This document shows positions 1 to 64,000 of a stretch of 64,000 nt of DNA, in pieces. Each line of letters opens with the position of its first letter. Positions within the stretch are counted from its first letter, which is position 1. Source of the DNA: Acidobacteriaceae bacterium (GTDB lineage Bacteria > Acidobacteriota > Terriglobia > Terriglobales > Acidobacteriaceae); NCBI GenBank assembly GCA_003134995.1, contig PLDC01000023.1, forward strand, positions 18,431 to 82,430, written 5' to 3'. Under the pieces are notes generated by a model. It was not told the DNA's origin. It saw only the letters and a list, made by a program, of their open reading frames with translations, and searched no databases. The translations under genes were made by a program, and so were the position numbers.

Positions 1-1339
1 GTTGATCGCGGTGAACATACTTGGCGGCCACGCGATTCACATCTGCAGCCGTCACCTTTTGGATTTCTCCCGGAAACTTGTCGAGCCAATCGGCGGGGTA
101 TCCGTAGTATTCATAGGTGATGCGCTCGGCCAGAACTTTGTCGGGCGAGTCGAGGCGGAAGATAAAAGCGTTCAGGATGGCGTCTTTGGCCGCTTTAATT
201 TCGTCGTCGGTGATCGGTTTCTTAGCGAGATCATCGATGTCTTCGTCGATGGCCTGGATCGACTCGATTGTGGTCGCGCTCTTTGTTCCCACAACAAATT
301 GTTCAATTCCAGGATGCCCGAAGTTGGAGCCGATGCCGCCTCCTACGTTGTAGGCCAGGCCTCGCTTGGTGCGAATGTCGTTGAACAGGCGCGAAGAGAA
401 TCCTCCGCCAAAAGCCTCATTAAAAACGCTGATAGCGTAATAGTCGGGATTGTTGCGCGTGGTGCCGAGCGTCACCATGTGAATGCTGCTCTGATTTACG
501 TCGTCTTTCGGGATGAGATAGTAGCCGGGCTTGGCAGGATGATACTGAATATCGTCCTTCGGTAAGTCGCTGCCTTTGGGCCATGCTTCAAACGCGGCGC
601 GCAGCTTGGCTTCCATAGCGGCGGAATCGAAATCGCCGCTGATGCCGAGGATGATGTGATTGGGCTGGACGTAAGTCTTGTGCCAGTCGAGCAGATCCTG
701 GCGAGTGATCGCGGCGATGGTGGAATATTCAGGTTCGCGAGTATAAGGATTGTCCGCTCCATAAGCGAGCTTGGCAGATTCGCGCCTGGCAATCGATCCG
801 GCTTCATCGTTGCGCCTCGATATGGCATCCTCTGCCTGCTTCTGTGCGAGGTCGATCTTGTCGGCGCGGAATTCTGGATTTTTTAGCACATCGACCAAGA
901 CTTTGAAAACATCGTCGAAGTCGCCTTTCAAGCAACTCATGCTGATGGACGTTGAATCGGGACCGCCGCCGGTCTCGACCTTGGCTGCCCGCACTTCGAG
1001 AAAGTCGTCAAGTTGATCTCCGGTTTGCGTTTTGGTGCCGCCGGTGCGCCAGACTTCGCCGAAGATGTCGACCAGTCCGACTTTGCTCGCGGGTTCATTC
1101 CGCGAGCCGCCGCGAATGCGCGCGCTGCCATCGATCAGCGGCAACTCGTGATCTTCCTGCAGAAAAATTACCATGCCGTTCGAGAGTTCGATCCGCTTTG
1201 GCTGTTGGGGATGGAAGGCGGGCAGAGGTGCGATCGGAATCTGCTGCCAGTTCGTCGTCTGTGATGCGGCCCTGGGGATCGGTACGAACAAGAGGGTGGC
1301 TGCGAAGATTATTGGAAGATGCGTTAGGCGGGTTTTCAT
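1..1339 (-). CDS. M16-family (pitrilysin/insulinase-like) peptidase, non-catalytic-type partner subunit; 3' end runs off the window
   Basis: Absent from the ORF track because it has no stop inside the window. My translation of the minus strand from ATG 1339..1337 gives MKTRLTHLPIIFAATLLFVPIPRAASQ (signal peptide) ...LSNGMVIFLQEDHELPLIDG...RGLAYNVGGGIG...KVTAADVNRVAAKYV. The frame stays open to position 1. No HxxEH motif. The ATG overlaps the TGA of the upstream M16 gene (ATGA at 1336-1339). Confidence 0.8.
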   Translation of the reverse strand, partial: MKTRLTHLPIIFAATLLFVPIPRAASQTTNWQQIPIAPLPAFHPQQPKRIELSNGMVIFLQEDHELPLIDGSARIRGGSRNEPASKVGLVDIFGEVWRTGGTKTQTGDQLDDFLEVRAAKVETGGGPDSTSISMSCLKGDFDDVFKVLVDVLKNPEFRADKIDLAQKQAEDAISRRNDEAGSIARRESAKLAYGADNPYTREPEYSTIAAITRQDLLDWHKTYVQPNHIILGISGDFDSAAMEAKLRAAFEAWPKGSDLPKDDIQYHPAKPGYYLIPKDDVNQSSIHMVTLGTTRNNPDYYAISVFNEAFGGGFSSRLFNDIRTKRGLAYNVGGGIGSNFGHPGIEQFVVGTKSATTIESIQAIDEDIDDLAKKPITDDEIKAAKDAILNAFIFRLDSPDKVLAERITYEYYGYPADWLDKFPGEIQKVTAADVNRVAAKYVHRDQ

Positions 1340-2889
1340 TGCGCACCTCCCTGACCCGCCGGAGCTTGATCGGGATCTTGGTCCCCGCCGTGCCTCGGGC
1401 CCGACGTCGTCTCAATCACGCCCACAGTGCGATTGGTTTCCTTGAAAGTTTCGTTCGCCACGCGCCGGATGTCCGCTTTGGTGACTTTGTCGATGTGATC
1501 CACGGAGCGAAACAACTCGCGCCAATCGCCGTAGCGTGTCTGGTAAATCGCGAGTTGGGTTGCCAAGCCTTCGTTGTCCCCCAGACCGCGAATCAAGTTC
1601 GCCTTGGTGCGCGTCTTGATCATTCTCAACTCTTCGTCGCTGATGTCTTCCTTCTTTAGACGCTCGATTTCGACATGAATGGCGTCGCCCATTTCTTGCG
1701 TAGTATGGCCAGGTAGTGGCACTGCGTAGAACGCGAACAGGTGCGGATATTTGGTGCCGGGTAGGCCGGTGAATCCGGCCGAGTACGCCGCGATTTTCTT
1801 GTCTCGCACCAGGGCGCGGTAAAGGCGCGAGGTGCGACCCTCGGACATTAGATCGGTGATGGCGTCATAGACCGCGTCGTCCTTCGTCATGTAGTCCGGC
1901 CGATGGTAGCCCTCAAGATAAAGCGGTTGCGCTCTTTCTTGCAGCACAACCTTGCGCTCGGAATTCTGCGGAGGCTCGGTGGTCGTGGTCTCATCGGGCT
2001 TGGAGCTTGCGGGCAGGCGTCCGAAGTATTTTTCCAGAACCGGCATGACCTGCGCGGCCTTCACGTCTCCGGCGACTGCGACCACCATGTTTGCGGGCAC
2101 GTAGTACTCATCGAAAAATTTCTTCGCATCGGTGGCGGAAAAATAATTCAAGTCTGACATCCATCCGATAGTTGGGCGGTGATAAGGATGGGCTTCGAAC
2201 GCCGCGGCATTAAATTGCTCTTCGAGGCGACCCGTCGGATTGCTGTCAGTACGCATGCGACGTTCTTCGATCACGACGTTGCGTTCTTTATAAAACTCCC
2301 GCATCACGGGATGGAGAAAACGTTCAGACTCGAGATACGCCCACAGTTCAAGCCGGTTCGAGGGCAACGAGTAGTGATAAGCGGTTTCGTCGTAATCGGT
2401 GAAGGCGTTGAGATCCTGGCCTCCATTCTGCTCGATGATCTTGCCGAACTGGTTGGGCACGACATACTTGTCAGCCTCGGCGATCGCGTCTTTCCAGGCT
2501 TTTTCAAGTTGCGTCAATCTGGCTTCGTTGCGGCCTACAGTCTTGTCGCGTTCGGCGATGTAGGCGGCGTATGCGATCTCGACTTTCTCCAGCGCGGGCT
2601 TCTCTGCAGCATAGTTGGTGGTGCCGATAGTGTCCGTTCCTTTGAAAGCCATGTGTTCGAACATGTGGGCCAGGCCCGTCCTGCGCTGGGGATCCTGCGT
2701 GGAGCCGGCGTCGACCATCGTGAAGAAAGAAAAGACCGGCGCTTCGGGCCGCTCGCAAATGAGGATGGTCAGTCCGTTCGGCAGCTTCTTGACCGTGATG
2801 CGTTTCTCAAACGACGCCACATCCTGGGCGGCGGCGAGAGCGGAAAAGATGATAAAGAATGAGACGGCTTTGAGTGCACGGTGTTTCAT
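1336..2889 (-). CDS. M16-family zinc peptidase (catalytic-type subunit), secreted
   Basis: 517-aa ORF. N-terminal signal peptide MKHRALKAVSFFIIFSALAAAQD. Inverted zinc motif HxxEH present as GLAHMFEHMAFKGT. Translationally coupled to the downstream M16 paralogue. Confidence 0.9.
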   Translation of the reverse strand: MKHRALKAVSFFIIFSALAAAQDVASFEKRITVKKLPNGLTILICERPEAPVFSFFTMVDAGSTQDPQRRTGLAHMFEHMAFKGTDTIGTTNYAAEKPALEKVEIAYAAYIAERDKTVGRNEARLTQLEKAWKDAIAEADKYVVPNQFGKIIEQNGGQDLNAFTDYDETAYHYSLPSNRLELWAYLESERFLHPVMREFYKERNVVIEERRMRTDSNPTGRLEEQFNAAAFEAHPYHRPTIGWMSDLNYFSATDAKKFFDEYYVPANMVVAVAGDVKAAQVMPVLEKYFGRLPASSKPDETTTTEPPQNSERKVVLQERAQPLYLEGYHRPDYMTKDDAVYDAITDLMSEGRTSRLYRALVRDKKIAAYSAGFTGLPGTKYPHLFAFYAVPLPGHTTQEMGDAIHVEIERLKKEDISDEELRMIKTRTKANLIRGLGDNEGLATQLAIYQTRYGDWRELFRSVDHIDKVTKADIRRVANETFKETNRTVGVIETTSGPRHGGDQDPDQAPAGQGGAQ

Positions 2890-3064
2890 AGGACCTCCGG
2901 ATGACCAGCTATGACGGACATGCAGGGCAGAACTTTGAAATTACGTGGCGGGTAGGGAGGTTGTCAAACCGAAGTGGCGAGTGCATCCGGACGAAGCATA
3001 GGGAGTGAGCAGTATTTTGCGTTCGCAGCCGTTTGAGGCACAATGCTGCGGGAGAACTCGCACG

Positions 3065-4117
3065 ATGGATTCGACGATTGAAGTTCAGGGCAAGCAACTC
3101 AAGCTGTCGAATCTGGAAAAAGTTTTATATCCCGCCACGGGATTTACCAAGCAACAAGTGATCGACTACTACGTTCGTATTGCGCCGGCGATGGTGCCAC
3201 ACTTGGCGGAGCGTCCGCTCACGCGCAAACGCTATCCCAACGGCGTGGACGAGGAATTTTTCTACGAGAAGAACGCTCCGCAGCACCGGCCTGACTGGGT
3301 GAAGACCGTGCCCATCTGGAGTGGCAGAAATCGCCGCACCATTCATTACATTCTGGCTGACGACTTAGCTACGCTGGTTTGGCTGGCAAATTTGGCGGCG
3401 ATTGAATTGCATCCATCGCTTGCACTCGCGGAAGACATCACCTGCCCGACGATGATGGTTTTCGATCTCGATCCCGGGCCGCCGGCAAATATTGTGCAAT
3501 GCTGCCAGGTCGGGTTGTGGCTGCGGGAAATCTTCGAGCACTTCGGACTGCAAAGTTTTCCGAAGACCTCGGGATCGAAGGGACTGCAGATTTACGTTCC
3601 ACTCAACACTTCGACGACATACGAATCGACCAAAACTTTTTCCCATGCTCTGGCGCAATTGCTGGAACACGAGCATCGGGACATGGTTGTGTCGGACATG
3701 AAGAAGCAGGTGCGGACGGGAAAAGTGTTCGTCGACTGGAGCCAGAACGATGAACACAAGACCACCGTCGCAGTGTATTCGCTGAGGGCGCGCGAGCACC
3801 CTACGGCTTCGACGCCGGTCACGTGGCAGGAAGTCGAGCGCGCGCTCAAGAAGAAAGATGCGAACTTGCTTGTGTTCGAGGCTAAGCACGTCGTAACGCG
3901 TTTCGAAAAAATGGGCGACTTGTTCGCTCCGGTGCTTGAGTTGAAGCAACGGCTACCGGATCTCAAGGGAGTAGCGGCATCTGCGGTTGCAGAGGAGTCG
4001 ACGATCTCGATTGCAGCGCAGGCGGAAGATGAAGACGAACCTGTGAAGGCTCCACGCCGTGCCGCAAAAAAGACGGAGAAACCGCCGCAGGCGCGCAAAT
4101 CGCGACGCAAGGTATAA
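3065..4117 (+). CDS. Stand-alone LigD polymerase/primase domain protein (NHEJ PolDom) with a Lys/Arg-rich C-terminal tail
   Basis: From MDSTIEVQGKQLKLSNLEKVLYPATGFTKQQVIDYYVRIAPAMVPHLAERPLTRKRYPNGVDEEFFYEKN the sequence follows the LigD PolDom pattern (L.NpdKvlyP..g.TK.dv.dYY...a....phl.gRP.t.kR.PnGv....FfeK). No ligase or nuclease domain is attached. I prefer the ATG at 3065 to the track start at 3005. Confidence 0.8.
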   Translation: MDSTIEVQGKQLKLSNLEKVLYPATGFTKQQVIDYYVRIAPAMVPHLAERPLTRKRYPNGVDEEFFYEKNAPQHRPDWVKTVPIWSGRNRRTIHYILADDLATLVWLANLAAIELHPSLALAEDITCPTMMVFDLDPGPPANIVQCCQVGLWLREIFEHFGLQSFPKTSGSKGLQIYVPLNTSTTYESTKTFSHALAQLLEHEHRDMVVSDMKKQVRTGKVFVDWSQNDEHKTTVAVYSLRAREHPTASTPVTWQEVERALKKKDANLLVFEAKHVVTRFEKMGDLFAPVLELKQRLPDLKGVAASAVAEESTISIAAQAEDEDEPVKAPRRAAKKTEKPPQARKSRRKV

Positions 4118-4162
4118 TCCCGTCCGCTGCGAATTTTTTCGAGATACCTTCGAGAGCTTGCC

Positions 4163-4879
4163 ATGCCTCAATTGTTTGCCGGAACTTCGGGATGGGCTTA
4201 TCCGAGTTGGAAGCCTGACTTCTACCCAGCCAAGCTCGCGCAGAAAAAGTTTCTCAGTCATTACTCTACGCAGCTCAACACCGTCGAGGTGAACTTTACC
4301 TTCCGTCAACTGGTGAAGGAGACCACGATCCAGAACTGGATTCGGGAAACGCCGGCACACTTTCGCCTGGGCATCAAAGCGCACCAGGTGATCACGCACA
4401 TCAAGCGATTGAAGGGAGCGGAAGATTTTGTTCCGCGCTTCCTGGCGACGATCGAACCTTTGGCCGCCGCTGGAAAACTTGGCCCCGTGTTGTTTCAGTT
4501 GCCCCCGAATCTCAAATCAGACGCCGCGCTGCTCAAGGATTTTCTGGCGCTTCTTCCGCGCACGTTGCCGGCGGCATTTGAATTCCGTAACGAGTCATGG
4601 TTTTCTGACTCAACGTGGGATTTATTGAAATCGCAAGGAGTCGCGCTCTGCGTGGCGGAGACCGAAGAACGCACCACTCCTGATGTGGTGACTGGACCGT
4701 TTGTCTATTACAGATTTCGCAAGCCGAGTTACACGGAAGAAGAACGCGGTGCAATGGTCGCGCGGATCAGAGAACACTTGGCTGCCGGTCGCGATGTCTT
4801 CGCTTACTTCAAGCATGAGGAAACGCCGGAAGGGGCATTGTTTGCGGTCGATTTGCTGCGCGCCGCCGGCCAGATCTAG
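4163..4879 (+). CDS. DUF72 (YecE/UPF0759) family protein
   Basis: 238-aa ORF. N-terminus FAGTSGWAYPSWKPDFYPAKL...YSTQLNTVEVNFTFRQ is typical of DUF72. Confidence 0.8.
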   Translation: MPQLFAGTSGWAYPSWKPDFYPAKLAQKKFLSHYSTQLNTVEVNFTFRQLVKETTIQNWIRETPAHFRLGIKAHQVITHIKRLKGAEDFVPRFLATIEPLAAAGKLGPVLFQLPPNLKSDAALLKDFLALLPRTLPAAFEFRNESWFSDSTWDLLKSQGVALCVAETEERTTPDVVTGPFVYYRFRKPSYTEEERGAMVARIREHLAAGRDVFAYFKHEETPEGALFAVDLLRAAGQI

Positions 4880-4882
4880 GGG

Positions 4883-4903
4883 GCTGCGTCTACACGACGC
4901 GGC
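4883..4903 (+). terminator. Possible intrinsic terminator after the DUF72 gene
   Basis: GCTGCGTC-tacac-GACGCGGC forms an 8-bp stem with one G-U pair. It is followed by tgtaatttctg. Confidence 0.3.
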
Positions 4904-4978
4904 TGTAATTTCTGTGGCATCCTCCTCATTACTTTCGCCAGCGTCCGATAACGCGCATACTTCATTCATCCCTCCGTC

Positions 4979-5941
4979 ATGGCTTCGGAAGCCAACTCGC
5001 GCGTGCTCTCCAGCTTTCTCGATTACTTGAGAATCGAGAAGGGATTGGCGCCGCTCACCGTCAGCGCTTACACCACTGACATTGGCCAGTTCTCGGAGTT
5101 TCTTGAGAAGCGCAAGCAGGTCCTTTCCTCAGCTCGCCGCACGGATGTGCGCGATTTCCTGCAGCAACTTTTCTCCAATCAAGTCGATGGCCGCAGCGTA
5201 GGGCGCAAACTGTCGGCGCTGCGGCATCTGTATCGGTACCTGCTGTTGGATAAGAAAATCGAGCACGATCCCACGCTGAACATCGAATCGCCGAGACAGT
5301 GGAAGGTTTTGCCTAAGGCGCTGGCTCGCGACGAAATGGAGGCGACACTCGCCGCTCCTCTTAAGCGCGCTGGTTTGAGTTCGCCGAACACGAAAGAATC
5401 AAGCGCGCTGGCGGCACGCGATCACGCAATGCTTGAAGTTTTCTACGCGGGCGCGCTGCGAGTTTCTGAAATCACCAGCGCAAAATTGGAAGACCTGAAG
5501 CTCGACGCCGGTTACATGCTGGTGCGCGGCAAGGGCGACAAAGAACGTGTGGTGCCGTTGGGGAAATCGGCGCAGGATGCGCTTATGGAGTACTTGTTAC
5601 AGTCGCGCTCGACGCTGGCGGCAGGGAAGCGAAGCGCAACGGCGGCCGCCGCGCGGAATTCGCCGCTGCTGTTCATCGCGCGCGGAGGGCGAAAGCTGAC
5701 GCGACAGCGCATTTGGCAGATGGTCCGCGCGGCCTCGGCTGCTTCAGGGCGCGCCGCTTCGCCGCACATGCTGCGCCACTCCTGTGCCACGCACATGGTG
5801 GAGAATGGCGCCGACCTTCGCACAGTGCAAACCATCCTGGGCCATTCCGATATTTCGACGACTCAGGTTTATACGCATCTCGCGCTCGATCGCCTGCGAA
5901 CTGTGTATCAGAAGCATCATCCGAGGGCGAAGGCAAGATGA
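4979..5941 (+). CDS. xerD: Tyrosine recombinase, XerD-like
   Basis: 320 aa. N-terminal SAM-like domain (FLDYLRIEKGLAPLTVSAYTTDI). C-terminal catalytic box HMLRHSCATHMVENGADLRTVQTILGHSDISTTQVYTHLALDRLRTVYQKHHPRA resembles the XerD C-terminus. Confidence 0.8.
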   Translation: MASEANSRVLSSFLDYLRIEKGLAPLTVSAYTTDIGQFSEFLEKRKQVLSSARRTDVRDFLQQLFSNQVDGRSVGRKLSALRHLYRYLLLDKKIEHDPTLNIESPRQWKVLPKALARDEMEATLAAPLKRAGLSSPNTKESSALAARDHAMLEVFYAGALRVSEITSAKLEDLKLDAGYMLVRGKGDKERVVPLGKSAQDALMEYLLQSRSTLAAGKRSATAAAARNSPLLFIARGGRKLTRQRIWQMVRAASAASGRAASPHMLRHSCATHMVENGADLRTVQTILGHSDISTTQVYTHLALDRLRTVYQKHHPRAKAR

Positions 5942-5954
5942 AATGAACGCGAAG

Positions 5955-6065
5955 ATAAAATCCACAACGGAGCGACCCTTCGGCTTCGCTCAGGGCAGGC
6001 TCCGGCACGGAGGACAACGATTAATGTTTTTCTCCGTGCCTCTATGCCTCCGTGGTGGGTTCTCG
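5955..6065 (+). repeat. Composite intergenic repeat between xerD and xerC
   Basis: Hairpin GAGCGA(5970-5975)/TCGCTC(5986-5991). 9-bp inverted repeat GGCACGGAG(6004-6012)/CTCCGTGCC(6032-6040). Then tctccgtgcctctatgcctccgtggtgggttc, a member of the CCNYGTG-unit family also seen at 17.75, 21.44, 60.47 and 61.48 kb. Confidence 0.6.
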
Positions 6066-6070
6066 GTCTT

Positions 6071-6982
6071 ATGACTACGAGCAAGGCAAACACGACAGTC
6101 TCCAAAGCCGTCGCCAACTTCTTGCGTCATCTGCGCGAGCGAAACGCTTCGCTGCACACCATTAAGGCTTACAGCCGCGACCTCTCGCTGTTCGCAGCCT
6201 ATGCCGGTTCGCGCGGATGGAATCAGATTGACCACATCGCGGTCAGAGGATTTCTCTCGCAACTTTACGAGGCGGGACTCAGCAAGCCTTCGGTGGCGCG
6301 CGCCTTGGCCGCGGTTCGATCTCTCTATCGTTGGCTGGCGCGAGAAGGCTTGGTCGAGCAGAATCCGGCAAAGCTGGTGGCTACGCCGAAGCTTCCGAAG
6401 AAACTTCCGCGCGTGCCCACGATCGAGGAGATGAACTCCGTGATCGACGGCGCAATGCCCGAAGCCGCAGCTTTTCCAGAACGCGATCGCCTGATGCTGG
6501 AACTGCTTTATGGATGCGGCATTCGCAATTCTGAACTTACGGGAATCAACGTCGATGACATCCGGTTGAGTGCAGAGGCGATTCTCATACGCGGTAAGGG
6601 AAAAAAAGAACGCTACGTTCCGTTTGGAGATGCGGTGAAAACGGCGCTCGCCGCGTATCTTCCCGAGCGGCAGAAAGTTCTTGGCGCAAGCGGCAAGCAT
6701 TCGGCTGCGCTGCTCATTAACCGTCGGGGTGGCCGCCTCACCACGCGCAGCGTCGGCCGCATCATCAAGAAAATCGCTGTCGCGAGAGGACTTTCGCCGG
6801 ACGTACATCCGCACACGCTGCGCCACGCCTTCGGCACTCACATGCTGGAGGAAGGCGCCGACCTGCGCGCGATTCAGGAATTGCTCGGCCACGAGCGCCT
6901 TGCGACAACGCAGCGCTACACACAGTTGTCGATGAAACATGTGCTCGATGTGTATGACCGCACGCATCCGCGCGCGAAGTAA
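6071..6982 (+). CDS. xerC: Tyrosine recombinase, XerC-like
   Basis: From [38 protein letters not shown]. Catalytic box [56 protein letters not shown]. The ATG at 6071 is preferred because the track start at 6044 lies inside the repeat. Confidence 0.8.
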
Positions 6983-7001
6983 AGTAGCGCCGCCGTCCCG
7001 G

Positions 7002-9749
7002 TCAACGCCGCAACTCTTCCCAAATGCTGACCACGCGCGTTTTCAACTCGGCAGTCAGCTTCTCGTACGCGGCTTCCGACGCTTCACTCTCCGGCGGCGG
7101 CACAATTGGATCGCCGAAAACAATTTTCAGCGGCGCGAATTTCTGGAACGGCTTATTCCTCGGCCACGCATCGTAGAATCCTTCAATCGCCACGGGCACA
7201 ATCGGCACCTGCATGTGAATCGATAAGATTGCGGCACCCTTCTTGAAGACCTTTGGCGTGCCGTCAATCGAGCGCTCGCCTTCGGGATAGAGAATGAGCG
7301 AACGTCCCTGCCTCAACCCGAACGCTCCGGCGCGCATGGCAGGAATGAGATTCGCATCGGGATCGACGACCACGATGCGCAGCGAACGCGCCAGCCGGAG
7401 CATGAATCCTTTGCCGAATATCTCGCTCGTTCCCACCGCGAAAACTTTGTCAAATACCGTCGGCGGCAGAACGCTGGCCAGGATGGGTGGATCGAGAAAA
7501 CTCTGGTGATTGGATGAAAGGATGAAACCGCCGCTCTTCGGCAGCTTCTCAATTCCGCTTACCTTCAGATGAAAGCGATCGAGCGAAATTATCTGCAGGA
7601 GCCGTGAAACCAAATACCAGAATGCGCCGCTGATGCGCTGGGGGCGCGCCAAAGCGAGCACCTCAGAAGGATCCGGCTCTTCGGCTAAAATTGTTTTCCA
7701 GCCGGCAAAAGTCGTTCGTGTCCCTGGCGCGGCTCCACTGGCCGCGCTTTGCAGAACAGCATCGACGATGTCGCGCACCGTATAAATCGTCGCGAGTTGC
7801 GATTCCTCGACGTTGCCTCCCATCTGTTCTTCGATCTGGCTGAGCAGTTCGACGCGCTGCATTGAATCCAGCCCCAGATCAAGTTCAAGATTATGAGCAG
7901 GCCGCAAGCTTGACGGTGCTGTGCGCGCCACTTCCCGCATAATTTTCAGCGCCCGCTGCACGTCGGGCTGTTCGAGCCATGCTGCATCGTCGGCCGTCAG
8001 CGGCTGTTCGGCAGGCAACTCGGAATCATCCTCGAGCTTTCGCGACTGCTGCGCCTTCACGCGCTTCTCCACTTCGAAGCGCTTGATTTTTCGAGTGGTG
8101 GTGCGAGGCAAATCTTCCTGCCAGATCTCATAACTGCCGATGCGCTTGGTGGAAGCAATTTGCTGCGACAGGCTTTCGATGTCGAACCGGATCACTTCTT
8201 TGGCATTCACAATCTTTTTCTGGCGGAGCACATCAAAGTTCGGCACGACGACCGCGTGCAACCGGCCGCCTTCTCCGGGCTTGCCTTCGAGCCCGATCAC
8301 GGCGAGTTCCTTAATGTAAGGAGAGTTCAGGTAGTGCGCCTCGACCTCCTCCGGGTAGATGTTTTTTCCGTTACTGAGGACAATCAGTTCCTTCTTGCGT
8401 CCGGTAAGGAACAAGTTGCCGTCAGCGTCGAAGTAGCCGAGATCCCCGGTATGGAACCATCCATCGCGCAGGACCGCCGCGGTTGCATCCGGGCGGTTCC
8501 AGTAGCCTTTCATCACGACCGCACCGTGCAGCGCTACTTCGCCAGTGGCCGGGCCGCCATCTTCCTGCGGCTGCGCGTCGTCGGTTGCATGAATGATTTT
8601 TCCCTCCACGCCCTTCAGGGCTTTGCCAACGGATCCGATTACATTATTTCCCGGCGAATTCGCAAACACGGCCGCAGTGGTTTCGGTCAGTCCATAGGCT
8701 TGCAGCACGTCAACACCGAGGTCATGAAAATCTTCTGCAATCTGCGGATCGAAGCGCGACCCGCCGGTAACCATATATCGCATCTTTGATCCCAAGGTCG
8801 CGTGCACCTTGGCAAAAAGTATGGGGCCGGCATTGATTCCAACCTTGCGCAGCATTCGATTGCATTGCATGAGACTCTTGAAAATCTTCACCGTGAGCGA
8901 TCCCCGCTTCTCAACCTCTTGAAAGATGCGCTCGTGAATGAGATAAAAAAACTGTGGCACTACGGCAAAGGCTGTGATGTTGCGTTCTTGCAAAGCCCGC
9001 AGAAGCTCGGTCGTATTCAAAGTTTCCAGATACACCACGCGCGAGCCTTTCACGAGCGGCAGCAGCAGATTCGCCATTTGCGCGAGCACGTGAAACATGG
9101 GCAGCACGCCGAGAAAAGCGTCAGTGGGACCTAGCGTGACCCAGTTGAAGACCGCCTCTACCTCGCCCTGGAAATTTGCCTGAGTCAACATCACGCCCTT
9201 GGGATCGGCGGTGGTTCCCGAGGTGTAGATCAGTGAAGCAAGGTCGTCCGCAGTAGATTGAGCGGGTTTGAACGTTCCCGGCCCAGCGGCGAAAATGGCA
9301 GACAGATTTCCCAGCCAATGCTGGGCGATCACGTTCTCAGCCGCGCCGTCCGGGTCCATCAGTACGAGTCCAATCTTCAGGCCAGCGACGGCTTCGTGAC
9401 AGACTTGGGCGTGCCTCGCATCGCAGAATAGGGCAGAGGCGCCACTATCCTTCAGCAGCTTGGTGAATTGGTCGGCGTGTAACGCCGTGTCGAGCGGAAC
9501 TACCGCACATCCCGCTGCAATGATTCCGAGATATGCCGCAACCCATCGCGGATGGTTATCTGCCACGATGGCCAGCCGCGATCCCCGCGCGAATCGGTTT
9601 TCGCCGACCCATCGTCCAACGGATTCAGCCATCCGGCGAAGCTCGTCGTACGTGTAACTTTCGATACGATCACGGCGCTGGAGTTCCAGCGCCACATTTT
9701 TCGGCCAGCGCTCGGCGCATTCGAGAAAACGGTCGTAGAACGTGGGCAT
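7002..9749 (-). CDS. Tri-domain protein: acyl-AMP/CoA ligase (AMP-binding), carrier protein (phosphopantetheine site), lysophospholipid acyltransferase (PlsC/LPLAT)
   Basis: 915 aa. AMP-binding signature IYTSGTTADPKG (about aa 175-186) and TGDLGYFDADGNLFLTGRKKE. Carrier-domain motif LDLGLDSMQRVELL (Ser about aa 639, nt about 7833-7835). Acyltransferase HX4D box SSNHQSFLDP (about aa 755-764) and YPEGERS. Confidence 0.85.
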   Translation of the reverse strand: MPTFYDRFLECAERWPKNVALELQRRDRIESYTYDELRRMAESVGRWVGENRFARGSRLAIVADNHPRWVAAYLGIIAAGCAVVPLDTALHADQFTKLLKDSGASALFCDARHAQVCHEAVAGLKIGLVLMDPDGAAENVIAQHWLGNLSAIFAAGPGTFKPAQSTADDLASLIYTSGTTADPKGVMLTQANFQGEVEAVFNWVTLGPTDAFLGVLPMFHVLAQMANLLLPLVKGSRVVYLETLNTTELLRALQERNITAFAVVPQFFYLIHERIFQEVEKRGSLTVKIFKSLMQCNRMLRKVGINAGPILFAKVHATLGSKMRYMVTGGSRFDPQIAEDFHDLGVDVLQAYGLTETTAAVFANSPGNNVIGSVGKALKGVEGKIIHATDDAQPQEDGGPATGEVALHGAVVMKGYWNRPDATAAVLRDGWFHTGDLGYFDADGNLFLTGRKKELIVLSNGKNIYPEEVEAHYLNSPYIKELAVIGLEGKPGEGGRLHAVVVPNFDVLRQKKIVNAKEVIRFDIESLSQQIASTKRIGSYEIWQEDLPRTTTRKIKRFEVEKRVKAQQSRKLEDDSELPAEQPLTADDAAWLEQPDVQRALKIMREVARTAPSSLRPAHNLELDLGLDSMQRVELLSQIEEQMGGNVEESQLATIYTVRDIVDAVLQSAASGAAPGTRTTFAGWKTILAEEPDPSEVLALARPQRISGAFWYLVSRLLQIISLDRFHLKVSGIEKLPKSGGFILSSNHQSFLDPPILASVLPPTVFDKVFAVGTSEIFGKGFMLRLARSLRIVVVDPDANLIPAMRAGAFGLRQGRSLILYPEGERSIDGTPKVFKKGAAILSIHMQVPIVPVAIEGFYDAWPRNKPFQKFAPLKIVFGDPIVPPPESEASEAAYEKLTAELKTRVVSIWEELRR

Positions 9750-9924
9750 GAGTCGAGTGGAATATACACGAAAAGTCAGCTTGCCGCCGAGTGCACTTCG
9801 CTCGCGAAGGATACTGTTGAATAACAGTCATCCCCGGTTCGCAGGTCACTTACGGTGCATCTAAATATGCTAGGCTAAAAGAGATACGCTTGGGCAGTTC
9901 CCGCCCTCTGAAGGATTTCACGGC

Positions 9925-12939
<3,015 letters not shown>

Positions 12940-12951
12940 GTGTCCGAGGGG

Positions 12952-13257
12952 CTAATCGCCGATAAATCTTAGGTATGTCTGCGGCTTTCCCTGACACTCG
13001 ACCGCAATCTCTCGAATTTTAGCCACTAACTCTCTCTCCTCTTCGTGGGAAAGCGTCTGCGCCAGGCGGTCGAGTTCCCTCACCAGTGGCCGCATTTGGT
13101 TAGTATTGAAAATCGTGTTGCTGTACGGATCGATCCATCCGAGCAAGGGGAAAGAGGCGTCATCGAAGGGCAAAATTTCATCAAGCAGCCCATTGCTTGG
13201 GAAAATCTCCTTGTATCTCTTTCCATCAATGTTCTGAAATGCGACTTTAAGGGGCAT
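12952..13257 (-). CDS. Hypothetical small cytoplasmic protein (101 aa)
   Basis: The ORF start overlaps the CYTH gene 3' end by 11 nt (13247-13257). No family recognised. Ends ...KPQTYLRFIGD. Confidence 0.55.
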   Translation of the reverse strand: MPLKVAFQNIDGKRYKEIFPSNGLLDEILPFDDASFPLLGWIDPYSNTIFNTNQMRPLVRELDRLAQTLSHEEERELVAKIREIAVECQGKPQTYLRFIGD

Positions 13258-13819
13258 ACTTGGCTCCTCTCACCGCGATAAACGTCATCTCTGCCGCTCC
13301 GCTCTTCGCCCGAGCTTTCCACTCCAGAAACAATCCTGCATAGTTCTTAGTAATGTAATCCGCCGGCTTCACGCTGAGCTTCTTTGCCGTAGCATCAATC
13401 CATCGCGGAGCGCCCTCGATCTCGCAAAAATTCCCGATGGGTGTCTCGTCCACGACGACCTGGCCTTTTCCATCCGCCCACTCGGCACGAAACTTCTCGT
13501 AGCGGAATGACGGCGTATATCCAAGTGCGCGCAAGATCAAATCCATCCGCTTGCCGTCGCCCACTGAAGTCTCCAGCTCCACGCGGCTGCTATGCCGTCC
13601 GGTCTTCTTCCCGGATTTATGCGTCAACGTCCAGTCTGAACCGTATTTGCGCAGCCGTAACAACTCCTTGCGCGCACGCAACACTTCTCCCGGCAGGTCA
13701 TATAACGTATTCATCTCATGAGTCCGCGGTGTCACCACGCGAAATCCGGCCCCACGGAGTTTACGCGCGAGCGCCCGCAAATCAGCCACGCGAAATTTGA
13801 TTTCGATTTCCTTGCTCAT
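13247..13819 (-). CDS. CYTH-domain protein (class IV adenylate cyclase / triphosphate tunnel metalloenzyme family)
   Basis: 190 aa. N-terminal EIEIKFRV (the ExExK motif that defines CYTH), then RLRKYGSDWTLTHK and VVVDETPIGNFCEIEG. Confidence 0.8.
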   Translation of the reverse strand: MSKEIEIKFRVADLRALARKLRGAGFRVVTPRTHEMNTLYDLPGEVLRARKELLRLRKYGSDWTLTHKSGKKTGRHSSRVELETSVGDGKRMDLILRALGYTPSFRYEKFRAEWADGKGQVVVDETPIGNFCEIEGAPRWIDATAKKLSVKPADYITKNYAGLFLEWKARAKSGAAEMTFIAVRGAKYAP

Positions 13820-13833
13820 CGGGGAAGATTGTA

Positions 13834-15072
13834 TTACGTCTCCCAGACCACAGGCTCAACCGGTCCGACCACAAACACCCATTGCAGCGCGCCCACCCAC
13901 GTAATCACCGACGTGATCACGAAAGGCCAATAAAAATGTCCAGTTCGTCCAACCAGGATTCCGGTGAGCGCGGGCGCAACTGCGCCTGCAAGGTTACCCA
14001 CAAAGTTCTGCGCCCCCATCCATCGCCCCACCGCGTGAGGACCCGCTAAAGTCTGTGTGACGGCGTTGAGATTTGAACTAACCAGGCCAAACGACGCACC
14101 AGCCAGAAGCAGCAGCACCACCAGAAGTTTGTCCGGCGCAGCTGCACAGCCCACCAGAAAGAGTCCGTTGCAAGCCATTCCCACCCCCATGAAAGTCTTG
14201 CGGACACGCGTTGGAGTGGCTCCGCCGGAAATCCATCGATCCGAAAGCCAGCCGCAGATCGGGGAAGACATGGCCGCTAGCAGAAACGTTGCGCCACCAA
14301 TCTTCGACATGCTCTCCGCAGAAAAATGACGTTCGCGCTGAAGATAAAAAGGCAGCCACGTCAGCAAAAAATATAGAAAGTAATTCGAGCAGAAATGTCC
14401 AATCCAGGTTCCCCACGAAGATCTATGCCGGAGAATTTCCACAAGCCCAGGACCCTGCTTCATGTCGAGCGCCCCCGTCGCGGCGGTGCGCGGCATCCAC
14501 CGAAGCCACGGAGGCAGCCACAACAGGCTTGCCAATCCGAGAACGACAAAAAACGGCCTCCAGCCAAAATGCGCCACCAGAGTTCCGCCGAAAAGAATCC
14601 CCAACGCCGGTCCCAGCGATTGGCCCGCTCCGACAATGGAATTGGCGAAGCCGCGCTGGTTTTCCACAAAGTGGTTCGCAAAAATCTTCGCGTAAGCCGG
14701 ATAAGCCACCGACTCGCCAGCCCCTACAATTACGCGGATGACGAGCAGCGCAGTAAAGGCATGCAGCGCGCCTGTGAACGCAGTGGCGGCCGACCACACA
14801 AAAAATCCGATGGCTAAAACCCACTTCACATCGAAGCGGTCGACCAGCCATCCGGCCAAAAGCTGCATGCAGGCATAGGTCCAGAAGAAAGCGGAAAGCA
14901 AAACTCCCAGCTGCGAGGCTGAGAGACGCAGTTCATCTTGCAGCAGCGGCGCCGCAACCGAAAGATTGGCGCGGTCGATGTAGTTGATGAAAACCGAAAG
15001 GCCGAGCAGGAGGAGAATGCCATTCATCCCGCTGGCGCGTGGAGCATCGTCGGACGCAGCAGTCGTAGCCAA
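13834..15072 (-). CDS. MFS transporter (anion:cation symporter-like)
   Basis: 412 aa with about 12 hydrophobic segments. FINYIDRANLSVAAP near the N-terminus is typical of ACS-type MFS. Confidence 0.85.
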   Translation of the reverse strand: MATTAASDDAPRASGMNGILLLLGLSVFINYIDRANLSVAAPLLQDELRLSASQLGVLLSAFFWTYACMQLLAGWLVDRFDVKWVLAIGFFVWSAATAFTGALHAFTALLVIRVIVGAGESVAYPAYAKIFANHFVENQRGFANSIVGAGQSLGPALGILFGGTLVAHFGWRPFFVVLGLASLLWLPPWLRWMPRTAATGALDMKQGPGLVEILRHRSSWGTWIGHFCSNYFLYFLLTWLPFYLQRERHFSAESMSKIGGATFLLAAMSSPICGWLSDRWISGGATPTRVRKTFMGVGMACNGLFLVGCAAAPDKLLVVLLLLAGASFGLVSSNLNAVTQTLAGPHAVGRWMGAQNFVGNLAGAVAPALTGILVGRTGHFYWPFVITSVITWVGALQWVFVVGPVEPVVWET

Positions 15073-15125
15073 GCCCAGCCATGCTATACCATCGCGCTCG
15101 TCGCATGGCGATCATTGCATGACGC

Positions 15126-16094
15126 TCAACTGAACGTCGGCAGCTTTACCAGATCGTTCTGCGGCACCGATTCCACTGGCTCGCCGGCTTTGCGCCAGGC
15201 CGTCAGTCCGCCGACAATTACGAACGTGTTGAATCCTTTTTCCCGCAGCAGGTGCGCCACCCGGGCGCTAGTCGCTTCGCGCGCTCAAGTACAGTACAGA
15301 TAAATGTCCTTGTCCTTGGGAAGGTTCTTGATTTCTTCCTCAAGATTATTGGGCTCGATGCGGATCGAGCCTTTGATCCGCTCTCCGCCGGAGTCGTAGT
15401 AGCCGTGGCTGCGAACATCCACAATCAGGACCTTGTTGGCGTCTTCCGATGCCAGGCGAGCGGCCAGCTCCTGAACCTGAATGCGCGGCACCACGCGATA
15501 AACCTTGTGCTTGCGAAACTGCACAATGCGATAAATCGCATACACAATCAGCGCGGCGACAATCACCGCTTCCATGGCTCGCCCGGCCGCGTGAAACCCG
15601 CTCAGGATCGCCTTCAGAAAATCGCGCGAAACATAACCCACCACAAGATATGTGATCGCATACACCAGAGCCCCAGCGAAATCCAGCTGCAGAAACTGCC
15701 AGAAGCGCATCTTCATGCTGCCCGCCAGCGGCGCAGCCATGGTGTTAACGCCAGGAATAAATTTCGCGATCACCAGCGTGACTTTGCCGCGCTTGTAGAA
15801 CGACTCCGCCGACCGCAGAATGCAGGTTTCCGGATTGATCGACACGCGGCACAGAAATCCCAGCAGCCCCCAGCCCATGTAGCGTCCCAGCCAGAACTGC
15901 ACCGTATCACCCAGCAGCAAAGCCGAAACTGCTGCCAAAAAGACGTACGGACCCCACAGCGCGTGAGCCGCGACCGCAGCTCCCGCCGCTACCAGCGCGA
16001 GCGCCGCAGGAAAAGGAAGCCCGATCGCCTCCGCCAGCAACAGGCCAAAGGTCAGGGCATATCCGTGACGCGCCATGAGCGCAAACAAATTCAT
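15126..16094 (-). CDS. DedA-family membrane protein fused to a C-terminal rhodanese domain; contains an in-frame TGA (15285-15287) in the rhodanese active-site loop (Sec candidate or nonsense mutation)
   Basis: DedA part: MNLFALMARHGYALTFGLLLAEAIGLPFP...GDTVQFWLGRY. Rhodanese part: LIVDVRSHGYYDSGGERIKGSIRIEP...KDIYLYCT-[TGA]-AREATSARVAHLLREKGFNTFVIVGGLTAWRKAGEPVE. The 53 codons after the TGA are open in the same frame and end at TGA 15126-15128. Start taken as ATG 16094 (MNLF...). Confidence 0.7.
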
Positions 16095-16219
16095 AAAGAC
16101 TGTTGGATAGGGAAAATCAGGAAAGGGTTCAATATAGCAAATGCGAAGGCACGGCGGAGGAGTTGCAAACGAAAAACTGCGGGACGACCTCGTCGTCCCG
16201 CTCACTGTTCAGTTGCCAT

Positions 16220-16573
16220 CTACTTGCTCATGGAATCGTTTTTCATCGCGTCACCCTTGATCATCTTGACGCTCATGACGTGGATTAAGTTTTGATCGGC
16301 ATAGACGTGGGCACTCAACTGCACATGATGTCCCTCGTGTCCCTTGAGTTCTTCGGGGTTCTTTACATCCCAGCTCTTGCCGTCTTTGTCATTGACGAAC
16401 GTGTACTTGTCGCCATCGGCTTTAACCGTACCCTTGAGCGTCATCAGCGGAGCTTTCGCATCCGCTTGGGTTTGCGACATGTTGTGATCTTGCGACATGC
16501 TCGAGTCCTGCGCGAAGGCAGTCAAGCTGATCGCGAATGACAGGGCCATCAGACCAACCATTAATTTCTTCAT
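16220..16573 (-). CDS. Small secreted protein, unknown function
   Basis: 117 aa. Signal peptide MKKLMVGLMALSFAISLTAFAQD. His/Met-rich mature part. Confidence 0.6.
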   Translation of the reverse strand: MKKLMVGLMALSFAISLTAFAQDSSMSQDHNMSQTQADAKAPLMTLKGTVKADGDKYTFVNDKDGKSWDVKNPEELKGHEGHHVQLSAHVYADQNLIHVMSVKMIKGDAMKNDSMSK

Positions 16574-16761
16574 TCGTTTGTTCCCTTCTTATTTTGAGAG
16601 TCTGGCCAGATTTCTACCTCTTACATCAGTACGTGTGTGGCTCGCGAACGGATTGTTGGTAGTTGGTGGTGTTTAAGGACGAAGAGGTTGCTGAGAATCG
16701 CGGAAAGTCAGCAAATGCAAAATGCCGGAAGCCGAAAGCCGGGAACCGGAAGCCGGTTTCT

Positions 16762-17751
16762 CTACTTCTCCCGCGCCACAACAAACTCTGGCGCCCACAG
16801 CAGAGCCCGTTTAATCTCGGAATCCGGGAAAGTGCACAGCGCCTTCTGCGCGGACTCCCCATACTGCGCGGCACGAACAGTCGCGGCTTCCAGAGATCCA
16901 TAGCGCCGCAGGATTTCCATGATCTGCGCATGGGTCACGCCGTTGAAAGCCCGCTCGCGCAGAATGGTTTCGATCTTGGCTCGTTCCTCCGCCGTGCAGC
17001 GCTCCAGTGCGTGGATCACCGCCATCGTAACCTTGCCTTCGCGCAGATCGCTCGCCACAGGTTTGCCCAAAACATCTTCAGATGCGGTCAGATCGAGCAC
17101 ATCATCCACGATCTGAAATGCCATGCCAAGATCGTGGCCATACTTGCCCAGCGCTTCTTCCTGCGCGGCCGTCGCCCCGCCAAGAATCGCTCCCATCCGC
17201 ATGCAAACCGAAAACAGGCAAGCGGTCTTGCGGTAAATGAGATCGAAATGCTCGTCGAGGGTAATCGGCTTTCCGAGCTTTTCCATCTGCAGCAGTTCGC
17301 CTTCAACCATCTGCTGCGTGAGTTCAATCAATGTGTCGAGAATGCGAAAATTGCGCTCCTGCACCGCGACTTTGAAAGCCTGCATGTAGAGCCAGTCGCC
17401 CGCCAGCACGCATTTCGAATTGCCCCACTGCGTGTTGGCCGCCGGACGTCCGCGGCGCGTTTTCGCCTCGTCAATGATGTCGTCATGCACGAGCGTCGCG
17501 GTATGAATGATCTCGACCACCGCGCCCAGTCGCACGGCCCCGCGCCCCTGGTAATCGAACAGCTTGGAAGAAAGAAAAAGCAGCGCAGGACGGATCCGCT
17601 TGCCTCCGCCGTTCCGCAGATACTCCCCTATCTCCGTGATAGCTTGCACGTCGGAGACGGTATCCTGCCCGAACTCTCCCTCCAGCGCCACGAGATCGTC
17701 GTGCAGCAGGTCGAAGATTTCCTTCCCGTTAATAATGGCCGGCGCGCTCAA
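16762..17751 (-). CDS. Polyprenyl diphosphate synthase (IspB-like, trans-isoprenyl)
   Basis: 329 aa. First Asp-rich motif LVHDDIIDEAKTRRGRP and second FQIVDDVLD. Confidence 0.9.
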   Translation of the reverse strand: MSAPAIINGKEIFDLLHDDLVALEGEFGQDTVSDVQAITEIGEYLRNGGGKRIRPALLFLSSKLFDYQGRGAVRLGAVVEIIHTATLVHDDIIDEAKTRRGRPAANTQWGNSKCVLAGDWLYMQAFKVAVQERNFRILDTLIELTQQMVEGELLQMEKLGKPITLDEHFDLIYRKTACLFSVCMRMGAILGGATAAQEEALGKYGHDLGMAFQIVDDVLDLTASEDVLGKPVASDLREGKVTMAVIHALERCTAEERAKIETILRERAFNGVTHAQIMEILRRYGSLEAATVRAAQYGESAQKALCTFPDSEIKRALLWAPEFVVAREK

Positions 17752-17753
17752 TG

Positions 17754-17817
17754 TTTCTCTCTGTGTCCTCCGCGGCAGTTCTCAGCGTCCTCCGCGTTAA
17801 GGTTTTGTTTTAGTTGG
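17754..17817 (+). repeat. Dispersed intergenic repeat (CCNYGTG-unit family)
   Basis: tttctctctgtgtcctccgcggcagttctcagcgtcctccgcgttaaggttttgttttagttgg. It shares the ...tcctccgYgttaaggtttt module with the 21.44 and 61.48 kb copies. Confidence 0.6.
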
Positions 17818-18304
17818 TTCGGTAATTAGTAAACTGCAAATCGATTCCGAAATCGTGCCCACGCAGCATCGCTATAACTTCCTGCAGCGTGTCGCGATCT
17901 TTGCTGCTGATGCGCACCAGGTCCGCCTGGATCGAAGCATTTGCTTTCTTCTTCGAATCTTTCACCAGCTTTACAATCTCTTTTGCCTTCTCGATTGCGA
18001 TCCCCTGCTGCATGGTGACTTTGCGCCTGGCCGTCCCGCCCGCCGCCGGTTCCACTGCCCCGTAGGTCAATCCCTTCAGCGACACGCCACGCTTCACCAA
18101 TTTCTGTTGCAGAACGTCATTAACAGCCTTCAGCTTGTATTCGTCGGCCGATTGCATCACGATCGCGTCTTTTTCCAATTCGATATTGGACTTGGAATCC
18201 TTCAGGTCAAAGCGCTGATGGATCTCCTTCAGCGCCTGCTGGATTGCGTTCGAGACCTCGGTCAGGTCGATCTTGCTCACGATGTCAAAAGTGTTTTCGG
18301 GCAT
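17810..18304 (-). CDS. yajQ: YajQ-family (UPF0234) nucleotide/c-di-GMP-binding protein
   Basis: 164 aa. MPENTFDIVSKIDLTEVSNAIQQALKEIHQRFDLKDSKSNIELEKD is the characteristic YajQ N-terminus. Confidence 0.85.
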   Translation of the reverse strand: MPENTFDIVSKIDLTEVSNAIQQALKEIHQRFDLKDSKSNIELEKDAIVMQSADEYKLKAVNDVLQQKLVKRGVSLKGLTYGAVEPAAGGTARRKVTMQQGIAIEKAKEIVKLVKDSKKKANASIQADLVRISSKDRDTLQEVIAMLRGHDFGIDLQFTNYRTN

Positions 18305-18376
18305 CGGATTTCAATTCTTTCTGAAATGATGGAATCTGACTCTTGAGGGTATCAGAAGACGCGCTCAGGCCGGCAA

Positions 18377-19201
18377 CTAAACTGCTGAAACTTTGCTTTC
18401 AGCAGTTTCAGCCAATTTGAAAAAATTGTAGAAGTTGCGAGCCGTCCGTCGACCAACTTCTTCGGCTGCCATTCCCCGCAATTCGCCGAGCTTTCGAGCC
18501 GTTTCCGCTACGAAGGCCGGCTCGTTGCGCTTGCCGCGATGCGGCACCGGCGCCAGGTAGGGTGAATCTGTTTCGATCAGCATGCGATCCAGCGGAACTT
18601 CGACCGCCGCATCGCGAATCTGCTGCGCTTTGGGAAAAGTCACGTTGCCGGCGAATGAAATCATGAATCCCATATCAAGCGCGCTCTGTGCCTGCGCCCA
18701 GTTTCCTGTGAAGCAGTGCAGAACTCCGCCCAACCCATTCGCCGCCCAATGCGATTGCATCAGCCCAAGGCAATCTTCCCACGCATTCTCGCTCGCGTCC
18801 GACGGACGGCAATGAATGACAATCGGCAGCTTCGCAGCCGCAGCCAGTTCCATCTGCCGCGTGAATACATTTTTTTGAACGTCGCGCGGTGAGTGATCAT
18901 AGAAATAATCCAAGCCAATCTCGCCCCAGGCAATTACCTTGGGATGCTTTGCCAGCCGCTCCATATTCTGGTAAGCAGCCTCATCCGCAAGCCGCGCCTC
19001 ATGCGGATGAATGCCCAGCGTCGCGTAAATGAAATCGTATTTCTCCGCCAACCGAATTCCGCAATCCACTTGGGCCGGCCCATCGCCGTTGCCGATTGCG
19101 ACGATAGCCTGCACTCCGGCCTCACGAGCCCGAGCAATCACCGCCTCGCGATCCGAGTCGAACTGCTGGCCATCAAGATGAGCGTGAGAATCTACAAACA
19201 T
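18377..19201 (-). CDS. TatD-family metal-dependent hydrolase/DNase
   Basis: 274 aa. MFVDSHAHLD...IGLDYFY...IVIHCR...ETDSPYLAPVPHRGKRNEP. Confidence 0.9.
   Translation of the reverse strand: MFVDSHAHLDGQQFDSDREAVIARAREAGVQAIVAIGNGDGPAQVDCGIRLAEKYDFIYATLGIHPHEARLADEAAYQNMERLAKHPKVIAWGEIGLDYFYDHSPRDVQKNVFTRQMELAAAAKLPIVIHCRPSDASENAWEDCLGLMQSHWAANGLGGVLHCFTGNWAQAQSALDMGFMISFAGNVTFPKAQQIRDAAVEVPLDRMLIETDSPYLAPVPHRGKRNEPAFVAETARKLGELRGMAAEEVGRRTARNFYNFFKLAETAESKVSAV
18379..18408 (-). terminator. Perfect 12-bp hairpin spanning the last codons and stop of the TatD-family gene
   Basis: AAACTGCTGAAA(18379-18390)-ctttgc-TTTCAGCAGTTT(18397-18408). It lies between the co-directional tatD-like and yajQ genes. 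There is no long U-tract apart from the UUU of the stem. Confidence 0.35.
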
Positions 19202-19394
19202 GTCGTTGGTCGTTAGTCGTTGGTCGTTGGCAAATCACAGAGCCCGGCACTACACGTGTGGAGACGGACGCATTCGTCCGCCCATGCCGAGCAAAGCTCG
19301 ACTAGCTTTTGACTTCCTGTCTATAAACTTACTGCCGCCCGCTCTACTTCAACCGCCCGGGGTTGGCCAACGACCAACGACGAAGGATCAACGA
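19201..19394. repeat. MITE-like element with GGTCGTTGG-rich terminal inverted repeats
   Basis: Left arm tgtcgttggtcgttagtcgttggtcgttggc (19201-19231). Right arm ttggccaacgaccaacgacgaaggatcaacga (19363-19394). 16-nt perfect complement between 19216-19231 and 19366-19381. The roughly 130-bp core contains the hairpin CGGACG-catt-CGTCCG. The element fills the tatD-metG spacer. Confidence 0.65.
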
Positions 19395-19399
19395 TGCCC

Positions 19400-21427
19400 T
19401 CACTTCAGCCGCGCCCCCACCGGCACATCCTCCAAAAACCCCGCCAGCACGGGCTTCCCATCCTCGAGCGAAGCCGCGACGATCATCCCATTCGATTCCA
19501 TCCCGCGCAGCTTTCTCGGAGCGAGATTGGCGACAATCACAACTTTCCGTCCAACCAAAGTTTCCGGCGCATATGCCTCTGCGATCCCGGCCAGCACCTG
19601 CCGCACTTCGGTTCCAATGTCAATCTCCAGCCGCAAGAGCTTGTCCGCCTTCGGCACTCGCTCCGCAACCTTCACCAACCCCACGCGCAGTTCGATCTTG
19701 GCAAAGTCATCGATCGAAATCTTTTCGCTCGTTGCCGATACGACTGGGGACATCGTCCCAAGAGCAAGCGCCGGAAGCGTCGGAACAGCCTGCACCCCTG
19801 CTGGCGCGGCACTCTCTCTCACTGGCTCGGCCGGCGTACTTCTACCTTCCTCTTCCATCTTCTGCATCCTTTCAATCGCGCTCTTGTCGGCGCGCGGAAA
19901 AACGGGCTGCACCTCGCCCAGCTTCGTGCCCAAAGGCAGTTGTCCCCAGGTCAGTTCGTTCAAGGCAAGCTTCTTTATATCTCCTAACCCCATCTGCACC
20001 CAGATTTTCGCAGTGGCCTCTGGTATCACTGGATGCGCCAGTGCCGTGGCGATCCGCAGCGCCTCCGCCGCGGTATAAAGCACAGTTGCCAAACGCGAGC
20101 GGCTGTCCTCATCTTGCTTCTCGCCCAGCGCCCAAGGTTCATTCTCGACGATATATTTATCGACCGCCGCCACCAGCGCCCACGCCGCTTCGAGCGCGCG
20201 CGAAAACTGGAACTGATCAAACAGCGTCCCAAATTCGCGAATCGTTTTCCGCGCCGTGTCGGCGACAGCATCATCTGCTGCAGTTTTCGAAGCCCCATGC
20301 GAGGGATACGGCACCTCGCCCTTGAAATACCGGTTAATCATCGTTAGGGTGCGGCTGGCCAGATTTCCCAACCCATTCGCCAGGTCGGAGTTATAGCGCT
20401 GCACCAGCGCGTCGAAGGAAAACGATCCATCCTGCCCGAACACGACTTCGCGCAGCAAAAAATAGCGCAGCGCATCCGCGCCCAGTACGTCGAGAATCGT
20501 TTCCGTGCGCACAATATTCCCGCGCGACTTCGACATCTTGCTCTCTTCAAACAGCAGCCATCCATGCGCGACGATAGTCTTCGGCTCAGAAAGTCCCGCC
20601 GCCATCAGAAACGCCGGCCAGTAAACACAATGGAAGCGGACAATTTCCTTCCCGATCATCTGCACATCCGCGGGCCAATATTTCTTAAACGCCTCCTGCG
20701 CCCCCGCGTGCGATGATCCGTAGCCAATCGCGGTAATGTAATTCGCCAGCGCGTCCAGCCACACGTAAATCACATGCTTGGGATCGTCGGGCACCGGAAT
20801 TCCCCAGGTAAACGTCGACCGGCTGACGGAAAGATCGCGCAGCCCCGACTTCACAAACGAAATCACTTCGTTGCGCCGCGCCTCCGGACGAATAAAGTCC
20901 GGATTCTCATACAGTGCCAGCAGCTTGTCCTGAAACGCCGAAAGCTTGAAGAAGTAATTTTCTTCCTGCACCGTCTCAGTGATGCGCCCGCACGTTGGAC
21001 AAGGATCGCCGGGTTGCGCTCCATCGACATACAGTTCGTCCGAAACGCAATATTGCCCTGTGTAAGTGCCTTTATAGATGTAGCCGTTGTCGCGAATGCG
21101 CCGGAAGAGTTCCTGCACGCGCTTCTTGTGCCGGTCTTCCGTGGTGCGGATGAAGTCGTCATTCGAAATTCCCATCCGCTTCCATAACTGCCGAAACTCC
21201 GCCGAAATCTCATCCGCATACTGCTGCGGAGTCTTGCCCGCGGCCTCCGCAGCCCGCTCAATCTTCTGCCCGTGCTCGTCAGTGCCAGTGAGAAAAAAAG
21301 TGTCCGCGCCCAGCAGTCGCTGCCGCCGCGCAATCGTGTCGCAAGCAATCGTCGTATAAGCGTGCCCAATGTGCGGCCGCGCATTCACGTAATAAATCGG
21401 CGTAGTAATGTAAAACTTCCTGCTCAT
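19400..21427 (-). CDS. metG: Methionyl-tRNA synthetase with C-terminal tRNA-binding (EMAP-like) domain
   Basis: MSRKFYITTPIYYVNARPHIGHAYTTI (HIGH motif), KMSKSRGN (KMSKS), C-terminal KIELRVGLVKVAERVPKADKLLRLEIDIG. Start moved to ATG 21427 because the track's 21 extra residues (..HRGHRGSQG..) are a translated intergenic repeat. Confidence 0.95.
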   Translation of the reverse strand: MSRKFYITTPIYYVNARPHIGHAYTTIACDTIARRQRLLGADTFFLTGTDEHGQKIERAAEAAGKTPQQYADEISAEFRQLWKRMGISNDDFIRTTEDRHKKRVQELFRRIRDNGYIYKGTYTGQYCVSDELYVDGAQPGDPCPTCGRITETVQEENYFFKLSAFQDKLLALYENPDFIRPEARRNEVISFVKSGLRDLSVSRSTFTWGIPVPDDPKHVIYVWLDALANYITAIGYGSSHAGAQEAFKKYWPADVQMIGKEIVRFHCVYWPAFLMAAGLSEPKTIVAHGWLLFEESKMSKSRGNIVRTETILDVLGADALRYFLLREVVFGQDGSFSFDALVQRYNSDLANGLGNLASRTLTMINRYFKGEVPYPSHGASKTAADDAVADTARKTIREFGTLFDQFQFSRALEAAWALVAAVDKYIVENEPWALGEKQDEDSRSRLATVLYTAAEALRIATALAHPVIPEATAKIWVQMGLGDIKKLALNELTWGQLPLGTKLGEVQPVFPRADKSAIERMQKMEEEGRSTPAEPVRESAAPAGVQAVPTLPALALGTMSPVVSATSEKISIDDFAKIELRVGLVKVAERVPKADKLLRLEIDIGTEVRQVLAGIAEAYAPETLVGRKVVIVANLAPRKLRGMESNGMIVAASLEDGKPVLAGFLEDVPVGARLK

Positions 21428-21437
21428 AAAGTCTTTT

Positions 21438-21481
21438 GAATTACCCTGTGAACCTCTGTGTCCCCTGTGTTTAAGGTTTTG
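21438..21481 (+). repeat. Dispersed intergenic repeat (CCNYGTG-unit family)
   Basis: gaattaccctgtgaacctctgtgtcccctgtgtttaaggttttg has three CCNYGTG units at 10-nt spacing followed by TTTAAGGTTTT. It closely resembles 61480-61531. Confidence 0.65.
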
Positions 21482-22805
21482 CAGCGTCACCGAGATAAGC
21501 GCGAGCAGCTTCCTGAATCACAGTCTTCAGCGGCACGTGATGCTCAGCAGCAATCTGTCTGCAATCCTCATACTCCGGAGAATAATTCGTAACCGTCCCA
21601 TTCATGCTGGCGATTTTGATCCGGACCTCGCCCCACGGAGTGCGCACATTCTCCCACCGCCGCGCCAGAGTCTGCCGCATCTCGTCGCGACGCCGCACAC
21701 CGAGCGTAGTCGTTTCAGAGAAGATCAATTGCGTCAGTCGGCTCGCGTCTTCAGGCTTGCATAAAACCGTCAACAGCGTCCCCGGACGATTCTTCTTCAT
21801 CTGCACTGGCACCACAAAAGCATCCAGCGCAGATTCTTCGAACAACCGGTCCATCACATACCCAAATACCTGGGGATTCAAATCGTCGAGATTCGCTTCC
21901 AGCACAGTAACAGTCTCCGACGCGGTCTTCGCAGCCAGCGCGTTCGAAGCAGCCTCTCCAATCGTCAGCCGCACCACATTTGGATGCCCCGGAAAATCCC
22001 GCGATCCAGCGCCGTAGCCCGACTTCTCAATCCTCATCTCAGGAAAGGCCGCGAAACGCGAAGCCAGAATCTTCACAATCGCCGCGCCCGTCGGCGTAAC
22101 CAACTCTGCCTGCAAGCCGGAAGAATACACAGGCGCGTCTTTCAGCAACTCGACCGTGGCTGGAGCGGGAACTGGAAACGTCCCATGCGCGCACTTCACC
22201 ATCCCGCCGCCGACGTTCAGAGAAGAACAGATAATCTCGTCCACGCCAAGCGCCTCGGCTCCCACGGCCGCGCAAACAATATCGACCATCGCGTCAACCG
22301 CACCGACTTCATGAAAGTGCACGCTCTCGATAGAAGTAGCGTGAATCTTCGCCTCCGCCCGGCCCAAAGCCTCGAAGATCGCGATGGCAGTTTTCTTAGC
22401 GCCCTCTGAAATCGCCGCTGCAGAAATGATCTCCCGAATCTCAGTCAAGCCGCGAGTGTGCTCGTGTGGCTGGTGCTCGTGTGCGGGTGGTCCTGCCCGC
22501 TTCTCACCAGGAGAATGTGAATGCCCATCATGCTCATGCTCGTGGTGGGAATGCTCAGCAGACCGAGAATACTGCTGTTTCCAGTACTCCTCTCGCGGCA
22601 AATCCTTCTCGCCATCCACCCAAACATCCACTTTAGTAGCCGAAATTCCGCTGCGCACCACGCGAGATATTTCCAGCCGAGCCCCAAGCCCAAGCGCCGC
22701 CACGGTCTCTTCCAGGAGTTTCGGCGGAACTCCGGCATCCACCAACGCGCCCAGAAACATGTCGCCGCTGATGCCGGAAAAACACTCAAGGTAGGCTATG
22801 CGCAT
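21471..22805 (-). CDS. larC: LarC-family nickel insertion protein (DUF111; nickel-pincer cofactor biosynthesis)
   Basis: 444 aa. MRIAYLECFSGISGDMFLGALVDAGVP. His-rich stretch SAEHSHHEHEHDGHSHSP...HEHQPHEH. Confidence 0.85.
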   Translation of the reverse strand: MRIAYLECFSGISGDMFLGALVDAGVPPKLLEETVAALGLGARLEISRVVRSGISATKVDVWVDGEKDLPREEYWKQQYSRSAEHSHHEHEHDGHSHSPGEKRAGPPAHEHQPHEHTRGLTEIREIISAAAISEGAKKTAIAIFEALGRAEAKIHATSIESVHFHEVGAVDAMVDIVCAAVGAEALGVDEIICSSLNVGGGMVKCAHGTFPVPAPATVELLKDAPVYSSGLQAELVTPTGAAIVKILASRFAAFPEMRIEKSGYGAGSRDFPGHPNVVRLTIGEAASNALAAKTASETVTVLEANLDDLNPQVFGYVMDRLFEESALDAFVVPVQMKKNRPGTLLTVLCKPEDASRLTQLIFSETTTLGVRRRDEMRQTLARRWENVRTPWGEVRIKIASMNGTVTNYSPEYEDCRQIAAEHHVPLKTVIQEAARAYLGDAAKP

Positions 22806-22812
22806 AGAAAAC

Positions 22813-22905
22813 CGTCGTTGGCCGTTCGTCGTTGGTCGTTGGCGAATTCAAAACACCCGATTGTTCAAGCGGTTGGCGAACGACCAACGACCGACGACGA
22901 ACGAC
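22813..22905. repeat. Short member of the GGTCGTTGG inverted-repeat family (long imperfect hairpin)
   Basis: Left arm cgtcgttggccgttcgtcgttggtcgttggcgaa (22813-22846), 26-nt loop, right arm ttggcgaacgaccaacgaccgacgacgaacgac (22873-22905). It sits in the divergent larC/argS promoter region. Confidence 0.6.
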
Positions 22906-23024
22906 TGATTTCGACCGATTTTTCATCATAGGGAACGCTGCATCTCGCGTCAAACCTGCTTCCGCCGCGCGCTCTGCTAAAATCACTGTCTCCTTAACCA
23001 ACTCCGAGGGAAGCAGGGAAGCCT

Positions 23025-25028
23025 TTGTATCGCGATCTCGAACACCGTCTAGCACAGCGCATCGCAGAGTTTCTCCGCAGCCGTTATCCGGACGCGTCTC
23101 TGCCCAGCGTGGTCATCGAACAGCCTCCGAAAGTCGAGCTAGGCGATTTTGCAATTCCCCTTTTTCCTTTCGCCAAGCCGCTGCGCACCGCCCCGCTGAA
23201 GATTGCCGAGGCGATCTGCGCCGGGATCGGATCCATCGAGGGCATCGCTGAAATGCAGGTCGCGCCTCCCGGCTACCTGAATGTCAAAATCGATCGCGCT
23301 TCGATGGCCGTTGCGCTCAGCGCCGACCAGAAACCTCCCGCCGAAGTTCCCGCGGGAAAGATTCTGGTCGAGCACACCAGCATCAACCCCAATAAAGCAG
23401 CCCACATCGGTCACCTGCGCAACGCTATTCTCGGGGACACATTCGTCCGCCTGCTGCGTTACGAGGACCGCGAAGTCGACGTGCAAAATTACATCGACAA
23501 CACCGGCGTGCAGGTTGCTGACGTGGTGGTGGGCTTCACGCAGATCGAGAAAAAATCTCGCGCAGAAATCGAAGCCCTCACGCGTCAGCCGCGTTTCGAT
23601 TACTACTGCTGGGATCTCTACGCCCGTGTCTCGCAGTGGTATGCGCAGGATAAAAATAATCTGCAGGCACGGCGCGAAACACTGCACGCCATCGAAGACG
23701 CATCGAGCGATACCGCAGCGATCGCCGAACTGATTTCGACTGCCGTGCTCCGCCGCCATCTCGAAACCATGGACCGCCTCGACATCGAATACGATTTTCT
23801 GCCGCGCGAGAGTGAAATCCTGCACCTAAATTTCTGGGATGCGGCCTTCGCCAAGCTGAAAGAAGCGGGCGTTCTCACATACGAGAACGAAGGCAAGAAC
23901 AAGGGCTGCTGGATCATGCGCCGCGCCGGCACAACGTCAAAAGCTTCCACCACAGAGAACGCAGAGGACACAGAGGAACCAGAGAAAATATCCGAGGAAG
24001 ACCAAAAAGTAATCGTCCGCTCGAACGGCACGGTAGGCTATGTCGGCAAAGACATCGCCTATCACATGTGGAAGTTCGGCTTGCTGGGCCGCGACTTCAA
24101 CTATCGCAAGTTCTATCGCTATCCCAACCAGCACGAATGCTGGATCTCCGCCATGCAAGGCGAGAAAGATCATCCGCACTTTGGCAATGTCGCTGAAATC
24201 TATAACGTGATCGACGCCCGCCAGTCCGAAGCGCAGAACACAGTAATTGAAGCCCTGCGCGGCCTCGGCCACAACGAAGCAGCGGACCACTATACGCATT
24301 TTTCTTACGAAATGGTCGCGCTAACGCCGCGCTGCGCAGCCGAACTGGGCTACACGTTGAGCGAAGAAGATAAGGCGCGATCCTACATCGAAGTCTCAGG
24401 TCGCAAAGGATTCGGCGTCAAAGCTGACGATCTGCTCGATCGACTCATCGCCTCGGCCAAGAACGAAGTCGATTCCCGCCATCCTCAACTCACCGACGCC
24501 GAACGCCTCTCCATTGCAACGCAAATCGCGATCGGTGCGCTCCGTTACTTCATGCTGAAGTTCACCAAACAATCCGTGATTGCCTTCGACTTCAAAGAAG
24601 CGCTCAGCTTCGAGGGCGAAACGGGACCCTATGCGCAATATGCGGTAGTTCGCGCGACCAGCATCTTCAAAAAAGCAGAAATCGACCTCGAAAGTTTCTG
24701 TAGAGACGTTGCTCGCAACGTCTCTGCCGAAAGCTTCACGAAGTTTTTGGCTGGCAACAACGCGGATGAATTCTGGGAACTCTGGCAAGCCTCGGCAAAG
24801 ACGTCCTACATTGTGGACCAATGCATTGCGACCACAGAGCCAGCCTACCTTGCCAAACACGCCTTCCAACTGGCGCAACTCTTCAGCGCTTTTTATCACC
24901 GCCATCCAATACTGAGCGAGCCCGATGAGAAGCGAAAGCGATTTCTGCTGGCCACGGTCGCGGTGGTTCGCCGCGAAATGATTCGCACGCTGGCAGTGAT
25001 GGGCATCACAGTTCCGCCCCTCATGTAA
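23025..25028 (+). CDS. argS: Arginyl-tRNA synthetase (long form)
   Basis: 667 aa, TTG start. HTSINPNKAAHIGHLRN (HIGH). The C-terminal DALR anticodon-binding region ends ...MGITVPPLM. Confidence 0.9.
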   Translation: MYRDLEHRLAQRIAEFLRSRYPDASLPSVVIEQPPKVELGDFAIPLFPFAKPLRTAPLKIAEAICAGIGSIEGIAEMQVAPPGYLNVKIDRASMAVALSADQKPPAEVPAGKILVEHTSINPNKAAHIGHLRNAILGDTFVRLLRYEDREVDVQNYIDNTGVQVADVVVGFTQIEKKSRAEIEALTRQPRFDYYCWDLYARVSQWYAQDKNNLQARRETLHAIEDASSDTAAIAELISTAVLRRHLETMDRLDIEYDFLPRESEILHLNFWDAAFAKLKEAGVLTYENEGKNKGCWIMRRAGTTSKASTTENAEDTEEPEKISEEDQKVIVRSNGTVGYVGKDIAYHMWKFGLLGRDFNYRKFYRYPNQHECWISAMQGEKDHPHFGNVAEIYNVIDARQSEAQNTVIEALRGLGHNEAADHYTHFSYEMVALTPRCAAELGYTLSEEDKARSYIEVSGRKGFGVKADDLLDRLIASAKNEVDSRHPQLTDAERLSIATQIAIGALRYFMLKFTKQSVIAFDFKEALSFEGETGPYAQYAVVRATSIFKKAEIDLESFCRDVARNVSAESFTKFLAGNNADEFWELWQASAKTSYIVDQCIATTEPAYLAKHAFQLAQLFSAFYHRHPILSEPDEKRKRFLLATVAVVRREMIRTLAVMGITVPPLM

Positions 25029-25078
25029 AATCCCGCAAGTGTACCGGGGCCGCCCCGCCCGCCCGGCCGAAGATACAA

Positions 25079-26095
25079 ATGCCACAGACCACGCCCTCAG
25101 CAACGCAAAGTCACTGGATGCGCCACATGGTCATCGGCTTCGCATTGCTGATGCTCATTCTTGCTGCGGCCGGAATCCTCTATCAGTCCGTCGCTTCCAC
25201 GCTCGACCGCCGCGCCCATCTCATGCCCGGCGAACTTATCGACGTCGGCGGCTACAAGATGCACATCGATTGCGAGGGCCAGGGCACGCCAACGGTCATC
25301 CTCGAATCCGGTCTCGGCGATTCATTTTTCTCGTGGCAAAAAGTGCAGCCGAAGATCGCGCAATTCACGCGCGTCTGTTCCTACGATCGCGCCGGCCTAG
25401 GCTACAGCGATACCAGCCCGCACCCTCGCACCAGCAAAGTCTTCGCCGAAGAATTGCACACGCTCCTGCACAATGCCGGAATTCCCGCGCCCTACGTTTT
25501 AGCCGGTCACTCCATGGGAGGGTTCGATGTGCGTCTCTATGCCAGTCTCTATCGAACTGAAGTTGCCGGTGTGGTTCTCATCGACTCTTCCCACCCGGAG
25601 CAGCAGAAACGCCTGCCTCCCGCATTGAACGATATGGACGCAACTTGGCTGCGGGAGCAGGAATTCATGGAATTCGTCATGCCATTCGGAATCCCGCGCC
25701 TCATGGGATTCTGCGGGTCCGATGCCGAAGTGCGCGCCGCCGAATGCAACTTCCACAATGCGCGCGAAGGAGTGGCGGAATCGAAAGCAATTTCCGAAAG
25801 CGCTGCGCAGGCGGCCATGGCTGGCAATCTCGGCGACATTCCACTCGCTGTCCTCTCGGAAGATCCCAATCAGCCCCAACCCGATCTGCCCGAAGATCTG
25901 GTCAAGCCCGCTAGTGACGCCTGGCAACAGATGCAGGACGAATTGGCTCATCTCTCGAGTCGCGGCACGCGCGTGATCGCAAAAAACAGCGGACACTTCA
26001 TCCAACTCGACCGGCCCGACGTTGTGATTGAAGCCGTGCACAAAGTTGTAAATCAGGTGCGCCACGCACAATCTGGGACGGAAGCCAGGCAGTAA
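25079..26095 (+). CDS. Membrane-anchored alpha/beta-hydrolase
   Basis: 338 aa. N-terminal TM segment HMVIGFALLMLILAAAGILY. Nucleophile elbow LAGHSMGG. C-terminal AKNSGHFIQLDRPD (catalytic His region). Confidence 0.8.
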   Translation: MPQTTPSATQSHWMRHMVIGFALLMLILAAAGILYQSVASTLDRRAHLMPGELIDVGGYKMHIDCEGQGTPTVILESGLGDSFFSWQKVQPKIAQFTRVCSYDRAGLGYSDTSPHPRTSKVFAEELHTLLHNAGIPAPYVLAGHSMGGFDVRLYASLYRTEVAGVVLIDSSHPEQQKRLPPALNDMDATWLREQEFMEFVMPFGIPRLMGFCGSDAEVRAAECNFHNAREGVAESKAISESAAQAAMAGNLGDIPLAVLSEDPNQPQPDLPEDLVKPASDAWQQMQDELAHLSSRGTRVIAKNSGHFIQLDRPDVVIEAVHKVVNQVRHAQSGTEARQ

Positions 26096-26225
26096 CGAAT
26101 CAAAAATCCGAACCTGCTAGCGCGAAGCTTCCCTAGCCATGCCGCCTGTTTCTATTTTCTGCACCGGCCAGTTATGTCAAACTAATATTTTCGTGCCGCA
26201 ATTTTGTGTTCCTGAGGTCCTATCG

Positions 26226-26495
26226 ATGTGCAGAAATATCAAAACGCTTTTCAACTTCGATCCGCCAGTCAATGCCGAAGAGATTCGAGCCGCGTCTCTG
26301 CAATTCGTGAGGAAGATCACCGGTTTCAACAAACCATCGAAGGCCAACGAAGCTTCGTTCCTGGCTGCGGTCGATGAGGTAGCCGCCATCTCCGCGCGGC
26401 TTCTCCATTCGCTCGAAACCACCGCGCCGCCGAAGAGTCGCGAGGAAGAGGCCGCGAAGGCAAAGGCTCGCGCCGCAGAAAGATTCGGCGCTTGA
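26226..26495 (+). CDS. DUF2277-family small protein
   Basis: MCRNIKTLFNFDPPVNAEEIRAASLQFVRKITGFNKPSKANEASF matches my recollection of the DUF2277 N-terminus. The ATG at 26226 is preferred to the track start. Confidence 0.65.
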   Translation: MCRNIKTLFNFDPPVNAEEIRAASLQFVRKITGFNKPSKANEASFLAAVDEVAAISARLLHSLETTAPPKSREEEAAKAKARAAERFGA

Positions 26496-27235
26496 GGTTG
26501 CTGCGGAGAGGAAGAATGGGTGAGGTCCGCTCGTCTGATATGCGATCCGACGATGCTGTGGTGCGGGCAGTTCGCCGCGCGGCAGCAATCGATCTTGCCG
26601 TCGCGATTGCGTTTTTGGTTGTCTGCTACGTCAGCGAACCGGCCTTAGACTCGCTTCTGCGGCGCGGCCACGGCTTGGCTGGCGTTGTTGTCCTCGCTGC
26701 CAACCAATTCACCTTTGAAGGCCTGGCACTACTTCTCATCATGCGGATTCGGAGTGAGCGTTTTTCCGACTATGGGTTCACTGTACGAAACGCCGGCATG
26801 TCTGTGGCTTTAGCATTGGTGTTGGCAGCAATTTACGATGTCGGTATGTCATGGCATGCTCATGCGTTGCTGTGGATTCCGCTGCGTCGCCAACCTGCGA
26901 CGCGCATGTCATTGGAGCTTGGCTTTCCACTGTCTTTGGCGGGACTTGCCGTGACGGTTGCCACATGGGGTTTCTTTGAAGGTTGCTTCGGAGTCTTTTT
27001 TGCCAAGAAACTGAACCGGGCATTCGGCCACAGCGGACGCGGCTGGTTCTCACCAGGAGTGATTGGCTTCGCCCTCTTCAATGGATTGATTCACCTTACC
27101 GTGCACCAAGGCATGGCAGGCTTCGTCGGGAGCTTCGCATCTGGATACGCGATCGCCGTGATCCCTGGGGTGACCGAAAATGCCTGGGGAAGCGCGCTTG
27201 TTCAAACGCTGACCGACGCGGTTGGAAAGCTCTGA
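26492..27235 (+). CDS. Polytopic membrane protein, CPBP/Abi-like layout with degenerate catalytic motifs
   Basis: 247 aa with 6 or more hydrophobic segments. WGFFEGCFGVFF and GFALFNGLIHL sit where the CPBP motifs EExxxR and FxxxH would be, but the EE..R and terminal H..N motifs are not intact. Start uncertain (TTG 26492 or ATG 26516). Confidence 0.5.
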   Translation: MRLLRRGRMGEVRSSDMRSDDAVVRAVRRAAAIDLAVAIAFLVVCYVSEPALDSLLRRGHGLAGVVVLAANQFTFEGLALLLIMRIRSERFSDYGFTVRNAGMSVALALVLAAIYDVGMSWHAHALLWIPLRRQPATRMSLELGFPLSLAGLAVTVATWGFFEGCFGVFFAKKLNRAFGHSGRGWFSPGVIGFALFNGLIHLTVHQGMAGFVGSFASGYAIAVIPGVTENAWGSALVQTLTDAVGKL

Positions 27236-27587
27236 CTACTTCTAACTTGTTGACGCTTCGTGTAAGTTGTTGAAACTGTTTGTAAGTCATTGACGCATTA
27301 ACTTCTGGCTATAGGGCGGGAGCGGCGTTCTCGCTGGGATGCCCCAGGATCGCGTTTCTTTTTGGAGTGGCCTTGGGTCCACCCATTTCCTAGCTCGCGT
27401 TCCTAGGGTCGTTTCCGGCTCAGGAAATGGCATTCCTCGCGAGGTTCAGATCGCCAATTGTCACCCGATGCGGCGCGCATTCCGCCAATATCTAGCAGCT
27501 ACAATGAATTCAATGACTTACGGCGGATTGCATTGAAAGCAGTGCAAAGTGCAGCGGGGACGCCACGATTCGCACAAGATTAGACTA

Positions 27588-27631
27588 GTGGGCGCAGCCC
27601 ACTTGACGCATATTCCCACTGATGCTATGTT
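27588..27631 (+). promoter_or_regulatory. Sigma70-like promoter with an upstream palindrome, for the toxin-antitoxin operon
   Basis: Palindrome GTGGGC-gca-GCCCAC (27588-27602) abuts TTGACG (27603-27608). A 17-nt spacer follows, then TATGTT (27626-27631). The antitoxin ATG lies 6 nt downstream (27638), so the transcript may be leaderless. Confidence 0.4.
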
Positions 27632-27637
27632 GGGTCT

Positions 27638-27934
27638 ATGCCGAGTCCCCCAATCGTTAGAGATGCCAATTTCCGGTTGGTTTCGGAGTTTGCACAGCCA
27701 GACGCAAAGAGACGCTTATCTCTGGGAGAAGCTCTGGCTGGAGCCACGGCGTACAACATCTACAGGAATAGCCTCGGCCAGCTCATTCTTGATCCGGTAA
27801 AGGCTGTTCCCGCCAGCGAGATGTGGCTTTACGAAAATCCGCCAGCTCTGGCCAGTGTAAAACGAGGTTTGAGGGAGTCCGCGGAAGGCAAGACCGTTTA
27901 TCGCGGCTCGTTTGCCAAGCACGCCGAGGAATAG
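27638..27934 (+). CDS. AbrB/MazE/SpoVT-type antitoxin
   Basis: 98 aa. ...KRRLSLGEALAGATAYNIYRNSLGQLILDPVKAVP (swapped-hairpin-like core), then EMWLYENPPALASVKRGLRESAEG. The stop lies 2 nt before the toxin start. Confidence 0.65.
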   Translation: MPSPPIVRDANFRLVSEFAQPDAKRRLSLGEALAGATAYNIYRNSLGQLILDPVKAVPASEMWLYENPPALASVKRGLRESAEGKTVYRGSFAKHAEE

Positions 27935-27936
27935 GC

Positions 27937-28254
27937 GTGCAACGAAAAATCAGATTCACTGCCACAGCGGACGAGCAATTTTCGGCTCTCGAAAACAGCA
28001 AGTCGAGAGCTTCAATTTTTGAGCAGGTTCGAAAGGCGCTCGGCTACCTCGAAATCGACCCGCACCATCCCAGCCTTAACACGCACGAGTTCACTTCGCT
28101 GGCCGGAGCCAATGGCGAGAAGGTATTCGAGGCGTACGCTCAAAACAACACGCCCGGTGCCTGCCGCATATTCTGGCACTACGGCCCCGATGAGACTAAG
28201 GGGAAGAAACGATCCCCGGTGATCACTATCATTGCGATCACACCTCATCCCTAG
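27937..28254 (+). CDS. RelE/ParE-superfamily (YoeB/RelE-like) toxin
   Basis: GTG 27937 preceded by GAGGAA. VQRKIRFTATADEQFSALEN...DPHHPSLNTHEFTSL...CRIFWHYGPDE...VITIIAITPHP. The size (105 aa) and the C-terminal I.IIAI.PHP ending are typical of RelE-fold toxins. Confidence 0.65.
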   Translation: MQRKIRFTATADEQFSALENSKSRASIFEQVRKALGYLEIDPHHPSLNTHEFTSLAGANGEKVFEAYAQNNTPGACRIFWHYGPDETKGKKRSPVITIIAITPHP

Positions 28255-28274
28255 CGTGAATGGGTGTTCGCGGG

Positions 28275-28487
28275 CTAACTCTTCCTGCCAGCGATCATCA
28301 GCCCAGCGCCCGCGACGATCAAAACCACGCTTACGACCGGCGAAATCCTCTCGTCGTCGTGCGTTGTGACGCCCACGTGCGCGTCGCCGAGGCTGACGCC
28401 GTGGTGCTCGGAATGCGGAAAGGGAACGAAGAACGAAATGACTCCAAGCACCAGCACCACAACTCCAACCAGCAGTAGAGCTTTCAT
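28275..28487 (-). CDS. Small two-TM membrane protein
   Basis: MKALLLVGVVVLVLGVISFFVPFP...VVSVVLIVAGAGLMIAGRKS. GGAGG lies 6 nt upstream of ATG 28487. Confidence 0.55.
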   Translation of the reverse strand: MKALLLVGVVVLVLGVISFFVPFPHSEHHGVSLGDAHVGVTTHDDERISPVVSVVLIVAGAGLMIAGRKS

Positions 28488-28589
28488 GGGCATCCTCCGC
28501 GCATAAGATGACACCCGAGCCGAAAACGCTGTCACAAGAATGACTTAAACAGCCCGGCGGCCTCCGCGAAGGGTGCGGTCTTCAATTTT

Positions 28590-30104
28590 CTATCCCGCAA
28601 AACCCTTCACAAACTCCACCAGGCTGCGCAGGGCGATCCCCGAAGGGCCTTTGGCGATCCAGGGTTTTTGGTCTTCCATCCAGGCGGTGCCGGCGATGTC
28701 GAGGTGAATCCACGGAGTGTCTTCGGCGAACTCTTTCAGGAACATGGCCGCGTTGATGGCGCCGCCCCAGCGTCCGCCGGAGTTGACCATGTCGGCGATG
28801 GTGGACTTGATGTTGTCTTTGTATTCGTCATCGATCGGCAAGCGCCACATTTTTTCGCCGGCTTCGGCGTTCGCTTTGTGGAAGCGCTCGTACATGTCGT
28901 CGTCGTTGGCGAAGAGACCTGCATTGGCGAAGCCGAGCGCGATCACAACCGCGCCGGTGAGCGTGGCGGCGTCGACGAGATGCGTCGCGCCCAGTTGCTT
29001 GGCATAATGCAAACCATCGGCCAGCACGAGCCGGCCTTCAGCGTCCGTGTTAATGATTTCGATGCTTTTGCCCGACATCGCAATCTGAACGTCGCCCGGT
29101 TTCTGCGCTTTACCCGAGGGCATGTTCTCTGTCGCGCAAACAATTCCGATCACTTTCACTTTCGGCTTCAGCAGCGCGATGGCGCGCATGGCGCCGATCA
29201 TCGTCGCTCCGCCCGCCATGTCGTATTTCATTTTTTCCATGCCATCGGCAGGCTTGATCGAAATGCCGCCGGTGTCAAACGTAATTCCTTTGCCCACAAG
29301 GCCTAAGACGGGTTTTTCCGGCGCGCCCGCGGGTTCGTATTTCATGACGATCAGCGCGGGTGGCTCGTCGGAACCTTGCGCCACGCTCCAGAATGCTCCC
29401 ATCTTTAATTCTTTGATTTTGTCGGCGCCGTAAACTTCACATTTCAAACCGACTTCCTCGCACATCTTCTTGGCGCGGTCGCCGAGGATGGTGGGGGTCA
29501 TGCGATTCGACGGCTCGTTCACGAGATCGCGCGTGAAGTTCTGCGATTCGCCGACTACTTGCGCTTCGTGCGCGGCTTTGTCGAGCGCGGCATGATCGCT
29601 GTTCCCGCTGGCGAGGATGGTAAGTGCATCAATCTTCTGATCTTTGCGGTCACTGCGGTAGTAGTCAGGATCGAAGTTGCCGACCAGCGCGCCCTCGACA
29701 ATCGCCCGCACGGCTTCTGCGGCGGGAATGTTGGGGGGTGCGATGAAGGCGAAGCTGCGGATTCCGCGCGACTTCAGGGTGCGTACGGCGGCTCCGGCAA
29801 TGCGGCGCAGTTCGTAGCTGGTGAATTTTTTCGCCGAGCCGCCGCCAATCAGCAACAGGCGCTTGGCCTTCAGTCCGGCGGGCTTGTGCAGTAGATTCAT
29901 TTCAAAGGGCTTGCCGGTCAATTCGCCGCTCACCAGCAAGTCGGCGGGAACGGACTGGACAGCGGTATCGCTGGTCGCGAGCTTGAGTTGCGGCTTAGCA
30001 TCTTTGTTTTTTTCTCCTGTCGGGTCGGCTTGGTTGAGCACGATGGCGACGAGAGATTCGGTTTCGAGTTGAGCAGGCGTAGTGAGAGAAATTGTCGTTT
30101 TCAT
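28590..30104 (-). CDS. pepA: Leucyl aminopeptidase (M17)
   Basis: 504 aa. GKGITFDTGGISIKP and NTDAEGRLVLADGLHYA signatures. Confidence 0.95.
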   Translation of the reverse strand: MKTTISLTTPAQLETESLVAIVLNQADPTGEKNKDAKPQLKLATSDTAVQSVPADLLVSGELTGKPFEMNLLHKPAGLKAKRLLLIGGGSAKKFTSYELRRIAGAAVRTLKSRGIRSFAFIAPPNIPAAEAVRAIVEGALVGNFDPDYYRSDRKDQKIDALTILASGNSDHAALDKAAHEAQVVGESQNFTRDLVNEPSNRMTPTILGDRAKKMCEEVGLKCEVYGADKIKELKMGAFWSVAQGSDEPPALIVMKYEPAGAPEKPVLGLVGKGITFDTGGISIKPADGMEKMKYDMAGGATMIGAMRAIALLKPKVKVIGIVCATENMPSGKAQKPGDVQIAMSGKSIEIINTDAEGRLVLADGLHYAKQLGATHLVDAATLTGAVVIALGFANAGLFANDDDMYERFHKANAEAGEKMWRLPIDDEYKDNIKSTIADMVNSGGRWGGAINAAMFLKEFAEDTPWIHLDIAGTAWMEDQKPWIAKGPSGIALRSLVEFVKGFAG

Positions 30105-30199
30105 GATTTCGTTTATAAGTTTTCGGGTGACACTCCAGTATCGTCGGCAAACGGGACTAACGCAAGGGCGGCACTACCTGGAAATGGAGTCGATGCTAC

Positions 30200-33103
30200 T
30201 TATTCGGAAGACGATGTGCCCAGCAGGCAAACTGCAACGGGGAAGTGTGCGAGGAGTTCTGAGACGGCAATCTTTGGGTCGCCTAGAGGAATGTCCTTGG
30301 CTTCTCCGGTAAATGCGTTCTGATAATTTTTGGATATGCTTCCACTTGGAAGCAAGACTTGAGTATCGCCCCACACACTTGATCCCGTCGGCGGCAGATT
30401 GCTGTCGGCTAGCGCACTGGCGACCAGCCGCGGAACCACTACGAGCACACTCGCGTGCTCATCTTTTCGAATGAATGCTACAACGTGATCCGCTTTCGCT
30501 CCTTGAACACTGAGCGGCAAATATTCTCCCTGCTGAAAAACACCGGGCCACTGTTTGCGCAGGCAGAGCGTTTTCCAGATCACATACATCTTGAGACGGT
30601 CGTCCTCGGGGGTTTCCAGCAGGCGGCTCACCGATGTTGCATCCGGGCTGGCACTCCATTTTCGGATACTCCCAAAAACCCGCGTGCGGTGATCATAATC
30701 GACTGGACGCCGGTTGTCGGGATCAACCAGGCTGAAATCCCACAAGTCGTTGCCCTGATAGATGTCGGGGACGCCGGGAGTTGTGAGCTTGAGAACCGTC
30801 TGAGACAGGCTGTTCCACAGGCCAATGCCCGCTACAAGGCGCTGGAAGGGAATGAAGTCATTCAGAAAACGGTTCTTGGCGCCGGGAGTCAGCAATGCTT
30901 TCACAAACTTCGAAACCGCATTTTCGTAAGGAACATTCTGATTGATCCAACTGGTGTTGCGCTTGCTCTCGCGGATCGCCTTCAGCATGTAGTTTTCGAT
31001 CCGCTCCGAAAAAGTCTTCCAATCGTTCTTGTCGCCCAGAGGTTCGAGCGGCCAGGCGCCCACCAACGTCTGATAAAGCATGTACTCATCGTTCGGCGAA
31101 GGGGCTGGCTTGTCATCGACCACGGACCTGTGGCTGCGATTGAAGCGCTTCCAATCGCGTACCCGCATTCGCCATAGCGCAGGCATCTCTGAAAGCACAT
31201 TGATGCGGGCGCGCACGTCCTCAGAGCGCTTCGAGTCGTGCGTGCTGGTGGCCAGCATGGTGTGCGGCCAATCGCGGAGACGTTCTTCATTTGCCCGATG
31301 AAACTCAGGCGAGGTGATTCCGAAGCGGTGAAGATCTCCGCCAACGTCATTCAACGAGATGAGACGGTGGTAGCGGTAAAAGGCCGTGTCTTCGAGTCCC
31401 TTCGCCATTACGGGGCTGGTGAACTGCTGGAATTTCATCGCGAAAGCGGTAACCGCATTTCGGTAAGCGTCATCGTGGCCTTCGGCGATGCGAGTGAGAA
31501 GTACTCCGCGAATGAAATCGAAAACGCTGGTGTCGTTGGCCGGGCTTTTTGCTTTTGCCGAATTGATGGCGGTGCCGATGTAAGACACATCTGTCTCTGC
31601 GACGCCGGAGAGGCTGATGTAAGTGCGGTACACAGGAAAGCTGGCGACCACCTCGGTTAGCGCATCCCGCAGGCTGTTGAGAGTGAAATCGCAAGTGTGC
31701 CGCTTGGCGAGCGCGATGCGCGAAAGTTGATGGGCCAGCACGTTCAACTCGCTGGCCAGAGCGACCCTGACAATAAGTTTTCGACAACGATAAGCGAGAT
31801 CGTCGAAATCGATGGTATCGCCGATAAAATTTCGGTAAATGCGCTCGAAGCGGCTGACGGCCGCGGGATCGACAAACAATCCGTTCACGAGGTTTGCGAA
31901 ATCGTAGCCGGTTGTGCCGCAAATTGGCCACCCGGCGGGCAGGCGTTCTGCGCCGGTAAGGATTTTCTCAATCACTACATAACGCGATTCGTTTTCCGGA
32001 TCGTTTACGGCGGCTGCGATAGCCTGGCGAAGGCGTTCGAAATATTGCGCGGGATCGTAGAGGCCATCGGGATGGTCGATGCGCAGGCCGTCGACTTTTC
32101 CCTCGGCCATAAACTTCAGAACCAGACGATGAGTTGCTTCAAACACGGTCTCGTTTTCCGTGCGAAGGGCGGCGAGATCGTTGGTGTCGAAGAAGCGCCG
32201 ATAGTTGATGTCGTCGGCGGCGACTCTCCAGTTCGCCAGGCGGAAGGCTTGTGCTTTGATGAGTTCGTGGAGTTGCTCGAAGCTCGCGGGGTCTGTGGGG
32301 TTTCCGTTGATCGAGTCGACGGCTTCGTTCACGGCGGCCGCTATTTCCGGCGCTCGCGCGCAAACTTCTGCCAGCCTGCGCTTGTGAATTTCCTTGTCGC
32401 GATTGCGCTCGACTGCACGATCGCTGCTCACTTCCTGACGTGCCGGCAAGTGCCCGAAAGATGCGATCAAGCTTTGAAATTCCAACAGGTCTAAATTTTG
32501 CTCGCTCAGTCGTGCCGACAGCTTGCCCGTGGCCCGCTCGAGGATTCGAGGGTAAACCCTTGGGTTCACGGGGAAGCGGTGATCGCGATAGGAAATATCG
32601 AACTCGCCCCGCTCCGGATGGAAAACCAGTTTCAACTCGCCGCTTTCGAGCACCGCGCCGTAATGGTCGTGCAGCACCGGCACGAGCACTTTCGATTCGA
32701 GTTCGTCTTTCAGCGGATGCCAGTCGATATCGAAAAAACCGGCGTAGGACGAGGCTTCGCCGTTCTCCAGGACATCGAGCCACCACGCATTGTCGCTGCC
32801 CATCACTCCCATATGGTTGGGGACGATGTCGAGAATCAGTCCCATATCGTGTTGGTGGAGAGCGGCCACAAAGCCATCGAATTCTTCGGGGCTTCCGATT
32901 TCTGGGTTGAGTGAGTTGTGATCGACGATGTCGTAGCCGTGCATGCTTCCGGGACGAGCCTTCAGGCACGGAGAAACGTAGCAATGACTGATGCCCAGCG
33001 CGGCAAGATAGGGAACTATTGCCTTAGCCTGGTTGAAAGTAAAGTCGCGATTGAGCTGCAAGCGATAGGTGGCGCGCGGAAGTTTGGATTCTGCCTTCAT
33101 CAT
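30200..33103 (-). CDS. treY: Malto-oligosyltrehalose synthase
   Basis: LPRATYRLQLNRDFTFNQAKAIVPYLAALGISHCYVSP...LILDIVPNHMGV. The start ATG overlaps the treZ stop (ATGATGA at 33097-33103). Confidence 0.9.
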   Translation of the reverse strand: MMKAESKLPRATYRLQLNRDFTFNQAKAIVPYLAALGISHCYVSPCLKARPGSMHGYDIVDHNSLNPEIGSPEEFDGFVAALHQHDMGLILDIVPNHMGVMGSDNAWWLDVLENGEASSYAGFFDIDWHPLKDELESKVLVPVLHDHYGAVLESGELKLVFHPERGEFDISYRDHRFPVNPRVYPRILERATGKLSARLSEQNLDLLEFQSLIASFGHLPARQEVSSDRAVERNRDKEIHKRRLAEVCARAPEIAAAVNEAVDSINGNPTDPASFEQLHELIKAQAFRLANWRVAADDINYRRFFDTNDLAALRTENETVFEATHRLVLKFMAEGKVDGLRIDHPDGLYDPAQYFERLRQAIAAAVNDPENESRYVVIEKILTGAERLPAGWPICGTTGYDFANLVNGLFVDPAAVSRFERIYRNFIGDTIDFDDLAYRCRKLIVRVALASELNVLAHQLSRIALAKRHTCDFTLNSLRDALTEVVASFPVYRTYISLSGVAETDVSYIGTAINSAKAKSPANDTSVFDFIRGVLLTRIAEGHDDAYRNAVTAFAMKFQQFTSPVMAKGLEDTAFYRYHRLISLNDVGGDLHRFGITSPEFHRANEERLRDWPHTMLATSTHDSKRSEDVRARINVLSEMPALWRMRVRDWKRFNRSHRSVVDDKPAPSPNDEYMLYQTLVGAWPLEPLGDKNDWKTFSERIENYMLKAIRESKRNTSWINQNVPYENAVSKFVKALLTPGAKNRFLNDFIPFQRLVAGIGLWNSLSQTVLKLTTPGVPDIYQGNDLWDFSLVDPDNRRPVDYDHRTRVFGSIRKWSASPDATSVSRLLETPEDDRLKMYVIWKTLCLRKQWPGVFQQGEYLPLSVQGAKADHVVAFIRKDEHASVLVVVPRLVASALADSNLPPTGSSVWGDTQVLLPSGSISKNYQNAFTGEAKDIPLGDPKIAVSELLAHFPVAVCLLGTSSSE

Positions 33104-34914
33104 GCTAGAAACCAGGCCACGGACCACGCGGGCAGCGTTCCTCGGTTTAGAGCATCGTCACTCACTTCCTCGCTTGCATAAATCAGTTTAGAAGTTGGAG
33201 GAGTGAGCGAGACGATAGGATCTGCACTAAGATTCGCCAGCAGATCGAGCTTCGCTCCGTCTGGAAAATCCCAATGCGCGGTGAGAGCACGATCTTCGAG
33301 CACCTCATAATGTGCTTTGATGGCGCATGCTTCCGCCAGGTGACAAACAATGTGTTGACATCGCAGTTTCAGGAGTTGGCGATAGAAGTCCAGCCAATCG
33401 CGATTCGGCGTTTGCGCCAGGTCTTTCCAATCGAGGCGCGAAGTGTCAAACGTTGAAGCGGCGTTTGGGTCAGGGATGCCTGCGCGTGAAGCGGGATCGT
33501 TGAATCTGGCGAAGCGAGCGAATTCATTGCGTCGTCCCGCCGCGACTGCCTCGGCGAGACCTTTCTCGAAATCGCAGAAAAAAAGAAATGGAGCCTTGCT
33601 GCCGAACTCTTCGCCCATGAAAAGCAATGGCGGAGATGGGGCAAGCAGAAGAATCGCCGTGGCTGCCCGCACTGCTCGCGGCTCTGCGAGGGTTGCAATG
33701 CGCTCGCCGAACGCACGATTGCCGATCTGGTCGTGATTCTGCAGGAAAGAAATAAATGCGCCCGGAGGCAGCCCCACGGTGGACTCACCACGCACGTCTC
33801 CATTGCGCAAGATGGAACGCTCGCCCTGATAAGCAAATCCCTCAACCAGGCAGCGCCCTAACTGATTAAGCGGATGCTCGGCATAGTCCACATAATAACC
33901 ATCGTGCTCGCCGGTGATTAGAACGTGCAGCGTGTGGTGGATATCGTCATTCCATTGCGCGTTGTAGCGCTGAATCTGGCAGTGTTGCGTTCGTTGCAGG
34001 TAGCGCGCCTGGTTGTGATCGTTTTCAAGGATGAGATGGACGTGGCGATCCGGCTCAATCGAACTTCGCACTGCATCCGCAAGTTCAGTAAGGATGTGAG
34101 GCTTGGAGTCGTCAAGGATGGCATGAACCGCGTCCAGCCGGAGTCCGTCGAAGTGATATTCGTTTAGCCAGTGCAGTGCGTTGTGGATGAGAAAGTCACG
34201 GACGGTGCGGCTGTCGGGTCCATCGAAATTGATGGCATTGCCCCAGGGAGTCTTGTGCCGATCGGTAAAAAACTGCGGCGCGTAGGAATTGAGATAATTT
34301 CCTTCCGGGCCGAAATGGTTGTAGACCACATCGAGGAGAATCATCAGCCCGCGATCATGCGCGCTCTGAACCAGCGCTTTTAGATCTTCGGGCCGACCGT
34401 AGGCGCTGTCGGTCGCGAACGGAAGCACGCCGTCGTAACCCCAATTGCGCTTGCCGGGAAAGTCGGCGACCGGCATGAGTTCGATCGCTGTGATCCCTAG
34501 ATTCGCCAGATAATCGAGACGCTCGGCCACGGCGGAAAATGTGCCCGCGGGCGTGAACGCTCCGACGTGCAGTTCGTAGATAACTGCCTCTTCCCATGGG
34601 CGACCGCGCCAGGCTTCGTCTTGCCAGCCGAAGCTTGTCGGGTCGATCACTTCGCTTGGCCCGTGCACGTCCTGCGGCTGAAAGCGCGAGGCCGGGTCGG
34701 GAACTTCCTGACCGCCATCGATTCGGAAACGGTATTGCGTCCCTGGCGTGGCTGCGTCGGTCGCTAGCTCAAACCAGCCTTGGTCGCGCGATCGCATGGG
34801 AAAAATTCTTGAGCCGTTCGAGCCCACGAGGCAGAGATCAACCTTGTGCGCGGCCGGAGCCCACAGGCGAAAACGGACGCTGCCGTCGTCTCGGCACTCT
34901 GCGCCGAATGGCAT
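33100..34914 (-). CDS. treZ: Malto-oligosyltrehalose trehalohydrolase
   Basis: MPFGAECRDDGSVRFRLWAPAAHKVDLCL...GLMILLDVVYNHFGPEGNY...FDGLRLDAVHAI. ATG 34914 lies 1 nt after the glgX stop, so it is preferred to the track start at 34971. Confidence 0.9.
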   Translation of the reverse strand: MPFGAECRDDGSVRFRLWAPAAHKVDLCLVGSNGSRIFPMRSRDQGWFELATDAATPGTQYRFRIDGGQEVPDPASRFQPQDVHGPSEVIDPTSFGWQDEAWRGRPWEEAVIYELHVGAFTPAGTFSAVAERLDYLANLGITAIELMPVADFPGKRNWGYDGVLPFATDSAYGRPEDLKALVQSAHDRGLMILLDVVYNHFGPEGNYLNSYAPQFFTDRHKTPWGNAINFDGPDSRTVRDFLIHNALHWLNEYHFDGLRLDAVHAILDDSKPHILTELADAVRSSIEPDRHVHLILENDHNQARYLQRTQHCQIQRYNAQWNDDIHHTLHVLITGEHDGYYVDYAEHPLNQLGRCLVEGFAYQGERSILRNGDVRGESTVGLPPGAFISFLQNHDQIGNRAFGERIATLAEPRAVRAATAILLLAPSPPLLFMGEEFGSKAPFLFFCDFEKGLAEAVAAGRRNEFARFARFNDPASRAGIPDPNAASTFDTSRLDWKDLAQTPNRDWLDFYRQLLKLRCQHIVCHLAEACAIKAHYEVLEDRALTAHWDFPDGAKLDLLANLSADPIVSLTPPTSKLIYASEEVSDDALNRGTLPAWSVAWFLA

Positions 34915-34915
34915 G

Positions 34916-37108
34916 TTATGACGGCGCTTCATTGCTCTCTTCTTTCGCTTCTTCCTTTTTGTCGTTTCCAACGCCGTTGCCGCGACGCTCCATCAACACT
35001 GCCAAAGAGCGCGCCTGCAGGGGATAAACCGCGCCGGAGTCATACGTGCCGGCGGGATGCAAGCCATCATCGCGAGATGTATCCATCCACGCGCCCCAGC
35101 GAAATCCGGGATGGAACGCCGGCAGCGTGAATACAACGTCTTCGTGATGGGCGTTCAGCAGCACGAGAAAGTTTTCGTCGCCAACTTTACGGCCGCGCTC
35201 ATCCGTCTCTTCCAGTCCCTGGCCTGCGAGAAACATTCCGAGGCAGCAGACCGACGGATCGCGCCATTCGTCTTCGCTCATCTCAGAGCCTTTTGGATTG
35301 AGCCACAGAACATCCTTTACGTTTGCGCCTTTGATCGGGCGGCCCTGAAAAAAACGCCTGCGACGGAACACCGGATGCCGCTTGCGCAAATTGATCATGC
35401 GCTGCACGAACGCCAGCAGATTGCGATCTTCCGGCTGAAGAACCCAGCCTAGCCAACTGATCGGATTATCCTGGCAATAGGCATTGTTATTTCCCATCTG
35501 CGTGTGGCCAATCGCATCTCCGGCATACACCATGGGCACGCCTTGGGAGAGCAGCAGCGTTGCGATGAAGTTCCGTTTCTGCTTGGCACGCAGTGCTTGA
35601 ATGTTCGCGTCGTCAGTGGGACCTTCCGCGCCGCAATTCCAGCTTCGGTTGTCGTTGTTGCCGTCGCGGTTGTTTTCGCCGTTGGCTTCGTTATGTTTTT
35701 CGTTGTAGCTGACCAGATCCTGCAAGGTGAAGCCGTCGTGCGCGGTGACAAAATTTATGCTGGCGTAAGGACGCCGGCCACTGTGCGCATAAAGATCGCT
35801 CGATCCAGTCAGGCGATAGGCTAAATCTCCCACCACTCCACTATCGCCTTTCCAATACTTGCGCACGGTGTCGCGATAGCGATCGTTCCACTCCGCCCAT
35901 CCGACGGGAAAGTTTCCCACCTGATAGCCACCTTCGCCGAGATCCCAGGGCTCGGCAATTAACTTTACCTGCGACAGCACGGGGTCCTGGTGAATGATGT
36001 CGAGAAATGCGCCGAGGCGGTCGACTGCATGGAGTTCCCGGGCGAGGGTTGCAGCCAGGTCGAAGCGAAAACCGTCGACGTGCATTTCGAGAACCCAGTA
36101 GCGCAGGCTGTCCATGATGAGCTGCAGCACACGCGGATGCCGCATGTTCAGCGTGTTTCCGGTTCCGGTGTAATCGTTGTAGTAGCGGCGATTGCCTGGC
36201 GTCAGGCGGTAATATGTGCTGTTGTCGATGCCTTTCAACGAGAGCGTTGGGCCTAGATGATTGCCTTCCGCGGTGTGGTTGTAGACGACGTCGAGAATCA
36301 CTTCCAATCCCGCTGAGTGCAAAACCTTGACCATGGTTTTGAATTCAGCGATCGAGCCGGTGGCGAGATAGCGAGGCTCAGGCGCAAGAAAGCCAATCGA
36401 GTTGTAACCCCAATAGTTGCGCAGGCCGCGCTCCACTAGTTGGCGATCATCCACGAAAGCATGCACCGGCATAAGTTCGACCGACGTTACACCAAGACGC
36501 GTGAGGTATTCGATGACCGGAGCGGTCGCCAGCCCCGCGTAGGTTCCGCGAAGGTGGGGCGGAACGTCGGGATGGCACATCGTGAACCCCTTTACGTGGA
36601 GTTCGTAGATCACGGTTTCGTGCCAGGGAATGGCGGGCGGCCGATCGGTGCCCCACGTGAAAGCGGAATCGATGACTTGATTCTTCGGCATTCCGGCAGC
36701 ATCGTCGCGCCGGTCAAAAGACAGATCTTCCTGTTTGTTCCCGACCTTGTATCCAAAATGCGAATCGCTCCAACGGATTGCCCCGTACACCTGCTTGCCG
36801 TAGGGATCCAGCAGAAGTTTATGATGATTAAAACGGTGGCCCTGCTCGGGGGCGTAAGGGCCATACACGCGGTATCCGTACAACTGGCCGGGACGTATTT
36901 CTGGCAGATAGCCGTGCCACACCATGTCAGTCTGCTCGGGTAGCGTTATGCGAAGACTCTCGCGTCTGCCGGCGCTGTCAAATAAACAAAGCTCGACCTT
37001 CTCGGCGTGCTCGGAATACAGCGCGAAGTTAACGCCTTCGCCGTCCCAGGTTGAGCCTAACGGGTATGGGCGGCCGGGCCACACAACGGGCTGTGATGGA
37101 AGGGGCAT
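34916..37108 (-). CDS. glgX: Glycogen debranching enzyme GlgX/TreX
   Basis: 730 aa. [30 protein letters not shown]...[13 protein letters not shown]...DGFRFDLA...EPWD. Confidence 0.92.
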
Positions 37109-37626
37109 TTATCCAGAACCTCTAACCAAGACTTTTAACCTTGACTCTAAGTTTGAACCGTATGAAGTTGGGAAGCGTTGCACCTGTGGAATCTAGCACA
37201 TGCGCATTGCTGTCCCGTGTTGCAGAGCTATCATGTGCCGCTAGCGGCCCTGCTAATCTTGCCGGTCGGTGCTCAGCTCATTGGCACGTTTGTTTGTCTC
37301 TTTTTCCGGCGCAATATTGACCGAGCCCGATCGCAACGTCGTAAAGGCTGCCGCGCCAAAGAGTAGGTAGCTTGAGGTTTGCACGCTCTAGCGGCGGCAT
37401 AGGGGCGAGAATGGTGGTGGTCGAGCACATGTTAGAGCGCTCCCAACGAACGCAATCTCGAGATCGGACTGTGTTGCCCCTGGTACTTCATCCAGGATGT
37501 GCGCGCTATAGAAGGCAGAAGCCAGAATGACAGGCAGCAGAAGAAAACTGTTCTTGGCGACATCTGTACCTCTTTCTGGGGTGCGAAACAAAGTGCGCGG
37601 CACCCGTTCCAACCGACGCAGAGAAG

Positions 37627-38018
37627 ATGATGAACGGAGCGATTGTGGTTGGTCGCTAGGGTGATTCAGGGAGAAGCGTACCGGATTTCTGGTATGCAGA
37701 GAAAGAAGCGAGGCGGGTGCGCGCTAAGATCCTCATGTCGACTGTGAACTACGGAGAAGTGTATGGGCTGATTCTCCGCGAATTCGGTCGCGAGCAAGCT
37801 GTTGCCGCCGTGCACGCCGTCTGACCGCTGCCTGTCGAGTTGGTGGACGTCACGCCGCAAAGAGCATGTCACGCCGCCGATATAAAGGCCCGCTACAAGC
37901 TCCACTACTCGGATAGCCTTGCGGCGGCGCTGGCGATCGAACACAAGGGAACGCTGGTCACCAGCGATTCTGATTTCCGCAAACTCGGGCACGATTTCCC
38001 GGTGGTTTGGTTGAAGTG
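37627..38018 (+). pseudogene. PIN-domain (VapC-like) toxin gene interrupted by two in-frame stops
   Basis: Frame-1 reading: MMNGAIVVGR*GDSGRKVPDFWYAEKEARRVRAKILMSTVNYGEVYGLILREFGREQAVAAVHAV*PLPVELVDVTPQRACHAADIKARYKLHYSDSLAAALAIEHKGTLVTSDSDFRKLGHDFPVVWLK. In-frame stops are TAG 37657-37659 and TGA 37822-37824. The C-terminal ...D.L.AA.A......LvT.D.dF... is the PIN fourth-acidic-residue region. Confidence 0.45.
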
Positions 38019-38035
38019 AGAGCCGCTCGCGCCGC

Positions 38036-38395
38036 CTAGCCCGGTTGTATCCGGGGCGAAGGCAGTTGAGATGCCGGTTCGCCGGCCTCGAGCGTCCGCA
38101 GGCACTCGCGTATGTCCTGGCAAAGCAACGTGACCGATATGCCCCCGAAGTCTGATGGATAGCGGTCGAGCCGCCTGAGCGCAGCTTGAAGAAGCAGCAT
38201 CGTTCCCAACGAATTGTTCCGGCGCAGGTGATGGAACGCCGCGGTTACCTGAATCACTCCCTGCAAGAATGTCTTCTCCGGTTCAAGCGCCGCCAGCCAT
38301 ACCGTTTCCCAAGCTTCATGGGCCGTAAAGAACTCGCCTGCTTCGTACAATCGCAGGCCTTCTGCCAGGGCTCCTTCGCTCCAATCGAATTTCAT
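38036..38395 (-). CDS. DUF309-family protein
   Basis: 119 aa. GLRLYEAGEFFTAHEAWETVW...LQGVIQVTAAFHHLRRNNSLG fits the DUF309 pattern. Confidence 0.7.
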   Translation of the reverse strand: MKFDWSEGALAEGLRLYEAGEFFTAHEAWETVWLAALEPEKTFLQGVIQVTAAFHHLRRNNSLGTMLLLQAALRRLDRYPSDFGGISVTLLCQDIRECLRTLEAGEPASQLPSPRIQPG

Positions 38396-38622
38396 AATCT
38401 GCGAATACTGCTACAAGCTAGCATGGGGCTGTTCGGTTTTCGACAACGGTTCGGATCCAATCTGGTACGAGCACTGCCAGAAAATATCGTCCTCCACACA
38501 ACCTGTCGCGCGCCGGCTGTGACGGGTGTACACTGTTGCGCAGCATTGGAAGGGAATCCCGACTGATGGGATGATCGACTGCGGGACGCCCTGCCTTCCC
38601 CCCGGCGATTGCGGAAGTTTTT

Positions 38623-40503
38623 ATGAGAAGTTCTCCGGAAGCCAGGCGGCCTTTTACGGCCAGCGGTGCAGCGAGAACCATATTCGTCGCCGCTTGTTCG
38701 CACGTCTTTTTACTCCTCTGCACGCTGTTATTTTTCGTTTGTCCAACGGCACTCACGCAGGACGCGCAGACCCCCGCCACAAGCCCCGCCCCACAATCCG
38801 AAACAAAGGAGACTTCAGCAGAAGTCGTCGCCCACGACGAACCCACTACCTTCAAGGTAAATGTAAAGCTGGTGGTGGTGCGCGCGGTAGTCCGCGACTC
38901 CGAGGGACACGCAATCGGGAATCTTCACGAAGAGGACTTTCAGGTTTTCGACAAGGGCAAGCCGCAAATCATTACGCAGTTCGACGTAGAGCAGTCCGGA
39001 GCGCTGGCCGCAAAAGCGCGCGCGAAGTCAATCGAGAACTCCGGCGATATTCCTTCCAGCGAGGCTGCTCCTAATACTCAGCCCGCGCCCGCCGCGCCGG
39101 AGCGTTTTGTAGCTTACATGTTCGACGATGTCCATCTCGAATTCGGCGATCTCGCGCATGTACGGGAGGCCGCGGAGCGCCACTTTGCCAGTCTCAAGCC
39201 GACAGATCGCGCCGCCATCTTTACCACATCAGGTCAAACGATTCTGGATTTTACCGACGATCGCGCCAAATTGCATGATACGTTGCTCCGCTTGCGGCCC
39301 AGCCCGATCAACTCTGGCAACTTTGCGCATCAGTGCCCGGAGATCAGTTACTACCAGGCCGATCTGATCGTCAACAAACATGACAACGAGGCTACGCAGG
39401 TCGCTATTCAGGAGGCCGGCGAATGTGGCCCCACGGTCCAGCAAGGATTCAGTTCCGCACCGCAGGGAAATCCCGCAGGGGTCGTGAACGCCCTCAGCGT
39501 TGGCGTACTTACTGCTGGCGAGCACGAAAGCCGCGTCTCACTGCTCTCGCTGAAGGATGTAGTTCGCAATCTCTCGCTAAAGCCCGGACAGCGCAGTGTC
39601 GTCCTCGTCTCCCCAGGGTTTATCGCTCCAGATCTCGAGTACGAATACACAGACATCGTCGATCGCGCGGTGCGCTCGCAGATTGTCGTTAACACAATGG
39701 ATGCTCGCGGGCTGTACGTCGTCATCCCTTACGGGGATGCGAGTCACAATCCCCCAGTCATCCCTGGCGACAGCTCGTTTAACAGCACCGTTTCTACCAG
39801 TAAGAGCCTCATGGAAACCGCGGCTGCATCCGCTCAGGATGACCTGCTCGCTACCTTGGCTGACGGCACAGGCGGTACTTTCTTTCACAACAACAACGAC
39901 TTCAACGAAGGTTTCCGGCGCGTTGCCGAGTCTCCAGAATATTCCTACGTTCTGGGTTTCGTTCCGCAAAATCTTAAGCTCGATGGCAGCTTCCACAGCC
40001 TGAAGGTCACGCTGAAGAATCCTCAGAAGAAGCTGACCCTGCAAGCACGACGCGGTTATTTCGCCCCCAAGAACGCTATCGATCCGAACGAGCAGGCCGC
40101 ACAGGAAATCGAAGACGCAATGTACTCGCAGGAGGAGTTGCACAATCTTCCGGTCAACCTGCGCACGCAATTTTTTAAAGCCAGCGACGAGAATGCCAAG
40201 CTTGTCGTCGTCGCCCACGTGGATGTAAAGCGCCTGCGCTTCCGAAAAGTTGAAGGGCGGAACGACAACGTTTTGACGTGCGTTTCGGTTTTATTCAACA
40301 GCAATGGCCGCTTCATTGATGGAACGAAAAAGACCGTCACCATGCACTGGAAGGACGAAACTCTGGCCCACAAGCTTGATTCCGGCATGACGCTGAAGAC
40401 GAGCTTCGATGTGAAACCCGGGAGCTATCTGGTCCGGCTGGTGGTAAGGGATGCAGAAGGGCAGTTGATGTCCGCGGAAAATGGAACGGTTGAGATTCGT
40501 TAG
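38623..40503 (+). CDS. VWA-domain protein of the acidobacterial 'VWFA-related' type, N-terminally anchored or secreted
   Basis: 626 aa. Hydrophobic N-terminus, then TFKVNVKLVVVRAVVRDSEGHAIGNLHEEDFQVFDKGKPQIITQF, VWA core FVAYMFDDVHLEF...VVLVSPGF...NTMDARGL...LADGTGGTFF. C-terminal beta-rich region. Paralogous to the next gene. Confidence 0.8.
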   Translation: MRSSPEARRPFTASGAARTIFVAACSHVFLLLCTLLFFVCPTALTQDAQTPATSPAPQSETKETSAEVVAHDEPTTFKVNVKLVVVRAVVRDSEGHAIGNLHEEDFQVFDKGKPQIITQFDVEQSGALAAKARAKSIENSGDIPSSEAAPNTQPAPAAPERFVAYMFDDVHLEFGDLAHVREAAERHFASLKPTDRAAIFTTSGQTILDFTDDRAKLHDTLLRLRPSPINSGNFAHQCPEISYYQADLIVNKHDNEATQVAIQEAGECGPTVQQGFSSAPQGNPAGVVNALSVGVLTAGEHESRVSLLSLKDVVRNLSLKPGQRSVVLVSPGFIAPDLEYEYTDIVDRAVRSQIVVNTMDARGLYVVIPYGDASHNPPVIPGDSSFNSTVSTSKSLMETAAASAQDDLLATLADGTGGTFFHNNNDFNEGFRRVAESPEYSYVLGFVPQNLKLDGSFHSLKVTLKNPQKKLTLQARRGYFAPKNAIDPNEQAAQEIEDAMYSQEELHNLPVNLRTQFFKASDENAKLVVVAHVDVKRLRFRKVEGRNDNVLTCVSVLFNSNGRFIDGTKKTVTMHWKDETLAHKLDSGMTLKTSFDVKPGSYLVRLVVRDAEGQLMSAENGTVEIR

Positions 40504-40525
40504 AAACCGCACGGGGGGATGAAAT

Positions 40526-42871
40526 ATGCGCGATCGTCGGCTGATTCTTCTGATTGGCTTGATCTGCCTAACCAGTTGCTTGATGTTCCTCGAACTGGGC
40601 TCCGACCGCCCAGTAGCCCACGCCCAGCAGCCAACATCTGCTGCTCCTGCCGCGACTCCCGCCGTCGCGACCACACCCAACGACACGACCGTCTTCCGCG
40701 CCGAAACTCGTCTCGTTCTCGTGGATGCCGTGGTGACCGACAAAAAAAACAACTACATTCGGGATCTCGCCCAAAAAGATTTCAAGGTTTGGGAAGATGG
40801 CAAGGAACAGGCGATCACCAGTTTTTCTTTTGAAGAGAATACTGGCTCCTCCAATTCTCAGCCGCGCTACATGGTCCTGTTCTTTGACAACTCCACCATG
40901 GACTTCGGCGATCAAGCCAAGGCCAGGGATGCGGCCGCGAAATTTATTGATGCGAATGCCGGCCCCGGCCGTTTGATCGCTCTTGCCGATTTCGGCGGCA
41001 CCGTAAAAATCTCGCAAAACTTTACCTCCGATGCCCAGCGCTTGAAGCAGGTGGTCATGGGCTTAAAAACTTCCTCGGTTTCGCCCAACGCGGATCCCGT
41101 CACTGTTGCATCGCTGGGAGCCCCACCATTGCCTGTGCCGGCTCTGGGAAATGCAGAAGCTGACTTTGGCATTCACAGCGTACTGCTCGCTCTGCGAAGC
41201 CTGGCGAAGGATCTTTCCACCGTTCCGGGGCGCAAGACGCTGGTGATGTTGACTTCTGGATTTCCACTGAGCCCGGAGTACGAGTCGGAAGTGACCGCAG
41301 TCATCGATACCTGCAACAAGTCGAACGTTGCTATCTATCCCATCGATGTTCGCGGATTAACGGTTCCACAGTTGCCCGGAATGCAGAACCGTCTCATGCC
41401 GCCATCGGTGCATTCGACATCGGGATCGGTGGTTCAATCCGCATTTCACTACTCCGACGGTCAGCCCATGTTGCACCTCGCTGCATTTGCTGAACCGGCT
41501 TGGGCGTTTCCCACGCAACATGGCGGAGGCGGTGGAGGTGGTGGCGGCGGAGGCGGTCATGGCGGCGGGGGAACTGGTGGCGGGGGTGGGACCGGCGGCG
41601 GCGGTCACGGCGGCACAGGAGGGACGGGTGGTGGCAAGTCCGGTGGCGGCGGTGGCACCGGCACCAGCGGCGTCGGAACTCCGTACAACAGCAACCTATA
41701 CAACCAGTACAATCAGCCCAGGCAAATTATTCCTCCTTTTCCCCCCAGCGCTTCTGACAATCAGCAGGTTCTCTATCAACTCGCCGACGGCACCGGAGGT
41801 TTCGTCATCCTTAATACCAACGACCTGTTGGGCGGGATGGACCGGATCGCCAAGGATCAAAACCAGTATTACTTTCTGGGTTACAAGCCCGCAGTTTCCG
41901 CCGATGGTAGCTGCCATACCCTAAAGGTCAAAGTCGAGCGCGGAGGAACTCAGGTCCGCGCCCGCAGCGGCTATTGCAATGTAAAGCCAGCCGATCTTCT
42001 GGCCGGCAATCCCGTCGTGAAAGATCTGGAAGCGCGCGCTGGCGGCGAAATGAAGGGCAATGTCGCGGCCGTAATGCAGGCGCCGTTCTTTTACACCTCG
42101 CCCAACATCGCACAGGTCCATCTTGCCGTCGAGATTCCTTCGGCCGCGCTCAAGTTTGAAAAGGTAAAAGGGAAGCAACGTGCAACGCTCAACATATTGG
42201 GTATCGCATACAAGCCGGATGCCACGATTGCCGCGCGGTTCAGCGATACCGTAAATGTGGACTTCGATGAAAAGAAGCAGATCGAGGATTTTCAGAAACA
42301 ACCGTTTCGTTACGAAAATCAGTTCGATATCGCCTCGGGCGATTACAAACTAAAAGTTGCATTCAGTTCTGGCAACGACACTTTCGGCAAACTCGAAACT
42401 CCACTTGGGATCGATCCCTACCGTGGTCAGGATTTCAGCATCAGCGGCGTCGCGCTCAGTAACGACATTCGCCGTGCCGCCGACAACTCTACGGGCCTCG
42501 ACAGCCAACTGCTGCAAGACCGCACTCCTTTGCTGTTTCAAGGTGTCCAGGTTGCGCCTTCTGCCTCCAATCACTTCAAGAAGACGGACGTTGCCGCAGT
42601 CTACGCTGAGGTTTATGAACCTCTTCTGAAGAAGCCGAATCCTCCGGAAGTTGCCTATGAGCTGATCGTCGTTGAGCGCAAGAGTGGACAGGAAAAATAC
42701 CACATCGGCGAACGGACTCCTGCGGGAAAAGCTGGCGATCCGGTCATTGCGCTGGGACTCAAGCTGCCAGTTTCCACACTGGGTCCTGGTTCCTATCAAA
42801 TGAAGCTAAGGGCTGTCGATTCGGCAGGCAATGCCAGCAAGACTCGCACTGCTGATTTTGATGTGGAATAG
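40526..42871 (+). CDS. VWA-domain protein (paralogue of the previous gene) with an internal glycine tract
   Basis: 781 aa. VFRAETRLVLVDAVVTDKKNNYIRDLAQKDFKVWEDGKEQAITSF, YMVLFFDNSTMDF...LVMLTSGF...YPIDVRGL...[Gly tract]...LADGTGGFVI. It starts 22 nt after the previous stop and is preceded by GGGGGA. Confidence 0.85.
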   Translation: MRDRRLILLIGLICLTSCLMFLELGSDRPVAHAQQPTSAAPAATPAVATTPNDTTVFRAETRLVLVDAVVTDKKNNYIRDLAQKDFKVWEDGKEQAITSFSFEENTGSSNSQPRYMVLFFDNSTMDFGDQAKARDAAAKFIDANAGPGRLIALADFGGTVKISQNFTSDAQRLKQVVMGLKTSSVSPNADPVTVASLGAPPLPVPALGNAEADFGIHSVLLALRSLAKDLSTVPGRKTLVMLTSGFPLSPEYESEVTAVIDTCNKSNVAIYPIDVRGLTVPQLPGMQNRLMPPSVHSTSGSVVQSAFHYSDGQPMLHLAAFAEPAWAFPTQHGGGGGGGGGGGGHGGGGTGGGGGTGGGGHGGTGGTGGGKSGGGGGTGTSGVGTPYNSNLYNQYNQPRQIIPPFPPSASDNQQVLYQLADGTGGFVILNTNDLLGGMDRIAKDQNQYYFLGYKPAVSADGSCHTLKVKVERGGTQVRARSGYCNVKPADLLAGNPVVKDLEARAGGEMKGNVAAVMQAPFFYTSPNIAQVHLAVEIPSAALKFEKVKGKQRATLNILGIAYKPDATIAARFSDTVNVDFDEKKQIEDFQKQPFRYENQFDIASGDYKLKVAFSSGNDTFGKLETPLGIDPYRGQDFSISGVALSNDIRRAADNSTGLDSQLLQDRTPLLFQGVQVAPSASNHFKKTDVAAVYAEVYEPLLKKPNPPEVAYELIVVERKSGQEKYHIGERTPAGKAGDPVIALGLKLPVSTLGPGSYQMKLRAVDSAGNASKTRTADFDVE
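41522..41678 (+). repeat. Coding low-complexity tract (Gly with interspersed H/T/K/S)
   Basis: Encodes GGGGGGGGGGGGHGGGGTGGGGGTGGGGHGGTGGTGGGKSGGGGGTGTSGVG, followed by an N/Q/Y-rich stretch PYNSNLYNQYNQPRQ. The Gly codons are a mixture of GGC, GGT, GGA and GGG. Confidence 0.9.
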
Positions 42872-42898
42872 TTGTCGAATAAAGCTTGCGCGGTGTCA

Positions 42899-42923
42899 GC
42901 TCTTGCACTCGACCTGCAAGAGC
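42899..42923 (+). terminator. Hairpin after the second VWA gene
   Basis: GCTCTTGCA(42899-42907)-ctcgacc-TGCAAGAGC(42915-42923), a perfect 9-bp stem 28 nt after the stop. Confidence 0.45.
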
Positions 42924-42988
42924 CGCTTCGCTTATGATTTGAGGATGATTTCTGCGAATGCGCAGTGCCCCGCGAGCGGGCACGCTCG

Positions 42989-43972
42989 ATGATCATCACC
43001 CGGAGTCCGCTGAGAATTTGTCTCGGCGGCGGCGGCACTGACCTACCTTCTTATTACCGGCAGCATACTGGCTTTGTCCTCTCGGCGGCCATCAATCGCT
43101 ACGTATACATCACCATCAACGAAGCTTTCCGTCCATGCATTATCGTGAAGTATTCCAAGTTCGAAGATGTTGAGCGCGTCGACCAGATACAGCACCCCAT
43201 CATCCGCGAAGCCTTGAAGTTGACCGGCGTCACAGGTCCCTATCTTGAAATTGTCAGCCTGTCCGACATTCCAGCCGGCACAGGGATGGGTTCATCCGGC
43301 AGCTTCACTACCGCGCTGCTATGCGCTCTACATACGTTCAAGCGCGACTTCATTCCGCCGCGAGAACTCGCCGAGCAGGCCTGCCACATCGAACTGAAGT
43401 TGCTCAACGAGCCTATCGGCAAGCAGGATCAGTACATTTCCGCTTTCGGCGGCATCACGTGTTTCCAGTTTCTGCCGGATGACCGCGTCGTCGTCGAGCC
43501 ACTCAAAATTCCCGCCGAGACTCTAGCCAACCTTGAAGATAACCTGCTCTTATTCTTTACTGGAAGTTCGCGCAACGCATCCGACATTCTCCGCGACCAG
43601 GATTCGAGAACCAAACAGAACAACTCTGAGATGATCGAGAATCTGCACTTCACCAAGCAGTTGGGAGTGGAGAGCCGTGACGCGCTGCTGGCTGGCGATT
43701 TGCGCAAGTTCGCCGATTTGATGAACGTGCATTGGCAGCATAAGAAAAAACGATCCCCAGGCATGAGCAGCGGCGAAATCGATCGGTTGTATGAACTCGC
43801 AAAAGACAATGGAGCGCTCGGCGGCAAACTCGTCGGCGCCGGCGGAGGCGGATTTCTTATGTTCTACACTGAAGAGAAAACTCGCCTCAGGGCGGTCATG
43901 CGCAACGCGGGACTCCGTGAGGTTCGCATGCAATTCGATTTTGCCGGGACCACGGTGGTGGCGCATTCGTAG
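42989..43972 (+). CDS. hddA: GHMP-family sugar kinase, D-glycero-D-manno-heptose 7-phosphate kinase-like
   Basis: MIITRSPLRICLGGGGTDLPSYY...IPAGTGMGSSGSFTTAL (GHMP ATP-binding motif) ...GGKLVGAGGGGFLMFY. The pathway context is given by the three downstream genes. Confidence 0.75.
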   Translation: MIITRSPLRICLGGGGTDLPSYYRQHTGFVLSAAINRYVYITINEAFRPCIIVKYSKFEDVERVDQIQHPIIREALKLTGVTGPYLEIVSLSDIPAGTGMGSSGSFTTALLCALHTFKRDFIPPRELAEQACHIELKLLNEPIGKQDQYISAFGGITCFQFLPDDRVVVEPLKIPAETLANLEDNLLLFFTGSSRNASDILRDQDSRTKQNNSEMIENLHFTKQLGVESRDALLAGDLRKFADLMNVHWQHKKKRSPGMSSGEIDRLYELAKDNGALGGKLVGAGGGGFLMFYTEEKTRLRAVMRNAGLREVRMQFDFAGTTVVAHS

Positions 43973-44008
43973 GAGAACCTATTGTTGAATCCCGCCCGGA
44001 ATCCGGCA

Positions 44009-44734
44009 ATGACGGTTGCGATTCTCGCTGGCGGGCTCGCTACCCGTCTGCATCCCATCACACAGACCGTGCCGAAATCGCTGCTTGAAGTGAACGGTGA
44101 GCCTTTCGTCGTGCATCAATTGCGGCTGCTGAAGTCGAACGGCATCCAGCGAGTTGTGCTGTGCGTGGGGCATCTCGGTGAGTTGATTCAGCGCGCCATT
44201 GGCGACGGTTCAACGCTGGACCTTCAGGTAGACTACTCATTCGACGGCCCGGCCCTGTTGGGAACGGCCGGCGCAATCAGAAATGCTTTGCCGAGGTTAG
44301 GCGAGCGTTTCTTTGTGATGTACGGTGATTCCTACCTTCCTTGCGACTATGCGGCGGTCGCGCGGAACTTCGAGTCGGCAGGTGTGTTGGGAATGATGAC
44401 GGTGTTTCGCAACGAAGGCAAGTGGGACACCAGCAACGTCGAGTTCGAGGCGGGCGGATCAAAAGCGGGAAAGATTTTGGCGTACAGCAAGACAAACCGC
44501 ACTCCGCGCATGCATTACATCGACTACGGATTAGGAGTTTTTCGCGCAGAAGCATTTCAAAATTTACCGGTGGGGAAGCCTTGCGATCTGACTGAACTCT
44601 ATTCGGATTTGCTTCAACGCAATCAGCTCGCGGCATTTGAAGTGCACGAGCGGTTTTACGAGATTGGATCGCCCGCAGGATTGCAGGAGACAGCCGAGTT
44701 CCTGGCAGCCAGGGAAGCCAATCGCGAATCATAA
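44009..44734 (+). CDS. hddC: Sugar-1-phosphate nucleotidyltransferase, heptose 1-phosphate guanylyltransferase-like
   Basis: MTVAILAGGLATRLHPITQTVPKSLLEVNGEPF (G-x-G-T-R-L nucleotidyltransferase signature). About 240 aa. Confidence 0.7.
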   Translation: MTVAILAGGLATRLHPITQTVPKSLLEVNGEPFVVHQLRLLKSNGIQRVVLCVGHLGELIQRAIGDGSTLDLQVDYSFDGPALLGTAGAIRNALPRLGERFFVMYGDSYLPCDYAAVARNFESAGVLGMMTVFRNEGKWDTSNVEFEAGGSKAGKILAYSKTNRTPRMHYIDYGLGVFRAEAFQNLPVGKPCDLTELYSDLLQRNQLAAFEVHERFYEIGSPAGLQETAEFLAAREANRES

Positions 44735-44736
44735 CA

Positions 44737-45960
44737 ATGACGACAGAGAATACATTCGCGCAACAATTCCTGGCTGAAGCCAAAGATGTAATCGACCGCC
44801 TCGACACCGCCAATATCGAAAACGCCGCATTCTTATTGGCTCGAACGCGCGCATCCGGAGGACGGCTATTTATCCTCGGTGTCGGCGGCAGCGCAGCCAA
44901 TGCCTCCCATGCTGTGAACGACTTCCGCAAGATTGCAGGCATTGAAGCGTACGCGCCCACCGACAACGTATCGGAACTTACGGCGCGAACAAACGATGAA
45001 GGTTGGGCCAGCGTGTTCGAAGCTTGGCTACGCGTGAGCCGCCTGCGCGCCAACGATCTCGTGCTCGTGCTCTCCGTCGGTGGCGGAGATCTCGAAAAAA
45101 ATGTCAGCCCCAATCTGGTGGCAGCTCTGCAATACGCAAAGTCTGTCGGCGCGAAGATACTCGGCATCGTTGGTCGCGATGGCGGCCACACCGCGAAAGT
45201 CGCTGACGTCTGCATCCTTATTCCTACGATAAACCCGGCTCACATCACTCCGCACACTGAGGCGTTCCAGGCGGTCGTGTGGCATCTGCTGGTCTCACAC
45301 CCGGCGGTAAAGCGGCAGCAAACCAAGTGGGAATCCACCGCCTCTGAAAGCGCGCAGCTTCGCCCAGCAGTTTTTCTCGACCGCGATGGCGTTCTCAACC
45401 GCGCTGCGGTCCGCGATGGCAAGCCGTTTTCGCCTTCCGGAGTTCAGGAACTCGACCTGTTGCCCCAGGTGGCGTCGTCGTTGCTCGATCTAAAGGCCCA
45501 TGGATTCGCGCTCATCGTCATCACCAACCAGCCGGATGTGGCGCGCGGCCGGCAGCCACGCGGAGCCGTCGAAGCCATTCATCAAGAGTTGGCATCGACC
45601 CTGCCAATCGACGATATCCTCGTCTGCTATCATGACGATGCGGATGGATGCGCTTGCCGCAAGCCTCTGCCCGGACTTTTGCTCGAGGCCCAGCGCAAGC
45701 ACAACATCGATCTTTCGCGCAGTTTCTTTGTGGGAGATCGCTGGCGCGACATCGATGCCGGCCACGCCGCAGGTTGCAAAACGGTTCTGATCGATTACGG
45801 CTATCGGGAGCGAGCGCCGGCGCAGCCTCCGGAAGCCACGGTGCGATCGTTGCGAGAAGCAGCCGACTGGATCATCGCCTCCAGTGCAAACGAATCGCAT
45901 AGTCTTGAAGAAGCCGCACAACAAGACGCCGCACAACAAGGAGCCTCACCATCAAGATGA
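44737..45960 (+). CDS. Fusion of a SIS-domain phosphoheptose isomerase (GmhA-like) and a D,D-heptose 1,7-bisphosphate phosphatase (GmhB-like HAD)
   Basis: N-terminal half: RLFILGVGGSAANASHAVNDFRK...LVLSVGGG (SIS). C-terminal half: AVFLDRDGVLN (HAD motif I), ITNQPDVARG, zinc-type motif CYHDDADGCACRKP, GDRWRDIDAG. Confidence 0.8.
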   Translation: MTTENTFAQQFLAEAKDVIDRLDTANIENAAFLLARTRASGGRLFILGVGGSAANASHAVNDFRKIAGIEAYAPTDNVSELTARTNDEGWASVFEAWLRVSRLRANDLVLVLSVGGGDLEKNVSPNLVAALQYAKSVGAKILGIVGRDGGHTAKVADVCILIPTINPAHITPHTEAFQAVVWHLLVSHPAVKRQQTKWESTASESAQLRPAVFLDRDGVLNRAAVRDGKPFSPSGVQELDLLPQVASSLLDLKAHGFALIVITNQPDVARGRQPRGAVEAIHQELASTLPIDDILVCYHDDADGCACRKPLPGLLLEAQRKHNIDLSRSFFVGDRWRDIDAGHAAGCKTVLIDYGYRERAPAQPPEATVRSLREAADWIIASSANESHSLEEAAQQDAAQQGASPSR

Positions 45961-46715
45961 AGTCCGTATCTGAATTGCGGGTTCAGGTGTTCGCCGACGG
46001 AGCCGACAAGGCCAGCATGCTCGACCTCTACCGGCAGCCCTACATCAAGGGTTTCACTACGAATCCAACTCTGATGCGGAAGGCGGGCATCACCGACTAC
46101 GAGCGCTTCGCTCTCGACATTCTGCAGCACATTCCTGATCGTCCCATCTCTTTCGAAGTCTTCGCCGATGATGAACCTGAGATGGAGCGCCAAGCCCGCA
46201 AGATCGCCCGCTGGGCGAACAACGTTTACGTAAAGATTCCGGTAACGAATACTCGCAGCGAGCCGATGTACGATCTGATCCGCCGCTTGGGCGCGGATGG
46301 CATTCAGGTAAACGCAACGGCGCTGCTGGCGCTCGATCAGGTTCGTCACGTGGCGAAAGCCCTGCAAGGCGGCGCGCCATCCTACATCTCAGTGTTCGCC
46401 GGACGCGTTGCCGACACCGGCCGCGATCCCATTCCGCTCATGAAATCAGCGCTCGAGTTGATGGCTCCCGAGCCCAACTGTCAGTTGGTCTGGGCCAGCC
46501 CGCGCGAACTCCTGAATATTTTTCAGGCCGACGAAATCGGCTGCCACATTATTACTGTTACGTCCGACGTTCTAAAAAAGGTAAGCCTGGTTGGAAAAGA
46601 CTTGCACGAGTTTTCTTTGGAAACCGTTCGCATGTTCCACGACGACGCCGCCCACTCCGGCTACACGCTGGAACTCACACCAGAAGAACGCCTGATCGGA
46701 TCACTGAGATCCTAG
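45957..46715 (+). CDS. tal: Transaldolase / fructose-6-phosphate-aldolase-family enzyme (short form)
   Basis: 252 aa. FADGADKASMLDLYRQPYIKGFTTNPTLM and NVYVKIPVT (Schiff-base Lys region). The ATG overlaps the previous stop (ATGA at 45957-45960). Confidence 0.8.
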   Translation: MKSVSELRVQVFADGADKASMLDLYRQPYIKGFTTNPTLMRKAGITDYERFALDILQHIPDRPISFEVFADDEPEMERQARKIARWANNVYVKIPVTNTRSEPMYDLIRRLGADGIQVNATALLALDQVRHVAKALQGGAPSYISVFAGRVADTGRDPIPLMKSALELMAPEPNCQLVWASPRELLNIFQADEIGCHIITVTSDVLKKVSLVGKDLHEFSLETVRMFHDDAAHSGYTLELTPEERLIGSLRS

Positions 46716-46750
46716 CTCTAACTCGTATTTCTTTGCAACCGAAAAAAATC

Positions 46751-47206
46751 TTACCCAGGATATCTTCCCGTGATATACCCCTCCAACTGCTGAATAGTCT
46801 CAGCCTGGTCAGAGACGATCCATTTCACCAGATCACCCAGCGAAACCACACCCAGCACAGCTTCATTCTCGCCAATCACCGGCAGATGGCGGAAGTGGTG
46901 CTTGGTCATAATGGACATGCAATCATCCACGGTGTGACGCGGCGTCACAAAAACCACAGGCGAGGTCATGATGTCGCGCACTGCAGTCTCCTTCGAAGAG
47001 TGGCCTTTCAGAATTACCTTGCGCGCATAGTCGCGCTCCGACAGAATGCCCACTAGCTTGCCGCCGGAAATCACCAGCAACGCGCCCACGCTCTCCGCCG
47101 CCATCTTTTCTATCGCTTGATAGACGGACTGGCCGGGTTCGGCCGAAAGAATCCGGCTGTTCGCTTTGCTCTTCAGCACCAGCGCGATTGTGTCCGTAAG
47201 TTTCAT
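46751..47206 (-). CDS. CBS-domain pair protein
   Basis: From [14 protein letters not shown]...: two CBS repeats ([20 protein letters not shown] and [23 protein letters not shown]). ATG 47206 chosen. Confidence 0.8.
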
Positions 47207-47519
47207 CGAAGACCCTCCAGCCCGCAAGATTATACGCCTGACCCCTTGTGATCGAAGCGCAGCGTGCGCCGGCCCGATCAAGAACGATGGCATCTCGCGA
47301 CATCAGGCGATTGAGTCCATGCTTCGCCACCTACGCCCGCCCGTTACGTTTTCCGAATTCTCCACCCCTGTGTTGCCCTTTTGCGCCTACTCTTGTCTAT
47401 AATGGCCGGGGCACAGAGAGGCTTCGGTTTTTCCCGGCAGGAAGTCGGCTTTCCCGCTTGTCATTTCTCATCGTTTCCGCGCCGCCGATCGAGGTAGCGA
47501 AGAATTGTCTGTCGATTGC

Positions 47520-48293
47520 ATGAATGTGAAACCCGGAGTTGAAGTAGCCGGCCTCAGCGATGTGGGCTGCCAGCGCGAAAACAACGAGGATTCCTACCTC
47601 TATTGGGAGCCCGCCGGCGCTAAGGAATTTCAGCGCAAGGGTCGCCTCGCCGTCATCGCCGACGGCATGGGCGGACACGAAGGCGGCCAGGAAGCCAGCC
47701 GCCTCGCCGTTGAGACCGTTCGCGAAGTTTACGACCAGAGTTTCCATGACGATCCGCAGGCCGCTTTGGTGGATTCGTTCTCCACAGCTCACGCACGCAT
47801 TCAAGACTATGCCGAGCAGCATCCCGCTTTTCAAGGCATGGGCACGACGTGCACTGCGCTCGCACTCTGCGGACGCCAACTTTATTTCGCGCACGTTGGA
47901 GACAGCCGCCTTTACCTGATCCGCGATGCGCGCATCCTCCGCCTTACTCGCGATCACTCCTACGTGGGCCGCTTGGTGGAGAGCGGCATCGTCCGCCCTG
48001 AAGATGCCGAGAAGCATCCTCAGCGCCACATCCTCACCGCCGCTCTCGGAGCGGGCAGGGAACTGGCCGTCGATTGCGCCGAACAACCTGTGAACCTGAT
48101 CGAAGGAGACGACCTGCTGCTCTGCACCGATGGCCTCTGGAGCGTTGTGACTGAGGCAGAACTCGAGGCAGCCGTGACCGCCAACCCTCCTGCTGAGTGT
48201 TGTGACATTCTGGTGAAGCTAGCCCGGCAACGCGGCGGCCCCGACAACATTACCCTGCAGGTGCTGCGCATAGGAGCCGATTCAAAGCCCTAG
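47520..48293 (+). CDS. PP2C-family Ser/Thr protein phosphatase
   Basis: MNVKPGVEVAGLSDVGCQRENNEDSY...VIADGMGGHEGG...GMGTTCTAL...HVGDSRLYL...LLLCTDGLW...RGGPDNITLQV. Confidence 0.9.
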   Translation: MNVKPGVEVAGLSDVGCQRENNEDSYLYWEPAGAKEFQRKGRLAVIADGMGGHEGGQEASRLAVETVREVYDQSFHDDPQAALVDSFSTAHARIQDYAEQHPAFQGMGTTCTALALCGRQLYFAHVGDSRLYLIRDARILRLTRDHSYVGRLVESGIVRPEDAEKHPQRHILTAALGAGRELAVDCAEQPVNLIEGDDLLLCTDGLWSVVTEAELEAAVTANPPAECCDILVKLARQRGGPDNITLQVLRIGADSKP

Positions 48294-49699
48294 GGCTGCG
48301 ATCCACTTTGAAACCGCAATGCGGCAAGGTCGGCTTCATAGTCAAAACGAGCATTAGCCTCGGCGATCTGCGCTTGTGTCTGTTGTAACTGAGCCTGACT
48401 TAACTCAACGATCGAGCTGAGCCCCAGGCGATACCTTGTATCGGCCAGGTCCAGTGCGGTGTTGGCTTCTTGCAAGAGTTCGGCGGTCACACTCATTTTT
48501 TGTTGTGCAGTGTTCGCTCTCAGCCACGCTGTGCGGACATCCCGCACGATGAGATTGATGAGCACCCGGCTCTGCTCGTCGGACGCCTTGGCGCGCAGGT
48601 CGGCTTCCGCGGCTTGGGCATGGAATTTGAAACCTTCGAAGATCGGTATTCCGATATTGATCCCTGCTGCTCCATACCAATCCGGGGTGAAATAGGTACT
48701 CGATCCGACCGGGGTGATGCCCACTACGCCCAACCCGGAGATCGTAGGGAGTAGTTGCTCGTGCTGCGCCCGGCTGAAGCGCAGATCCGCGTCGTGATTG
48801 AGTTTGAGAGCAAGAAGATCGGGGCGCTGTTGCAAAGCGAGAGCAATGATTGCATCCACGGAAGGCGCGACCGGTAGCGGGGGCGATGGGTCGTCGACGA
48901 GTTGGTACTGTTGATTGCTCGTGGTTCCAAGCACCTCATTGAGATTCGCCATTGCAGCATCGAATTGATTTTGCGAATCGAGAGCGAGCAACTTGGCCTG
49001 CGACAGATTCACTTGCGCGAAACTCTGATCGAGCGTCGACTTGAGCTTGCTCGCAGTTAGTGCATTGACCTGATCGCCTACCGCTTGGCGCGCCTTGACG
49101 GTGCTTTTCGCAACCTGCAGTGTGGCCTGCGCCTCGAGAGCGTTGTAGAAGGCAATGTCCGCCGCCAGGACGATGTCCTCTCGCGTCGCCTCCGATTGTT
49201 GCTGGGAGGCTTTTGCCTGAAAGGATGAGGAAGCGACCAAATTGCGCGTGCGACCAAAATCCGTAATCAACTGACTGAAGTCAACGCCTGCGCCCGCGTG
49301 ATAGAGAAGCCGGGAGTCGCTCAGCGTCCCAGCCGAGATGCGGCTTGCTTCCTCCGCGTCAACCCCAGTCAGATTGCCATTTAGCGCTGGAAGCAACGCC
49401 GAGCGAGTCTCGCGGACGACCTGCTTTTGTGCCAGAGCAAGCAGCGCCGCGACGCTGATTCGTGGGTTGTTCTTGAGCGCCAACTGCTCCGCCAGTTGAC
49501 GCGTAAGCGTTTCTCCAGTTGAGTCTGGCGGGTGGGAGCCCGGCGAATTCGTTGTCACGGAATTTAATACCGGAGTTGGCTGCTGCGCCTGAGCTTGAAT
49601 CTGTGGCGCATCCGGAAGTTGCGCGACGGCTTGCTGTGCGCGCATGGCTAGGGAACACAGAAGGAGCCAGAGTGACAAGAATAGATTTCGGTTACGCAT
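48290..49699 (-). CDS. TolC-family outer-membrane efflux channel
   Basis: 469 aa with a signal peptide and two TolC-type repeats (...LALKNNPRISVAAL... / ...ALQQRPDLLALKL...). The stop shares the CTAG tetranucleotide with the PP2C stop. Overlaps the RND gene by 8 nt. Confidence 0.85.
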   Translation of the reverse strand: MRNRNLFLSLWLLLCSLAMRAQQAVAQLPDAPQIQAQAQQPTPVLNSVTTNSPGSHPPDSTGETLTRQLAEQLALKNNPRISVAALLALAQKQVVRETRSALLPALNGNLTGVDAEEASRISAGTLSDSRLLYHAGAGVDFSQLITDFGRTRNLVASSSFQAKASQQQSEATREDIVLAADIAFYNALEAQATLQVAKSTVKARQAVGDQVNALTASKLKSTLDQSFAQVNLSQAKLLALDSQNQFDAAMANLNEVLGTTSNQQYQLVDDPSPPLPVAPSVDAIIALALQQRPDLLALKLNHDADLRFSRAQHEQLLPTISGLGVVGITPVGSSTYFTPDWYGAAGINIGIPIFEGFKFHAQAAEADLRAKASDEQSRVLINLIVRDVRTAWLRANTAQQKMSVTAELLQEANTALDLADTRYRLGLSSIVELSQAQLQQTQAQIAEANARFDYEADLAALRFQSGSQP

Positions 49700-52600
49700 G
49701 GGTTACCTCACCGGAGCGCGACTCCATTTCGTCATCATCACTTTTTTTGCGATGAATCAGCAGGTACGCTGTCGGCACCAGGAAAACGGTTACGATGCCG
49801 GAAACAGTCAGCCCTCCGAGAATTGCTCGCGCTAGCGGCGCATATTGTTCGCTGCCTGGTTCCAGAGCGAGCGCCATTGGAATGAGGCCGAGGATAGTGG
49901 CTAGCGTGGTCATCAGAATGGGACGCAAACGTACTTTGCAGGCTTCGGCCAGGGCCTGCTTGAGGGGGCGACCACTTGCGCGGAGCGTGCCGACGAATTC
50001 CACAATAAGAATGCTGTCGGAAACGGCGATTCCAGTCATCATGATCACGCCCATGAGTGACATAACGTTGAGCGTCGTGCCCGTGACTATCAAGAATAAG
50101 ATCACGCCCGAAAGCCCCGGAGGAATCGCCAGCAAGATGATGAAAGGATCGGAGAACGAAGCGAACTGGGCCATCAGGATGAGATAAACCAGCACGATCG
50201 CGAGGAGGAGACCGATGCCGAAACTCTGGAACGATCTGTTCATGTCTGAGATCGCTCCGCCCATCGACACGGTGATCTGCGAAGAGTGGTGCATATCGTC
50301 GAGGACGTGTTTGATGTCAGTGCTTACGCGGCCGAGGTCTTCTTTCTTCGGCATGACGTAGATGTCGAAACTGCGACGCAGTTGGTAATGATCGACTTCG
50401 GTCGGAGTATCGATCTGCTTGATCGATGCTAGCGACTCAAGCGGTGTTGTGTTCGTGGCGCCGGGGGCGCGCAAGGGAATCTGCTTTAAGTCGGTAAGGG
50501 TTTTAATTTGATTGTCGGGATATTGCACACTGAGAAAATAATTATTGCCCGTCTTCGGATCGACCCAGAAACTAGGGGCGATCATTGTGTCCGATGTGAG
50601 CGCAGTGATGACATTGTCAAGCGCCGCCTCCGGCGATATACCAAGCAGCGCCGCATGTTCGCGATCGATATTCAATTCCAGCCCTGGATAGTCGAGGTCC
50701 TGCGGAATCAGCACATCATTAACCGAACCCAACGCTTTCACCCTCGCTGCCACGGACTTGGCGAAAGCAAACGGTTCATCCAGGTCACTGCCTCCGATTC
50801 GGATGTCGATCGGAGCGGGTTGCCCCTGGTTCACGACGGAATCTACCAATCCACCCGTTTGGAAATACGTGCTCACTTCTGGAAAATCGTTCGCGAACCT
50901 TTCGCGCAGACGTTGCATGTAAGCGAAGCTGCTGGTCTTATGGTCCTCCTTGAGGCTGACCTGAATGAAGGCGGTATGCATTCCGGAATTGCTGGTATAG
51001 ATAGCCGAAAGATCTGGCGTAATGCCAATGTTCGACACGATCATATTCATGTCGTGCAGTGACACTACATCGCGGATATCCTGTTCCATCTTCCCGACAT
51101 ATTCATCGGTCACCTCAAGACGAGTTCCGGGCGGAACTTTGACATTGACGACAAATTGCCCGGGATCGGTGCGCGGAAAGAACGCCACGCCCAGGAATGG
51201 AAACAACGCGAAGCTCAGCACCACGAAAGCAGCGAAACTGCATACGACCAATACGGGGCGATCCAGACAAACGGTGATAGCTTTTTCGTAGGCTCGTTGC
51301 AGCCGCTCGAATTGCTGATTGAAAGCGATGACGATGCGTCGAAAAATGTTCGCGATGTTTATTCTTTGTTCCCGTTCGACTTCCCGTACCGCTTCTGTGG
51401 CGCCGCCCACCGTGCTATAAGAAGCGTCTTTGTGTTCAGGCTCTAGACGGATGAACATCGAGCAGAAGAGTGGAACGACAGTCATGGCGACGGCATAAGA
51501 AGCAAAGAGCGCCAGCACGACCGCGAGGGCCAGAGCGCTAAAGATATATTTGCTGACACCCGAGAGCAGGATGACAGGAAAGAAAACGACGCTGGTGCTG
51601 CACGTAGCTGCCAGCACGGCAAGCTGGACTTCTTTGCCTCCGTTGATGGCGGCTTCAACCGCCGGTTCGCCCAACTCCATATGACGGAAAATGTTCTCAA
51701 GAACGACGACCGAGTTGTCAATCAAGCGGGAGAGGGCGAGCGCGATGCCGCCAAGAACCATAGTGTTGATCGTGCTTGCGCCCAGGTTCAACGCAATGAA
51801 GGCGGTGAGGCACGAAATTGGAATCGAAAGCAATACCGAAATCGTCGCGCGAAGATTGCCGAGAAAGAGAAGTATCATCAGCGCCGTGAGGCACAAACCA
51901 ATGCTGCCCTCGTTGATCACATTCTTTACGGCAATCTTTACAAAAACGGATTGATCAAAGACGACCGCTGTTTTCAGCGTCTTTGGAATATCCAGCAGAT
52001 GTTTCACTGCCTCTCGAATGCCGTTCACAATACTGATCGTGTTCGATCCCCCGCCCTGCTTTAAGATCGGAATGTAGACGGAATGCTGACCGTCAACGCG
52101 GACGATGTTGTATTGCAGTTGGCCTGAGTCGATCGCTTTCCCAACATCGCCAACGAATACGGACTCACCCATATGGTCCTGTTTGTCCGTCTTGATCGGC
52201 ATGGCATTGATTTCGTCAACCACAGGAATCTGGCTATTGGCATAGACGTTGTAGTCCTTCGGTCCGATGCGCACATCACCGGCGGGCAGAATCAAGTTGG
52301 ATTCATTCACCGAGCGCACCACGTCCATCACCGAGAGTTGGTGAGCTTCCAGTTTGACCGGATCGACATAAATCTGAATTTGCCGATACTTGCCTCCGTA
52401 AGGCTGCGGCACGGAAGCGCCGGGAACGTTGGCGATCTGATTTCGCACCTCAAACTGCGCCAGATCTTTGAGCCGCGTCTGGTCGAGACCCTGACCTTCG
52501 AGTGTGACCAGACACACGGGAAGATTCGAAGCGTCGAACTTCAACACGACCGGAGGCAGCGTTCCCGGCGGAAGCCGCCGCAAGTTTGCCATGGCGAGAT

Positions 52601-52922
52601 TCGAGATATTGCTGACGGCGGCGTTCGCGTCCGTGCCCGGCTGAAAGTAAATCTTGATCAGGCTCACACCGGGCAGCGATCGCGACTCGATGTGGTTGAT
52701 TCCGCTTCCCAGCGTAAAGAAACGCTCGTAGCTATCTGTGATATCCGCCTCGATCTGCTGCGGCGGCATGCCAGCGTAGAAGGTCGCGACCACGACAACC
52801 GGGATATTAATTTCCGGAAACAGATCGACGGGCATACGCGCGACTGTGGTAACGCCCACGACGATCACCATGAGACAAAGCATCAGGATGAAGAACGGGT
52901 GCTTGATGGCAAAAGAGGACAT
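49692..52922 (-). CDS. RND efflux transporter, inner-membrane permease (AcrB/HAE-type)
   Basis: 1076 aa. MSSFAIKHPFFILMLCLMVIVVGVTTVARMPVDLFPEINIPVV. 12-TM layout with two large periplasmic loops. Confidence 0.93.
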   Translation of the reverse strand: MSSFAIKHPFFILMLCLMVIVVGVTTVARMPVDLFPEINIPVVVVATFYAGMPPQQIEADITDSYERFFTLGSGINHIESRSLPGVSLIKIYFQPGTDANAAVSNISNLAMANLRRLPPGTLPPVVLKFDASNLPVCLVTLEGQGLDQTRLKDLAQFEVRNQIANVPGASVPQPYGGKYRQIQIYVDPVKLEAHQLSVMDVVRSVNESNLILPAGDVRIGPKDYNVYANSQIPVVDEINAMPIKTDKQDHMGESVFVGDVGKAIDSGQLQYNIVRVDGQHSVYIPILKQGGGSNTISIVNGIREAVKHLLDIPKTLKTAVVFDQSVFVKIAVKNVINEGSIGLCLTALMILLFLGNLRATISVLLSIPISCLTAFIALNLGASTINTMVLGGIALALSRLIDNSVVVLENIFRHMELGEPAVEAAINGGKEVQLAVLAATCSTSVVFFPVILLSGVSKYIFSALALAVVLALFASYAVAMTVVPLFCSMFIRLEPEHKDASYSTVGGATEAVREVEREQRINIANIFRRIVIAFNQQFERLQRAYEKAITVCLDRPVLVVCSFAAFVVLSFALFPFLGVAFFPRTDPGQFVVNVKVPPGTRLEVTDEYVGKMEQDIRDVVSLHDMNMIVSNIGITPDLSAIYTSNSGMHTAFIQVSLKEDHKTSSFAYMQRLRERFANDFPEVSTYFQTGGLVDSVVNQGQPAPIDIRIGGSDLDEPFAFAKSVAARVKALGSVNDVLIPQDLDYPGLELNIDREHAALLGISPEAALDNVITALTSDTMIAPSFWVDPKTGNNYFLSVQYPDNQIKTLTDLKQIPLRAPGATNTTPLESLASIKQIDTPTEVDHYQLRRSFDIYVMPKKEDLGRVSTDIKHVLDDMHHSSQITVSMGGAISDMNRSFQSFGIGLLLAIVLVYLILMAQFASFSDPFIILLAIPPGLSGVILFLIVTGTTLNVMSLMGVIMMTGIAVSDSILIVEFVGTLRASGRPLKQALAEACKVRLRPILMTTLATILGLIPMALALEPGSEQYAPLARAILGGLTVSGIVTVFLVPTAYLLIHRKKSDDDEMESRSGEVTHA

Positions 52923-54166
52923 TACTCGCTTACCTCCTGCGCCGCCGTTGGAATGAACGCCGCATGCGGGGACACAACTTCTCCAGGCTGATAGCCAGGC
53001 TGTCCAGAGGCGATTACGTTATCCCCAGCCTGCAGGCCGCTGGTAATCTCCACGCGGTTCGAGGTTTGAATTCCGAGAGTCACATTGCGCTTCTCGACAT
53101 GGTTCGTCGCATCCACCGCCAGCACATAAGGCTGATTGACACTAGATGGGTCGCCGTTCTGCACAACAGCCTGAGCCGGCAAAATGAGAGTGTCATTCTT
53201 TTGCTGAAGTTGAATGGTCGTCTCTGCGTACATCCCTGGACTGAGACTCAGATCACGGTTCGGGACATCGACCTCGGTCAGCATGGTTCGGGTCGTGGTG
53301 TCGAGTGCGCGCGAGAAACGAATGATCTTGCCTGTAAATGTGTGCCCAGTTGCGCTGACTTTCACCTGCACATCGCCGCCAACCTGAATGTAGGGTACGT
53401 CGCTCTCCGGCACGGGCATGCGAAGCCGGAGCAGGTCGCTCTGGGCCACTTGTACCACGGGAAGTGTATTCGTGTTGTTGTCTTGTCCCGCTTGAATCAG
53501 CGTGCCGGTATCGGCGTAGCGCTTCGTCACCACACCTGTAAAGGGAGCGACGATCTGCTCGTATCCGGACATGGTTTCGAGCTGGCCGCGAGTCGCGTTC
53601 GAAACGCCGAGTTGTTCCTGCGTGGCGTTGAGCGAGGCTTTGGCGACGCCGACCTGTGCCGCCGCTTGCTGGTCTTTGGCTCGCGCGTCGTCCAACTCCT
53701 GCTCCGCGATCAGCCCCGGTCTTTCTTTGGAAGCTTCTTCCAGACGGGTGTACTCAGCGTGCACCGCGGAGTACGTCGACTCGGCGCTGACGACCTCGCT
53801 TTGTGCGCGAGTGATATCAGATTGGCTGTGGCGGACCTCGGCCTGAGCGCCCTCCACTTGGTTCTGCAGCTCTGGGACTTCAAGCAGAGCCAGGACTTGG
53901 CCCTGACGAACGCGGTCGCCAATGTCGACTTTGATCCAGCGAATATATCCCGAGACTTTGGCGTGAAGATCCACCTGTTGATAGGGCTGAAATTGGCCGG
54001 CGACGGTGAGGGAACTGGCCAGATTGCCACGCGTGACCGCGACGACTGCGGCCGCCCTGGGCTGCTCGGCAGGGGCCTTGGCATAGTGATTTCGAACGAT
54101 TAAGAAGAGAGCTACCACCAGAACGCAGAGAAGCCCCGCAATCCAGAGGATCCGCTTACGATGCAT
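52922..54166 (-). CDS. RND efflux periplasmic adaptor (MFP/HlyD family)
   Basis: 414 aa. N-terminal TM, lipoyl/coiled-coil region (...VGVAKASLNATQEQLG...), beta-barrel C-terminus. Overlaps the RND start by 1 nt. Confidence 0.88.
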   Translation of the reverse strand: MHRKRILWIAGLLCVLVVALFLIVRNHYAKAPAEQPRAAAVVAVTRGNLASSLTVAGQFQPYQQVDLHAKVSGYIRWIKVDIGDRVRQGQVLALLEVPELQNQVEGAQAEVRHSQSDITRAQSEVVSAESTYSAVHAEYTRLEEASKERPGLIAEQELDDARAKDQQAAAQVGVAKASLNATQEQLGVSNATRGQLETMSGYEQIVAPFTGVVTKRYADTGTLIQAGQDNNTNTLPVVQVAQSDLLRLRMPVPESDVPYIQVGGDVQVKVSATGHTFTGKIIRFSRALDTTTRTMLTEVDVPNRDLSLSPGMYAETTIQLQQKNDTLILPAQAVVQNGDPSSVNQPYVLAVDATNHVEKRNVTLGIQTSNRVEITSGLQAGDNVIASGQPGYQPGEVVSPHAAFIPTAAQEVSE

Positions 54167-54311
54167 GGAGCCACCTTACTTTCAATCCGGCAAATTCGGG
54201 ATTGGAATCGACAACAATATATCTCCTTAAAGGGACCGGCGATCACCTAACGGTCCTATTCGATGTTCGAGAATAGGCCAGGTTTGCCGTAAATACATCG
54301 AAGTGCGGGAA

Positions 54312-54686
54312 TCAGAAGCCTGGAGGAGGACGTTGCGTGAGGTGGGGATCGCGGAAGTCCCATCTGCGAGACCTGCAGAGGTTCATTTCAACTTGGTAAG
54401 ACTTGAATGTAAGAAACAAAATCGCCTGGGCCAAAACCAATAGCGGAATGAGGTTCAACGGCTCCGGAGCCGTATCTGGTTTGAGGGCCTTTTCAAGCAA
54501 GGCCACTGTTTGGGCGGAACGCTTCTCCGTCAAAAGTTTGGCAACTGTGACGTTCGATGGAGATTGCGGCGTCTTATAAAGGGAGAGCTTCGCCTGCAAT
54601 CCCCAACTGAATACGGCACACGCCAAAAAGAGAAGAGCACACTTGAATGCGAATCTGGCCGCAATTCGAGGTTGCTTTGGCATCAC
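54312..54686 (-). CDS. Hypothetical membrane protein
   Basis: 124 aa with two hydrophobic segments (CALLFLACAVFSWGL; LIPLLVLAQAILFLTF). Lies upstream of and co-directional with the efflux operon. No family recognised. Confidence 0.45.
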   Translation of the reverse strand: MMPKQPRIAARFAFKCALLFLACAVFSWGLQAKLSLYKTPQSPSNVTVAKLLTEKRSAQTVALLEKALKPDTAPEPLNLIPLLVLAQAILFLTFKSYQVEMNLCRSRRWDFRDPHLTQRPPPGF

Positions 54687-54823
54687 TCTTCTCCTTTCTC
54701 AAACAGAGCCTGTAAATAATGTAGCAAAGAATGCCCTTGTGGGGTTGCAGGAAGAGTTTGCTGGTGTTGAGGGGGGCGGCAGTGCTGCCGCTGCTGCCGA
54801 CCCCGAAATTTCTCAGACCTCGA

Positions 54824-54948
54824 TTCCGCCGCTTGAGGCTATCGGCACTCCGGATCGTGCATCCTCGTAAAACTGGCTCGGCAACGCGGCGGCCCCGACA
54901 ACGTTTGCTCTGCAGGTGCTCCGCATCGGGACCGATTCGCAAACGTAG
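54824..54948 (+). pseudogene. Relic of a PP2C phosphatase 3' end (diverged second copy of 48196-48293)
   Basis: atc ctc gta aaa ctg gct cgg caa cgc ggc ggc ccc gac aac encodes ILVKLARQRGGPDN, the same peptide as 48209-48250. It has six third-position differences and a 24-nt perfect core (54879-54902 = 48225-48248). A 1-nt indel follows, then further matching blocks (ctgcaggtgct, ccgattc). The TAG sits at the equivalent position (54946-54948). No upstream ORF is attached. Confidence 0.7.
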
Positions 54949-55175
54949 AATCGACCTCGTTTCCTCCCGCGGATTTCCTCTGAACCGCAATTCGATGCAC
55001 ATGCCACTTCGGCTTAATAGCCAAAGGATTCACGTAAGTATCTGAATGCACTGAGGTTACTTAGTGAACGCTTCTTTCCCGAAAAGGGAATCGCACTTGC
55101 TATGACGTTCACGTGAATAAAGTCTACTAACGTAATGGGCTTTATGGTATAGTCACCGCCGTAAGAAAATCGAAT

Positions 55176-55682
55176 ATGAAAATCTCTCAAAAAGGACTCT
55201 ACGCTTTACAGGCCATGATGATGCTTGCGCGTCATCACCACCAGGGCGCCATCAAGATCCGCGAAATCGCCTACGAAGAGGATCTTCCGGAAAAGTTTCT
55301 GGAACTGATCCTGCTCGAACTCAAGAACGCGCGCATGGTCGAAAGCGTGCGTGGTGCCAAGGGTGGTTACCAGCTGCGCCGCGAACCCGCCGACATTCCC
55401 TTGAGCGAGATCATGCGTCTGATCGACGGCCCCGTAGCCCCATTCGCCGACGCCGAACAATTGCGCGTGCTCATCAACCGCGATCTGCCTCACCGCGCTC
55501 TCTATCAGGTGTTTCTCGACGTGCGCGATGCAGCTGCAAAGATCCTGGAAAATACCACGCTGGCAGATCTGATTGCCGGCGGAGGGCCTCGTTCTACGAA
55601 AGGCAAACGTGTGGTCAAGAAAAAAGAAAAAGAAAAGGGAAGCATCCTCCCTATGGTAGTCGGAGGCCAGAAGAGTGAGTAA
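55176..55682 (+). CDS. Rrf2-family transcriptional regulator, cysteine-free, with a Lys-rich tail
   Basis: MKISQKGLYALQAMMMLARHH...IREIAYEEDLPEKFLELILLELKNARMVESVRGAKGGYQL (winged HTH of Rrf2). The 168-aa product contains no Cys. Confidence 0.85.
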   Translation: MKISQKGLYALQAMMMLARHHHQGAIKIREIAYEEDLPEKFLELILLELKNARMVESVRGAKGGYQLRREPADIPLSEIMRLIDGPVAPFADAEQLRVLINRDLPHRALYQVFLDVRDAAAKILENTTLADLIAGGGPRSTKGKRVVKKKEKEKGSILPMVVGGQKSE

Positions 55683-56014
55683 ACGAGACTTTTGCTGTAA
55701 AAGTGAGGTTTGACGCCGCTAACCCGACCTCACACGGAAGGAAAACCCTCCCCCAAGTTTTCCCGATTTGTAACACTGAATTAATGGTCCCTTAACACTC
55801 GCTTCATGAAAAACATGTAAGTTTGTGTGTCCCTAATCACCAGTAAGTTAATTGCAATTGTAGCAACGGCTGAAGTGGGCAAAGCACTGTTCCGAAACGC
55901 TCACAAACAGTAAAGGCCGCCAGTCGCGGTCCCCAGTCGTAAAAGTTTTTGCGAAAAGTTTTTTCTTGTAACCCAAACGTGTACTTCGAACAAACTCAAA
56001 AGGAGAGGATTTAC

Positions 56015-57856
56015 ATGAAACCAATCAAGCACGTATTTCTTGCAGCCCTGACCCTGGCGGCACTATCCGCTGGCGTCTGGGCAGAAGACTCGGCCTCAGG
56101 CAAGCCGGCAGCCAAGTCAACTGCCCCAGCCGCGGCCGCAGCCCCGGCGCCTGCCCCAATAACCGCAGCCGACGTCCAGTCGCTGAAAGATGCACTGGCC
56201 GCACAACAGAAACAGATCGAAATCCTAACCCAGCAACTGCAGCGCATCCAGGCGGGAAGCCAACCGAACAACGATGCCGCCATCGTTAAGAACGCGAGTG
56301 AGACGCCATCAAGCACTCCGACCCTTCAACCCGCGGTCCTGCAGATGCAGGAGACACAACCCGTAGCAGTTCCAGATCAAGGGCCCAGGATCAACAAGGA
56401 CATGGAAGGCACGCTCACCCTCCACTTCAAGGGCGTCAACATCACGCCCGGCGGATTCGCCGCAGCCGAATTTTTCCGGCGCTCGCGGGCCCTCGGATCC
56501 GACATCATCACCCCCTTTAACAACCTGACGATGCCGGGAGCTTCGCAGAGCAATCTGCCGGAGTTCTTCGCTACCGCCCGTCAGTCGCGGCCAACCATTT
56601 ACATTTCCAGCCGCGAGGGCCATGTGGATTTTTCCGCTTACATCTCTGGTGACTTTCTCTCCTCCGGTCTTACCTCTACCGCAACTCAGTCCAATAGCTA
56701 CACTTTACGACTGCGGCAAGTGTGGGGACAGGCCAAGTTCCCTGGTGGTTGGAGCATCCTGGGCGGCCAGATGTGGAGTCTGGTGACCGAAAACAAGGCC
56801 GGAATTGCCCCCAGCGACGACACCGGCAAAACCAACGACTCTCGCCCCTCGACCATCGACGGAGCGTATAACGTCGGATTCAGCTTCGCCCGCCAGGACG
56901 GAATTCGCGTGACCAAGGATTTCGGTGGCAAGGTCGCAGTTGCCTTCGCTGTGGAGAATGCTCAGGCCACGGTAACCACGTCGTTAAACTCGAACGACTA
57001 CGTGCTCGTCCAACCCGGCACGAACAATACCAACAACAGCACTTCCACCTACGGGTTCAATCCCTCGCCCGATCTCATCGCCAAGATCGCCTTCGATCCC
57101 GGTTTTGGGCACTACGAGATCTTTGGCCTCTCCGATCGTTTCCAGGATCGCGTCTTCCCCTGCGAGAACATTCAATTTGCGGGCGGAGTTGTTGTTGCAT
57201 CTCTGCCAGCCTGCACCTCAGCCAGTACCCTTACCGCTGCTAGCGCGGTCAATGCCTACAACAGCACCAAGGCCGGCGGCGGCTTCGGCATCAACGCTCG
57301 TTGGGCGTTCTACAACAAGCACATCGTTTTCGGCGTGCACGGATTCGGTGGCAGCGGTGTGGGCCGCTACGGTGCGTCGCAGCTTCCCGATGTCTCGATC
57401 AACGCCGATGGAACCATCCACCCGGTCAAGAACCTGCAGGGTCTGGCCACGTTGGAATGGCACGGCAAGAAGCTTGATGTCTACAGCTATGTGGGAAGTG
57501 AGTATGCGGCCCGGACGTACAGTTTTGATCCCATCCAAAATGTCGACGTAGGCTACGGCGCGCCCACTTTCAACAACTCAGGCTGCTATACGGAAACTGC
57601 GCCGACAACAGGCACCCTGACGGGAAGCACGCCGATCGCGGGATCTCTCGCTCACTGCTCCGCTCAAACCCGTGCCGTGACGGAAGGAACGCTTGGATTC
57701 TGGTACCGCTTCCACAACGGACCTCGCGGCCGCTATCAGTGGGGCATGCAGTATTCCTATGTGAACCGCTCCACCTGGGCAGACGAAGTCCACGGCGACG
57801 AACCCCATGGACTCGACAACATGGTCTTCACCTCGTTCCGCTACTACTTGCCGTAA
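56015..57856 (+). CDS. Outer-membrane porin-like beta-barrel protein with an N-terminal coiled-coil segment
   Basis: AGGAGAGG RBS then ATG 56015. Signal peptide MKPIKHVFLAALTLAALSAGVWA. Ala/Pro linker, heptad-like VQSLKDALAAQQKQIEILTQQLQRIQ, alternating beta-strand pattern. C-terminal ...MVFTSFRYYLP (aromatic OMP terminus). Confidence 0.7.
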   Translation: MKPIKHVFLAALTLAALSAGVWAEDSASGKPAAKSTAPAAAAAPAPAPITAADVQSLKDALAAQQKQIEILTQQLQRIQAGSQPNNDAAIVKNASETPSSTPTLQPAVLQMQETQPVAVPDQGPRINKDMEGTLTLHFKGVNITPGGFAAAEFFRRSRALGSDIITPFNNLTMPGASQSNLPEFFATARQSRPTIYISSREGHVDFSAYISGDFLSSGLTSTATQSNSYTLRLRQVWGQAKFPGGWSILGGQMWSLVTENKAGIAPSDDTGKTNDSRPSTIDGAYNVGFSFARQDGIRVTKDFGGKVAVAFAVENAQATVTTSLNSNDYVLVQPGTNNTNNSTSTYGFNPSPDLIAKIAFDPGFGHYEIFGLSDRFQDRVFPCENIQFAGGVVVASLPACTSASTLTAASAVNAYNSTKAGGGFGINARWAFYNKHIVFGVHGFGGSGVGRYGASQLPDVSINADGTIHPVKNLQGLATLEWHGKKLDVYSYVGSEYAARTYSFDPIQNVDVGYGAPTFNNSGCYTETAPTTGTLTGSTPIAGSLAHCSAQTRAVTEGTLGFWYRFHNGPRGRYQWGMQYSYVNRSTWADEVHGDEPHGLDNMVFTSFRYYLP

Positions 57857-57866
57857 AACCAAAAAT

Positions 57867-57894
57867 GGTCCCGCGTCACCCTTGACGCGGGACC
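57867..57894 (+). terminator. Hairpin terminator after the porin gene
   Basis: GGTCCCGCGTC(57867-57877)-accctt-GACGCGGGACC(57884-57894), a perfect 11-bp GC-rich stem 10 nt after the stop. No U-tract. Confidence 0.5.
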
Positions 57895-58057
57895 ATCCGG
57901 TTCTCCGACCAGTTCTAACAACTCTCAACTTTTCGGAGGGCGCCTTCCCTTCGGAAACGCCGCCGGTCCGGTTTCGGGCTACTCTCCTTTTTCCGGGCCG
58001 GTGGTGTTAACTTAATCTATGACAAGTTAGTGCCACAGTCCTGCTGCCGTCGTGGAC

Positions 58058-58204
58058 CCGTGGAAGACCGGCGCTTCAGCGCCGCCCCAGCGGCTGCGAA
58101 AATGCAGTACCGAAAATGCAACTCCGAAATGCCGGCAGCACCGTGGAAGAGCGGCGCTTCAGCGCCGCGTAAAAGGCAGTTAAGTTCAGGGCTTTAGCCC
58201 CTGA
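58058..58204 (+). repeat. Intergenic palindromic-unit repeats upstream of the sulfite-oxidase-like gene
   Basis: Two 28-nt direct copies of ccgtggaaga(c/g)cggcgcttcagcgccgc (58058-58085 and 58141-58168, 27/28 identical), each holding the hairpin CGGCGC-ttca-GCGCCG. Three CGAAA(A)TGC units lie between them. A third hairpin CAGGGC-ttta-GCCCTG is at 58188-58203. Confidence 0.7.
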
Positions 58205-58213
58205 GGTACTACG

Positions 58214-59380
58214 ATGAACTCCAGACGCGACTTCCTCAGGTACGCATCAGCGGCCGCATTAGCAACTGGCGCAACTCCATCCCTCTTAACCTGGGCCTTT
58301 CCACAGGAACAATCCGTCGACGTCCCGGGCGAAGACGGAATGCTCCTTCGCTCGTTCCGCTTCGTCGATATCGAAACTCCGGTCGAATATTTCAACACCT
58401 GGCTCACGCCAGTGCCGCATTTCTTCGTGCGCAATCACATGTACGAACCGGTCCAACTCGATGCCAACGAATGGCGTCTCTCCATCGGTGGAGAAGTAGA
58501 AAAGCCGATCACCCTAAGCCTGGCCGATCTCTCCAAACTCGAAACTCACTCCGTCGTCAACACCCTCGAGTGCGCCGGCAACGGACGCAGCCTCCATCGC
58601 CCGCAAGTTCCCGGCATTCAGTGGGGCAAAGGCGCGGTCAGCACTGCCCGTTTCTCCGGCCCGCGTATGCGCGACGTCTTGCATCGTGCCGCGGTGAAAC
58701 CCTCAGGCAAGCATGTAATGTTTCGCGGACTCGATGAAGTCCCCGGCAAAGTTCCTCCGTTCATTCGCAGCATCCCAATCGAGAAAGCGCTCGACTCCGA
58801 TACTCTGATCGCCACTCACATGAACGGACAGCCGCTCACCAAGCATCACGGCTTTCCCGCCCGCGCGCTCGCGCCCGGCTGGATCGGCGCAGCATCCTGC
58901 AAGTGGCTCACTGAAATTAAATTGCTTGATGCCGAATTCGCAGGAAATTTCATGAGCCCCGCCTATCGCTGGCCGAACCAGCCAGTCAAGCCAGGCGATG
59001 CCGTGAAGCCCGAAGATACGCACCCGCTAACCGCATTGAGCGTGAAGTCGGTAATCGCAGGTCCAACCGACGGCGCAAGCGTGAGTTCAGGAAAAATAAT
59101 TGTGCATGGCGCAGCCTGGGCCGGAGAAGCCGACATCACCAAGGTCGAAATCTCAACCGACAACGGCGCAACTTGGACGCCCGCGAAATTAGGACATGAC
59201 CAATCCCGCTACGCTTGGCGCCTCTGGACCTACGACTGGAAAACTACGAAGCCCGGCGACTACACCCTCCAATCCCGAGCCACAGATAGTAAGGGCCGCA
59301 CTCAACCCTCCACCCCAGAGTGGAATCCCAGCGGCTACCTCTACAACGCCATCGATCAGGTGAAAATCCATGTCGCATAG
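58214..59380 (+). CDS. Periplasmic molybdopterin oxidoreductase of the sulfite oxidase/dehydrogenase family (SorA-like), Tat-exported
   Basis: Twin-arginine signal MNSRRDFLRYASAAALATGA. Mo-ligand Cys motif NTLECAGNGRS. C-terminal dimerisation/Ig-like domain. Confidence 0.85.
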   Translation: MNSRRDFLRYASAAALATGATPSLLTWAFPQEQSVDVPGEDGMLLRSFRFVDIETPVEYFNTWLTPVPHFFVRNHMYEPVQLDANEWRLSIGGEVEKPITLSLADLSKLETHSVVNTLECAGNGRSLHRPQVPGIQWGKGAVSTARFSGPRMRDVLHRAAVKPSGKHVMFRGLDEVPGKVPPFIRSIPIEKALDSDTLIATHMNGQPLTKHHGFPARALAPGWIGAASCKWLTEIKLLDAEFAGNFMSPAYRWPNQPVKPGDAVKPEDTHPLTALSVKSVIAGPTDGASVSSGKIIVHGAAWAGEADITKVEISTDNGATWTPAKLGHDQSRYAWRLWTYDWKTTKPGDYTLQSRATDSKGRTQPSTPEWNPSGYLYNAIDQVKIHVA

Positions 59381-59403
59381 AATGTCTCTTGATATGTCGA
59401 GCT

Positions 59404-59516
59404 TTGAAAGGGCGCGGCTTAAAGCCGCGCCGCAAATCGCTTTTATGGATTGTCATCCCGACCGGAGCTTCGCATTCCCGAAGGGAATGCGAAGCGGAGT
59501 GGAGGGACCTGCTGTT
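59404..59516 (+). repeat. Intergenic repeat element with two strong hairpins between the Mo-enzyme and cytochrome c genes
   Basis: GGCGCGGC(59411-59418)-ttaaa-GCCGCGCC(59424-59431). Perfect 12-bp stem CTTCGCATTCCC(59468-59479)-gaa-GGGAATGCGAAG(59483-59494). Flanking tgtcatcccgaccggag...ggagtggagggacctgctgttcg resembles a repeat type common in acidobacterial intergenic DNA (from recollection). Confidence 0.65.
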
Positions 59517-59891
59517 CGTACGCATGCAAGAAAGAATCTTGCAACAACCGTCGCCGCCATCGTCCTCATCGCTCTATCGGCCGCTTCTCCGTTCCGCGCT
59601 CACGCCCAAAAGCCCGCAGGAGCAAGCCTCACCGCTGATCTCCCCGCCGGCTCCATGCAAGCCAAAGCCACCACATCCTGTCTCGAATGTCACGAAGCCC
59701 GCATCATCCTCCAGCAGCGCCTAAGCAAAGCCGCGTGGACCAAAGAGGTCGACAAAATGACAAAATGGGGAGCGTTAGTCGATCCCGCCGATCGCGACGC
59801 GCTAATCGATTATCTAAGCGCGAACTTCAGCCCTGACAAGCCTCCCTACGAGCCGCCGCGAACCTCAGGCGGCAGTAGCTCGAGAAAGTAG
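59487..59891 (+). CDS. Mono-haem c-type cytochrome (SorB-like partner)
   Basis: CLECH haem-binding motif. Signal peptide ...RKNLATTVAAIVLIALSAASPFRAHA. Start uncertain: ATG 59487 lies inside the 3' arm of the 12-bp hairpin. The track start at 59370 would put about 45 repeat-encoded residues ahead of the signal peptide. Confidence 0.7.
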   Translation: MRSGVEGPAVRTHARKNLATTVAAIVLIALSAASPFRAHAQKPAGASLTADLPAGSMQAKATTSCLECHEARIILQQRLSKAAWTKEVDKMTKWGALVDPADRDALIDYLSANFSPDKPPYEPPRTSGGSSSRK

Positions 59892-59950
59892 TTGCGACAA
59901 AAATTGTCTGCAATTTCATTCTGCGCGAAACTCCCCGCTACAATGTTTCC

Positions 59951-60472
59951 GTGCCTTTCACCATTCGGGATTTCCAGCCCGCCGACTTCGACACCCTCTG
60001 GCAAATCGATCAGGATTGTTTTCCTCCCGGCATTTCCTACTCCCGCGCCGAACTCAGTTACTACATCCGCCGCCGCTCATCATTTACCTTGCTAGCCGTA
60101 CAAGCCGCAACAACCGATCCCGATCAGCCGCATTCGCAGGAAAAGCACAAAAGAAATTCTCCGCCCAACCCGACAGCAAACATCCCCATCGCAGGCTTCA
60201 TCGTAGCCGAAGCCGTTCGCGCCTCCGGCCACATCATTACGATCGACGTAGTCGCCTCCGCCCGCCGCTCTGGCGTCGGATCGCTCCTCCTCCACGCCAC
60301 CGAAGATCGTCTGCGCGCAGCACACTGCCGCTCAGTCGTACTCGAAACCGCCGTAGACAACATCCCCGCCCTGAAGTTCTACAAACTCCACGGCTACAGC
60401 GTAATCAAAACCCACCCCCGCTATTACTCCAACGGAGTAGACGCGCTAGTCCTCGAAAAAAATTTGTTTTAG
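59951..60472 (+). CDS. GNAT-family N-acetyltransferase (RimI-like)
   Basis: 173 aa, GTG start. IRDFQPADFDTLWQIDQDCF...IDVVASARRSGVGSLLL (acetyl-CoA R-x-x-G-x-G site) ...ALKFYKLHGY. Confidence 0.8.
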   Translation: MPFTIRDFQPADFDTLWQIDQDCFPPGISYSRAELSYYIRRRSSFTLLAVQAATTDPDQPHSQEKHKRNSPPNPTANIPIAGFIVAEAVRASGHIITIDVVASARRSGVGSLLLHATEDRLRAAHCRSVVLETAVDNIPALKFYKLHGYSVIKTHPRYYSNGVDALVLEKNLF

Positions 60473-60521
60473 CCGTGCTCCGCGGCCGTTCTCCGCGAAC
60501 TCCGCGATGAAAGGTTCTAGC
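60471..60521 (+). repeat. Dispersed intergenic repeat (CCNYGTG/CTCCGCG-unit family)
   Basis: agccgtgctccgcggccgttctccgcgaactccgcgatgaaaggttctagc. Confidence 0.5.
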
Positions 60522-60572
60522 ACTTCAGTTAAAGTTGCAAGAACCCACCCACTCCAATTACCTTCCCAATAA

Positions 60573-61445
60573 ATGTCCCCCGCTACCAAAGTAGCGATCC
60601 AAGGCGAACGAGGATCCTTCAGCCACGAAGCCGCCGAGCAAATGCTGCCCAACTGTGAAGTAGTCTCCTGCCCGCGCTCCGCCGAAGTATTCCACCGACT
60701 CCAGCGCGGATCGGTCTCAGCCGCCGTAATCCCCATAGAAAACTCGCTAGCCGGAACCGTAGCCGAGCACGCCGATCTCCTCGTCACGCAAGACGTTTTC
60801 ATCCAAGCCGAATTCCTGCTCCGCATAGTCCACAACGTAATCGCCGCTCCCGGCGTGAAGTTAAGCGCGCTGCGCAAAGTGCTCTCTCACCCAGTAGCGC
60901 TAGACCAATGCCGCGATTTCTTCCGCCACCATCCCCGCATCGAGCCCGTCCCGTTCTACGACACCGCCGGCAGCGTGAAGCATGTAGTAACCCACAATCT
61001 CCCCGACTCCGCCGGAATCGCCAGCCGCCACGCCGCCCGCGAATACTCCGGCAAAATTCTTCGCACCGGAATCGAAGACGACAAACGCAACTTCACCCGC
61101 TTCTTCCTGATTCGCAAATCTCCGAAGCCGCGGACCGCGACGAGAAAGGGGAGCGCAGCCAAGCTGAGCTACCGAAGCCTGATCCCGCCCAACGCAAACA
61201 AAACATCCTTAGCCTTCAAAGTAAAAAATGTCCCCGGAGCCCTCTTCAAATCGCTAAGCGTCTTCGCCCTCCGCGACATCAGCCTAAGCAAAATCGAATC
61301 CCGCCCCTTACGCGGACGCCCCTGGGAATACATCTTCTACGTAGACTTCCTCCGCGGCGACGACGAACCAGCAAGAAACGCCCTCCACGATCTGAGGGAA
61401 GTAGCGGAGCAAGTAAAAGTCTTGGGAATTTACAAAGCAAAGTAG
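60573..61445 (+). CDS. pheA: Prephenate dehydratase with ACT domain
   Basis: VAIQGERGSFSHEAA...IPIENSLAGTV...NFTRFFLI, then ACT region TSLAFKVKNVPGALFKSLSVFALRDISLSKIESRP. Confidence 0.88.
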   Translation: MSPATKVAIQGERGSFSHEAAEQMLPNCEVVSCPRSAEVFHRLQRGSVSAAVIPIENSLAGTVAEHADLLVTQDVFIQAEFLLRIVHNVIAAPGVKLSALRKVLSHPVALDQCRDFFRHHPRIEPVPFYDTAGSVKHVVTHNLPDSAGIASRHAAREYSGKILRTGIEDDKRNFTRFFLIRKSPKPRTATRKGSAAKLSYRSLIPPNANKTSLAFKVKNVPGALFKSLSVFALRDISLSKIESRPLRGRPWEYIFYVDFLRGDDEPARNALHDLREVAEQVKVLGIYKAK

Positions 61446-61479
61446 CGCCGGCATCTCTCCAAACGCATCCGCACGAAAA

Positions 61480-61531
61480 GGTTTACCCCGTGTTCCCCCG
61501 TGTCCTCCGTGTTAAAAGGTTTGGCTCTTGG
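61480..61531 (+). repeat. Dispersed intergenic repeat (CCNYGTG-unit family)
   Basis: ggtttaccccgtgttcccccgtgtcctccgtgttaaaaggtttggctcttgg has three units at 10-nt spacing plus TTAAAAGGTTT. Confidence 0.65.
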
Positions 61532-61641
61532 TTCCATCCCATAAGGAAACTGAAATCTCCTCCGCAATAGCTGCTGCACCTCCGATACACTACAAACCTT
61601 CCACAACAGGACTAGAATTCATTCTGCCAACCACGGGAAGC

Positions 61642-61670
61642 CTTGAAACCTTTCCCGAGGAATCACATCT
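61642..61670 (+). promoter_or_regulatory. Sigma32 (heat-shock)-like promoter upstream of lon
   Basis: CTTGAAA (61642-61648), 14-nt spacer, TCACATCT (61663-61670). Compare the E. coli consensus CTTGAAA-N13-15-CCCCATNT. It lies about 34 nt upstream of ATG 61704, whose RBS AAGGAGAG is at 61693-61700. Confidence 0.4.
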
Positions 61671-61703
61671 AAAGCTTGAGTCAGTTACACTCAAGGAGAG
61701 CCA

Positions 61704-64000
<2,297 letters not shown>

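Follow-up and report, generated by a model that had tools for sequence, protein, structure and literature searches.

A DedA-rhodanese fusion gene of Acidobacteriaceae with an in-frame UGA in its active-site loop very probably encodes a selenoprotein

The gene described here lies on the minus strand of an acidobacterial contig, in the window (i.e. the whole stretch of DNA that was analysed, 64 kb in length). Its ORF runs from ATG 16094 to ...KDKDIYLYCT, where it meets a TGA at 15285-15287 (codon 270); past this TGA the same frame reads AREATSARVAHLLREKGFNTFVIVGGLTAWRKAGEPVESVPQNDLVKLPTFS and ends at a second TGA, at 15126-15128. We took ATG 16094 as the start because the 269-aa homologue calls begin with MNLF or MDLF and a terminator-like hairpin lies just upstream. 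The first-pass annotation of this DNA had described an in-frame TGA after ...KDKDIYLYCT and a frame open down to 15126-15128, which was borne out when the sequence was re-read; the open tail is present and in frame as it had claimed, with the correction that it has 52 sense codons and not 53. [quoted passage not shown] If the UGA is read as selenocysteine (Sec), the peptide around it is predicted to be DIYLYCTUAR, and AGEPVESVPQNDLVK is an example of a predicted tail peptide. The features of the locus are as follows (hairpin positions are counted from the U of the UGA).

15126..16094, minus strand: predicted complete recoded gene, with 269 codons, UGA (Sec) codon 270, 52 codons and a stop (product 322 aa)
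15633..15995, minus strand: VTT/DedA membrane domain, aa 34-154 (PF09335, 50.9 bits vs cut-off 33.9)
15189..15473, minus strand: rhodanese domain, aa 208-302, spanning the TGA (PF00581, 50.1 bits vs cut-off 22.2, profile positions 3-101 of 102)
15291..15293, minus strand: codon 268 (TGT), canonical rhodanese catalytic Cys at the start of the active-site loop, aligned with the active-site Cys of PDB 6mxv (YFYCGGGFRS) and invariant in all homologues
15285..15287, minus strand: UGA codon 270, predicted to be read as Sec in the motif C-T-U, at loop position +2 (TGA in 161/161 Sec-form sequences)
15225..15290, minus strand: zone of reduced synonymous variation, codons 269-290 (pS 0.24 vs 0.60-0.63 in the flanks)
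15254..15268, minus strand: putative SECIS core hairpin, with a 5-bp stem GCGCC/GGCGC (+19..+23 and +29..+33) and the loop CGGGU (15259-15263), drawn from invariance in 151 sequences, alifold and the bSECIS criteria
15129..15284, minus strand: 52-codon tail after the predicted Sec, in frame in 159/160 related loci, under purifying selection and completing the rhodanese fold
15126..15128, minus strand: predicted true stop codon (TGA in the window), with the terminal stop variable across 80 genome loci

In the protein records seen, this gene is called as a protein of 263-310 aa, mostly 269 aa, that ends at the TGA. NCBI gives several of the 269-aa entries the name 'VTT domain-containing protein [Candidatus Sulfotelmatobacter sp.]', and five NCBI-named Sulfotelmatobacter entries are found among the truncated calls. 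The called 269-aa form is without about a third of the rhodanese domain, so reading through the TGA would correct an annotation error, i.e. a truncated protein recorded in >100 soil and peat Acidobacteria. A reassignment of TGA in the genetic code was rejected, as TGA serves as an ordinary stop elsewhere in the window (e.g. at the end of SecA). No further credible gene with an interrupting TGA came out of a scan of the window; the best candidate, at 12177 (minus strand), is antisense to SecA.

Both halves of the product score above the gathering thresholds of their Pfam families (PF09335 and PF00581), and the rhodanese half has the catalytic Cys. According to the alignment with 6mxv, Cys268 is the canonical catalytic residue, which places the TGA at loop position +2. 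The proposal that the tail supplies the rest of the rhodanese fold holds up: the PF00581 match runs across the TGA, and in the AF2 model of a Cys orthologue (a homologue with Cys in place of the UGA) the tail consists of a helix, a core strand and a helix. In this model a strand (263-268) ends at the catalytic Cys, and the tail that follows contains H272-285, E289-294 (the core strand FVIVGG) and H297-302; a protein ending at codon 269 would therefore miss core elements of the fold. The mean pLDDT of the model is 69, with 10-residue blocks mostly at 79-94 in DedA and at about 40-75 in the rhodanese half, i.e. the model is confident for the DedA half only, and just the secondary structure was used from the AF2 output. 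The last membrane helix is followed by a basic stretch, QFRKHKVYRVVPR, which by the positive-inside rule suggests that the rhodanese domain faces the cytoplasm.

To see what occupies the column of the TGA, we looked at homologues both as proteins and as DNA. Of the best 120 protein-database cluster representatives, 98 stop precisely after ...Y[LV]YCT, 21 are full-length with a Cys, and one has an Arg. The full-length homologues share the motif YCTC[AVTI]R[ED][AG]TS with Cys at the TGA column, which agrees with the motif given in the first-pass annotation. At the DNA level, TGA is found at this column in 80/80 GTDB species representatives (Sulfotelmatobacter/Acidobacteriaceae MAGs, 79-98% protein identity) and in 80/80 metagenome loci, and neither TAA nor TAG is found in any of these 160 related loci (80 GTDB species representatives and 80 metagenome contigs). 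By contrast, the terminal stop varies among TAG, TAA and TGA across the 80 genome loci. The 52-codon tail is intact in 79/80 genome loci and in 159/160 of all related loci, i.e. the UGA is conserved across organisms with the frame kept. Apart from a single Arg allele, the column is Cys or TGA throughout; in one contig, codon 270 is CGA and the sequence is otherwise identical. Together with the window, the 160 loci give 151 distinct 120-nt sequences around the codon, which were used in the analysis of the RNA element below.

A metagenome scan with a Cys-form query, aimed at Cys-form DNA, gave TGA forms only, and DNA of Cys forms (n=9) was obtained via exact-protein look-ups. These nine Cys forms are found in a similar gene neighbourhood (mostly TatD, YajQ, polyprenyl synthase, a small ORF, DedA-rhodanese, MFS, CYTH and SecA), which they share with the window gene, so they are orthologues. 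The UGA column therefore holds a putative Sec/Cys pair, with 21 full-length Cys homologues, nine of them as DNA.

With these counts, there is a negligible chance that the TGA is explained by a recent nonsense mutation (TGC/TGT to TGA), by decay to a pseudogene, or by an error of sequencing or assembly in one genome. TGA is indeed one mutational step from Cys, and the CGA in one otherwise identical contig indicates that the site can vary within populations. However, TGA is present in 160/160 independent loci from different species, samples and sequencing technologies, and the in-frame tail is intact and under purifying selection though synonymous sites are near saturation, whereas the tail of a pseudogene would have gathered stops and frameshifts. 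The trivial alternative that had been set beside the Sec reading in the first-pass annotation (a nonsense mutation or a sequencing error) is excluded on these grounds.

Selection on the tail was measured beyond the zone of the RNA element (codons +21 to +52), where pS is 0.63, pN is 0.087 and pN/pS is 0.14; the rhodanese part upstream of the TGA has a pN/pS of 0.19. The constraint in the tail follows the codon phase of the upstream ORF. Judged by these substitution patterns, the tail is as constrained as the upstream rhodanese part and is evidently translated, since, at a pS of 0.63, stops and frameshifts would have piled up in a tail that is not translated, and this one is intact.

The same data bear on the possibility that the TGA is a true stop, in which case the gene would encode a 269-aa DedA protein with a rhodanese stub, and the downstream sequence would be a terminator or attenuator, a regulatory site of the MFS gene, or a small ORF. 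Gene callers and NCBI do annotate a 269-aa 'VTT domain-containing protein', and a GTG-initiated 44-aa ORF exists at 15126-15260, inside the tail region. However, the eight codons between the TGA and the GTG are also conserved at the protein level, the constraint on the tail is phased with the codons of the upstream ORF, and the tail completes the rhodanese fold. The Cys orthologues are contiguous across this position in a similar neighbourhood (mostly with MFS downstream) and are free of the nucleotide constraint. A terminator reading of the hairpin was rejected, as there is no U-tract 3' of it and no terminator-like site overlaps it. We consider a true stop at codon 270 very improbable.

Sec insertion in bacteria depends on an RNA element (bSECIS) after the UGA, and the first-pass annotation had pointed to a GC hairpin, GCGCC-CGGGU-GGCGC at plus-strand 15254-15268, 16 nt after the TGA; the hairpin is found exactly there. 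Synonymous heterozygosity, calculated from 81 genes aligned by codon, averages 0.45 over the gene and drops to 0.09-0.13 at codons 269-286, and all 12 of the lowest 9-codon synonymous windows of the gene fall within codons 269-291. Directly before the UGA, 150 of the 151 distinct sequences have ACU. Positions +18 to +34 (AGCGCCCGGGUGGCGCA) are invariant in the 151 sequences but for one C>U and seven G>U: the C>U is the only variation in the stem and retains a G.U pair, and the seven G>U are all in the loop, at +26. The neighbouring third positions +17, +35 and +38 are highly polymorphic in the same set.

This conservation is specific to genes with TGA (referred to below as Sec forms, after their predicted product). 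At five third positions that are normally free, 2/755 sites vary in Sec forms vs 16/45 in Cys forms (Fisher 8e-20), and at control third positions 359/906 sites vary in Sec forms (2e-108 vs the 2/755). All five stem pairs are kept in only 3/9 Cys forms, and the loop-encoding Arg278 is replaced by Lys or Gln in Cys forms. Since Cys orthologues vary at the sites that are frozen in TGA forms, the constraint is tied to the TGA, not to the protein or the neighbouring genes; in other words, an RNA element is under selection specifically in the UGA forms.

The RNAalifold consensus retains a 5-bp stem with a 5-nt loop as the only structure. We compared it with the published bSECIS consensus model (PMC13188914 Fig. 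2A). In this model, an upper stem of 4-16 bp carries an apical loop of 3-9 nt; one of the first two loop positions is a G, which mostly precedes G or U; 16-37 nt separate the loop from the UGA; and the MFE is <= -7.5 kcal/mol. The element has a 5-nt loop (CGGGU) on a 5-bp stem; the G at loop position 2 precedes another G, and both are invariant in the 151 sequences; and the distance from the UGA to the loop is 21 nt (+3 to +23). The bare 15-nt hairpin has an MFE of -7.6 kcal/mol, marginally beyond the limit, which becomes -9.1 kcal/mol with flanking A residues, and the 60 nt from the UGA fold at -17.1. The suggestion of a spacing and a loop of the bacterial SECIS type is thus upheld by the fit to the published model and by conservation specific to the TGA forms.

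We note that a thermodynamic significance of the hairpin was rejected: a 66-nt fold has -19.5 kcal/mol, with z = +0.48 vs dinucleotide shuffles. Because this folding energy is no better than chance, the significance of the hairpin comes from the comparative data only. Compensatory covariation is absent among the 151 sequences, because the stem hardly varies. The extended lower stems of the single-sequence MFE fold were also rejected, as alifold retains the 5-bp stem only; mutual-information analysis gave no supported covarying helix, and +35:+43 is an isolated pair. Synonymous suppression reaches about +62, without an identifiable structure in that part. A search of the window against Rfam at gathering thresholds gave no significant match; at permissive E-values, the region 15050-15400 gave chance-level sRNA matches, and no Rfam bacterial SECIS family was identified to compare.

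As compared to known elements, the hairpin resembles bacterial SECIS (with E. coli fdhF as the prototype) in lying in coding sequence directly 3' of the UGA and in having a small G-containing loop on a GC stem. It differs from these elements in being very short, with a conserved stem of 5 bp and no supported lower stem or bulge. It also resembles GUGCCC-GGUCU-GGGCAC, the element of an FdhA gene linked to Sulfotelmatobacter (see below).

Genes for Sec decoding were searched for in the window and in the 80 genome loci. ARAGORN found no tRNA and no tRNA-Sec in the 64-kb window or in the 80 genome loci (L001-L080, about 20 kb each), and tblastn with E. coli SelA, SelB and SelD as queries gave no match in the window and the 80 genome loci (about 1.5 Mb). 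We counted the lack of sel genes and tRNA-Sec in the window and the ~1.5 Mb of related loci against the Sec reading. Acidobacteria had selenoproteins in a 2006 survey, and Occallatibacter riparius, a cultured member of the Acidobacteriaceae, is on the list of Sec users, with selenoproteins of the AhpD-like, deiodinase-like and FdhA types. With O. riparius FdhA as query, the best 120 matches are all roughly 820-900-aa fragments that start after the Sec codon, except that one of them is a longer fusion. One of the fragments is on a 606-kb contig that is tied to Sulfotelmatobacter via the adjacent FdhB (285 aa), which agrees in size with a protein that NCBI names Candidatus Sulfotelmatobacter sp. 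The FdhA gene on this contig reads IENQARI-TGA-HSASVPGLG, with the TGA at the canonical Sec column, and is followed by the SECIS-like hairpin GUGCCC-GGUCU-GGGCAC; no sel genes are found within 10 kb of it. Sec decoding has thereby been shown for the family and the genus rather than for the source genome.

A further possibility is that the UGA is read through without selenium, with Trp, Cys or Arg inserted via a near-cognate tRNA and the hairpin merely stimulating, and the comparative data do bear directly on recoding, not on the amino acid that is inserted. However, the column is Cys in the orthologues and U in the related NF041203 family (see below), the element matches the bSECIS model of the SelB type, and a canonical Sec-type FdhA is encoded on a contig tied to the same genus. 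To our knowledge, hairpin-stimulated programmed stop-codon read-through of such a type is not established for bacterial chromosomal genes, which also speaks against it. Taken with these points, read-through without selenium is very unlikely.

We conclude that the gene is very probably a genuine selenoprotein gene, unannotated as such, in which UGA codon 270 is decoded as Sec. The selenocysteine reading that had been put forward for this TGA gains support from the conserved TGA, the Sec/Cys pair, the selection on the tail and the SECIS-type element.

The best NCBIfam match of the rhodanese half is NF041203 (rhodanese_LYCAU, 'rhodanese-related (seleno)protein'), with 91 bits vs a cut-off of 115. 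Two selenoproteome reviews include rhodaneses of the NF041203 type, with the motif CxU, among the selenoprotein types known from prokaryotes; the reference is TKB26178.1. In TKB26178.1 (sequence from the paper supplement) the active-site region is ...IVLYCAUPNEYTSARLA...GG..W, and its predicted counterpart in the window protein is ...IYLYCTUAREATSARVA...GG..W. Both have a single rhodanese domain with the Sec two residues after the catalytic Cys. The two proteins share 36% identity (BLASTP, E 2e-21), the U column of the reference is the TGA column here, and LYCTU and LYCAU align free of gaps, i.e. the window protein would have the CxU motif of the family in the form LYCTU.

The two differ in score and in architecture. 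Against the NF041203 cut-off of 115 bits, TKB26178.1 scores 167.9, the window protein 91 and the Cys orthologues 71-83. Unlike TKB26178.1, which is a stand-alone protein of 150 aa with an apparent N-terminal signal peptide, the rhodanese domain described here is the C-terminal part of a 322-aa DedA fusion and not a stand-alone single domain (the model length of NF041203 is 126). By score and domain arrangement, the predicted DedA-rhodanese Sec proteins are an orthologous group distinct from the NF041203 reference.

In its domain arrangement (N-terminal PF09335 and C-terminal PF00581), the protein is like the DedA-rhodanese fusions of the COG0586 DedA subfamily, e.g. P. aeruginosa PA1209. For such fusions, it has been called unclear what the rhodanese domain does (PMC10127716). 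Unlike in two papers that describe DedA-rhodanese fusions and give no Sec form, the active-site loop here is predicted to contain Sec. DedA is not mentioned in the selenoproteome reviews or in the main text of the deep-Sep paper, and literature searches on Sulfotelmatobacter with selenocysteine and, among the matches listed, on DedA with selenocysteine found no description of a DedA-rhodanese Sec protein. The recoding mechanism and the CxU rhodanese type of selenoprotein are thus already known, and the Sec form of the DedA-rhodanese fusion appears to be unreported.

UGA codon 270 would be decoded as Sec by the standard bacterial route, in which SelB and Sec-tRNA(Sec) would be recruited by the SECIS hairpin within the coding sequence. 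On comparative grounds, the full 322-aa product is made, with the predicted loop Cys268-Thr-Sec270. Cys268 and Sec270 could act as a chalcogen pair, either as a selenenylsulfide or as a persulfide/perselenide carrier, and the rhodanese half would then be an active redox or S/Se-transfer site tethered to a membrane transporter half. Conservation of a predicted Sec in the active-site loop across >100 species would argue for a working redox or chalcogen-transfer domain, not a degenerate appendage.

For the DedA half, we looked at the charged residues that are essential in UndP-flippase DedA proteins, i.e. E39, D51, R130 and R136 in YghB numbering (PMC10127716). Unlike the COG0586 UndP flippases of the UptA/YghB type, the window protein keeps E39 and has Ala for D51, Lys for R130 and Asn for R136, in an alignment at 22-24% identity that is more reliable at the KFIPGVNT motif than at the D51 column. 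The Ala, Lys and Asn replacements are conserved in the clade, and the UptA models of NCBIfam give 34-44 bits vs cut-offs of 250-300. Because only one of the four flippase-essential charged residues is kept, it is possible that the DedA half has a substrate other than the lipid carrier.

A link of the predicted Sec protein to selenite handling is an attractive speculation. One doubtful version of it is that the protein is not a flippase, and that the DedA half moves or presents selenite, thiosulfate or polysulfide, which the Cys-x-Sec rhodanese would capture or reduce at the membrane. If true, this would be the first integral-membrane chalcogen-handling selenoprotein, and it would provide a mechanism behind the long-standing association of DedA with selenite and behind DedA-rhodanese fusions generally. 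As a predicted selenoprotein, the DedA-rhodanese fusion would extend the short list of selenoproteins from Acidobacteria by an integral-membrane protein and would imply a selenium requirement for peatland Sulfotelmatobacter.

With 160 Sec forms and 21 Cys forms, we built a neighbour-joining tree, which scatters the Cys forms over at least 10 positions; this count is approximate, as the tree has short internal branches and no bootstrap. For many Cys forms the closest sequence is a Sec form. The Cys form P0002, for example, shares 92% identity with its nearest Sec form as compared to 77% with its nearest Cys form. Some Cys genes still have an intact or nearly intact hairpin. The scattered Cys forms and the leftover hairpins suggest that Sec is ancestral with repeated replacement by Cys, i.e. 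Sec is probably the usual and ancestral state in the Sulfotelmatobacter/Acidobacteriaceae clade. As a natural series, the dispersed Cys forms, some of them with a fossil hairpin, would lend themselves to studying the replacement of Sec by Cys.

In the Sec forms, which carry TGA at codon 270 of the DedA-rhodanese fusion, the Thr codon directly 5' of the UGA (window 15288-15290) is ACU in 150 of the 151 distinct sequences although this codon is four-fold degenerate, and in Cys forms the same Thr is written ACC, ACG or ACU. The preference for ACU before UGA suggests that insertion of Sec requires a particular codon context. Low synonymous change also extends about 30 nt past the 5-bp SECIS hairpin (window 15225-15253, +34 to +62 after the UGA) and includes the purine-rich stretch GGGAAAAAGGA; within 15225-15253 we found no supported base pairing or covariation that would account for this suppression.

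Cys-form orthologues are dispersed among the Sec forms in at least 10 lineages. Among the nine Cys-form loci compared (L164-L172), three (L166, L169 and L170) retain all five base pairs of the hairpin and a fourth, L168, retains four of them; these hairpins are likely fossil SECIS elements. Together, the scattered Cys forms and the retained hairpins point to repeated Sec-to-Cys replacement.

A change of another kind is found in a metagenome contig of 1,261 nt (L163; ENA ERZ27249804 k141_1189220), which matches window 15097-16357 at every position but one: at 15287 the first base of the Sec TGA reads C instead of T, so that the codon becomes CGA (Arg) and a protein of 322 aa (P0001) is called. 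It is unlikely that the lone difference fell on exactly the Sec codon by chance, and the CGA may be a population allele that abolishes the selenium requirement, or an error.

The fusion gene lies in a minus-strand block (window 13247-17751) of polyprenyl synthase, small ORF, DedA-rhodanese, MFS transporter and CYTH protein genes, with SecA beyond. The block is seen again in most related loci, of both Sec and Cys forms, and in some of them a DinB/DUF1569 gene is inserted or a neighbor is absent. Two features lie upstream of the DedA-rhodanese start:

16179-16201, minus strand: strong terminator-like hairpin of 10 bp with a U-tract after it
16220-16573: small ORF, conserved in synteny

The small ORF has no match in a Pfam search, and its product looks secreted. 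The hairpin is located between this ORF and the DedA-rhodanese start, and the selenoprotein gene is probably transcribed from a promoter of its own. Because the hairpin falls inside the longer ORF that begins at GTG-16205, ATG 16094 is favored as the start codon.

Four charged residues are reported to be essential in COG0586 UndP-flippase DedAs (PMC10127716), and in our alignment (A2) the DedA half retains only one of them. By YghB numbering, they are as follows (window 15747-15770, KFIPGVNT, and 15995-16034):

E39: kept
D51: Ala
R130: Lys
R136: Asn

Since the substitutions at D51, R130 and R136 are conserved in Sec and Cys forms alike, the substrate of the DedA half may be other than undecaprenyl phosphate.

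Sec-type FdhA was found on a Sulfotelmatobacter-linked contig (L173, 9407-12676; ERZ25039501 contig_23301), where it has a SECIS-like hairpin with the loop GGUCU, and in the cultured Occallatibacter riparius. In the protein collection, this FdhA appears as a fragment of ~890 aa that begins past the TGA (P0121), including the NCBI-sourced O. riparius record.

In one species representative, a long-read MAG, the final ~10 codons of the DedA-rhodanese tail are frameshifted (L022, ~10900-10933; …VPAERSGEIADV, then a stop), probably by an assembly indel.
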